Shown: positions 1-64,000 of the stretch, in pieces | How the letters are laid out: each line of letters starts with the position of its first letter | Numbering within the stretch: position 1 is the first letter of the stretch | NCBI GenBank assembly: GCA_904063045.1 | Contig: CAJFCJ010000006.1 | Location: 744,001-808,000 of the forward strand | Length of the DNA stretch: 64,000 bases | From: Dimorphilus gyrociliatus | Lineage: Eukaryota > Animalia > Annelida | Direction of reading: 5' to 3' | Notes under the pieces: generated by a model | Seen by the model: only the letters and a program-made list of their open reading frames with translations | Told to the model about the DNA's origin: nothing | Database searches by the model: none | Program-made: the position numbers and the translations under genes

Positions 1-3000
1 GAAAACACATCATCCTCTGTTCAGGAACAAACTTTACTATGGCTTCAGATTTTGTCATTAGTTGACATAATAGTTCCCCTGCATATTCTCCTAGATATGT
101 TTCAGAAAGGGGTACAAACAATGAAACTCGAAGGTTAGTCGCTGTTTTATCTTTGATTTGAGTATTCTACTTTAATTGTTACAGAGAAAGATGATATCGA
201 GCAAGAGGCTCATGAGAACTTAGATGAACCAGTAGAAAATGTTACCTGTTACCTTCTCATGCTGGATATTACTCTCAAACAAATTGAGATGCAGTCTATG
301 TCAGCTCATATGGGAGTATACAACGAAACTAGTAAACAATTAATGTTGCTGTTGACCTCTATGATATCTACTCCATGGCAAGGCAAACATACCTGTGACT
401 CGGATACAGAAATAATTGAGTGCAAGTCTTGTGAAAACGGTGCAATTTGGCATCAAATAGCTTATCAGGTAAGGATAACTTTGTTTTTGAAAACTCATCA
501 TAAACTAGTTTTGTAGTTATTGGCCTATATAACACCAAGAGATGAAATTCAAATTCCTGAAAAAGATATACCGCGAATAGATGAAATTCATCATAATATA
601 TTCTCAAAATCAGGTATACGGATTTTATTCTTTGCATCAATAAATATGAAAACCAAAGCTGCTATGACAGATAAAGAAACTCCAGTTACTGAACAAAAAG
701 TTGATGATGTTAATCTTCAATTGAATGTAGACCAGCAATTGCCTCATCTTCAACTTTTATACGCTTTACTTCAAGTAAAATGATCTAATCTATCACAACT
801 AATGTAATAATCCGAAATTACTCTCGTATTTTACAGGAACTATCCCACCAAACAGACGCTGACGCCCTTTTCTATCTTCTGCACTCCCTCAGGTATTTAT
901 GCTTACACGGGGAGTGCTTAAATTATGGAATAAGAGACAACGAAATGCTTGTAAAACATTGTCTGAAAACACTGTTTATTCCGAGGTAAATTTAACTTCT
1001 TTTAATAATTCCTAATTGGTTTGTAAATATTTATCAAGTATATGGAGGCTTTTGGAAGCCAAGCATTCGACCTTGGGTACGATTGGCGTTCCATTGCTAC
1101 TTCATTGCTTAACTATTCCATCTGGTGCTGATGTATTTTGGCATCTCGTTGAGGAAGATTTCACAAGTGAAGATTGGACATCCAGATTTTCTGCAGTCGA
1201 AAAAGTAGTTATTGTATCTCGTCTTATTCAACCTGAAACCATTATGAACAATCATGTAAGTTTGAAAAAGTTCTTTTGGATCTCTTAATTAAATATAACA
1301 TTACAGGTTATCTTAACTGCTATTGCTCATGCAACGTGCTATTTGATCGATATGTTGAATGATGTTAAACCAGAAGTTGCTCAGCGCACCCTTTTGTATT
1401 TAGACACAATTAAAACATCATCGTTAAAGGTATCATTTCATTCAGAACATTATGTATTGTGAAGCAACTATACTTTAAAACAAACTTTGTTTCTCAACAG
1501 TTTTTGATGCATGCATTGGAGTTTCAATTCGATTCCGTAATAAGTGACCGTAGTATGATAATGCAACGAATCTATTTATTATTCGTAGCTTTAAGGAACA
1601 AAAGGGAGGTAATCGGTTGGGAATTTTTCCTGAGTAGATTCGATACCCTGTGCTTGGAGGCTCAACTCGATTTGGACAATAGCGTTGATGCCTCAAGCGT
1701 TACTGGTAAGATTATCATTCAAACGTTTAGAGTAGCGTTAATGATTACACAAACCGAAAGCAACCTTGTTTTCTTACCTGCCGATTATAGAAACTTTATA
1801 AAAGTTTTTACATCCCTTAGAGCACGAGAAAACCGGTACGTAATGATAGAATAGATTAAATATCTATTAACATTCGGCACATTATATAACTGTCTTTCAC
1901 AATCGATTCACACTGTATCGTAAATAATTTTTATCATTATATTATGGCATTTGTCCTATTATATTACAATATTCGCTTATAAGAATTTCTGTATTTTTTA
2001 GGCCTATCAAATAACGATCGACAAAGTGAACATTTTTTAAGAAAGTTAAACAGAGCCAGATTTGCTTTGGCAAGAACGAACAGTATTCGTTCTTTGAGTG
2101 GAAGTTTAAAGCCCCCATATAGGAGAGCAGCTTCCGTTCCTCATCATCTATTGGTTAAAAATTGTGCCCAATCATTTAAAGGTTTGTAAAGTTTTTTATG
2201 TTGTTAGCTAGATCTTCCTTCTGAATTATAGAAATATATCATCTTACATTCATAAAAAAACGTATTCAGCATGTAAAAAAGGGCTAACAACAGTAAACAT
2301 GATTAGTTTTGCTAACATTTTCCAGTATACGAACCTTGTCCCTCGTATCACCCACAACCTACTATATTTGTAACTCCATGTGGTATGTTAAAATAGTATT
2401 TACAAATCTTTTAAATCCTTTCGAGATGCTCCTGGTTGGTGGTCATGTACTCTCTAAACATAGTATAATGAATTTGTCTCTTGGTTTTGTATCTTTATAA
2501 CGGTTTTTGCTTCAATATGTGTGATATACTTCATCTCCTACTCTCTCCTATTCTAATTTCTCTCAGGGATGCAGCTTTCTCGATCTGAAGCGACTGATAC
2601 ATCAAAGTATAAACCTTTTCTCAGCCTTCTTTTACAAGGTATAGGCTGAGTAAGTGTAGGATAATTTGCTTAATTGATTACGCTTCTTTTAATCTTATTT
2701 ATAGATTTTTTTTTGCAAGCAACTATGCAAGAATTTTTTGCATCTCTAAAATTTTTTCTCAACCATCCAAATGAATACTTATTAATTATTACATGTTGTA
2801 TTTTTTAATGATTTGTTGAAATGAATGCATTTGGTTATTATCTGCAAATATACTTGTAAATTTAATTACAGTTGTATGTCTCTTAATATTCTAATCGTGT
2901 TTTAAATGAATATCTGCATCTAGGTCGAATATGTTTTTGATTATGTTTTATGCTTTTACTTCTTTCCTGCTTTGGCATTTTTTTTTATATTTTTACGGAA

Positions 3001-6000
3001 GAACTATTTGTTGTTGAAAAAAAAATATTTGAGTTTCTTAAAATTAACATTCTTTTTATTACATATAGATAAAGAAAAGCATTATCCAAGGCAGCAATCT
3101 GCTCCTCAATTCAATTTGCATAGAAACCCAAGAGGATCGAAATTTGGCTTGAGCATGTTTAGTAACTATCCTGGCAGTAAGCTTTAAGAATATCAATATA
3201 TGCGCATTGGTATATAAATGTTACTTTTTCGAAGCTGGCCATTTAAGGGAATTTACTGATGAAGAAAGTAAGCTGGCCGCGCTATTACAAAGGGCTATGG
3301 AGTTGGAAGGTGTTGATAGTGAAACGGTTCACATGCTGGTAACGTTTTTAATGAAGTTTATGACTACGTGTGACGTTTCCAAAGTAAACGAGGATAAAAA
3401 TACTTCTCGCGTGCAAGTAATTTAAAACGCTTTATCAATACTTGTTGCTAATTTTTTAACTGTCAGGGTGTTGTACTGCGTCATCTAAACGTACTATTGG
3501 GTTACAATCAAATAGAGAAGTCATTCAGTGTTCCACCTTATAAGCTTAGGTAAACGCAAAAGTTATCCTTTCTCAAATTAAAGCTTTATCAGTGTACAAA
3601 TTGCTTGTTAATACTTACAGAAACTCAGCAGTCTTTAATGCTTTTCTGGCTGGCTTACCTCATGTAAGTCTTATATGACTGTTTGTCTATCACATTTATA
3701 ATTACTTAAATGACACAGGTTTTGGATCGGAATTTCGCATTGGGAAACATTATATTTCCGATTGCCTATTTGTTATTAAAATACTGCGCATCACCTCAAA
3801 GATATGCTTCTGATTATCAACCGCCAAATTATACTCTTTGGCTGCTGGATCCACATTGTAGATTGACTTGGTTACAAACTTTTCTCGTTATTCTTTACAA
3901 AGTTTGAATTTTGTTTATAATTTTTTCCTCGTAAATCTACACATGTTTATGTGTTCTTTTGCAGTACCAGTACAGCACAGCACCAGCTAATGAGATTATA
4001 CCAACATTAATGCAGATTACGATTAACACGGTTGACGCTCATATGCATCAATGCAAGGAACATGACGAAACCATGGCACCTCCCAGTCCCTTCGTACCTC
4101 GGCATCGAGGTAGCTTTCAAGGCACTGTATGATTTTTTTCTGCATGCAAAACTCAATCAATAACAATCCGTTATGAGTAAATAAGGTTTTGAAAGTCAAA
4201 GCGTTTGACGGTTTGAGATTCTTTTTGTGATTTTTGCACGAACTCAACGTAGCTTTGCTTCTTTTGCTACGTTTTCTATTCTATAATTTTCTCTAGTGTT
4301 CTTACTTTGCTACTGGTCTTTGATATCTAGCTTAGAAAATTTTTTTAGCTACTCGCAGTTTCTTTAGTTTTAAGATATTAACCTCTTTGACATAATTACA
4401 GATACCAGCAATGTTTCGGTTGGTGATTTAGAAAACATCCAAGAGACTGATACGCCTCCGCAGAGTCCATCAGATAGTCAATCGTCAACAACAGGAGGAG
4501 AAGCTTGTAGTTTAAAGGCGCAAAATATTGAAGTGATTTCTGATACAGAGGATATAAAAGTTCCTTTGTCAGCTCAATCATCGACTACCTCGTCAAAAGT
4601 GAAAAAAGCCTTTAATTTTGGCTCTCCAACTCTTCCTCGTAACAATGCTTTGTCGATTGCTTCACCATCAGAAGCTGTCGATGCTCTACAAAGAGAACAG
4701 CCTCGTAGGTTAGCTGAATATAATGCAGGATCAGGCAGTGAGGTATGTTGAAATGATATTTTCCAGTTATATCCAATTTGCAGTTTTTGTTGACATGCGT
4801 ATAGATTTCTTCAAGTTCTCCTTTTTCATCCAATTGGAAAGAAAAGGTTTCGTCATTGTTGTATTAATTATTTGTCTTTCAATTTAGAAATTATTATTGC
4901 TGTAAAAAGTCATTAATCATTTTTACTAATTGTAAATAATTTAAAACAGAGAACTTTCAAACAAAGCGTTGAAGAATTTATGATGAAAAGTATCTCGAAA
5001 ATGAAAGAAACATCTGATAAGGAAGATGTTTCTCCCACAATACTTAAAACACCAGAGGATCACGTGGAACAAAAGATGGTGGAGCAAATAGAGGAATTTG
5101 AAAAGAAGCAAGTCTTGAGTTCTGTTCTATCCTGTACAATTGCAGAAGTGGATGAAGATGAAAAATCAGCTGAAAAGTCTACTGAAAAGTCAGCTGAGGA
5201 TTCGACTGAGAAGCCAGTTGAAAAACCCCCTGACGAAATTTCAACTGAGAAATTACTGGAAGATACTGCAAAACAAACTTCCAAACCAAAGCCTTTTGTT
5301 AAAATTCCGAGCGCTAGTTTTGTTGAGATGCAAAGCAAGGAATTTCAACCAGAAAAAATCACACGTCAAAGAGCTTCAAGTGCAAAAGAAGAAAAAGTTG
5401 CTAATTTACAGGATAATAGTAATTATCATAAAATGTATACATATTAATTTATTTTAATTGTGCATAATCTATGAAATTAGGTGAGACAGAGGAATCCCCC
5501 AGTCAAAGTCCACGAAGAAGTATGAAACCGAACTTTAGACAAAGAAAACAACGAAAAACTGGTCTTAAGACAATAGAATTGCAGAAGATGTTTTCAGATC
5601 TTGAAGATGGTTCAAGTACAAAATCTTCAATATGTAGAAAACCTAGAAAATCAGAATTACTGAAAGCATCCTCTAAAAAGTCAACATTACCTCAAAATAA
5701 ATCCAGTAATCAGGGAGAGACTGTTATGGTTGAAAGATGTCCGCAATGTCATTCTATATTAGAAAAATACGATGATGATACAATAAGTCTAGCAATCGTC
5801 TGTATGTCCTGTTTTATACATAGAGAACCAGTTATGGCAGCACCTCTACTTTTTGATATGCTAAATGCTGCAAGTAGAATAGCTGCGGGAATTCATTATT
5901 CCTGGCAAAATGAAATGTGAGTAAACTCCTGTTTCTTTTAATTTAATACTTGATCATTATATTTCTTATAGACCAACTTTAATAATACCCGGAAATTGTG

Positions 6001-8275
6001 TTAGTGTTGCTCGTCAATTTATTCGGTGTACCTTGCATCAGCTGTCTCCTAACGGAATTTTTTCGCAGTTGATAGTGTCACAAATAGACAGTAAGTACGA
6101 AAAACTTATGTAAATAGAGTAAATATACTTTCAATACTTTTCAGATTCAGATTTATTGAAAACAATTGCGACAGCTCTAATAGACTTTCAAGATTTAAAT
6201 TGTTTTATGGCTTTACAGTCGATTTTAGAGGTGAAATATTATCTTATCGATAGTAATTCAAATTTAAGTTATATTATTTTTCTTTTAGGGTGTAAATGAG
6301 ATGAAAAATATTAATGATGATCAAATAATCAATGCGGTCCAAAATCTAGCTGTTTTTATGGATTACGTAGCGATGGAAACACAAACACCTACTTGGAATA
6401 ATATTCTCCCTCTGTTTGATATTTTCTTTAGGCGCTTACCACAATTTTTACCAACAAACTGTGAAATAAGCAGTGTTTTTAAAATTATGATTCAAGTTCT
6501 GAAAGTCCCTTCATTATCTAACTTCAAGGTAAAGTCAATGTGCAACCCTTCAAAGCTAAGTTAATTATATTTTTTCAGACTATTCTTGAACCATTTAGCA
6601 AAATGTTATCATTTGCTATTCAAAATTGCCGATTCAAATTGCAGCAAGTTCTTGATATATGCTCCCTAGCAAATAGGGCTTATGCAAAAGAGAGAGATAA
6701 ATTATATCTTACAAGAGGAATAATAGTTGAGCTAATTCAAGCTTTAAAATTTCGAGTTTCCCTGCCAGATGAAAATTTGATTCTTCTGGTTCAAGTAAGC
6801 ATTCTCCTAAATCTTGGTTATTGCGTATGAATAAGTTTTAATTTATTTTTCTACTTTAGTTCGTATGTCTCGATTTGGGAGGCACTGTTGGTCCAACTGC
6901 AATTACAGAAGATTTATCAATAACCTTTGCCTTGTATACCCAAAGTCTTGTGTCCACTGGAGCAGCAGATTGTATGAAACAGTATACAAGCGATTGCGTG
7001 GAATTTGTTGCAGATTTACACACTATCTATAAGATAGGAACAAATGCATCATCGAAGACCGGTAGCAATCAAAGAGCTCATCAAAATTTAAATGAAGACA
7101 CATTAGGAAGTCAACTGAAGGCTGGTATAGCACAATATATTGCTTTGGAATTTACAAGATCGCATGGACGCGACAATAAGGCAGTAATTTCGAGATATAT
7201 GCCTTGGCTTTATCATCCCCCATCAGCGATGCAGCAAGGGTAAGAATTTTTTTCCACTTTTTCTTTCTTTTTCTCCATACTTTTCTGCTTAAGTCCTACT
7301 ACTTCAATGGACAATAGAAACAACGTTGACTCTTCGGCGTAAGTGACGTCATTTGTATGCGCACATCTATCTTCAAAAGTCCTTGCACCATTTTGTGTTG
7401 TTTGAATAAGCGATTATTAAAAAGAATAGTTCTTATAAAAGAGCAAGATACCCGTCACTTTGTAATAATCGCTTTCAAAAACTTGATGTTTCTCACAGTT
7501 TCGACAATACAGAAAGAGTAACTTTTATGTACATTTTTTCAACAGACCGAAGGAGTTTATAGATTGCGTCAGCCATATACGACTTCTCTCCTGGCTTTTA
7601 CTAGGAGCTTTAACTCATACTGCTGTAACAAGAAATCAAGCCCCGACTTTCTGTCAGCCTATTCCTTTGGATGCAAGTTGTCATATTGCAGATCATATTA
7701 TGGTAGTTCTAACAGGCTTTGCCGAGCAATCTAAAGCATCTGTTCTTCATATGTCATCCCTCTTTCATGCCTTTGTTCTCTGTCAACTATGGACTGTATA
7801 TTGTGAATGTAGCTCTACACCAGAGCAAGATCAAGAATCACATACAACTATTATGGATTTTTGGGGTAGAGTAACGCCGGGTGCTCTACAGCTTCTATCA
7901 CATTCTAAGGTACACTCAGAAATGGTCAACCTTCATATCTTAAGTCTTATGGAAGCTCTACAGGACGTTAATTCTCCCGTTTTAGCAAAACTTTTCCCTA
8001 TGTGGACCCCTATTCTATACTCACATCATAAACAGGTTTTATTTTAAATAGTCCGAAAGTTTACATTTTATAGTAAATATTTAAAAATTCTTTAGCTACC
8101 CGGACATATGCAAGTACGCTTACAAATGTGTCAAAATTGGGAACCCAGAGATATATATGCCAATAGCAACAATTTCGAAACAGATGTGCTGTTGAAGTGG
8201 TTAAAAAGATTACAATTTAAATTGGGACAGATCGAAGTTCAATCGTCTGCTGCAACTCAATTTTATACTGTTTAA
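1..8275 (+). CDS. UNC79: UNC79, NALCN channel complex auxiliary subunit; multi-exon, 5' part lies outside the window
   Basis: Spliced exons give UNC79-type segments: GHLREFTDEES, VLDRNFALGN, ERCPQCHSILEKYDDDTISLAIVCMSCFIHREP, LGSQLKAGIAQYIALEF, PPSAMQQGPKEF. The C-terminus LQFKLGQIEVQSSAATQFYTV* (TAA 8273-8275) resembles vertebrate LQFKMAQVEIQSSEAASQFYPL. Confidence 0.95.
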
Positions 8276-8865
8276 TTGAATTTGCCCTATTAGATAGATA
8301 TGTTTCAGAAGCGTCTAGTTTCTCAAATTCCCTCCTATAGTTTTAAAAAGAAATTAATAAAAGTGATCGTATATAATATATCTTTTAATTATTATTTTTA
8401 AAACTGTTACTGTTTGAAGAAAACACAATTTTACAATCAGAATTTAAGAAAATGCAAAAAGATGAAACTTTTTGTTCCTGCAACAAACATAGTCATTCAC
8501 AAATTAAAAACACTTCACAGTACATTTATCTATATTTCGGGTTCTATATGGTTCAAAAAAAAATAATCTTTCTCCAAAATTATGTTGATTATTGATATCA
8601 TCCAACATTACTACTGCATATTTAAAATCACATCAATTCCAACACAATTTTATACAGAGAGTAGATTCTTTCATTAAATAAGATTACCTGTCTTATTTGC
8701 ATTTCAGTTTTTAAAATGTTCTTTAGGTTTCGTCACGATATTTAATTTTCAATAAGACAATAAAAGTGAAATTTTTGGAAATGACTAGTATTACAAAAGT
8801 TATGACAGTTAAAAGTAAGAAAGGAACGACTTTAAAGAAATTACTTTCTAAAATAAGCACTTATA

Positions 8866-9827
8866 TCAACTTAGATTTTGCACATTTTCTGAGTCTGAAA
8901 TGGCATCAATTTTCGCTCCATTTTCTTCTGAATGCAGCTTAATTTCGCTACCAGATTTTTTACGTTGATAGTCAATAAATTGAACAGTAATACCATTAAC
9001 AGTTATTTTTGTTTTTACCGCTGTCGATCTATCTATATTTTTATGACGAGGAGGTTTTCTATTTGGAAGTATGCAATAATAGTAATAATAATAATTTAGC
9101 AGAGTAGGTAATACATACTTGAGTTTTCTCTTATATATCTTAGGTACATTTTGGGCTCGTTTTGTAGTAGTCACTGATGGTACATTCGTTTCGGAAGGGG
9201 TAGGTTCAATTTCCTGAATGCTTTCTTCGGCTTCAAAAGATTTTTCAGTTGGAGTAGGAACATCTTGACTAAGTGAAGGACTATCGCTATTTCCTACAGT
9301 GCTTGTTCGACTAACTTTGTCTAAGGAACTTGAACTTTTTGCTGTCTTTGAAGTTGAAGGAAAATGTTGAGATAGCGATACCTTTGGTTTTCTATATAAA
9401 AAAAATCATTATTAATAATATGAAAATGGTCAATACAAAAATTCTCAGTCGTCATAAATACATCTTGAATGTATCAAAATAAATTTAAGAATGGAATGTC
9501 AATAGGAATTTATGATATTGAATAAGCGTTGTGACTTGTTAAGTAATTCAATGAAGATTCTAAGTAAATAGCAAGTGATCGCAAAATACCTCGTACTTGT
9601 TCCCTTTCTAGTTTCACACATTGCACATTTATAAGCTTCCAATCGATTCTCAAACGTGCAAATAGTGCACTTCCACTTCTCCTCTGCTAAATTCTTCTGT
9701 CGTTTTCGTCTAAAATATGTAAACAAAAATTAAGGGGGAAAAATTCAGCGATTTTGAAATCTTATTTCAAATAGCATCTTCTGTAATATATGTTTATAAA
9801 TATGCGTTACCCTTTTTTCTCTTCCAT
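8866..9827 (-). CDS. YAF2: YAF2/RYBP family non-canonical PRC1 subunit, 4 exons
   Basis: ATG at 9827 (MEEKKG|RKRQKN). RanBP2-type zinc finger [30 protein letters not shown]-terminal motif [30 protein letters not shown] matches RYBP/YAF2 RPRLKNVDRS..VTVG..TVIITDF. Confidence 0.92.
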
Positions 9828-9890
9828 ATTTCTAACAATAAAAAAAAGAAGAATTTATACAGTAAAATTATGGCACAATACAATAACTAT

Positions 9891-9900
9891 GTCACGTGAC
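9891..9900. promoter_or_regulatory. Perfect palindromic E-box GTCACGTGAC (CLEAR/USF/TFE-type) in the divergent YAF2/orphan promoter
   Basis: Exact 10-bp palindrome 64 bp upstream of the YAF2 ATG, with an inverted CCAAT (ATTGG) about 17 bp further on. Confidence 0.55.
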
Positions 9901-10347
9901 ATCAAGACTACTCACTATTGGTTAAGTCGCATTTCCGGTTCCTATTCCCTCTATGTTAGAAATGTTACTTTATGTAATTTTTATCAGCAATGAACAAATA
10001 GATAAAAACTGGGTCTCTACAAGTGTAATGCTATAAATCCTAGATAAATATTATACCTTTGCAAAGCAACGAAATGGTAGACTAAAGCAATATTGTTAAC
10101 ATATTGCAAAGAAATCTTAAATTGCGTGAAATTTATTTTTAATCATTTTTTAGCTTATACCATAAAGCATTTTAACTTTATAGACTTTTATCAATCAAGT
10201 TTACCAATTATACGTTCATTTCATAATTTTCCATTCAAAAAGCGCTAAAATCCACTTATTTACGTGGGATTTCATTGAAATGACAATGATTTCGACTTTC
10301 AAATATTCCTAATTGTATACATATTAAAATTTATTTGGATACTTTGT

Positions 10348-10901
10348 ATGAAACAAAAGTCTAAACTCTTTGCTACTTCTTACGAAGAGGATTTTTTTGA
10401 AAGTATTATCACTGGTGTTACCTTTATGGGATTTCTGTTAGTTATGACAATTATTGGTTGTATAGTTTGGCGCGTTATTTTTCGCAAGAAAAAGAGGAAA
10501 GTATACATCGATAATACTAGAGCAGATGTTCAAGTTTATTCGTGTCGAAGAAAGAGAGGATTACTCAGTTTATTAAGTATGAACTAAGTATATTATACGG
10601 ATAGTGTATCTAAACTGATTAAAGTATTAATAATTAATCTGATTGACAACTTAAATAATTTTTAGATATTCTTAAGAAAAAACCCAGAAAGTCAAATTTA
10701 TATGTGGAATCAAATATTCTTAGAAAGATCAATATTAATCTTAAAACAATACATCCAAAATTAATTAGAGGTAATTTAAAAGCAATGGACGATATGGAGG
10801 AAGTTATTAAACATTCTTTATCTCACAAATCTGACGATAATTTGAATAAATTTTCGCCACAAAAAGTTGTCTTAAGTAAATTAAGCAAAACCATCTTTTA
10901 G
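10348..10901 (+). CDS. Orphan ~154-aa single-pass membrane protein, 2 exons (10348-10576, 10666-10901)
   Basis: A GT-AG phase-1 intron (10577-10665) joins ORFs 10348 and 10704 in frame. Hydrophobic stretch IITGVTFMGFLLVMTIIGCIVW is followed by a basic stop-transfer RVIFRKKKRK. Confidence 0.65.
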
Positions 10902-11810
10902 TTTATTCGGAATAAAAAGATACATTTCATTTTTTAAATTATGATACAAAGAGGTTTTATTGACCTCTTTAATGAACACTCTGGAGAAGACAGTCTAGGC
11001 CTTCAATAGCAAGATGAAAATTTATCCTCTACACTATAAATATATGTTGTAATTTTGGAAATTGGAAACAATAGGCATTTTAATTACAATATTTCCGGTC
11101 AAACATACTGGCAGGAATATCATCTGCTCTAAAACTCTTATTGCAGCAATAGTCAGTAAACATTACTATCATTTTGATATAATCAATCTTATGGATTTGA
11201 CAAGAATTTGAATTAACCGATTACTGAGTGTTTAAAAGAAATTTTCGACAATTAGCGTAAGAGATCGTTTCATATCAGATAGTTGATTATGTTGAAAAAA
11301 GGCATAGCTTGATTTTAAAACACAGTTTCTTTTCTTGCAAAGAACAGCAGCGAAGAGCGGTCATGTTAAATAAAATTGTATATATTAACATGCTGGTCAC
11401 AAAATTGTAAATTGTTACGTTTATAAAATATGATGAGATAATTACATTAAAATATATATCAATTTCTTGTTTGTTGTCCCAACTCCCACTTTCAATCGAG
11501 ATAGCGAATTGCTTAGAATGAAGTCAGCTTAGTGTATGGAAAAAAATGATATAAAACATTAATATTTCCAATGTTTAAAAAACTATTTCATTTTCATTTT
11601 TCATATTACAATATTATTATTGATAATGTTATGAGGATTAACTTTTAATATTTAAAATAAGGCTTTCAATCTTCTTTTTCTATTACGTAAAGTTAGTGAG
11701 ATTAAGTAAGGCTTGAAAACAACGTTTATTTTATGTTCAGTTTTAACTAAGAACTGCGACTTAAAACTCGGACACCTCCTTGGCTACATAAAATAAAAAA
11801 TCTCAGTGCT

Positions 11811-14800
11811 TTAAAAGTCGTCAGATTCAATGTCAATGTCAAAAATTTCTCCTTCCGTTTCGTCTTCACTATCAGAGTCAATGGTATATTTTGTAACTCT
11901 GGCTCTTGTTGACTTCGCTCTTGGTTGTATATCCGAGGAGTCTAAGTCTTCTTTTTCCTATTAAAAAAACATTGAAACTTTATAATCAATAACCTCATTG
12001 AGTTATTAAATTTTACTTCATTATCGGAAAGCAAGACAATTTCAGACTCAGAATCAGACATTTCCCAAGCTTTTTTCTTTGGTTTCTTGGGAGATTTTTC
12101 CTATAAAAATTTTTATAAGTTTTAACTCTCATTTAATGATTATATTCTTTTTACCTTCTTCGGTTTTCCCTTCTTCTTTGGCTCATCCAGGAAGGTACTT
12201 GGTTCAGCAGGAGTTTTCCTTTTCTTCTTTGGTTCGGCTTTTGGTTTTGATTGCTCGGCAGAAGTTCTCGCTACAATATATGTTTTTATAAATACAGCTT
12301 CATGAATTTATTAACTTACGAGAAACAACTTGTTCCAAGGGAGGCATAGAGTCATCAGAGTCAACGTTTCCCAGAAAATCATCTATTTTACGCTGCTTTC
12401 CATCCTCTTTTTTCTATTGTCAAAGCTTATTTTAGAGATATATCATTTATTAAAAGAAAATATTACTGCTGCAGCTTTTCGTTTACGATTTGCCTCAGCT
12501 AAAACCTTCGTTCTAAGAGCAGGATCAAGAACAGGTGGTACTCTCTCTCCAAATTGTGATGGCTTGGTATCTTGAAGATGCACCTTGGCTGTCTTTCCTC
12601 TCCCTGTTTATAATATAAGGATAGCTTATTGTTTATGATATTTAATAAAATTTATAGCAAAACATTAACCCTTTCCAGTCTTTCCTGTAGTTGTCACGAT
12701 TGCAGTTCCAGCATCTGCTCTCTCCTTTTCTTCTACTTTCTGGTAAATTGTACAAAAGATAAGCTATCTATAAAGTATTTAATTTAATAAAACCTCTAAT
12801 TCTTCAATAAAATCATTTAAGTCTTCTCGCCATAAATCTTTAGGGGATTTTTTCTTCAAAGTATTTAATTCGACTTCCTTATCTTTCTTTTTCTTCAGGA
12901 ACTCCTCTTTCTTTTCGCGAGATAGGTTGTAGATAGGCATTCCAAGTAAATATTGGAAATCGTAATCGCCTGCATCTTCCGTTTCCTCTTCTTTATCCTG
13001 ATCTTCAATAGAATCAGCTTTTTCTCTCTCTCTCCGTTCCTTTTCTACTTTCTCCTTCCAAGATTTCACCGGATCAGGCTCAAAGTCACGTTGAACCAAT
13101 TGGGCAATAATATCTTTCTTTTTCCTATCTTCAATTTTGATTTTGCCCTCGATTTTCTCTACAATAAATCGAGCCATATTAGTTAATTTTCTCATCTCAG
13201 CCTCCAGCATATTCTCCATATATGACTTTCTATCCCCATAGAGTTTGAGACGATAACCATAAAATTCTTTTAAAATTTCTATTGGATTATTATATCTCCT
13301 TATACATCCATTTGTGTCAAATAAAACCATGGATGCTAATGACATAGTTGTTTGGATCTTAAAATATTTATGAAGCCCCATTTGTCGCGCATCGGACATT
13401 TTTGCTTCTGACATTTTGACTACAAATTTTACGGTTGTATCAGTATGATATTCTCTGAAGTCTTGTATAACAGAGGGAGTTTTTTCAGTACCCTGCAACA
13501 TAGGATGTAAAACGGTTTCTTTATACGGTTGAGTCCACGTTTTAACTGGTAATTCAGTAATTTCAATTTCATGTTCATTCAGCAGAGACACTTCACCGTT
13601 GGAAGCATATTTAGTTTCGTCTACAGCGATAATTTCGCCTCTGAAGTTTTTATACCAGGGCTCCATATGGCGTGGTTCCAATCCATCCATCATTAACTTT
13701 AAGTTTTCAACAATATCTCTCGGATTGTAGTTAGGAACTTTTGTACTCCATCCAGTCCCTATGCCTTCAGCACCATTGACCAATACCATAGGTAAAATAG
13801 GAACATAATGATTAGGTTCAATTCGCTGATTATCATCATACAAGTGTAAAAGTAAGGGATCGTCATCTTCGTGAAACAGCTTTCTTGCAAGGGGACTTAG
13901 CTGAGTAAAAATATAACGAGGAGAAGCAGCATCTTTCCCTCCATTCAATCGTGTACCAAATTGTCCAACAGGAACCAAAATATTGATATTGTTTGAGCCA
14001 ACGAAATTCTGAGCTAAATTTATGATCGTTGCCATAAGAGATCCTTCACCATGATGATAGGCAGACAATTCGGCCACGGCACCAGAAAGTTGGGCAACTT
14101 TAACTTCCTTTGTTTGCTTTCTTTTAAAGCAGGCAAATAGTACTTTACGTTGACCTGGCTTTAAACCATCACAAACAGACGGTATTGAACGTTCATTATC
14201 GGCATTTGAAAACAGAATTAACTCCTTGTTAACAAAATCAGAATAAGTAACAGTTTTCGTATCTTTCCCATATAAATAAACCTAAAAGTTACTAAAATTA
14301 AGTTTAAAAGCTCAATTTATTTCTTTGTAATACCTCAGGTCTATCCGTTAAGTGTCTCTCTTTTCTATCATTCATGTATTCAGTAAGCCAGGTCTTTCTT
14401 TCTTCAATTTTCTTTTTGCTAAAAGCTAGAAGTATAGAATCCTCATCCGTACTTCCTCCAAACCTAAATTTAATTCGGTGCCGTTGCATATCCATGAAGT
14501 ACTCCTTAGCTTCTTTTGAAGTGGACGTACCCAAACCTTTGTAGTACTTTACTTTCCAAACATGCCAATTTGGAGTTGCCTTTTTCCATTCTTCAAATTC
14601 TGGTATGCTGTAAAAACTGTGGACTTTGTCTTTTTTTGAAACTTTAACGATCGGAGTAATAAACTCTTCAATAAAATTATATTTTAACAAGTTTGGCCAC
14701 TTATTGTGAATAAAATTTATAATTAAGCCTTTTATATGAGAGCCATCTTGATCCTGATCAGTCATTATCATAATTTTTCCATATCTTAACTTTTTAATAG

Positions 14801-16774
14801 ACTCAGGATCATCATATTTATTTCCGTAGTTTAGTCCTAATATCTGAAATTGTTGACTCTTTTGAAATCACAGGAATTAAAAAACTTTGACGACCAAACC
14901 TTTATCAGATTATTAATTTCAGCATTTTCCATTATCTGTTTCGTGGTTGCTTCTCTTACATTGAGAAGTTTACCTCTTAGGGGAAAAACACCATATTTGT
15001 CTCTGCCGATAATTCCTAAACCAGCAACAGCAAGAGTCTTGGCTGAATCTCCCTCAGTTAGAATTAAAGTACAATCACTTGAATTACGTGTACCCGCGTC
15101 ATTTGCGTCGTCAAGTTTTGGGATACCTTTTAACTTATTGTGTTTTCCGGCGGAGCACTTCTTTGTTAGCTTTTCTTGATCTTTAAATCTTATCCAAGAT
15201 TGAATAGCATCGATAATGCCACACTTTTCAACCTATAAAATTTTGGGGTAATTAAACCAATATGACAAATGCACATTGTATTAGCTTATTACCTGACCAA
15301 AAAATTTCTCCGAGGGTTCACATTTTGAACCAAACTTTTTAGCTTGTAAGTTCATTGATTCTTTGGTCTGACTATCATAACTAGGATTTTCAATTAAGCA
15401 ATTAATGAAAATCCATAAATGATTTTTAACTTGAAACGGTTTAATCACTACAGATGATCCTTTTTTTTCTTTTTTCTTAACAGCATTAACTAAACGGTTA
15501 GCTATTTGATCGGCAATATAATCAACATGCTTTCCCCCTTTTGTTGTAGCAATACTATTTACAAAAGATACTTGTTGCATTCCTTTGTCGCTTATAGTTG
15601 CTGCTATTTCCCATCTTTCGTTTACCTAAAATTAATGATAAGTTGTTAAATCGGAATATGTAAGCTTTTTTTTTACCAATTCATAGGCAACTTTTAATTT
15701 GTTCCCAGAATCGTCTTCTTTATCTTTAATGAACAGTTGGATATAGTCCTTAAAATTGTTAACTTGCAACTTCTTTCCATTGAGCATAACTTTAACACCC
15801 CTGGTTGAAGCAGCTACGTCATATGCTCGTCTTTTGAACAAGTCACAAATATCCTTGTCCAGTCTGAAATTTAGTAACTTGAGACTGTTTCGCAATTAAA
15901 GTAAATATCAACTTACTCAGTCATATCGAATTTTTTTAAGTCAGGATAAAAAGTTATTGCAGTCGAGTCGGATGACTTATTGGAATCTTTTACCATAGGA
16001 CCGCTTGTTTTCATCATATTATCTTCCCAAACCTTAAATATTGAACTTTAAAATAAGTTTGTACATCTTAATCAAAACCTTACTTGTTTGAAAGATCTTT
16101 TCAATTTACTTGAGGTAGTTTCGACGATAAATTTTTTACTAAAGATATTACACAACTTTGCACCGAAACCATTTCGACCACCCGTAACTTTTTTCTCATC
16201 ATCATTGAAATTAGACGACGTGAGGAGGTGACCAAAAATCATAGTTGGAATGTACATATTCTCTTTCTTATGCATTTCAATTGGAATACCTTCTCCATTA
16301 TTTTCTATTCGAATTTTATTATCCAACCTATAAAATCAATCAATAACACTATCTGGTCGACAAGTTTTAGTTTTTACTTACGAGTTGATTTCGATTGAAA
16401 TTCTTGTCATCCCCTCTCTGTCTCTTTGTTTGTTATCAGCGGCATTAACTGTTGAATTGAAAATTCAATTACCTCTTAGTTTGTTATAACATCAGCATGT
16501 GTATTATTTCAAATAAGTTGCTTACCCATGATTTCATCAAAAATTTTATATAAGCCGGGCACATAAGTCAATTCTCGCTGGATCATCTGCTCTTTCTCAT
16601 CATTATATACCCACATCATCTGATATTAAGAGATATTAGACAAAATTACTATTTGAATGGCCAAACCTCAGTGTGCTTGTGTATGGATCCAATATATGTA
16701 TCTGGTCTGAGAAGAACATGTTCCAGTTGGGTTTTTTTCTGATAAATATCCTCTAGATCTCTGGCAGGAGCCAT
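11811..16774 (-). CDS. TOP2: DNA topoisomerase II (type IIA), multi-exon
   Basis: N-terminus MAPARDLEDIYQKKTQLEHVLLRPDTYIGS; GGRNGFGAK ATP lid; TEGDSAK and PLRGK; MTDQDQDGSHIKGL TOPRIM; active-site AASPRYIFT; acidic tail ending ...IDIESDDF* (TAA 11811-11813). Confidence 0.97.
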
Positions 16775-16971
16775 CTAGAAAAGGAATTAAAATCAGTAAA
16801 TATAAAGCAAAAAAAGGATTCTTATGAAACCTTTCAGAAATGTTCGTTGAACTTAGTATACTATCTTATATTACACTGATGAAAGTCGGGTAATAATAGG
16901 AGAATATATAATTTTCGAAAATTTCTGTCCTAGAACGATTTAGCGAAATCTTGTAGACTTATGTCAAAAGT

Positions 16972-17011
16972 AAAATGGCGACCTTATACAATTTAATGGG
17001 TCGCCATATTT
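16972..17011. promoter_or_regulatory. Inverted pair of YY1/Pho-like motifs (ATGGCGACC...GGTCGCCAT) in the TOP2-GTF2B divergent intergenic region
   Basis: Perfect 9-bp inverted repeat (16975-16983 and 16999-17007) with a 15-nt spacer. Each arm extends to AA(A/T)ATGGCG, which resembles the YY1 core AANATGGCG. Confidence 0.4.
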
Positions 17012-17652
17012 CATCTCTATCAATGCTCCTTTTATATCGCTCTAGCTTCAGATCCAAATTTTCTGATACAAAAAGCTACTTAGTTTCTTAAATATATGAA
17101 AACTCTACACTCTTTCTGGGTGTTTGCCAAGTTTATAATCTAAATATTATTATGAGTTTTGTAACGATGCTCTTAGATAAGATTTAGCTAAACAATCTAA
17201 ATAACCTTACCTTTTCGGAACAATTTTTGCGCCAAGCAAAACTGAACCGATATTTTCTGTATTCTTATTGGCTAGCAGAAGCGATCATTTGTTAATTAGC
17301 CGTTCTTACTAAAACACGAACAGAAAGGACCTTGTCATATGTTTAGATATTATATTACACAACTAAAATACATTTACAATTTTTGAGTAAAATTTTTTTT
17401 GAGTGAGTAAAATAATTTTTTCTGGATAGGTAATAATTGGTGTGTTTATCCGAAAACCATAAGGAAATATCTCCTTCACTAATTATATTCTAGTTTCACT
17501 GAAATATTTTCCATTTTTTTTCGAAATTAGTATACTAAAGATATCAAAAATGAATAATTTGGAAAACAACAATAGTGGTGTAAAAATTTTCCGGAAGAAT
17601 ATATTTTTTATATAAAAAGGAGTTATGCTAATTCATAGTTCAGATTACCACA

Positions 17653-18971
17653 ATGGCTGCGAAATCCAACAAGTACTTACTGTTTTTTTTACATTTTGCC
17701 GAAATTCTCACTTATTTAATGCATTCTAAATAAATTTAAGTTATGAAAAAAATTTCCAAATTCTTTGTGATTAAACACAAGGGACTAAATATTATAGTTT
17801 TAGATATAAATCACTTTTTTAGAAAAAAATTCTGAAAATGGGATATTATCGCTCATAATTTTTTATAAATCTTACCCTTAAGCTTCACCGGAGTAAGAGT
17901 CAAATGCCCGAGTCATCCAGATGTGATACTCATAGAAGATTACCACGCAGGAGATATGGTCTGTCCTGAGTGTGGTCTAGTAGTCGGCGATAGGTTAGAT
18001 TTCAAATTCAGTTTCATTATTGCGTAATAGACTATTATTACATATGCATGTAAATAAGTTTCATGGTTCATCAGAGTTGTCGATGTCGGATCAGAGTGGA
18101 GAACATTCAGTAATGAAAAAAGCACCAAGGATGCTTCTCGTGTTGGTGCCGCGGAAAATAGTCTTTTAGAAGGTGGCGACCTATCAACAATGATAGGAAT
18201 GGGGACCGGAAGTGCTAGTTTTGATGATCAAGGACGGCAGATTTATCGAAATAGACGACAAGTGACGAGCTCCGAGAGAGCTCTGCTAAATGGTTTTGGT
18301 GAAATTAAAACTATGGCTGATAGACTGATGCTTACTGAGTCGTTATCAGATCGAGCAAGATCACTTTTTAAACAAGTTCATGATACAAGATCTTTAAAGG
18401 GAAGATCCACAAATGCAATTGCATCTGCGTGTTTGTATATAGCTTGTCGTCAAGAAGAAGCACCACGTACCTTCAAGGAAATCTGTGCCGTATCTACTGT
18501 ATCAAGGAAAGATGTTGGACGAGTTTTCAAGTTAATCTTGAAAGTTTTGGAGACTTCCGTTGAAGTTATTACTACAAGTGATTTTATGGTACATCATTTA
18601 AATACTAATCTGTCTTACTCTTATATAGATATCATTATTTTACTATTATATTGATATCTTTTCAGAATCGTTTCTGCAGCAATCTTTCATTGTCCAATGC
18701 TGTTCAAAAAGCAGCAACCCATGTGGCTAAGAGGGCTGTCGATACAGATCTTGTTGCAGGAAGAAGCCCAATTTCTATTGCAGCAGCAGCCATTTATATG
18801 GCCTCGCATGCGTGCAACGAGCCAAGAACACCTAAAGAAATATGTGACATTGCAGGCGTTGCAGATGTTACAATTAGGCAATCGTACAAGCTAATGCTTC
18901 CTCATGCTAAAAAACTATTTCCTGATAACTTTAACTTTGCTATCCCTATCGATCAGTTTCCCCAAAATTAA
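17653..18971 (+). CDS. GTF2B: Transcription initiation factor IIB, 4 exons
   Basis: Zn ribbon [30 protein letters not shown]; B-reader [14 protein letters not shown]; cyclin repeats with [20 protein letters not shown] and [14 protein letters not shown]. Confidence 0.97.
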
Positions 18972-19970
18972 ATGTATTCATTTAGATTTTTGTATGGGGT
19001 GTAATGTTTCTAAAACTGTATCATTCGTTATATTTTGACTATGTATTATCTTTATTTGTTAAAAGTAGATCTCTTGAGCACTAACCGTGTAAAATGCATT
19101 TTAAACCTATACTTACTGAAATAAAAATATATTGATATATAAATTTTTATCTTTACTTTCCAGACTACCTAACAGACAGGGAAGGGTTATTAATTGTCTT
19201 GATTTATTGATAAGCTTTTATAAAAATGTATTATACGAATTTTTCATTGAGTATAACGCCATCTAATGTGAAATATTGTAGGAAGATTACAAGCAATTCC
19301 AATCTTGCAATGTACACGAAAGATTTATATTGATTTTGACTTACTCTAAGTAATATTATGTTATCCAATATTGATTTAAACGATCCGACCAAAACAGGAA
19401 GACATTTTATAATTGAAATGGTTTTATTGCTGAGCTTACAAGTTCATTTAATATCCGAGGTAGCGTAAGGGTACCATATTGAGTTTGTTAAGTTACATCT
19501 GTCTTTTATTGAAATATTTACAAGGACTAATAAGTATATAGCAAGCACGCAACTTTTTTCGAGTTTAAATACTGTATATTGGGTCATTTTTTAAGTACCT
19601 TATCCTTTTATTTGATATGAAATTATCAGTATACTTCAAATATATTAAACAATAGTAAGAAATATACTTTTATTAAAAAGTAGCTTATTTAAGCTACCGA
19701 TATCTCTGAATGTTGTTATACCGAAATTGATCATTCATAATCATTAAACAAATAAATTCTTGTACCTGTTGCACATAATAACATTTTAAGTTTTCATTTA
19801 TAAATATATGAACCATATAATTTAAGCTCTTTCAGATATAAGATATCATATAATCAATTCCCATTACCAATGTTCAAATAACGTATATTATACCTAATTA
19901 TGATATATAATAAGCGTTAATAAGACCAATTTATCGAACCAGTAGCTGAATTCTGTATAAGATAGTCATT

Positions 19971-20543
19971 ATGGAGAGAAAGTATATAAACAAAACCATG
20001 AATGAGGTAAGTACTTGAAAAACGAGGAATTTGCATAGTCAATAGGCCGGCCTAAGTAATATAAATAGTATTATCCTATCATTTTTATAGCATAACGGCA
20101 GAGAGAAAATGACAGATTTTGAGAAGCTAGGAAGCCGATCGAAGTCAACAATGTCCTTTATTCCATCTAATAACAAACAACAACACCTTAGCGGTTTTCT
20201 AACAGGAAGAACTGTTAAGCCTGCTGAAAGAGTTATTTTACCTCATCTGAATCTACATAAACCGACTACTGTAAAATTTTATAACAATAGGAAGTTATTA
20301 TCTTTACCTAAGATCGAGCAGGATCAAAAAGTTAACCAACTGAAGAGGACACATACCTTTGTACAATCTAGACCTATTACTAATGAAAAGATTTATGACA
20401 TATTTGTCGGAAAAGGGGTCAAGAAAGGATTTTGTCAGGTTCGACCTATTATAGATGAGACTATATATCCTATGTTTGCTAGAAGAAAAGGACGATCATC
20501 ATCCAAGTATGGACTTTTTAAACCGGTAGGAAATATGATTTGA
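19971..20543 (+). CDS. Orphan ~162-aa basic protein, 2 exons (19971-20006, 20091-20543)
   Basis: ATG-led 12-codon exon with strong donor GAG|GTAAGT splices in phase 0 to acceptor TTTATAG in frame with ORF 20109-20543. No family recognised. Confidence 0.6.
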
Positions 20544-21231
20544 ACGTTCAGAACAATCAATTTAGCAGTCAAATGATCCTGCATTCAGTTATTTAGTGCC
20601 AAAAACTCGATTTGCATGACGAATCAAGACGAAAAGTAACAGACTTTCATTTTCTAATACTTTTCATAAAAACTTTCAGGAATTAAGCTCTTTCTATATA
20701 ATTTAAACGAATTAAGTAAATATATCTAAGATATCTGCATAATTTTTATTCTTGAATTGAAAGTTTTACTTTTAATTTGTTCATTTAAGGGATATGCTAA
20801 TCTTTCTTTTATTTTTTAATTTTTTACTAATTCTAAAAAATTCTCTGTTAGAGGAGCGTATGAAGATTAAGCAAATCTTAAGATTCAGAATTCTTAAAGG
20901 ATTTTGAACAAACTTAATCGTTCGTCTTAATCTTCTACGCTAAATTATTGTTCATTGTATTAATAATATATTCTAAGGCTTCCTAGATTAAGGAATGCTT
21001 CTTTTTAATGGTTGAATACCTCTAGGTATAAAATACTAAATTAATTTTTGTACATTCTGTTTCGATCTAATAAACATATTCTAGAAAGATTTCTAGAACA
21101 AATTTTGGCGATTTTTTTAAATTAATTTTAATGAAGCTCGAAAACTAATTAAACAAACTATCTGCAGTGCTTATATTTCAAAAAAGAGGCTTAATAAACA
21201 TATTGAAAATTCAATAGCTTTCTTTGAACAT

Positions 21232-24200
21232 CTATTTTAATATCTCGGATTTTTCTCTAGCTTCAAATCCTTCGGATTTTAATCTTTGCAATATAGGTCG
21301 ATAAATATCTGCCGAGAAAGGTAGTACCATTCCTTTGGCTTGTATCTCAGCTGGAAAATAAAGAAACTTGTTCGGTTATAGTTGAATAATTATCATTATT
21401 CACAAACCATCGATAATCATTTTTGCTGCTATTCCTGTTGGATATCCTACAGTGGCTGCCATGGCCGTATAACCTTTAGGATTACCATAGACAACAAAAT
21501 CTATATTTCTCATTTCTTCTTTTCCATCAGCCCATTGTAGTCCGACGTCGTGTCTCATAACAATCATATCACGTTCACCGGGAGCTGTAGATTCAGTAAC
21601 AGTATTACTGATAAGAAATTAGGGTTTACGCATTGGCAAATTTATCGACTACAGAACACGATAAATTTTTTTTTTCCTATCTGATTTATATACAAACCAT
21701 ATGATAGCCTTTTAGACAAATAATTTGATAAAGTATCGAGAGGCGATCCTTTCTTATCTACTAGTTCATCGTCGAACAACCCAAGCCTTGAAAACAATAT
21801 ACGTTAGAAAGTAATATTAAAATGCAACTATTTTTTCCTTACTCTTCGAGAACTTGTAATCTTGGATAGCTTCCACCTAATTCGTCAAATACGTGATCTC
21901 TAAGTGAGTCAGTCAAGATATCATTAGGTTGTTTTACCAACTCTGATATAAATTCTCTCTGAAATGAAGTTGGTTGTATATTACTTTAATTTTAGTATTT
22001 ATGATGTTACCCAAGTAATATCAGGGCCTCCAGGATGCAGTTTTGGGTGGGGATCAGGACTAATCAGTCCAACTCTCAATAAGCCTTCTGCAGATTCCGA
22101 AAATCCACTGTATCTTAGGGTTCCTGAATATTTTTTAATATTAAATAAGTATTTTAGATAAAAGAAAAAGTTAAACCTCTTAAAATAGTATGGGCAGATT
22201 CTATATTATACATTTTAGAGTATGGAAGAGAATCACGATTCGGGAATCCCTCCAGATGAAATCCAGGTAGGAAATTCATTTTTTTAGTGGATTTTAAAAG
22301 TCCTCCATCTCCCTCAATTTCAACAATTTTACCATTTTGGAGATATTTTGCTGGTGAAATGATGTTATACAAAACTCCTCGAGGTGACCAGCTGAATTTG
22401 TATCGAAGTGGATTCTCTGAATTCTCAGGAGCTGGCAGACCACCACAGTACGATACAAAAGAGTTTATCTATTATCAAAATGTGAATGTTCGCATAAAAA
22501 TTACTATTTAAAAGATAATCAACTACCAAAAAATGAATTGTGCATTTATAAAAAAAGGTAAAAGCTTTCTTACTTTTCCTCCGTGAAGTTTAACTTCATC
22601 GAAACATTCCATGGCTAACATGTGATCAATTCCAGGATCAACACCTACTTCATTCATGATTGTGATTCCGGCATCTCTCGCTCTATATTGTTTACTTTAT
22701 TTAAAAAAAAGTAAAATACGAATGCAACATACGCTGAATGTAATTCTTGCATAGCTGGACTGCAGTAACTTGCGGTTACCATATTGGTCCTATACTTAAT
22801 ACATAGTTTGGCTATTTCTGGATGTAGTGCGTAAGGTAGTAAACTGTTTAGAAAATTCTTATCTGCATGTTTATTGATTTGAAAATTAGGGTTAACCTTA
22901 TAACTAAGTCATGATCTTTAATTAAATCCTCAACTTCATTTTGGCTCCTATGAAGTTCCAATAAGACGGGTTCAGTGTTAGGATAGGTTTGAGCTAATTT
23001 ATCAACTTCTTCTTTTATTTGAGCGGCTGAAATCATTTTGCATTAACCAAAACTGAGCACTAAAAGTAGATATATTATCTTACCAACAGTTACGCTTATT
23101 CTAGTATCTCTTGTTAGATAGTCAACAACTGGAGCTGATACATAACCTGCTCCTAAAATGAGTACTTTTTGCACGGATGACCTTGCAACCGACTGTGCTT
23201 TTGCCTGTTGTCTATTTTCAAGGACATACTGTTTCGTTCTTTCGTTTTATTTCTTACTTACGATTTTTGTTCCCTTAGCTTTTTAATATATTCAAAGTTA
23301 GGGGTAAGTGAGCCACCGGAAGTTATAACAGCCTAAAAGCAAAATAAATAATATCAATAACACAAAAAATAGACTTCTGATTCTACTTACATTTTTTACT
23401 ACGGGAGAAGCTTCCATTTCCGTAAAAGGTTCATTGGCATTAGAATTAATCTATTATTGAAAAGAGAAATGATTTATCCTGTGAAATACTACTTCTAAGT
23501 TTAAAAGTCTTACTAGATCTGGAATGTAAGGTAAAAGAAGTGAGCCAAAGAAATCCGTAGCTTCTCTTGGAATTTGAGCTGGCATATTGTCGATAGAGCA
23601 GATAAGAACGCCGTCACCAGAGAATCTATGACAAGCATGTTTTGACTTAAAACCATTAAAAGATACTAGATACCTTTCGGTTTCCATATTCTGATCAGCA
23701 TCGTATAAACAAAATGGTGAATCGATGGTTGTACACTCTTTCATAAATTCGATGGAACCGCCAGGATCAGCTGATATGTCACAAATAGCTAGTAGTCTAT
23801 GAGGAAGTTGTGGGCATCCAGGGCTTGTGGGAAGCCACGGCTGGAGCTACAAATATACATCACATTACAACTGTTTTAAATTGTATTATATTTATTACCT
23901 GAGGTTGAAGTAAATTTTTGGCATCAGGAATCGATATTAATCGCGGAGAATTCGGGGCGTAATATATTCCATTTATGATACAAGAAGCATACGGGGCAAT
24001 CTGAAAGAAGTTTTTTTTAAGTGATATTCTCTCCGAGTCGTTTTACAAACATTCAAAGCAAAGTTGGAAGCATAAAGTTCGGGATGTTGTTCAAATTCCT
24101 CTGCTTCAAATTTCTTTGTTTCTTTATTGAATAAATGATCTTCTCTACTAACAACACAACCGTAGACTTTTTTCGTAGCTGTTTAAAGAAATAAATTCCT

Positions 24201-25757
24201 TTGTAATTTTATAGTAAGTTGGCCGTTAATTATAAATACTAACATCCGTGTTTGGCCACTTTTGGTAGGTGCTCTGGTTCAACATATTCATGTGGTAAAT
24301 CTTGAAAAATTTCCTGAGCACCTTGGGATACGTTTCCACTTCCAGTAAATACAAATGTCAATGGACCAATTGATTGAGGCATTCTACCCAAAGATATTTC
24401 ATAACCTGCGTCTCTAATTGCTTGACTAGCCATACCGCTATTTCTGTAATTATGAGATGGTCCAATATGCTATAACAAATAACATATATACATTTTAATA
24501 TAAAGGTTATCAAGTGATGAAAAAATTAGTGCTTAATAAATTTTATTGAATATTATCAAAAACTGAATCTCAACTATAGTTTGATAATTTTTAATAACTA
24601 AATAGATTATACAACTTTGTTATCTTGATACTTAAATACTTATAAGGCAATTAAGATTCTGATTTTTGATAACTGATAAGACTTTTCACCTACCATAAAC
24701 GGAGTGTGATGACCAAGAGCTAGCAGCCTGAGACCCATTCCGTGTAGGATATTGATCATACCCGATACACCGGCATATTTACCGAAAGCGACAACCCTTT
24801 TATCTTGGCTATCAACCATTTTTTCATAGTCAATCAATCGTATGTTCTATAAAGTATACACACTTGTTATGCAGTCGAGGAAAAAAAGAAAGAATAAAAC
24901 AAACTTTTTCAAGCATGGCATCCAGTAATGGCATATTAGCTTCTTGAGCTTTGATAGTGTGGGAAAAAAAGACATAAGTTTTATTGGGCTGCAAGACATC
25001 AATTGGAACAACTTTAACGCCAATTATAACTGGTGCTTCGCTTATGTCTTCTTGAACTTTTGCTCCAACAGCAGCGTATTCCTGAAAAAGTTTTTGCTAT
25101 AGAAAACTATAAAAAGCTCTGTAAAATTTATCCAAGAACAAAACTGATTATACATGTGAATTTTTCTAGCAGACAATAAAATTGTAACTTAATCATAGAC
25201 ACTTTTAGGAACGACACCGCGGATGATAAAATTTTGCTGCTCATGTCCGTTATTACATTTTCTAGAAATTCATGTTGCATAACTATGTAAATATAATAGT
25301 TATTACTGGATAATTGGATAATTGCATTGCACATTTCTTAAACTTTAATGTTAAGTTCTTTAACTTAGGATAAACCTTCCCAAGATAATAAAAATTAGTG
25401 GTTAAATTAGTATTTATGATAGGGCCTTTAAAAGAAATTCGTAATATAAGCTTAATACGAAGATATATGGTTATATTCAATGGAAGCACTATCACGCCAT
25501 GTGAACTATAGGTCTATGAATTTTTTAAAATTTCTATTCTATTCAATTTGACTTACCGCCATGTTATAAGCCCTTCTATTTGATGGCTGAACAAGAACTT
25601 TTACACCATTTTTAACTAACAACTTCACATGATGAGGAGCAAGGGGGGCTCTTCTTTCCCACACCGAGTTATCTTCTCGTCTTATGGCGACAACACGTTG
25701 CACGCCAGAGGTATAAAACCTTTGCAATTTGCTTAAATTTTTACTTGCGCGAAGCAT
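21232..25757 (-). CDS. AASS: Alpha-aminoadipic semialdehyde synthase (bifunctional LKR/SDH), mitochondrial
   Basis: Transit-like N-terminus, then [16 protein letters not shown]; [12 protein letters not shown]; [11 protein letters not shown]; [13 protein letters not shown]; [14 protein letters not shown]; LGAGYVSAP; [10 protein letters not shown]; [15 protein letters not shown]. Stop TAG 21232-21234. Confidence 0.97.
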
Positions 25758-26038
25758 ATTTTATCAAACTAGAAGAGAATCACTTTTAAAATCTACTTGT
25801 CAGTAGATGGAAAGCAGTCAGTTGATTATTATCGACAAATATCAGTCGCAAGTGATAATCAAGATTCGTAGATCCTTGACCTTGGAAAACTTTCGAAGAT
25901 AACCTGGTGGTGATAAAATTTTATGGCGGTAAATTTAAAAGTTTCAAAAACTATAATTTATAATTTAGTCTTTTAAATAATTATATTTTGCCAAAATTAA
26001 TTTATATTGATTTTAGAGAATTTTTAGTGAAAAACAAA

Positions 26039-27256
26039 CTAATAGCAATCTATGAAAAATAAATTTTTTTTATCTGATGACGTTTTTATCGATTTCGCAA
26101 TTTTACGCCTTACTTCGTTAGGTTGTGATCTAAAAATAACTGGACGACGAATTCTCCATCCTATATAAGGTGTTATACAACGAACTTCAGACTTCTGTGT
26201 CTGTGTAGAGCTTTCTCCTAGTCTCCGATTAAACATCATATTTTTCCTTTGTTCTATTCTATTCTCCTCCATAATTTTTTTCCATACATTTGCAACATCG
26301 GTTTCCAAATACTTATCTGCTTCATCCAAGAGAGTAATAAGATAGCTTTCTATAAACTTCACTGTATCAGTAATGTTATGATTACAATGAATATCAGTAT
26401 CTTCAAAATTATTCAAAGGTATTACTGAGAGATAGATATCATAAATTTTAGACCGCAAATTATCTAGCTCTTCATCTTCTTTCTCGCCCTGATCTTCATC
26501 AAAAGGTAAATATAATAAATGATCGGGAATTTTGTAATCATTCAAAAATTTGGTTTCTGTTACTAGAGCTTGTTTTTTCTTGAAAGTATCCACAGACAAG
26601 AGTAGACTAACCACATCATTCTCAAGTTTGTTGATAACCTCTAAAAGTTCCCTGGGTACTTTGAGAAAAAATTTGCGAGCTGAACGTTGATCATTCAATA
26701 AGCCATCTGAAAATGATCTTTTCAGTGCATGTTTTGATTGATTACGCTGAAAATCGCCAAAGCTAAGGTATGAATTAATTTTATTCGGGACTGCCATCTG
26801 CCAATTTGTAGGAGAAATATTGATTAAAAATTCTTTCATTGTTGATAGCCTTTCAAGATGATTATGTCTCATTCGTAGGTCACATTCCAGTGTTTTTATT
26901 AATGATTCTACCTTCATTATGCTTTGACTAAGAGCATCTTTTTCTTTTTCATTTTGTAAAGTGGTTTGGGTCGCGTGTATCGTTTTTGAACAACTATACA
27001 CAAGTTTATTTCTCATATAATGGGAACTCTCAATCAATTTCTTTTCATAGTCCATAACTTTACTTGTTTCAAATTTTCTTAAAGCTTTAATATATTCTAT
27101 GCTATGATGTAAATTTTTTTTTTTGTATGAAGCTCGGCAACAGTCTCTAACATCTTTAACGTAGGAATTCAATCCTTGATTTTTGAAGGTCTTGCAATAA
27201 TTAATAATCTCAAGTAATTGTTTATCTGTTGATTGAGGCTTTTCTGAGGAATGCAT
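26039..27256 (-). CDS. Intronless, highly diverged CFAP100/CCDC37/CCDC38-like (DUF4200) coiled-coil protein, ~405 aa
   Basis: First ATG at 27256. Motifs EFLINISPTNWQ, FFLKVPRELLEVINKLENDVVSLL, LRSKIYDIY...VKFIESYLITLL...EENRIEQRK and RRPVIFRSQP echo CFAP100-family FL..LSP.EW, LYF..P.QLL....LEE.NLSL and RKL.FRS.P. Confidence 0.6.
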   Translation of the reverse strand: MHSSEKPQSTDKQLLEIINYCKTFKNQGLNSYVKDVRDCCRASYKKKNLHHSIEYIKALRKFETSKVMDYEKKLIESSHYMRNKLVYSCSKTIHATQTTLQNEKEKDALSQSIMKVESLIKTLECDLRMRHNHLERLSTMKEFLINISPTNWQMAVPNKINSYLSFGDFQRNQSKHALKRSFSDGLLNDQRSARKFFLKVPRELLEVINKLENDVVSLLLSVDTFKKKQALVTETKFLNDYKIPDHLLYLPFDEDQGEKEDEELDNLRSKIYDIYLSVIPLNNFEDTDIHCNHNITDTVKFIESYLITLLDEADKYLETDVANVWKKIMEENRIEQRKNMMFNRRLGESSTQTQKSEVRCITPYIGWRIRRPVIFRSQPNEVRRKIAKSIKTSSDKKNLFFIDCY

Positions 27257-27544
27257 TATACAGAGCGAGACAGGGTCATAAAATTTTGAAATTATTAATG
27301 ATACCAAATAGAATAATATATTTTAATTATTTTAAAAAACTTGGGAATTTTTTAAATAGACTTTATAGAAAAAATTGTTTGTTTCAACGAAATTCGCCCG
27401 AAATGATTAACTAATTTTTAAAGCGTGAAATAATTTTTAAATACTGGAGGTGAATTTATTTTGAAATATTTTAATACGTCGTTATTCCAAAATGATGACT
27501 TAGCATTTTAACGTACGAAAAATCTCAAGTAATTAACGGGATAT

Positions 27545-30521
27545 TTAAGCGGAATGTAAGATGGACGCATATGCACCAAGAATTCCATCATAAACTTGCA
27601 CTGCTCTCGATTTGATAGATAGCTGTTGAAGAAAAATAGTAAATTATAGGCTTAGTCTAACAAAACACTAACTAAATATTTACCTTAAAGCAGGAATTTC
27701 CGGGTTGAACCTTCAATTCTGCCAAAACCCAGATATCGTTTGATAGCTTGAGTGATTGGTAAAGCATATCTTGACCGTCAACATTTCTCTTTGCCACTGT
27801 AAAAATATTGTTATTTTTTAGCTTAGATGAAACAGTGTCGGCGTTATGCTGAACGTTATCAACATCTGTTTGAAATTCATTGGCCGATGGAATGTCTTTC
27901 CAAGTTGCTAGAAATACTCTCTTATCCATTTCACCATCCTCCGTGAAAAGAATATGTAGAGGAACTATGCAGCTAAAATAAAAGACATCAACGTTGTTTT
28001 TGAAAGCTACTTGCAGACTGTTCAAAGGCTCAGATTTTTGGACCTGTCCTGAGGTATTCAATGGTAAAGAAACATTAATTGAGCTATTCGGAAGAACTGG
28101 ACTATTAGTAGATATCTGTTGCGCCGGTTGAAGACCAAAGCTATTTTTATTGAACTGAATAGCAAATGATGACATACGATCCAGAGCTTTGTTGGAGATT
28201 GTCAATTCCATAATAGGTTGGTTATTTCTACGACAAAAAGTTCCTGATACTTCCATACCCTTGCCCTTTACTCCTGGTAGCCAAACTTCTTGAGGGGGAA
28301 TGTAAGAAGTAGATTGTGACAAACCAAAAACATCATTTAATCCAGAAAGTAATCCTGAATCCACAAATCCATCTGAAGTAACATGATTACCTGCTGTTCC
28401 AGGAGATGGTGCACCAAATCCTATGCCACCTAAGCCTTCTAGTCCATCGGACAGAAGGTCAACAGCAGAGTTAGGTACAGTAGAATTACCTTGAGAAGGT
28501 ACAAAGCTATCTATATCCAACAAATCTCCAATTGCTGGATGAGACGAATCGGGAATTACGGACGGCTGGGTGACTGCTGGTGTGGGACTAGAGAAATTTT
28601 TCTCGTCCGAGTTGAGTGGTAAAGCTTTTCGAAAGTAGGATGCTTTCCCATCCACAAAAACCGCTGGAGGTTTATGATAAATAGATGCTAGACTTGATAT
28701 ATGACATATTAGTTCATCCAACAGTGTGGGCTCTATAAGATCAGTTTCAGCACTAATAAGCGGCTTTTCTGCTAAAACAACATGCTTAGCTGCTGCTGGA
28801 TCAGTTGAAAGTAATCTCCAATAAATATAGCCTCGATCTCTCAGATCTGGGTTATCAGAATCATTTGTGGCTAGAGAAAGAACTTGTTGTACTAAATCTT
28901 GAGTATCAGTTGGCTTCTTCAAAAATAACTTTACAATAGCAGTCAATAATTGTAATTGCACTTGTTGACTTTCATCTTGATAACCGTCAAGGAAACTCTC
29001 GAGTAATTCGTCTGCATTATCAATTCTTTCGGCATATTCCCCAATAATCCATATCATACTAGCTTTAGCTTCGGACTCATCTAGAGTGTCGAGATTCTCA
29101 CAAAGAGTAGCAATTATACTTTCATATCGGTTTGGAAATTTGCGAAATATATCTTTAATAACAACAACAGCCTCTTGGACAACATAATTGACTTTTGTCT
29201 GAATAAGATCCAATAGAGTACTGACACATTTCTCAGCAGCAACTTCAACTTTTATAGCACATCTTCCAATGGCCCTCACTGACTTTCTAACAAAATCTAC
29301 GTCAATCTCTGTCGCATACTCTTTCAATTCAGCAATTACTTGAGCAACATTTGCCTCGGATGTCAGACGACACATAATATCTAACTTTTCCAACTTAACA
29401 TAAATTGGATCATTATATTTCACAAAAAAAACTTTCATATCCTGTTTCATTATATCAGGTCTTTTTTGGACTACCAAATTGATGTTACGAAGCGCGACAT
29501 ACTGGATTTCCGGCTCGCTTGATAACAAAGTGACTAGAGGCGGTGAAAGTTTTTTCATGAAATTAGCAGGTTGGTCAGTTGATTGATCCATGACCTCGAT
29601 AAGTTTCATGATAACCTTGACAGAGGAGAGGACAATTGCACTATTAGCATGAGCCAAGCGCTGGGCAACTCTCTCACATATCATCACTGCATTCGATGAA
29701 TCTTCGGGTACATAGTTCGATACTGCGTCCAAAATAAATATTTGTCCCCATTCCGTGCATTCGTTGAGAGCGGTTAGCAGTTTGCCAACAATTTGAAAAT
29801 CGAGCTCAAGCAATGACCTGGCGCTTGGGGACGTTTCCATAATCTCACCAATGGAAGCAACTGCATTAGCCACAACCATCGGATTTGGATCAGCGGTTAG
29901 ATCGCGTAAAGTATTAAGAAATCCTAACTCCTCTACCATTTCACCGTTAATGTCATGCAATTTTGCTATGCAAACTGCAGCGGTTTTACGAACGTATGGA
30001 TCCTCGTCTTTGAGACACTTTCGCAAAGGATCACAAAGATATGCTGTTATTTTTTCAACTCGAATACAACCCATTGTTCTTACGGCCAAAGCTCTAATAA
30101 GGGGATTTGGATCTTCGCAATCCTGTTAAAATTATGTAAAATTGAATAAAAAACAGGGAAAACAATTATGCTACTCAGTTGAGTACTTTACTTGTTTAGA
30201 TTTCAAGTGTACAAAAAGAAAAAACCTAAAACTTCAAATCACCTTAACAAAGGTATTAACAGCCATTATTGCCAGGTCTGGCTGGGTCTTTGCGTAATTC
30301 ATCAAGTATAAATATACAAGTTTCTTCAATTCAAGGTTGTCTGTTTGCATGCAATTAACAACGTCAGCAAATAAACTGCTAACATCCTTGCCAACAGTCA
30401 TGCTAGCTATCACCTTCTTTACAGCCTCTTTTTTTTTCTCTTTTTTATCACTATTTAATTCGGCTTTTAATTCAAAAATTTCGCCTTTTTTTGTTGTTGT
30501 AAAATATTTAGAGTCTGTCAT
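27545..30521 (-). CDS. AP2B1: AP-1/AP-2 complex beta adaptin, 3 exons with a ~2.4-kb middle exon
   Basis: [25 protein letters not shown]-terminus, adaptin trunk, hinge with clathrin-box-like DLLDID, appendage domains. Last exon [25 protein letters not shown] (TAA 27545-27547). Confidence 0.96.
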
Positions 30522-31439
30522 CTTTGTCGGTATAATAGCAAGTAGGTATGAGAGATATAATCAGCGTTAGGCCCTACTAGTTGATACTTTTACAAGCTGT
30601 CAGACGGAAACCAGCAAAGTAGCAATACTCTTACGAAACTTGAGCAATCCCGTTAAACAAAAGTTCGACCTTGACCTTTATTCTTTTTTATTTTGGTGGA
30701 GCGTTTAGTTATCAGAAAATCTTGTCATTGCTTTAGTAATTTGATTTCTACTGCTAAAATGTTTCATTCGAACAAAAACATATTTACTATTTGCTTAGAT
30801 TTTTCTAGTTGATCTATACCTTCGTTAAAAATAATATTATGTAATGTTGCGTAATGTCGAGATATCTTCCAAAGTATGTTTAATTAATACTTTTGTTGTA
30901 ATAATCAGCTGAAGTTTTTAAAGAGTGCTCATTTTATTCAAAATTATACTTCTCACAAGAATAATTGTTTTATTAGTAAGACTAGTTTAATCATATAAAT
31001 TACTTAGTAATTGTTATCGTAGTTCCTAAGTCTTTACATAAATTTATAATCGAGAAAACGCAAAAAATTTTATTGTTTGATTCTTGATAATTTTCAAATA
31101 CTATTTTAAACAGGGTGATAAATCGAAAATGTTAAATTACACTAGAGGGAGCTGCAAATGGTGTTTACGAAAGTGGTGTCGAACAATCACATGATCAAAA
31201 CTAGGATCATTATACTAACACAAAGACACATTCGACTACATGACTATATTGCAGCTCAAGAAATATTTGAGAGTGTAATAAAAATACAAAGTATGGGTAT
31301 GTTGCTGTTAGATGGAGGATATTAAGAGCTGAAAATATTTTATTTCCTGTTAATAAATTAAACTGATATGTACAGATGTTTTTTACTATAAATTCCTTTG
31401 TACAAAGAATTGTCTAGCTAATTATCAACTTTATTAAAA

Positions 31440-34400
31440 ATGGAAATTAAGAAAAAGCTTTGGCAACTACAATTACTGTTCAAGAAAAATTGGATTTTAC
31501 AGAAAAGAAAACCCATTATCACACTAATCGAAGTTCTAATACCTGTTCTATTATCTGTCATTGTAGTATTAATACGGGGAAGCGTTCATAATAGACCTCA
31601 AAATAATCCAAAAACCTGGTCCTCTTTTCATGTAAAGGACTTCCCGCCGCCAAGATTGGGATCCAAGTGGTGGTCTTTTAGACCTTGCAGACTTGCCTAT
31701 TATCCAGATAAACCATGGGCTAAGGAAATCGTGAAAAGTTTTATGAGAGAAAACGATTTTCAAGTACAAATTACAGGTATCTTTCGCCCAAGTCATTGAT
31801 TTTATTCGAAATGTGAAACTCAATGTAATACTTTAATTTCTTTTCTACAGAAATACAGGCTTTCTCTTCTGTAAAAAATTTAACTGACGCGATCTTAGAA
31901 AAGTTTAACGAGGAAAATAATATTCACAATAATACCGTTCAACGGTTTTTACGTAGTAAAAAGTATGAAATGTCATATATTGCCAGAATGAATAGTAAAT
32001 GTTCCTATCTTGGTGGAATAATTCTAGAGAAACCTAAAAATTCATCAATCAAAGTGACAATTAAACTATCTTCAACTCCTAGAAATGCCAACATACGTCA
32101 TTACGTCAATCCGTTTAAAGATAATTCTAATTGGCATACACAGTTTACATTACCCTTATTCCAGATTATTGGACCACGTGAAGCCAATATTTCAACAGGT
32201 GGTATTCCTGGATATTGGAGTGAAGGTTTTCTAACTCTCCAATGGTATTTGACTAGAGCAATTCTTAAATATTCTTGCAAAAATGATAAAGAATGTCTGA
32301 AGAGATTTGATAAATTGAAAAAAGTTGATCTGAAACTAAATCGCACTCCTTATCCTCCGTTTGATGATGATAATTTTGTTATTGTTCTTCAGCAGTATTT
32401 CCCTATGGTCATCATGCTATCATTTGTTTTTATTGCATTAAATATAGTTAAAGATGTTGTTCAAGAAAAAGAAGAAAGACTTAAGGAGGCTATGAAAATT
32501 ATGGGCCTAAATGGGTGGATGCATTGGATTGCGTGGTTTGCTAAATATCTTCTGTTTATGTTGGCTAGTGTTGCCTTAATGACAATCTTATTCTGTGTGA
32601 AAGCCTCACGACAAGGAAAAGTTGTTGGTTACACCAGCTCCGCGGTCATGTTTTTCTTTCTTTTAATGTATTCCATTATGACAATATGCTTTGCCTTCTG
32701 TGTAAGCGTTTTCTTTTCCAAATCGAATCCAGGAGCAGCTGGAGCAGGAATTATATTTGTAATAACTTATATTCCTTACTTTTACATTCAACAAGTCTAT
32801 GATACTCTAAGTATGTCGAGCAAACTAGCTGCCTGCCTTCTACCTAACATAGCAATGTCTTTGGGTTGTCAAGTTATAGGAATGTTTGAAGGAACAGGGA
32901 GTGGAGTACATTGGGATAATATTTTTAGTGGAGTGTCTGTTGACGATGACTTCAGCCTGCTGCATACAATTCTGATGATGATTCTAGATAGCGTTATATG
33001 CCTAATAATAATGTGGTACGTGGAAGCTGTCTGGCCTGGGGACTTTGGTGTTCCACAGCCCTTTTACTTTCCATTTCAAAAATCCTATTGGTGTGGATCA
33101 CTACCTACAATTGTGGAAGCTCCCTCAAGAGATGTGGTTAACGAAACTTTCTATGAGAGAGAACCTGGCTTATTAAGAATAGGATTACAAGTAAAAAACC
33201 TCAAGAAAATATTTAAGAAGGGAAAGTCGGAGAAAGTTGCTGTCGATGGACTCTCGTTAAATATGTTTGAGGGACAAATTACAGCATTATTGGGCCAAAA
33301 TGGTGCTGGTAAAACTACAACTATGTCGATGCTTACAGGATTTCTACCACCAACTTCTGGAACGGCCAAAGTTAATGGCTACGACATTGTTACTCAAATG
33401 CCACAAGTACGATCTAGTTTAGGTTATTGTCCTCAACATAACATTCTCTTTCCGACTTTGACGGTTGAAGAGCACTTAAGCTTTTTTGCTAGACTAAAAG
33501 GCTGTCCTGCATCACAAACTAAAGCCGAAATAGAAAAGTACTTGGATTCAATAGATCTAAGAGATAAAAGGAAATGTTTGGCAAAAACTCTGAGTGGCGG
33601 CCAAAAAAGGAAATTGAGTATTTCTATTGCACTCATCGCTCAATCGAAAGTTGTTATTCTGGATGAACCAACAGCAGGTATGGATGCTACAGCCAGACGT
33701 CAATTGTGGGATATACTACTCAACAATAGACTAAATAGAACTATTCTAATGAGTACACACATGATGGATGAAGCTGATATACTAGGAGATCGTATAGCAA
33801 TTATTGCTGAGGGAACTTTACAATGCTGTGGATCAGGAGTCTTTCTGAAATCTCGCTATGGAACAGGCTATCATCTCAATATTCTTAAAAATGCTGATTC
33901 AGATGTAGACGAAATCACAAAAGTTATTATGAAGCATGTGCCTTCTGCGAGATTTGAAATGGAAGCTGCTGCTGGTTTAAGCTATTTACTTCCAAAGGAA
34001 AACTCCAATAATTTTCAGAATCTCTTTTTAGAGTTAGAGTATGAGAAAGAAAAGCTGTCCATATCTGGATTAGGAGTGTCCGTTACAACAATGGAGGAAG
34101 TTTTTTTTCGTGTCAAACAAATTACCGATGAGGAACGTCAGATAAAATACGACAATCTCAGCTTAAATGAAAGTAAAGATTCAGATATTGACTCTGGTGC
34201 TCCAAGTCTGGCCTCCACTGCCGATATTACTCTCTCGTCTGGTTTATTTGATCGTTCTTACGGAAATCAAAGTTTACATAATAACGTCGGATGGCGACTC
34301 TTTTTTCAGCAGCTTTATGCCATGCTTGTAAAGAAATTCCTACAAACTAGCAGAAATCTTATTGTTACCTCTTCACAAATGATCTTACCAATATTCTTCA

Positions 34401-36829
34401 CTACCTTAGGTTTAGGAATAGTGAGGATGATTCCATCAGTTTCATATTCTCCACCTCTAAATCTTGATTTATCAAAGTACATGAAAACGGAAATACCCTT
34501 TATTGACAATAATATAAATGGCGTAATGGTATCCATTGTTCAAGCGAAGGGTGTTAACACTTTGGCAAAGAATATAACCAACTATAAAGGTAATATGTCA
34601 CAATTTCTCATTTATCAAGGAGAAAGAAGTCTAGCGACATACAACAGCAAGTATATGTTTGCTCTAACTGATCAAAAGAAGTCCTCTATTTTGGCATATT
34701 TTAACAACCAAGCCTTTCACACACCTGCCGTAATCTTGTCAATAATTGCAAATGGCTTTTTAAATTTTGTTAATGGTACCCTTAACCACATAGACTTTGT
34801 TAACTATCCCTTACCTAGAACTGTTCAACAGAAGCTTAAGGATGAACAAACCTTGCAGATAACTGGCTTTATAATAGGATTTGAGGTTGTCTTTGGAATG
34901 TCATTCTTAGCAGCTTCATTCTCTCTCTTCCTAATTCGCGAGAGAGCTACAGGATCAAAGCACTTACAATTAGTTTCTGGAGTCCGGAAAACTACATATT
35001 GGTTGGCAACTTTTATTTGGGACTATTTGATATTCATTTTACCCTGTTGCTGCTTGTTCATAACTTTTGCTTTGTTTAATATCCTTGATTATACAGATAA
35101 ATTTCAGAATGTTCTTCTCCTTCTTTTACTCTACGGATGGGCAATGCTACCTTCAATGTATGTGTGGAGCTTCATGTTTTCAACACCTTCGACAGGCTAC
35201 GTCTGGCTAACTTTATTGAACATCCTTTCTGGAGAAGTTACAGTTTTGGTTGTTGACATCATGTCAATACCACAATTAGACGTTCTTCAAACAGCTAGAG
35301 TGCTAAAATGGATTTTTATCACTTTTTTCCCCAATTATAATCTAGGACAAGGTATGCAACAACTTTATTTAAACTATGAAACTGATAGTGTGTGCCAAAA
35401 ATACTTCAAAAAATTTGACAAAAGGTTAGTTTGTTTTGAATATCCAACTTCACAATGCTGCCCTGGCTGTACTTCCTCTTGTTGGATGAAGAATTACTTA
35501 GCTTGGGAAGAGAATGGTATAGGAAAGCAATTGACTTTTCTGGCTCTTCAAGGAATTGCCTACTTTACTGTACTAATGATTATGGAAACAGGTCTCTGGA
35601 GGAGATTTAAACCAATATTATTTTGTGAAAGTCGAAGAAAGTCTATGATATATAATCAAATGTCGATGTCCAGCAGCATTTCATCAAATACAGAGGATGA
35701 AAATATTGCTATCGAAAGAAATAAAGTGAGATCTATTGATCCTAGTCTCTACGGTGTTGTTCTTAGCGAACTAACTAAATGCTATGATGATTTACTAGCG
35801 GTTGATTCAATCAATCTTGCAATAGAAGAATCCGAATGCTTTGGTTTGTTAGGTGTAAATGGGGCAGGAAAAACATCTACATTCAAAATGATCACTGGAG
35901 ACGAGGGTATTTCTTCTGGCGACGCATTTCTTGCAGGATATAACTTGAAAACAGATATGCAAAATGCTAGGCGTATGATTGGGTATTGCCCTCAGTTTGA
36001 TGCATTAATTGATCAAATGACCGGAAGAGAGATGCTCACAATGATTGGACGTCTTCGAGGTGTACCTGAAGGGCAGCTAACTAGCGTGGTAAACGATCAG
36101 ATATCTGCAGTATTGCTTCAAAATTTTGCTAATAAGCGTTGCGGAGAATATAGTGGAGGAAATAAGAGAAAACTCTCAACTGGTATGGCTCTTATAGGCG
36201 ATCCTCCCGTGATATTACTTGATGAGCCAACAGCAGGTATGGATCCGGTAGCGAGAAGGTCTCTTTGGAATACTTTAAACAGAATTCGAACAAGTGGAAG
36301 GAGCCTTATACTGACGTCGCATAGCATGGATGAGTGCGAGGCATTATGTACCAGATTGGCAATTATGGTAAATGGACAATTCCGATGTCTCGGAAGTACG
36401 CAGGAGTTAAAGTGCAAATTCGGTCAGGGATTTACTGTTATAATGAAGCTGTCTCCTCCATCACAAGCAAATCATACGTCTTGTCCAATTCGGGCAGTTA
36501 TAGATTTTATTGACAAAACTTGGCCTGGATCAACACTTATAGATAGTCATGAGGATATGGTTCATTATAATATTCCAGCAACAGTTGCAAAATGGTCTCA
36601 ATTGTTTGGTATTATTGAAAGGGAACGACTTCGACTAAGAATCGAAGATTATATTGTTAGCCAAACAACTCTAGAACAGGTGTTTCTAAACTTAACAAAA
36701 TATCAGAGATCTCAAGAGGAGGGAAAAGGAGTAAAAAAGAGAATGAATTGTTTCTCATGGTGTAATTGTTGTGTATGTTATGGCCAACTCGAGGTACACG
36801 ATGATGGGCAAGAGACAAATTTATTATAG
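31440..36829 (+). CDS. ABCA3: ABCA subfamily lipid transporter (ABCA3-like), ~1771 aa, single intron 31777-31850
   Basis: N-terminal QLQLLFKKNWILQKRK. NBD1: GQNGAGKTT / LSGGQKRKL / VVILDEP. NBD2: GVNGAGKTS / YSGGNKRKL / VILLDEP. C-terminal SQTTLEQVFL. The phase-1 intron joins the two ORFs in frame. Confidence 0.9.
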
Positions 36830-37124
36830 ACTTTATTAATAATTTTCAATATATTTGGGTTGGATTTTTTTTACATATACTAATATTTTTTTTTAGATTT
36901 TAGTCATTCACTCTTCATAATGTAATTGTTCAATGTTTTAATGGAATAGTGAGATAATAATATTTGTGTTTGAGTACAGTCATTTAAGCCTGTTTCATCT
37001 ATTTTATATATTTTTTTTATATATAAAAAAGATGTATTTTCTTGTATTCAAATACATCTGTGTAACACTTTTTACATTGATCAAAAATAAAACTAGGATG
37101 TAAAGATTAGAAAATAATAAGCAC

Positions 37125-38253
37125 TTAGTTTTGAACTTTATTGCGGCGTCTTATTTTAATCTTTTTTCCAGGGTAACTTTTTTCGTCAACCTCTTTTATC
37201 CTTTTTAAATGATAATAACGCCACTAAAAAAAAGATATTTCTTTAGATATGTCTTGTGAAAAAACTTCATACCTGAAGAATCTGCTGATCCTCTAAAAGT
37301 TTCACGTTTTTGGAAATTAATATCTCTTCCCTAAATGATTCATATTGAAGAAGTTCCAAAAAGAATAAGCACTGAGGATAACTGAAAAAAAGGAATTTGA
37401 CGTAATCTTGTTATATTATGAAAGAAAAAGTTACATTAGAAATTTGGCGTATTCCTGCTTTTTCCAATATTGTAAATATTTTAAATAGTTAATAAATGCT
37501 TGATCTTTGAAATAACTTCTCTGAGCTAAAACTGGAAAAATTAATACTGTTTATTAGTTACTTTCCAGTTAAGATAAAATTAACTTGCAATGTAAATAGT
37601 TGGGATTTGCAAGGCATTGAACAAATTCTAATTCGACTTGAAACCTGATATCGCCATCTCCATCAAACAAATGAACTTGTGTACCTTTTAGGAAAACTTC
37701 AAAATTTGATATACTTAGCACTTTAATTGGACAACGATAAATAAGCAAAGAAGCTAATCTAAACTTAACGAAAATCTATTTTCCAATCCTATTTTACAGT
37801 GAAATGTGAAAAAAATTATTTTGCTAGTTTCTCTTATCTTTGTTACTATAAAACAAGATAATTAAGAATAGAGCAAATGTCAAATTACTTTCTAGCATTA
37901 TATAATAAGTAGACAATGGTTTAATTAACAATAAATATGTACAAGAAATTGAATAAATGTCAATGAGTTTATATGAATATTATAAATAGCAAGCTTGATT
38001 GTTATTTAATTATAAAATAAATATTGCTATTTACGATTAGATGAAGAAATTCCTGAAATCTAGAGCAACTCTTATCACAATATTTGTTACGTAATTAGTA
38101 CTGTTTATTTGTTATTTATTTATTTATAACCTAGTATCCTTAATGAAAAAAACGTTTTTTATTACCTTGTTCAACCTTTCTTTCCTGACCGAAAAGTAAT
38201 TCTTCTAGCAAGGAGTTTTTCTTTAAACTATCCCGATCCTTCTTGGGAGGCAT
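37125..38253 (-). CDS. MED31: Mediator subunit 31 (Soh1), 5 coding exons, none long enough for the ORF track
   Basis: Spliced product contains IRFQVELEFVQCLANPNYLHFLAQRSYFKDQAFINYLKYLQYWKKQEYAKFLIYPQCLFFLELLQYESFREE...EDQQILQWRYY, matching the MED31 core. Exons are 38253-38166, 37684-37589, 37531 onward and two more; stop TAA 37125-37127. Confidence 0.93.
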
Positions 38254-38609
38254 ATCGCGCAAGTAACGGTAGATACTTTATGAGCCTATTAGGCAACACC
38301 AGTTCCATACCTATAAAGACAATTAAAAAATAAGATGGAATAAGAACCAAATAATAGATATATGTATGTGTGTGATGTATACCAAAAGTATCCTGGTAAG
38401 TACCAGAAAATATTCTCTATCAGTCTAATTTAAAAAATGGTATATACATTTTCGTAATGTCATATATACCAAATAAAAAACTTCCCTTTGTAATTTTATA
38501 CGAGCTATTTTTTGAATTTTGCATTTTCTAAATTAGATTTTTTTTACCTCTCCAAGCTTCATTAAAAACTTTATGTGATTTGAGAGAACTAGGCTCTGGA
38601 TAATTAAGG

Positions 38610-38632
38610 GAGAGAGACAGAGAGACAGAGAT
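38610..38632. repeat. GA-rich compound microsatellite (GAGAGAGACAGAGAGACAGAGA)
   Basis: Read directly in the MED31-INPP4 divergent intergenic region. Confidence 0.8.
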
Positions 38633-38861
38633 AGTAATTTCGGAAACTAAAATTTAGCCTTTCAAATTTCCACCGAGTACAGGTCAAGGCTGAAGTAACT
38701 ATAGAACTATTAAACAATTGTTTTTATTTAAAACCAAATAGAGGCTATTTTTAAACTTTATTTTTACAAATTTGTTCTGAAGAAAAAAAAACAATTTTAT
38801 TACAATAACAACATGGAACGTAGAATATATAAGAGCCTAAACAACTAAAAATAAAAACGGA

Positions 38862-38862
<1 letters not shown>

Positions 38863-38888
<26 letters not shown>
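38863..38888. repeat. (TA)13 microsatellite
   Basis: Read directly. Confidence 0.9.
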
Positions 38889-38893
<5 letters not shown>

Positions 38894-39502
38894 TTATCTA
38901 GAATTTTGCTTTTTTTTGGGAATATGACTAATCTTAATTAACTGACTGATTCTTCTAAATTTTATTAGGTGTAAGTAGAATTCACACAAAGAGCTAAATT
39001 TAGAATGTTGTTTCATAACATGTCACGATTTTTTTTTCATTATTTAAGCCTCTTTGTCAGATTTCAAAAGAATTTTCTATTGATCTCCCTATAGTATAGG
39101 ACAAAAGGAGAAATTACTCTATTTATTGTTGAGATAACTGACTTCTTCTTACATTCTGGAAATGCATAGCAAATGATAAAAACATTGATGATCAATTCAT
39201 ATTTTTCTTACACCGCCAGTTATCTCATACATGCAATGAATATTCAACACCTCGATTTTAAAGTGCCTCGCAGAAATTCGGTTCTAGCCGAATATCTAAA
39301 TCTCTTTCAGCTAGTAATGACCGCCTAATAATAGAAAAATTTTCTTCTAGTTAGATACTTTGTTTTTTCACTTTGCTTTTTCACCTTTATAATCAATGAC
39401 TTACAAACTGAAATAGGTATAATGTTCAATAAAGTTACAATTTGCCTTTATCATTTCGCTGAGTTCCTTTATTTCCCAAGATAAACAAATCTGACTTTCA
39501 TC

Positions 39503-42500
39503 ATGTCTCTACGTTTCAATGATCAACACATGCAAAATTATGCAAAAACTGATTCAAACGTGGATATGGAAGGCATATTATATATAGCCGAAAAAAAATG
39601 GATTGGTAAAGGAGAAAGTAAGTGCAAGATATTAATAAACCCAAACGCCTTTTCAACACTTGTTTTTTCAGACAAAGTCAAAAGATATTTTAAATTAAAA
39701 GGAAATTTACTGTTCTACTTTAAGAATGAAAATCCTGTAAGGGCTTATAGCTTTATTGTTATTACTAAATTGAAGCTTAATCAAATAAATAGCAGTTAAC
39801 TTTGAAACAGGGCAAATCATATAACAGAGAATTTATCAATATTCTATTACTTTAATTGATGACATTTATTGCTAATAATGCGCTCAAAATTTCAGGACAG
39901 TGAACCTCTAGGTCTCTTTGTTTTGGAAAATTATTATATAGAATTAGACAATGATGAAGCTAGTGAATATTACGCATTCGTAATAAGTGAGTTTTAATTA
40001 ATAATATTGCATGTTTTTTACCGTTTACGTATTGTTTACTAGAATTTTCATACGGAAGCATGCTTGAAACTGTTAAGCTATTTACTAGAATTTCAAAAGA
40101 GAGAGATGAATGGATGAATCGCCTATTGCAAGCCGGTTGTGAATACTTATCACTCCAGATTGAGGACGCTGAGAGTCGTCTGGAACAGTTCAACCCAAGT
40201 ACATTTTTTATCAATTATTATTGAAATAAGCTTATTTAGTCAAAATTTTAACAGATATGGAAAGTTCACTACCGGGTTCAAAAATTTATAATCTCAGAGT
40301 AAAATGTGAAAATTTACCTCACAAGTTTTCCGAGTTCCCGTCCACTTACCTCACTATAATGGCTTTAGACGGATGCTGGAAATTTGTAGGCAGAACTGAA
40401 ACCGTTGAAAAAAGCATTAGTCCTGTTTACAGGAAACCAATAGCCATTCCAGAAATCCCCTTTGAAAATATGTTGAAATTCACTATTTATTCAGTTCGCG
40501 AAGAATTTCAAGAAGTTAAAGTCGAAATTAGTTTTGCTCTTTTATCTCTAGATGAAATCGATAAAGATTTTAGAGAATTCTCAATGGATTGCTCGTAAGC
40601 ATTTTCTAAATTAAGTTTCGAATACCGAATGAAAAATAAAAGCTATTACAGGCTGATAGATACCGCTTCTTTCTAATCAGAAAACAGATAAGCGTACTGT
40701 ATCTATAATTTTTAAATTTTAACTATAAAAAGTAATCCTAAATCTTCTTATATTTTTACATTTTAATCTTATTAATATTTTAGTCTTCATATTTTTTGCA
40801 TCTCTTTTTTATATCTGAAATTAATTTATAAAGATCATAATTTTCCACAAGCTAACATCATTATTTCAATTACTATTAAAAACAATTTTACAGAACTGAC
40901 TTTCATTGGGAGGATAATAAAACTAAACTATTCGTTGCCATGTCGAAAATAGGAGAAAATAATGAAGGAAAGGTTCTTATTTTTAATTAAAATTCAATAT
41001 TAAAAATAAATTATATATAGAGTTGTTTTATTTAAACCATTAATTATAGGTTGAAGCCAGCTGTGATTATTCGAATTTCCAGGTGAAATAAACAGAATGC
41101 AGTAGTTTTTAATCGCTCTCCACAATATTCTTAAAGTTTTTAGCTGCATGTCTTAAAATACATATCATTCTCTTTCAAAATTACGTGCACGTTTTCTATC
41201 AAGTTTTTTGCTTTAAACTTAGTCAGTCGAATTTTCAGATATCAAATGAAGTTATCTATGCTAACCCAATTTGCGAAACATTTGACTTTGAATCAGTTAC
41301 TGCAACTGACTTTATGTATGAAAGTCGATTAACGTTCAATCTACCGGCTCTATATTTGTAAGTAACAAAATGTGGCTGATTGATATGTGCATGCCATATG
41401 TAGAAAAATAAAATTTTAAACCAATAAGCTGACCGAGAAGCCTTCTGCTTGCATAATATATTATTTTGTCTCCTATAAAATACCTCTTTAAGAGATACAT
41501 ATTGTATGGTTATTCTTTAGAAAAAGGTTAATAAGCAAAGAAAACGGATGTCTAGAATATTTGAAACGTATAGATAAGGTGGTTTCGTTTGTATTAGACT
41601 GTATAATGTCATCAGTCTCCTGTTATGAACAGGAAGTTACCAAATACGAAAAAGGTAAAGACTTTTAATTGAGCGATTTTTTTCATCAAATAAACCAGAC
41701 GCGTTTGTCTCTGTTTAGAAAAGTCATTTTTTAAAAAAAGTACTGCCAAAGCCGATTCAAATAAAGCATTTGCTCCAGTCAATTTACACCTGGAACGTTT
41801 GATGGTCAGGGAAAATAATCATACCGAATTTTATGATATTTGGACCACTGGTGCCTTCACAGCATATTCAATTGGTTATGAAAATGGAGGATTACTGAGA
41901 TTGATAGAAAATTTCAAAAAAACTTCAGAGGGACAGGAACTTTTTAAAGTAAGGATTTCTTGTTTCTACAATTCATTTAATGAAAAATCACTGCTCTCTT
42001 GTAACAGATTCATAAGAGATATTTGCTTTCAAAGAAACCTATAAATTCCCAAATATCCACAACCAATTCAAACGATGCATTTACCCCTAGTGTGTATGAA
42101 CTCTTAACAAATACCGTTGAACAATTAAATAGAATAAGAAGACGTCGCGATATTGTATTCAGCCAGGCACTTACCGCAGCTGTATCGGCAATTTATTCTT
42201 GTCTTGTGCTGAATCCTAATCGTAAGGAAATTATCAAAGAAACCGGATTCATATTATACTTTGAAAGTTTTCTGACCTGCTTTGGAGAAGAGAAGAGCAT
42301 GTTAGAGGACTTTATTCCCGCTCTAGAAGATTTAGAAAGATGTCATATTGTAATTGAGAAAGGTCAAAAGATTCACTACGATATAGAAATTAATGACGAT
42401 TTTGGCGGAAATTTATTAATTTTAAATAGTTTAGGAAGGTTTAGTATTGTAAAATGATTGGTCAAAACTAAGTAATGCTTGTGTTTATTGATTTATTCAT

Positions 42501-43150
42501 AGGGTCGGTGTTGTTATAAGATTCTATTTGGCGGGAGACTTATGGGAAAATTGGAAAGAATTAAGCGATAAACTCATTCCTTTGACTGTAATTTTCTTTA
42601 CACTTGGTATAAACGAGAAAGCTAAAATGTAACTCCGTATATATTATTTGAAAATATTTATAATATAGTAATTTTTTGCAGTGCAACTAACACGCAACTG
42701 CAAAGAGACTGCAATGAAATTACCAGGAAGAAATTAGACACATTTTACAACACATATAAGGGAATTTTTCCCGAAAAGCTATATGATCTTTTACGACATT
42801 TGCATTATTGTATGGTTAGTGAAGATGAGTCGAAATTGATTAAAATGTTCTATTATGGCAGCCAAATTACACGATTATTGAAAGGTTTACACTTTGTATC
42901 GTGCAAAAGTGGTAAGGATAGAACATCAATGAGAGTAACGCTGATACAGGCAGAAATTTTAAAGGAGATACATTCCGTTAGCGATGATTTTCAATCTATA
43001 TTGAATTGTTTAAGAGAACGAGGATGCCGGAGGAACAATACCGAAAAAAATACTGGAGTAGCTAAATATGCTTTTAATCTGATTCAGGTTCATTTTCTAC
43101 CTGATCTCTATCAGCCTCCAAGAGGAACTTATAAGAGTCTTGAAACGTGA
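39503..43150 (+). CDS. INPP4: Type I inositol-3,4-bisphosphate 4-phosphatase with N-terminal PH and C2 domains
   Basis: MSLRFN start; PH-like KRYFKLKGNLLFYFK...ERDEWM; C2 exon; FKKS..K.D...APVNLH; RRDIVFSQALT; catalytic CX5R motif CKSGKDR; C-terminal GCRRNNTEKNTG..KYAFN...LYQPPRGTYKSLET*. Confidence 0.92.
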
Positions 43151-43903
43151 AAAGCCTAATTTTACCAAATATTAATGATACAACATCAAAATTTAAATTA
43201 TTTAGCCTGTTTTCTAAGTTATAGTCATTATCAGGATTATTGGTTCGACACTGTCTGAAGGAACTTGTGCTCAAAATAGTTGACATCAAACCATGTATAA
43301 CGCTTATAAGTGGTTGAATACAATTTCATTACAAACAAGTAAATCTATGTATCATTAATGATCTGTTCGATTGATTCGTATAAACATTGCTATAATATAA
43401 TGGCATATAAGGTATTGTTAAATAAATAAATATCTTACTTTCGATATTAGTCACTGCACTTTTTGAGAAAGCTTACGATCAATTTTTAATTAGTCACGTC
43501 GAAAAATTTTTATGAAAAATCACTTTTAAACTACTTATTTGTCAACAGAAGCTATCAATTATCTTATATTTTAATAAACAAATGGTTAATAGATCAGGCT
43601 AAGGTGATTATAAAACTAAAATACATGGTAAAACTAGTTTACTTAAACAGGTAGTTTTAAAACCACAAAGTTGGGGGTTTTTCCAATTTTGTACTTTTAT
43701 TTTCATTTTGCATTCAACGTATTTCTTTGTTCACACACTAGCTTGAACAGCGCTGTGCATTGGAAACTCTCTGAAAAACTATCTAAATCGAGCTACAACG
43801 GAATATTTTATTTAAAATATCAACTTTTTATTCTGATTGCTAGATTGTGAAGGTTTAATTAACGTGTATCATTACTGATAGCTGCTATTTGTGTAATTGC
43901 AGT

Positions 43904-45080
43904 ATGAACGCAGAGTTTTTCACCTTACAAGTAAATAAATTCGTTCAAAAAGGCCATTACTGATGGGCTTTCCTTTTCTAGATAGAGGAGCAAAATCTGG
44001 ACACTGAAATGATTTGTTCTGACATCCAACAATGGGAAACTGAAGGAAATATTTCGGATGCAGAGATTCTTCGCTCTAAAATACTGTCATTTGTGGAAAC
44101 TGAAGAGAGTGCGAGAGAAAGTTCTAAAGAGATTCTAGTTAAAGAGTACAGGAAGATAATTCCACCGATGCTAATTTATTGCTTCTTCGAAGATAAGTCA
44201 AAAAATAAAAAAGGTAAACATATCATTATAAAATATTTGACATATCGTCACATTTTCATCTTATTTTATTGCAAAATTTTAAAGCAAGAGGACTGTGGAC
44301 ACAAAGACCACAAGGGTGGCCATCGAACGTTCCGTTTGATGATCCCAACAACGGACATGAAAAGAACGAATCAAAGAAAGCAGAAAAGCCGAAAAAAGAC
44401 ACACTTATACAAATGTACAACTTCCTTAAACAGAAGTTTAAGGTTGTCTTTTATTTGTTCTAGATATATATTTACTGTTTTCTCTCTTAGGATAAAGAAA
44501 GCGGGCAATATCAAGATAATGTAACTTTTCAGGAACAAACTTATCAAGAACAAACTTATCAATTGGTTTCCCAAAAGGAAGTAAGTAAAATGTAGACTTT
44601 ATTGGAATATCCAATAAGTTAACATAAAAATATTTTAGATAAACCCAGTAAATATTTTATGGGATAGTTCAGAGAGATTAGATAAAAAATTAACTACCAT
44701 CAAAGGTAAACTTTGTTCCTCAAAGTTTCAATCATTTTTGAGATATAAAATTTATTTTTGTAGACACTATGTCGGACACTGTTTATGAGACCTTAGAAAA
44801 GTGTATAAAACTGTTTGCATTTTGCCATAAGCATATGAATAAAGCCTCTGTGATGAAGTTAGCTAGTGACTTGGAGTATGAAATCGATTGTTACTACCAC
44901 AGTAAACAAGACTCTGAAATAAACATTGAGCGATGGAGCAATATAACGAACAATGTATTAGTAGAAAGTTCATTCGCTCAGCAACAGAATTCTCCAGATT
45001 CTTCTTATCAAAGTAAAATATACTCTAAATATTCTAACACAAAATTAAACAATATAAACAATCTTAGACGGTGTGCATGA
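43904..45080 (+). CDS. Orphan ~296-aa protein with an NRF1/EWG-like DNA-binding-domain motif, 6 exons
   Basis: Exons 43904-43930, 43982-44213, 44285-44442, 44491-44580, 44639-44705 and 44764-45080 all join with GT-AG in consistent phase. Motif YRKIIPPMLIY...WTQRPQGWPSNVPFDDPNN. Confidence 0.7.
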
Positions 45081-45862
45081 AACTCTTCCCCCTCAGCAAT
45101 TGGTAAATTATCAAGAAATTCCAAATCATGCTTCATATTTCTAGTTAAATTGTAAGTATTTATAATTTAAATGATATTATAAAAATACACATTTTTATCA
45201 ACAGGAGATTTTTCCCTTGCCCATTCAGACCAACTTCAAATTTTTGCTTAATTTTGGAGAGTGAGAAAACTAATTAAAGCAAAATTTTCAATTTACCATT
45301 TTACTTGAATATTTTGACATATCAATTATGTAAACATTATATTGAATACACAACGAAAGATCCTAGCAACAGAGGTGATTACGTAATCAATTTGATTTTC
45401 TATTAAACCTAAAAAAATTATTAAAACATATTTCTTCAAATTCTTTTTTAAATTGTCACTGTAGAGGTAATTTGCGTCTACTTTATTACTGAACAAGCAT
45501 AAATAGCACGTCTAATAAAGATAGTTTTTAGCAATATACAATATACTTTATTAGATAGTCATTAGCTTTTATATTTGTTTATAAACTGAAAAAATGAAAA
45601 TATAATGATTTTCTTTTTCCTCAATTTTATTTCAAAAATGATAAACTTTTGCGATTTGTGTGAAAAGTAAATCACACAAGTATGAAAAAAAATAATATGG
45701 CTAAATTAATCAATTAAGATATCTTTTCTAGAAATTGATTTATTAAATAGATTACTCATCAAGATTAATAGGTGTGGAATGATTGAAATTTTTTTAAATT
45801 AAGAAAATTAAATACCACAGCCAAATGGCAATTGCATGCTCGAATGTCGACAGCTATGACGT

Positions 45863-48800
45863 CTATTCCAGCATTTCTACATCTGAATCATCATGGAAAG
45901 GTTTTATTGCCGATGAATCATTAATTTTAGCCGTATCCGTCGAGTTATGAGTAGTATTTTCGAATTTATTCAGCTCCTACAATTCGAGTAAAACAAATTC
46001 ATATTAAATATTTTCAATTATGTATCGAACACACTTACATCTTCATTATCCGACCAAATTGAAACTCTTTTACTCTCCTCTGTCAAAATGGAGTATTGTA
46101 CACCGGTGTCTGCTTTCTTCGTATAATATCTCCTCCATAAGAAAATCAGAATAGCACACACCAAAAACAAAACAAAAATAACACAGAAAGCAATTTTTCC
46201 AGCAGATACAGATTTATGTTTAGAATAGATCATACGATTTTCCTTCCTACAAACTTTTGTCATATCGATCTCTCGCGATATTGGCCTAAACCCACCCTTA
46301 CATTTATCACCTGGAATTAAGCGGTACCCCTCGCTGACGATTTTTTCTAAATGCCCCCTTTCGCAAATGAAGAGATCTTCGCCTTTGAAGTCCGGAGATA
46401 TTTTACATTCATCGATTCCATTTCTCACGTAACCGTAGTCACTAAATTAAAATAATTTTGAATAGTAAATCTATGTGGTAAACTTTTGAAATATACCATT
46501 CATAATCTGACTTGTCACACTTGCAAACACTAGAGTCTTTAACTTCAACTGAATAATCATAACCATTTCTACAAATGCTATCTTTCTTCAATTTTTTTAA
46601 TACTTTTTTTAATCCTAGATAACAGCCGTTTAGCTTGTTTCCTTTGTGTGGATGAAACTCTTCATAATCCGTCTGTTTGCCTAATTTAGAAAAATAAGAT
46701 AAACAGTTAACTGAACTACAGCCTTAAAAAAAACTCACATTGTTCCTTTATAACTGCCTCAAAGTCAACAACAATAATATTCCATTCATGCGTATCTTCA
46801 GTATAGCCCCAAATGCTCACAGTCATAACCCTAATTTATTAAAGTTAATTTATTGCTATTTTGTGACTGAAAAAAGACATACTTATTCCCAGGTTCAGTT
46901 AAAAGGCCAGTAACAATTATCTCTTTGGTTGTGAATTTATAATCTATCCAACAATTACCTTCGTCCGTGGAAAATTTTAAAGTCTAGCATCATGCAAGAA
47001 AAACAGTATCAGGTTTCGTTCATTTAGATTTAATTTAAAAGGAAGTAACCTTGCTGACCCCATCTTTGGGAATAGCTACTAACAGTCCCCCATGATCACC
47101 TATTTGCACTATATGAGGTCCTTTTAGAGCCTGTTTGAAATGTTTCAACAATCGTTTTATTTCAGAATAAACGTTTGACTACTTACCAAAAAAAAAGAAT
47201 ATCCTCCATCATTAGAAATATATACGTCAGTATCTCTCCTTTGCAGGGAATCACCAACATGCCCATGGACAATAATTAGTCCTGGAGCATTTGCTACGCT
47301 AACAGGTCTGGAGCCTTTAACTCCTTGAGATGCACTATATGAATTATAGATTTGTAGAGAACAAACTTCCATTGAGCATTCTGCATTTTTTGGTACAGGA
47401 ACGCTTTTCCATTCCGCTCCTCGATCATAACTGATCAATGTAATGATAGTTGTACTTTCCAAAATCTTCGAAGTTATGTAGACACCATCCATTGATAATA
47501 CTTTATAAAAGTCTGTTAGATCGCCAGTGCGTGTGTTGGGGTATAAATGACGAAGAAGAGATTCGGAGTACACGAGACCCCGGGCGCCTGATGTGTAGAG
47601 TGTCCCGTGTCCTGTATCTCCTGGATTGTCGACATGAAGAAAAATTAAATCCTCACTCATATCCAAAACGGAGAAGAACTGAAAAACTTAAACTTAAAAG
47701 AGCTTTCATTAATTGGGCTTTGATAATTTTACTCTATCGCTGGTCAGGTGTGGAACTTGAGCTTCAATCCAGGTCTTAGCTTCGTCAATTGATACCATAA
47801 GCATGCGAACCTTTTATTGAATTTCATTGTTAAATTTCAAATGATGCATAAAAACTAAAATACCTCTTTCTTTGGAAGTTGGACAGATGCATACAAAAAT
47901 TTTTGTTTATTTCCAAAACTATGTACATTGTCCAAGACCACTTGAGTTTTGTTGTTTCTGACATTAATTTTTAACAATTTATGAAGTGGATTATCTGCAT
48001 TATTGAGCAAATTGGAAAAGTAATTTAAAAATTTATTACTAACGGAAATCATCTTTGACAGTTGCATAAATTATATCTTCATCAATATCACTCCAGGAGA
48101 ATTCTACCACATAATATCTCAATAATCTCCAGCTAAATGCTCCATCTTTACTGATATATAAAGGCTAAAAATTTTATCTTTAAACAACGATTTACGTCTA
48201 ATATATACAAAAAAGCTTACTCTGTCAATTCGGCGGTCATTTAACGTAAGAATTAATTGTTGTTTTATGGGATGAAAAACAAACACACTCGATATATCGA
48301 AATCAGCTACAGTTTTTTTCCAAGTTTTTCCACTATCATGACTTATGTAGATTATGCTTTTATATTCTATACTCTCAATAATATACAGCTGTTGAAGAAT
48401 ACTTTATCAAAAAACATTCAGTTAAATGGACTAATTATGTAATAACCTTTGTTGTATCTAGTGCATGCTTTTGCAGACCATTACCAGGTCGTATTAAGAG
48501 TTCTGCTTTATCTTTGGCAACAGCCTTATTAATTTTTGTGAAGCTTCTTCCATGATCAATACTGTAGATTTTTTTAAATAATCAGATGGGCCACATGTAA
48601 AAAAGACTTACAACCTTCTGTATACAGTCGATGGTTTTAAATAGTTGATTGAATTTGTTGTAACCGCTATTAGAACCTGTAATCGATACAATTTTACTTG
48701 TTCTTATTATTTTTAATTTATCTGGAGGGATACAATATTTATCAACTTAAAACAATGAAAGACAAACAACATTCAAGATATTTACCCTTTAATCATATAT

Positions 48801-49336
48801 TAAATGAAAGTAAACATGATATTATATTTCAATATTTATAAATGTTAATAAAAAATACTTGCCCCTGTGTTTTGTCCAGACCATGTCAACCAAAGTTTAC
48901 TTTGATTGTTTTTAGGTTCTAACAGTTTCTGAAAATTAAAGTTAAAAGGTAAGCAATTGAAGTAGTAATTCATAAAAAAAAAGAAAAAAAAACATACCTC
49001 TGTGAGAAATTTCTCTTTAATACCGTTTGCTTGAAGTCTACCCTCTATTTCTACTTTTCTACTTGAACATATACTATCAGAGTTATCATTGAGACTTCTT
49101 CGCCATCTCTTTCTTTTAAATGCCTCTCCGGTGATATCTTTTACACCTTTGAGATGGTGAATCCCTTCCAAACTCCCTTTAAAAGATAGCTGAGATTGTA
49201 TGTTTGATTGTTCATTGGCCATAAATACTACATCCCTTTCTGCTCGTAATCTAATATTTTTCGAACAGAGAGATTGTCGGACAATAGAAATCACAGTTAA
49301 ACAGAAAAGTACAAAATTTATCTTATACGACGCCAT
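45863..49336 (-). CDS. SORT1: Sortilin (VPS10-domain sorting receptor), multi-exon
   Basis: Signal peptide; furin site KRKRWRR|S; VPS10 BNR repeats ([19 protein letters not shown]); 10CC region; TM; YSIL motif. The true last exon, 45976-45863, ends [11 protein letters not shown], like human GYHDDSDEDLLE. Confidence 0.93.
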
Positions 49337-49635
49337 TCTCTATTGTTCGTATTGTTGGTCATGTGATTAAAGCTGTTGGTGTTTCCGCAATGAAAATTAC
49401 GATATTGAATGGTTTACGGACGATTATTAATAATAACCTTTTGAGAAACTTCAAAAACAAAACAATATCCTCCCAATTATACGTCAATTTCTACAGCTGC
49501 CTTATTTCGTCCCCGTTAATGGCTGAGTTTGATATTAAACTCAAGCTGTTTATTAGTCAACTTTCAAACAAGCAGCGCGAAATTCAAATCAACGTACTCT
49601 AAATGCTTACATGTGAGGTCACTAAGTCGTTCACA

Positions 49636-51079
49636 ATGGATGTTGCTAAAAAAATATTAATTCTATCCATTTTATGTATGTCAATGACATATTATTTGGA
49701 AATTGAAACACCACTAACGCAAAGTGTTTTATCCTGGAAAAAAAGGGGCCATTATTTCAAGTACAAAGAGCACTCGATATACTTTTTAAGTACAAGACCT
49801 AACCAGAAAAAAGTAAAAGAGCAAATTTATTAGAAAATTCTATTTTCAGAGCAAACAAACGATTCACCTAAAACTAAGTCATCATTAGTATTACTTCACG
49901 GATTTCCATCTTTTTCGTATGATTGGGCTAAAGTAAGCTTGCAGACATAACTATTTTTAAAAGATATATTATAAATAACTAAAAAACACTATGAATAGCT
50001 TCTTAAAAATTTGGAAAATTATGATAAATTTGAGGATATCATAACCTTTGATTTCATTGGCTATGGCCTTAGCGATAAACCTGTAAGTGTCGTTTAAAGC
50101 CTATTTTGATTTAACTACCTCAATTACTATTACCTTTTCATAGAGAAATCATCTATATTCTATTTTTGAACAAGCTAATATTACAGACGCCCTGATAAAG
50201 CATTTAAAACTAAAGAATGTACATATTTTAGCCCACGATTATGGAGACACTGTTGCACAGGAGCTACTTGCAAGGTAATGTAAATTCCAGTAAGTTTCTT
50301 TTTGGATCAATAATTCATATTCTCTAGGTGGAATAAAAATGAAGTAACAGATTGGAATCTACAAAGCGTTTGCCTATCCAATGGGGGTATTTTTCCAGAA
50401 ACTAATTTTCCTCGTCCAACACAAAAAGTCAGCTGTTCTCTCAATTAACTTGTTGATTGATTTTTTGCTATTCATTTTCTAGTTGCTAAGATTACCTTAC
50501 TTAGGTAGCTTCCTTTCAAAATTGATGTTTTATGGAGCATTCAGAAGAGGATTCAGTGAAGTATTTGGACCTAAAACACAGCCAACAGAAGAAGAGTTTC
50601 AAGACTATTGGTCAGCAATTCGACAACAAGCCGGAGAGGCTATTTCATATAGGTGAAAACAAACTTTTTGCATCATTTACGACCTCTCACTTAATTTGTC
50701 TGCTAGATTACTTCATTATATATCTGAAAGACAAGAAAATAAAGAGAGATGGACAAATGCCCTGGTCTCTTCAAAAGTTCCTTGTAAGTGTCTACAATTA
50801 TGTAACAGCTGCTTCTGAACGTTTTTAATTTAACAGTGCATGTAATATACGGCCCAGCTGATCCCGTTAATCCTCGAGGCTTTATAGAATTCTATAAGTA
50901 AGAGATTTAGTTAATTTATTTAAAAACACGACATGCTTATTTAAAATTTTTCACAAAACAGAAACACAGTGCCAAATTCAGAAGTAACCGTCCTAAGAGA
51001 TCATATTAGTCATTATCCACAGGTAGAAGATGTTGAAGCTTTCTCTGAGGCTTTCAAGAATTTTCTGAATAGTCAATAA
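49636..51079 (+). CDS. MEST: MEST/PEG1-like alpha/beta hydrolase, multi-exon
   Basis: N-terminal hydrophobic anchor then [12 protein letters not shown]; [14 protein letters not shown]; [12 protein letters not shown]; [14 protein letters not shown]; [10 protein letters not shown]; [10 protein letters not shown]; [10 protein letters not shown]. Stop TAA 51077-51079. Confidence 0.93.
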
Positions 51080-51853
51080 AATACGAAATTTTGTCACCAA
51101 TAAACAACCTTAAATTGCTATTAGATTGATAAATAAAATATCAAAATTGTTTCAAAGTGACTTTTAAAGTATCATCTTTCATATATCTAACAAATAATCT
51201 TAAAACATTTCAAAATATATAATTGTAATAAACTTTCCAAGTTAATTTTTATAGTTACAATTTACAACTGACTCAGAAAGGAAATTCAATACAATATTAA
51301 CTACAATATTGTAGTCTTTATCAATTAAAATTAGGCTGTTGCAGTTCAAAGTGTGAGTTTTTGGCCACTGAAATCAATTTTAAGGCAAGTATTCGCCAAA
51401 TAGTAATGAATACTTTAGACATAAATTTATATACGGTATATATAATAAACTGTGCGTATTATATAATAATTAAGACCAGATTTGGCTGAATTTTGCATCA
51501 ATCTGGGTTAAGCATAATACGATACTACCAATTGCTTATGAACAAGCTATTAATTGCGTTCTGTTTGAAAATAAACAATACAAATACAATTTAACGGCTA
51601 GTAAACCGTTATGACAGAAATCTGAGCATGGTGGCGCTTAAACTGGCCTGTAAAGTAAACAGTATATCTCATCTATCAGCTTTAAAATCAATAAACTCTT
51701 AAGGGCAGAAATACTGAGATGCAAATGGACTTTGAACTTTAGTTTTAGCGAAATAACCAATCAAATAACATATATGTCTTTGCTACAATCTTGATATTTA
51801 CCAAATTTCGAAGACGTTTTATTTTAATTAAATAACTTAAAATAGACAGCGTA

Positions 51854-53159
51854 ATGGCAGAAGGCAAAAGCGAAGTACTGGAAGTAGGACAGGTTTGTAA
51901 TCAATATATTTAAAATAGTATGATTATTTAAATATTTATTAATCTTTGAATCATCGGAGAGGACCTAAATTATATAATTTCAGATTATTAAACCAGCAAC
52001 GACAAAAGACATGGCAAAATATTTAGTTGAAAAATTATATGGCATTAAGACGACAAATATTACTGAATTAAATTCCTACGATGATCGTAACTATTTGATA
52101 GAAGTTGAACCAAGTCATTCAAACCCTCACCTAGGAAAATTAGATGAAAAATACTTATTAAAGGTTTTAAATTGCATGGATTCGAAGAAGAATCATTTTC
52201 TAGGAGAACATGCTTTACAAAAACATCTTAATTCAAAATTATCCGTGAAATGTCCTCAACCAGTGATGAATATTGAGGGTAAAGAAATATCTTTTGAATG
52301 CCTTGATCCTAATAAAAATGAGGTTTCAAACTTAGTGAGACTTTTTACATATGTTCCTGGAATAATATTTCATAAAGGTACTTATTCAGCTATGCAGTTT
52401 TATAAATTTGGAAAAGTACTTGCCCAAATGGAAAATGCTTTAATTGATTTTAATCACCAAACCTTAGTAGGTCATAGTACAGTATGGAATTTGAAATTTA
52501 TACCTGATTTGAAAAAGTTCACAAATGCTGTAAAGAACGACGGTTATGTAAAAATGGTAGAAGAAGTTATACAAAATTTTGAAAGCGATATCTTGCCTAA
52601 TCTAAAAAATTTTAGAGAAGGTGTTATTCATGGAGATACCAACGAACAAAACATTTTGATTAATAACTTAACAGACGATGCGGACATTGTTGGTTTGATT
52701 GATTTTGGTGATTGTTGTTTTTCATATGTCGTATTCGATTTGGCTATAACCATTATGTATTTCATGGTTGAGACCAAATCAGTGGCACCGTTGGATGTAG
52801 GTGGACATATTCTTGCAGGTTATCTTGAAGAAAATTCTCAAAGTAGTAGAAAGATAAATAAAGTTGAGTGGAACGCCTTGAAAAGTTGTGTTGCTGGGAG
52901 GTTTTGTCAGAGTTTAGTGATGGGAGCCTATACGTATGAGTTAACTAAAGATTCTTATGTCCAAGTATGAAATAATGTCATTTTTAAGGACGAACAAAAC
53001 ATATATTTTATTTGACAGGTAACTGCTTCAAAAGGATGGGATCGATTTATCGAGCTGTGGACGACTCCAGCTGAAAAAGTTCAAGAAAATTGGATTAGAA
53101 TAATTAAATCTTATAACGAAAATATTCTACAGTCTTTTGACTTTTTAAAAAGTTATTGA
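51854..53159 (+). CDS. HYKK: Hydroxylysine kinase (AGPHD1), 3 exons
   Basis: LNSYDDRNY; LKVLN; VRLFTYVPG; GVIHGDTNEQNIL; LIDFGD; GRFCQSLVMGAY; last exon VTASKGW...SY* (TGA 53157-53159). Confidence 0.92.
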
Positions 53160-53340
53160 AAGATCGAACATTTGGTTTTTAATATTGAAATAAATAAAAT
53201 AGTAGATTAAATTAAGAATATTCTTCAAAATGACATACTAGGGCCATCTACCGTTTAAAACATAATCTTGTTTACACCCGTAGCAACAGGATCTTGATTG
53301 CATTTGAATGCAAAAAAAAAGTAAACACTCTAAAGATACG

Positions 53341-53736
53341 ATGGAGGATCGTGAATCCTCGGAAGAGATGGATGGCCTGAAGTCTTTTGTTATGGATCAA
53401 ATTGAACAACAAAATGTTTGCAAAATTTCCTGATATAATGTTTTAAAAAGAACCTCATAATCTGTTCAATTCTTTTATTCCGTTTTTAGAAAAACTCCAA
53501 TGAAAACATATCCTCTGACAGATTACAAGCTTTTGTAAATCGGGCGCTCTCAGAAAGCACTAGGTAATATGAGCTTTAGATTTTTATAGTATAAATTTAA
53601 CAAACAATCCTTGAAAAGAATGAACAAACAAGTTAAAAAATCGAAACTGGAAATGGAAAATCTATACAAAAGTCTCGGAGTCAACAATATGGATGAGTTA
53701 ACCAGAGAGCATAGAGAAGAGAATGGATTACAATAA
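53341..53736 (+). CDS. Putative ~88-aa orphan coiled-coil microprotein, 3 exons, absent from the ORF track
   Basis: Exons 53341-53415, 53490-53534 and 53590-53736 join in phase 0 via 74-nt and 55-nt GT-AG introns. Product: MEDRESSEEMDGLKSFVMDQIEQQNKNSNENISSDRLQAFYKFNKQSLKRMNKQVKKSKLEMENLYKSLGVNNMDELTREHREENGLQ*. Confidence 0.55.
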
Positions 53737-54102
53737 AAAGAAAAATTAAATAATTGTACTTTGAATAAAGTAAACTATCGGAATGTTATACATTTTTTGT
53801 TAAAATACTGTCAAATATATAATAAAACCAAAAAAAATCGTTTCAACAAATGCAAGAAAAGCTAGTGAATAAAATTAAAATCCTTTCATAAACTTTCAAA
53901 CAAATTGTTATAATTGGCTTTCTTTTTCTCTAAAAACTACCTTTTTAATTTGATAGGCAATAGATGTCTCTACCTGCCCAAATTCTTCTTTTCGCGTGTC
54001 TCCTAATTCGTACTAGAAATATTCAATTCTTGTGGAGAAAATTATAAAGTTTTGCGTTTAAAATTTAAAGTAGATTTTTGCTAAAGGGTAGAATATATAA
54101 TA

Positions 54103-55372
54103 ATGAGTGACGAAGACGAAAGATTGGAAAACTTAGACGAGCAACCTTGGGTTGGGATTAAAACACAATCTGGAAACTCAATCATAGTGAAGTACATCTT
54201 CAGTCACAAATCGTATGAACTTTTGTTATCTGATGGGATTTCATGCTATTATGAAAGGATGGAAGCAGAAGAATTATCCGAAAGAAATAAAGTATGAATA
54301 CAAATTTACTTTTAAAGAAGTACGAGTAAATTAAATTAAATGATTTATTCTATTCTGTAAAGGAAACAAACCCCAGTCTTGAATTAACTCAAGGAAAACT
54401 GTTACATTTAATTAAATCGGCCTTTACAGGAGAACGAAATGTAAAAATGATTGTTAAGAAAGAGAGTGACAAAATACAGTGCTCTTTCACTTATTCTATT
54501 TCTGGTACTCTGTTTCAATGGAAGATCATTGCCCGACGTCAAGTTGAGAGAGTAAATGTTTAACTACGACCAGATGTATATCTTCTATCTTATTTATCGT
54601 TCATTTCTATGACTATTTTTAGATGAAAAGTGATCTTTTATCTCCCCTCTTTCAAATGGCAGAAGAGCTTAGTAGACGCCAAGCAGTTTTATTTACAAAG
54701 CTACGAGAAAAGGACAAAGAAATTGATGATTTAAAAAATCAAGGCGTTAAATGCAGCAGAAGTATGAACAATACTAGTAAATAAGAAATATTACCAAACT
54801 ATAGATTTTATCTATCACTTCAGAACATTTAGAAACACCTATCTTTGATGAAAGTCTATTTCATGAATCGATGAAAAATGCCAAAGTATTCAAATTGTTC
54901 ATTTTATATAATCTAGATTTTAGTAATTAATTATTATTTATTGATTTTGAATTCAAATAGGCATTCAAAGATATCTGTAAAGATGATGATAACATGGGAT
55001 TTTCTCCACATTTACAGCGATTTTATAAAGAAATTATGAAGAAAAAATGTGAATCCGGTAATAGCACCGCTGTAACACAGTTTTGTTACTTTTCATTAAA
55101 TTTGCCGTTTCTTTAGATGATGAAGACATTCCAGCTAGTGGTAGTGGAAATAACGCTTCCAACTCTCCTGTGAAATCTGTAAGAGAAAGCCCTAAAAAAG
55201 TAAAAGACTTGTAGTTCACAAATAATGATAAAGTTATTTATTTTTAAATATTGCTCTTCCCCTATTTTAGACATCTGATCAAATGCGAAAAGAAGCTAAT
55301 GATCGTAAAAAAGCTGAAGAATATAATACTCCCGTTGTGCAATCAAAGAAAAAGAAGAAGCTAAAAATTTAG
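54103..55372 (+). CDS. NHEJ1: XLF/Cernunnos non-homologous end-joining factor, multi-exon
   Basis: EQPWVGI...KYIF...YELLLSDG; SGTLFQWK; LLSPLFQMAEEL...LREKDKEIDDLKNQG...HLETPIFDE; basic C-terminal tail SKKKKKLKI* (TAG 55370-55372). Confidence 0.85.
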
Positions 55373-56542
55373 AATCAGAGACTTTCAATTTTTCCTATTT
55401 CATCATCAGTAATGTAATTAAACGTCTAAAGAACGTTATATCTTACTATCACTGAATAGCTATTTTTAATGTTTTTACTTAATAATAATATTTATGCAAA
55501 TGATCATCTTTAAATAAATCAATCATTCAAACGCCTACAAGATGAAAAATATACAGAATATACTATGTGTACTTGAAATATCTATTGTGTCTACGACTCC
55601 GTAAATGTTTGCTTTGTTTAAAACGAAAAAGCTTTATTCTTTCATAACATAGTTCATACAAACCAATGGCTGTCACAAAAAACTACGTGCTTTTTATATT
55701 GACACATAGAAAAGCCAATTGTTATCTTACTTTCTTTTTTATTATAATCACTTCGTTCTTAGTTTTTGTGAGATAGTCTTCTATTATCCTCACAGCTGTC
55801 CTATCAAACATTAATAATACTTTTTTTCTATCGCTGTTTCATTCTTTTTTTATAAACAATGAGGCCTATAACGATTTATTGATGTCAAAATTGTAGGAAA
55901 ATATTAATATATTTAAAAGGCTAGTTCCGATCAAAAATTTAAATAATCTCGTAAGCTAATAAATAATATATATATAAGCAATACGTTAATTAAAGATGAT
56001 GAGTATTCATAAGATTTATTCAAATATAGCTGCATTATGAGTGGCTCCTATCATAAGATAAGAAAAACACTACTAAATTAACTGTGCTAACTATTGACTC
56101 ACTTTTCGGTAATATATCATTCGCCAAGAAGAAAATCTACTACTATAGAATAATTTATTATATCGTTAATGTATACATAGATAAACAACATTATAAGTTT
56201 CTGTCCTTTAATATTTATTAATAATTTGTTAGCGTCATACAAAAATTGTCTCTTGAACATTATGATCAAAATTGATCTTTAGCGAAAATCTATTATAACG
56301 CTCGAATAGCACATAAAAGTTAATAATTTTTAAAAAGCCATTTTTCACTGAAATCATTTTGTTCTTATTAATGGAAATGTTTCAACAGAATTTTTTAAGC
56401 CTAGTTTTAATTTAATAAGAAAAAACTGAATAAATTTCTATATAATAAATCACTTTTTTCCCTCAAATATGATATGTAGACTTAAGAATTAAGCGGTTGT
56501 GGCCTATACTGTGTGAAATCTAATAGGTAGCTCCATGACCTA

Positions 56543-56566
56543 CCAATCGCACTGTCAGTATAAAAA
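56543..56566 (+). promoter_or_regulatory. CCAAT (56543-56547) and TATA box TATAAAAA (56559-56566) upstream of the Cys-rich secreted gene
   Basis: The TATA box lies about 90 bp upstream of the ATG at 56653 and is followed by a pyrimidine-rich stretch. Confidence 0.55.
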
Positions 56567-56652
56567 GCACATCCCCCCTCCCCTCCACACCTTTACCCAA
56601 AAATTTTTGTTTTGAAAATATCGAACAGAGTAGATACTTTTTCCGAGTAAAA

Positions 56653-57328
56653 ATGAAATTGGCAGTACTTCTGACAGCTTATCTCTTTTCAATCGTTTTT
56701 GGTACCTATTTATCCGACTCTAAGGTATTTTGGAACTTGTTTATTAATTTAAATTATAAAAAACAATATTATTGAATTAGAATAATTTCGTGGATAGACT
56801 TCGACAACGTCTTGAATTGAATCGACTTGTTAGAAATTTAGAAGAAGTAAGTAGTTTTTTGCGATCGTAAACATATGTAATTGCTCGTATAATAGCTTAT
56901 TAAAGAGAGAATATGTCTTTTTTTTAATGATTATTTAGCTTGAAAACTACGAAGTTCTCAAGGAAACTTTGAAGAAAAAAACTTATGGAGCTGGTTTACG
57001 AACTCAGGTAACTTTTACTTTTCTTTTAATAATTAATTTATAGAAAGTAACTCATCGTAAATTTTAGTACTTTGGTTTAAAAGAGGGTGAGAATGTATGT
57101 CATCGGGTAATTTTATTGGGCAAGCTCTTTGGACGATCCAGTTGTTGGACATCAATTAAACGGTGCCGATGCGGATGCGACAGCTTAGACACGGGTGCCT
57201 TTGAGAAGAGAGGGTATTATAGCGATTTGTGCCCGGACCTTATAGAAATTAGTTCCAAGAGAGATAAGAAAGATGTTTGTATTGATGGTGATAAAAGATG
57301 TTGGTGTTATTGTCAAAGTATACTTTAA
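56653..57328 (+). CDS. Secreted cysteine-rich protein (~150 aa; signal peptide, pro-region, two tandem CxCxC modules), 4 exons
   Basis: Signal-like MKLAVLLTAYLFSIVF(G); middle exons DNFVDRLRQRLELNRLVRNLEE and LENYEVLKETLKKKTYGAGLRTQ; last exon with 10 Cys ending KRCWCYCQSIL*. The exon1/exon2 junction is uncertain because the donor phase is ambiguous. Confidence 0.7.
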
Positions 57329-57757
57329 AGTGAAATACTAATACATTATATACATAAGCAGCACATTGAAGTTTCAGTTTATTTTGAAACCGTTAATAAT
57401 TAAATTACAGATTTTTAAGTCCAACACAGAAAATTTAGAAATTCAACCTGTTATTCACTTGTCCAAAAAAGTATGTAAGATATTTAAAAACATTTTCTTA
57501 CAATAGTACATTGTAACCATAAATAACATTAAAGTATCAAAATTTCTTTATTTTTAGTGTTGCAAGTTAACGCACGCTCTTAAATGCGTCAGTGTATTTA
57601 AACAAAATATCTAACATACGATCAAAGAAATAAAAAAAATGAACTAAAAATATCGTTGTTTGTTAGCTTATAAAACTAATCACTGTATCACCAAGCAGTT
57701 TAACCATCTGATGCTGCTAATATATAAATATTTATAAAAAAAAATTCGAAAGACTAC

Positions 57758-59730
57758 TTAAAACAGCCCACAATCTTTCAAGTTATTTTTAATGATCACA
57801 TCCGTAACTGCATCAAATACGAACTGTACGTTATTTGTATCCGTGGCGCATGTAAAATGAGTATAAATATCCTTATATCCTTTTTTCTTATTCAAAAGTT
57901 CAAACTGCATTTGAATATACTCAGACGCTTCTTCAAAATTATCACCACCTGTGAATAAATTTATTATAGAATCTTTGCAAAGAAGTAAAATAAATGAACT
58001 TACCTGTATATTCCGGAAAACAATTTCTAAGGGATGATTTGGTTATTTTATCCATAAATAAATCCTTTTTGTTTAGAAAGAGAATAATCGAAGTGTCAGT
58101 AAACCATTTATTGTTGCAAATAGAGTCGAACAGCTTCATACTCTCCATCATTCGGTTCTTTGAAAGAATTTAAACAAACATTAAAATAGTGAACTTTTTA
58201 AAAAAATTAAAAATATTTACCATCTCTTGGTCTTCTGCTAGAGTTAGATCGTATTCACTCATAGCAACAATAAATATTATCGCCGTAACTCCTTCAAAGC
58301 AGTGTATCCATTTCTTTCTTTCGGATCTTTGGCCACCAACATCAAACATTCTGGAAAAGTTTTAAAAGATAATACTTTAGATCAGTAAAAGTTGGATATA
58401 ATTAAAATATATTTACTTAAAATGTAAATCTTTATGAGTGAAATGCGTTTCAACGATACCCGTAGTTTTCACCCTAGTTCGCAAAACATCTTGCTGAGTT
58501 GGTATGTAGCTTGGATCGCTAATTCGCTCTAGAGAATCCAAGTAGCTGTCGAATGAGAAACATTCGTGATTAATGAAAGAAAGTTATTACAAAGAAAATA
58601 AAGCAATTATTTATGGTTTACAATCTTTTGGATAATTCTACAAAATAGTTTAAATTATCGATTTTACAACACTTCATAATAAATCTTTAATACGTACTAT
58701 TCAGCAGAATCGTTAAGTTGATATTCTCTTGATCTGCGGAAGCATGCTTTGATTCCTGGATCATTCCACACCGACTGCATAACTAACGCCAATTCTCGAG
58801 ACATTTCGCCATCTTCTTTTCCAGCGATTGTGAAAAAACGCCTTGCATCCTCCTAGTTATGATAAAAAGCGGTTTTATAAAAAACTATATTGGATTAAAA
58901 ACTCTAATGTTACCTCTTTATCGCGACCGGCGAAGGAAATTTTAAGTTGTCCCATAGCTCGTATAATAGCAGCCAAACTCTGAATGGTATTTGAATAAAC
59001 TACGGGTTTGTATCTTTCACATTCTTCTTTTGAGTAGCCTCTATCATGAATAATTCTGCAGGAAAAAAAAACAATTATTTTCGGCCTAATTAATAATATT
59101 CCAATTCAAATACCGCATCTGTTTAACGATTGTACTCTTTCCGGACTCTCCCGCTCCTGTAAGAATAAATTGATTTTAGTTTAACAATTAGAAAAATATC
59201 AAGTTTTATTTTCTTTATCTTATCATTTTAGCTTGTCTACAATAACGATTTTCCTATAAAAAAAGAAGCTGTCAATTTGATTGAAACCAAACGTGTTGTT
59301 AGCAAGTAAATTTTCGATTCATGATCAATATCCCTTAAAATCCCAATAGACTGTTTTAACTACCCATTGTGATGACGTCAACGTATTATTTTTACCGTTA
59401 AGATTAGATATAGATAACATATGCTCCTAAGAGGCCTACTATGACAAATAATTTTTAATGCGCTGTATAAAAATATTGCTAATGAAGTATTGGTAATTGT
59501 GACCAATTTTGCGGACTTTTGTAAAAAAAAACAAATAGAATAAAAAATCGTAATTTACTTAATTGTTTATACAAAATACCTTCGCCTACCTACTTGTCAC
59601 AACAAGCCTTACCTAGAAGTAGCAGTTTTACTTCTCTTCCTGCTTTTTCTCCATCTGCTTTTAACTGTCTATCTAAAGCCCTCGACCTCTCAACAGCCGC
59701 TTTGTCTTCGCTGCTAATGGCGCAGCCCAT
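57758..59730 (-). CDS. GNAI: Heterotrimeric G protein alpha-i subunit, multi-exon
   Basis: [16 protein letters not shown] (myristoylation/palmitoylation site); GAGESGKST; [12 protein letters not shown]; [19 protein letters not shown]; LFLNKKD; TCATDT; C-terminus [10 protein letters not shown] is Gi-type (Go ends GCGLY). Confidence 0.96.
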
Positions 59731-60220
59731 TTTTAATAAAATATTGTCAATTAAAGTAAGGTAAAGATCCGGTTTCTAAGCACGGCGTCTGCTGAAAAGA
59801 AGCGCCAACGACCTAATTAGTTTATAAAGTTAAAAAGATAGATATAATAGTAAAACTTACCAAAATCTACCGATTCGCAATTGACACCAATTGAGTAAGA
59901 TTATTAATAAACAAAAAATTCGTGCAAAAGTCTGTCTATCTGATATATAATCGCCGTCAAGGCTTGCACAAATTCAAATATTAAATATTTTACCCGGATG
60001 TGTTAAATAGCGCTGAGGCGAATGAGAGAGAGTTTGGGAAAATGGCTGCTATTCACCACCTAAAGGAGCCATATTTGAATATGTTAACTGCCATAACCGC
60101 TTTTTAAACCGTTTGAAAGCGCCATCTATTGGTAAAATAGTGTCAAGGACAATTAATAGGAAAAGTTTTTTGTATCTTTAATATTCCAATTAATGGTAAA
60201 CTGATCGTACAGTAAAAAAA

Positions 60221-61651
60221 ATGTTTTCTCAAAGGTTAGCTTTGAATCGGATTCATCAATTGTCAAAATTTGCCAGCATTATTCCAGAGCATGTTTTCTC
60301 TGCGAGAACTATGGCGGTTGTATCGTACTTTTGTCTTGAATAATTTAATGCTATTAAAAAACCAATACGCAGATACAAAAGAAAACTTGTTTATACGATT
60401 TTCATGTTCAAAACGACGGCAAAATGGTTAATTTCGCTGGATTTTCCATGCCAGTTCAATACAAGGGCTTAAGCATCACTGATTCCCATTTGCACACTAG
60501 GCGAAATGCATCCATTTTCGATGTTTCTCACATGCTTCAAACAAAAATACTTGGCAATGATAGAGAAGAATTTTTTGAAAAACTAACAGTATCTGACGTC
60601 AAAAATTTAGCAGAGGGACAGGGAACATTATCCTTGTTTACAAATGAAAAGGGGGGCATTGAAGATGATCTTATTGTTACTAAAGCAGCGGAAGGTTATC
60701 TTTATGTTGTGTCAAATGCGGGCTGCCTCGAAAAGGATTTGGAATATATGCAAAAAGCAGCTAAAAATTTTAGAGATCAAGGAAAAGACGTTCAAGTAGA
60801 AGTCGTCAAAAATGGATTATTAGCTTTGCAAGGTCCAAAAATGAAGGATGTTCTACAACCTTTAATAGATTGTCAATTATCGGAATTGACATTCATGAGA
60901 TCCGTTCTGACAAGGGTAGCCGGTATCGATTGTCGAGTTACTAGATGTGGGTACACAGGAGAGGATGGAGTTGAAGTAAAAATTTCAAATTGATACTACG
61001 AGATTTAATTAAGAAATTTAGTATGATTTCAAATATAGAAAAACTTATTATTATTCTTATATAGATATCCGTTGCTGAGAATCAAGCAGCGATTCTTGCC
61101 GAAAAACTACTCGATAATCCTCTTACCCGGTTGGCCGGATTAGGAGCAAGGGATACTTTACGATTAGAGGCGGGATTGTGCTTATATGGAAATGATATGA
61201 ATGGTGAAACCACTCCAGTTGAAGCCGTTCTTGCTTGGACCATTCCGAAACGAAGAAGACTTGATGGAAAGTTTCCTGGAGCTTCAATAATTAACAGACA
61301 ATTAAAAGAGGGAGCCACTAAAAAGCGAGTTGGATTCTTATCAAAAGGTCCCCCTGTCAGAGGTAAAGTGGACAGCTGGCTTATAAATTTTTTATATCGG
61401 ATTCAAAAGTTTCTCTCTTTATTATAGAAGGAACTGTTATACTTAATGAAGAAGGTACAGAGGAGATAGGAAAAATAACAAGTGGATGTCCATCTCCGTC
61501 ATTGAAACAAAACGTGTCTATGGGTTATATCATGAAAAATCATTCTAAGATTGGTTCCAAAGTGAGATTTTTAGTGAGAAAGAAGTTTGTCGATGGAGCA
61601 ATTGTGAAAATGCCCTTTGTACCTATGGGTTATTATCACGGAGAAAAGTAG
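60221..61651 (+). CDS. AMT: Aminomethyltransferase (glycine cleavage T protein), mitochondrial, 4 exons
   Basis: Transit-like [14 protein letters not shown]; KTCLYDFH...[15 protein letters not shown]; FDVSHM; LALQGP; [13 protein letters not shown]; [18 protein letters not shown]; TSGCPSP. Stop TAG 61649-61651. Confidence 0.96.
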
Positions 61652-61778
61652 TTTAGGAAGCGAAATCTTTCATATTTTAATATTTGACAAGAAATTTAAA
61701 TATCAAATTGTGAATTATGTATCATAAGGTCAATTTCGTTTATATTTTCATTAATATTTCAAAATAGCTGCAGTATAT

Positions 61779-64000
61779 TCATACGCGCTTATGTTCAGAA
61801 AATGGGTCGTGCTCTGACTCATAATCCAAATGAACAAAGGCTCTCTCTACCTCCGGCAAATATTCAATCTTGTGCTGTGGATAATAACATGACTACTATG
61901 AATTCTAGCTTTTAATTGAATATCAAACCTGCAGTGATTCTCCTATGTCATGTGATTCTTTAAGTGTCATATCCTCAGGTAAAACGATATCGACCTCAGC
62001 AATAAAATTCGAACCAAAATGATACACTCGTACAGTGTCTATTAACTGGAAAAATTCATTTGTCAATCTTATAAAAGAACAATTTTCAGATGAAGAAACA
62101 TAGAATTTAAAGATATAGAATATGTTTAAAAGTCAAATAACATAGCATCTTGATTTTTACTTGTAGCAATCCTTTTAGAAGATTCTACATGGACAACATT
62201 AGTTTTTCGAAATCTAAGCATATTTCTGATACTATCCCTTAACTCTTTGCGAAATATTAGAAAAACGGCTATATTAAACCATGAATTTGAATACGATATT
62301 ATGTAGATGGTATTTTCAGTAATGCGAAATGAGTTGGAGATTGGTCCACAAAAAGATACATACAATCTAACTATTTGAACAGGTAAATTACATAAAATAA
62401 ACAGAATTATCAGGACTATAAGCATTTTCATGGACTTTTGTGTATCATCGTCTCGCGAACCATTTTCTTTTAATCTACGGGATAGTGTTTTCAAAACTCT
62501 ACTGTAGCAATAAGCAATAATTGTGAGTGGAATTACAAACAGCACAAAAAAATCTAGTATCACAAAGGAACGATTAAATTTCATAAAGTTTGGGTCGAAG
62601 GTGCAGGCATGTCTTGAGATTCCATCAGAGCTTGTTACCACGATTAAATCAAAAGTTAATGGAATTTTGATTGAATATATTGTAGCAAATAGCCATATGA
62701 GGGAAATGAATAATGCTGACTTTTTCAATGACATCATTTGACTTCCTTTTTCCAAAGCTATGACATTGTATTTTACGATCGCAATACTTGCAATTGATAG
62801 CACGCTTGCAACCGAACTTGAAGACGACATATAGTGACACAGCTTACAGAGTATACTTCCCAGGTATTGTTCTGAAAACATTCCTGTTATCCGAGCAGGC
62901 ACGACCAGCAAGCCTAAAGATGCTCTTGCCGTCAACAAAGATAACAGAAACAAGTTGCTTACTTGTCTCCTCAGACGCGGATCCTTTGAAATAGAAACTG
63001 CGATGACAATATTTCCAGCAACGATCAAAACTATACATGAACTGTACAAAGTTATAAAAGTATATCGGAAAGTTTCGACTGTCTCAGCTTCAGGTCTTGG
63101 CGAATCGTTTTCATTCATAGTAGTTTCACTTTGTTCTCTAAATTCGGTGGTTACTTGATTTAAAAGCATATTCTGCTCTAAAAGTTTCTCCAGTTGAAGA
63201 AAAACAGCTCAATGAGTACGATGAACGCAAACTGATCGTCAGCAAACACTAATTACAAATCGATGACTTACACATAAAAAAGCATTCCTACATGTTTAAT
63301 GGATCTAGATCTATAATAAATGCGTGTAACAAAGAGACACTATCGAATGCTACAGCCGATATCATGAAAAAAAACTTACTAAAATTGACGGATCGTGATT
63401 TAGGGCTATCCAAGTAATTTTTTTCATTATATCAGGTCGGGCAGTGTGGCCAGTCAGCATTTTAATTTGCTCTGAAAGCATTGATAAACAATTACAAAAA
63501 GATTATGTTTAAAATTATATACCATTGCCAGTAATCGACCAACTGACGATAATGTAAAAGCTGATAAGTATGGCACCAATTGGATCCGTATACGACCACC
63601 ATTTGTAACCTATATAACCGCAAATAAGAGCAACAGAGTTTGAAAGCGTGTCATTTCGATGATCTTCAGCTAATGCTTGGGTTGTAGGAACAGGTACTCG
63701 ACGGCAAGTTAAAAATAAAATCAGTTTGATAATAATTGTCAAAACTAAAATTATAATTGTTGCTATATCGATATTTAAGGTAGATGAATCCTTGGTTGCG
63801 TAATTAATAATTTTTTCTATGGATTCTCTAATCATTTGAACAGATGCTAAAGCCATTACAACTGATAAAATGACAATAGCAATAGGTTCTAGTTTTGTTC
63901 TTCCTCCAGGATAAGAATATATATCTCTTTTTTTCATAACTCTCGAGCTCCACCACATGAGGGCACCACTTGCTAGATCAACAGCTGAGTCTATTGCTGA
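61779..64000 (-). CDS. Cation diffusion facilitator of the Mn-CDF (plant MTP8-11-like) group; 5' part outside the window
   Basis: TM2 DSAVD and TM5 DHRND (DxxxD motifs); [17 protein letters not shown]; [14 protein letters not shown]. After a 1334-nt intron (63379-62046) come [39 protein letters not shown] and [31 protein letters not shown] (TGA 61779-61781). Confidence 0.92.
62126..63169 (-). CDS. Intronless orphan class A (rhodopsin-like) GPCR, 347 aa, nested in the CDF intron
   Basis: Seven hydrophobic segments; GN in TM1; Cys at the top of TM3 and in ECL2; W4.50; P5.50...CY in TM5; helix-8-like [13 protein letters not shown]. Confidence 0.85.

Follow-up and report, generated by a model that had tools for sequence, protein, structure and literature searches.

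At the cholinergic locus, VAChT lies within the first intron of ChAT, on the same strand as its host. Nested genes involve over a tenth of mouse and human genes, and their orientation is only slightly biased to the opposite strand (Montibus et al. 2024, PMC11694760). As cited in PMC3488318, Assis et al. 2008 are credited with the view that such genes accumulate neutrally.

Here, we describe a GPCR gene that lies within an intron of a CDF transporter gene of the annelid Dimorphilus gyrociliatus. The window analyzed is a stretch of 64,000 nt (contig CAJFCJ010000006.1, positions 744,001 to 808,000), and all positions below are those of the window. As in other animal intron-nested genes, a whole coding gene sits in one long intron of an unrelated host, with no evident functional link between the two. 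The guest and the host are on the same strand. An initial annotation of this DNA had set out from the view that nested genes are usually antisense; a bias in this direction does exist in mouse and human, but since it is only slight, the premise is a weak one. Most catalogues of nested genes draw on annotation only; in the present case, RNA evidence permits a mechanistic reading of the locus.

RESULTS

The host CDF gene splices out a 1,334-nt intron

The CDF gene lies on the minus strand, and the end of the window falls inside it (Table 1). Database searches and the tree were based on single exons of the gene. Both the Cation_efflux transmembrane domain and the cytoplasmic ZT_dimer domain were found with Pfam, and FieF structures matched the CDF protein at E=3e-5. 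The translation of the exon at 64000-63524 contains the motifs DSAVD and DHRND, both of the form DxxxD. The presence of DxxxD, and not HxxxD, in TM2 and TM5 is reportedly the signature of the Mn-CDF group. The homologues carry names of the type metal tolerance protein 4/7/9/10/11-like. Judged by these motifs and names, the protein fits the Mn-CDF group, and the label of Mn-CDF given in the initial annotation is a reasonable one, with the substrate being a predicted one.

Table 1. Features of the GPCR/CDF locus, listed in the direction of transcription of the host
Feature	Position	Strand	Evidence or remark
CDF transporter exon A	63523..64000	-	Cut by window end; phase-1 donor; Cation_efflux E=5.6e-22; RNA contig 4 spans 63523-64000
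Short host intron, 51 nt	63472..63522	-	RNA joint 63471/63523, CT..AC on + strand
CDF exon B, ends ...NHDPSIL	63380..63471	-	Translation and RNA contig; conserved in every homologue examined
Host long intron, 1,334 nt, GTAAGT...TTTTTCCAG	62046..63379	-	RNA joint 62045/63380
First 148 nt of host intron, presumed promoter	63232..63379	-	Zero RNA contig coverage; promoter role putative
Proposed 5' UTR intron	63178..63271	-	Motifs present, unused in the RNA contigs; contig continuous over 63231-63178, its start downstream of the donor
GPCR RNA contig 3, 1,216 nt, unspliced	62016..63231	-	0 differences, no joint, no loose end
GPCR 5' UTR, at least 62 nt, no upstream ATG	63170..63231	-	Sequence and RNA contig start
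Intronless class A GPCR CDS, 347 aa	62126..63169	-	ORF; 7tm_1 E=1e-35
80-nt spacer: start of GPCR 3' UTR plus host branch point, polypyrimidine tract, and acceptor (by position)	62046..62125	-	
CDF exon C, ends ...GESLQ	61929..62045	-	ZT_dimer E=2.4e-5; contigs 3 and 4 end on 62016-62045, contig 2 begins there
Last host intron, 54 nt	61875..61928	-	RNA joint 61874/61929; zero intron coverage by depth arithmetic
Last CDF coding exon	61779..61874	-	Stop TGA 61781-61779; translation and RNA contig 2

The RNA evidence consisted of the assembled contigs of a single public run, the only one found to contain this DNA, which is RNA because its contigs are spliced. They matched the window at 99 to 100%. 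Each contig has one mean depth; the real ends of transcripts, their strand, and the proportions of isoforms cannot be read from contigs of this kind. In the region from 59500 to 64000, they revealed seven joints with GT..AG or CT..AC ends; six of them skip 51 to 89 nt, and the seventh skips 1,334 nt, from 63380 to 62045. This last joint has CT..AC on the plus strand. One of its sides has a length of 30 letters, as the contig is cut at a branch node of the k=31 graph, and is thus just below the 31 letters of the bridging rule. We accepted the junction since it has splice-site ends and keeps the frame exactly, and since exons B and C form contiguous coding sequence in five homologues. The intron is in phase 0 at both ends: it starts at 63379 with the donor ...AAT CAC GAT CCG TCA ATT TTA/GTAAGT and terminates with the acceptor TTTTTCCAG/TTA ATA GAC ACT GTA, exon C running from 62045. 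The host splices out the entire intron, and the junction 63379-62046 predicted in the initial annotation is thus present in a spliced RNA contig that joins exon B to exon C.

The intron had also been said to be unusually long. This holds for the comparison both with the six other RNA-supported introns and with the published median of 66 bp for D. gyrociliatus (PMC7854359), of which it is about 20 times the length. The window otherwise agrees with the published genome in its 51- to 89-nt introns, a GC content of ~33%, very short intergenic distances, overlapping transcript ends, and annelid best hits (PMC7854359).

A GPCR coding sequence fills most of the host intron

The whole GPCR CDS (63169-62126) is found within the host intron (63379-62046). 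It fills 78% of the intron, leaving 210 nt upstream and 80 nt downstream, and all the figures of the initial annotation for this same-strand ORF, including its 347 aa and its flanks of ~210 and ~80 nt, proved correct. The protein scored 124 bits against 7tm_1, compared with a Pfam gathering cutoff of 30.5, and covered profile positions 1 to 256 of 260. Its nearest solved structures are peptide receptors, among them NPY2R and GALR1 (E=1e-36 for these two, profile search) and NPFFR. The family is small, with members in several invertebrate-like sources, and no record of the exact protein of the window was found in the contig index.

The canonical microswitches D2.50, E/DRY, CWxP, and NPxxY do not occur in this GPCR. 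The family motifs are R at 2.50 (AR for AD), xKY for DRY, C-x-x-P without the W, and N-[ILV]-x-V-F for NPxxY. These odd motifs were invariant or nearly so in 11 of the 11 aligned family members. Since they are common to all members, they represent a hallmark of the family and not the decay of a nested copy.

The other long ORFs of the window were also considered as candidates for further nested genes. They were found to be exons of ordinary genes (a topoisomerase II-type DNA_topoisoIV domain, beta-adaptin, and an APH kinase).

The nesting is conserved in a relative

The best homologue of the GPCR (P0001), 66% identical, was found on DNA contigs L001 and L002, which come from two runs of another species. 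The gene order there is a CDF exon ending with ...NHDPSVL/GTAGGT, a 1,274-nt intron with the GPCR ORF, and, after TTTTCAG/, a CDF exon. Further on follow a 50-nt last intron, an aminomethyltransferase gene on the other strand, and a G-alpha gene, the same as in the window. The initial annotation had raised the question of whether related species share the nesting, and this relative indeed keeps the GPCR within the orthologous CDF intron.

CDF exon A has 89% amino acid identity with that of the relative. Between the window and the relative, dS was about 1 or more in all coding regions, and dN/dS was 0.10 to 0.21 for the GPCR and 0 to 0.09 for the CDF exons. The noncoding parts of the intron, upstream and downstream of the ORF, aligned no better than shuffled sequence, and no promoter motifs shared with the relative were found. 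The same nesting at a dS of >1, together with the low dN/dS, indicates that the nesting is old and that both genes are under purifying selection.

The GPCR RNA crosses the host acceptor into exon C

RNA contig 3 extends from the GPCR leader through the ORF and the 80-nt spacer to the 30th nt of exon C; the RNA, at 63231-62016, thus passes over the host acceptor into a host exon. Because it carries no donor, the GPCR RNA is unspliced across this acceptor. According to the RNA contigs, exon C is therefore entered in two ways, spliced from exon B and unspliced from the GPCR RNA. The depth bins corresponded exactly to the contributions of the flanking or listed contigs, with zero left for 63232-63379 and for 61875-61928. 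Given the zero coverage of the last intron, any RNA that enters exon C must terminate in this exon or undergo the splicing of the host. Further downstream, contig 2 is fused with the convergent transcript of the aminomethyltransferase (AMT) gene, which hides the 3' end of the GPCR RNA.

A hexamer scan of the window and of the relative (L001) found neither AATAAA nor ATTAAA between the GPCR stop and the host acceptor, in agreement with the initial annotation, which had reported the lack of AATAAA. One ATTAAA lies inside the GPCR CDS, at 62474. The first ATTAAA after the CDF stop, ~100 nt downstream at 61681, is also the first one outside an intron after the GPCR stop. In the relative, the spacer measures 74 nt, and the first canonical signals are likewise beyond the CDF stop. 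If a guest in sense orientation had its own strong poly(A) signal, truncation of the host would be the expected result; in human, interference of this type is known from nested genes and L1 elements (PMC3192792). We consider it likely, as the simplest reading, that the last two exons and the poly(A) site of the host are used by the GPCR mRNA. With an intron in its 3' UTR ~200 nt after the stop, such an mRNA could be a target of NMD. The earlier proposal of an internal promoter combined with the last host exons as a 3' UTR fits the contigs in its first part, the start inside the intron, and in the run into exon C; the host 3' end is the part that we infer.

Alternatively, the nested gene may have its own 3' end as well as its own promoter, through noncanonical cleavage near the stop or in exon C, with the acceptor-crossing contig representing minor read-through. 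Variant hexamers that might serve this end are found at 62161 (AGTAAA, inside the CDS), 62060 (AATGAA, 14 nt before the acceptor), and 62043 (AATAGA), and one mean depth per contig cannot tell where most of the molecules stop. However, the canonical signal is absent in both species, and contig 3 had no loose end with an A-tail. Moreover, the k-mers that span 62046/62045 were numerous enough for assembly, whereas those of host pre-mRNA were not, as seen from the zero coverage of 63232-63379. We consider a separate 3' end rather unlikely.

The GPCR RNA begins inside the host intron

The start of a separate GPCR RNA lies within the intron at about 63231, some 150 nt past the host donor. Among the RNA contigs, no joint was found from contig 3 to the upstream host exons. 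The zero coverage of 63232-63379 means that the GPCR RNA is not a retained host intron and that it has its own 5' end. The ~150 nt upstream of 63231 are a putative intronic promoter. In D. gyrociliatus, 944 ATAC peaks have been found in unusually long introns (PMC7854359). Three ATGs occur in the intron upstream of the leader (63231-63170) and none in the leader itself, so that the start codon of the GPCR is the first AUG of its RNA. The 5' end of its own and a dN/dS of 0.1 to 0.2 point to separate expression and function of the GPCR gene, with promoter activity as a presumed element.

The GPCR RNA could also be a by-product of the host, such as a retained intron, an intron fragment, or a splicing intermediate, from which the GPCR is translated or never translated. 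The GPCR lies on the strand of the host, its RNA is continuous with the downstream host exon, and long introns are retained more often in D. gyrociliatus (PMC7854359). However, no RNA contig covers the first 148 nt of the intron, and none links the GPCR RNA to exon B. The GPCR ORF is under purifying selection across a dS of >1, and the leader from 63231 is free of upstream AUGs, while the rest of the intron is not. A host by-product is therefore very improbable. The idea that the two proteins are mutually exclusive outcomes of one pre-mRNA, put forward in the initial annotation, finds no counterpart in the contigs either, as the GPCR RNA has no upstream continuity with host exons.

We give just as little credence to an arrangement like that of ChAT/VAChT, in which the GPCR mRNA would originate from the host promoter and be spliced from an upstream host exon or via 63271->63178. 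The first base of contig 3, at 63231, follows CAG, which is preceded by CTGAC. The motifs GTAAGT (63271) and TTTTAG (63178), from which a 5' UTR intron had been proposed, do exist. However, no RNA joint uses them, and contig 3 is unspliced over 63231-63178, with no joint or loose letters at 63231; a shared 5' exon was thus not seen. CTGAC is only ~7 nt upstream of the AG, and there is no pyrimidine tract. No foreign letters indicative of a spliced leader were found at the 5' end of contig 3, and the D. gyrociliatus genome paper reports no trans-splicing, spliced leaders, or operons (PMC7854359). We regard the CAG at the contig start as a coincidence, given the lack of foreign letters and the reported lack of spliced leaders and operons in the species, although an undetected splice or trans-splice at this point keeps a small probability.

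Finally, an assembly chimera, which the initial annotation had named as a hazard and which the same gene order on independent DNA contigs from two runs of another species rules out, or a dead, decaying inserted copy can be dismissed for practical purposes, given also the closely matching RNA contigs and an ORF that is intact in both species under low dN/dS.

The host intron is probably lineage specific

The CDF exons were mapped individually onto six homologous loci, a set with no errant or basal annelid. In a tree of the exon A region, the CDF of the window grouped with annelid copies; the homologous loci are therefore orthologues or co-orthologues. Exons B, C, and D were found as uninterrupted coding sequence in Helobdella robusta, Capitella teleta, Lamellibrachia satsuma, Lottia gigantea, and the metagenomic locus L008. 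The sixth locus, the metagenomic L007, has a 124-nt intron two codons upstream (NHHPK/VLLIDT), with no gene within. The last 54-nt host intron was absent in all six of these nondinophilid homologues. With the mollusc as an outgroup, parsimony favors a single gain in the dinophilid lineage over several losses, and the host intron is probably lineage specific. The initial annotation had proposed to look for the GPCR in orthologous CDF introns of annelids and molluscs; Capitella, Lamellibrachia, Helobdella, and Lottia have no intron at the site. Homologues of the GPCR with 40 to 45% identity were present at L003 to L005 (±10 kb where available) and at the seven metagenomic loci L012 to L018, with no CDF exon nearby.

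As regards a retrogene, the GPCR is intronless, as are these homologues elsewhere, and some more distant members of the family have introns. No A-run after the GPCR stop and no flanking direct repeat were found. At the intron, we also found no target-site duplication, terminal repeats, repeat family, or relic of a duplicated exon. A transposon or duplication origin of the intron was rejected: its flanks had only chance matches of 11 to 13 nt when compared with the whole window, and the repeats within 61900-63450 included no terminal repeats at the intron ends. An inverted repeat of 25 nt, 80% identical, spans the start and stop codons of the GPCR (63150-63174 and 62117-62141); it was equaled in 1 of 60 shuffles and is lacking in the relative, and we take it to be due to chance. 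Likewise rejected was an origin of the 210 nt in front of the GPCR as a decayed duplicate of exons C and D (212 nt). No DNA similarity above that of shuffles was detected, and the sole protein trace was a 4-residue match, HDIG, absent in the relative. It is conceivable that the host intron was born by insertion of the GPCR into an uninterrupted terminal CDF coding exon, of the kind that Capitella, Lamellibrachia, Helobdella, Lottia, and L008 have kept, and was tolerated as a spliced-out new intron, but we hold this to be a doubtful scenario.

DISCUSSION

The best joint reading of these results is that the GPCR is an independent, functional, intronless, peptide-receptor-like gene on the strand of its host, located in a lineage-specific intron, with its own start and with the 3' exons of the host. 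We estimate the probability of this reading at about 60%. In the mechanism that we propose, the GPCR gene would have entered, or come with, an intron that arose in the dinophilid lineage. Its RNA would begin inside this intron from an intronic promoter and, carrying no donor, would read straight over the host acceptor into exon C. The last 54-nt host intron would then be spliced out and the mRNA would end at the host poly(A) site, with the last two coding exons of the host serving as the GPCR 3' UTR. As the guest would have no poly(A) signal of its own in the intron, the host would be spared premature termination.

Riding out through the last exons of the host would explain how a sense-strand guest avoids truncating its host, and if this is true, sharing of the host 3' end may be how inserted genes avoid truncating hosts. 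The host intron is missing in four named lophotrochozoan homologues, which offers a dated case for asking whether guests colonize introns or create them. If the insertion scenario is true, and if the host introns of other intronless genes nested in sense in this genome also prove to be lineage specific, new introns would be born there by gene insertion. With a median intron of only 66 bp, nested loci may explain much of the long-intron tail of this genome and some of its "intronic" open-chromatin peaks.

The locus is ordinary in kind: it is one more nested gene and no surprise to specialists. A further resemblance to animal intron-nested genes is that the nesting, once it had arisen in a single lineage, was retained. 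The locus differs from them in that the GPCR transcript leaves the intron, over the host acceptor and into host exons, and in that the host intron, ~20 times the median and 78% filled, is itself apparently lineage specific. As in ChAT/VAChT, the guest is an intronless gene that encodes a membrane protein and has the orientation of its host, and two unrelated proteins are made from transcription units that overlap and share exons. At the cholinergic locus, however, the 5' exon and the promoter are shared and the products act in one pathway, whereas no 5' sharing was seen for the GPCR and the CDF gene; these would have the 3' exons in common and are not known to be functionally linked. Alternative intronic promoters provide a third comparison: the start is in an intron, the acceptor downstream of it is unused, and later splicing and the 3' end are common with the host. 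Here, in contrast, the extension is a complete, unrelated ORF with its own stop, and the host coding exons would become untranslated. What sets the locus apart is the RNA picture, with a start of its own, no terminator, and a run into host exons, together with the 20-fold contrast in intron size and the apparent youth of the host intron.

Intron turnover in the host gene

When the CDF homologue loci L006 to L011 were compared with the window at 61779-64000, the region covered by the dinophilid long exon was found to be divided by two to four introns in other lophotrochozoans. This comparison indicates that the dinophilid CDF gene lost those introns and that it acquired two 3' introns, between exons B and C and between exons C and D, neither of which was found in Capitella, Lamellibrachia, Helobdella, Lottia or L008. 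At the locus of a metagenomic animal, a 124-nt phase-0 intron (L007 13214-13337) precedes the site of the dinophilid host intron by exactly two codons; the difference is due either to intron sliding or to a gain that occurred independently.

Transcripts and neighbors of the nested pair

The spliced RNA contigs of one public run joined neighboring genes at both ends of AMT, the aminomethyltransferase gene. One contig contained introns of both strands from AMT and CDF, whose convergent stops lie at 61651 and 61779, respectively; the 3' UTRs of the two genes therefore overlap. Another single contig joined the AMT 5' exons to the 5' region of the G-alpha gene, and the two head-to-head transcripts meet or overlap somewhere within 59861-60221.

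Introns in the RNA contigs joining AMT to its neighbors
Feature	Position	Strand	Source
G-alpha intron	59789-59860	-	RNA contig spanning 59612-60975
AMT 5' intron	60316-60371	+	RNA contig spanning 59612-60975
AMT intron	61361-61425	+	RNA contig spanning 61206-62045
CDF intron	61875-61928	-	RNA contig spanning 61206-62045

The G-alpha gene, of the i/o type (57942-59730; L001 5527-5920 in the relative that shares the nesting), is on the strand of the GPCR and is located 2.4 kb downstream of it. The GPCR, AMT and G-alpha neighborhood was also present in the relative. That the GPCR and G-alpha are so close probably reflects chance in a compact genome.

The receptor and its family

A 25-nt inverted repeat (80%) covers the GPCR start and stop codons (63150-63174 and 62117-62141). 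It was marginal against shuffles (1/60), and it was not conserved in the relative.

The dinophilid GPCR (62126-63169) and its 40 to 45% identical homologues are intronless, whereas some family members on metagenome contigs (L014 to L018) are split by introns. According to an alignment of 11 members from several organisms, the family has R at 2.50, xKY in place of DRY, C-x-x-P without the W, and N-[ILV]-x-V-F in place of NPxxY, and these features are invariant or nearly so. Non-dinophilid members in the alignment carry long acidic N termini with EPE repeats.
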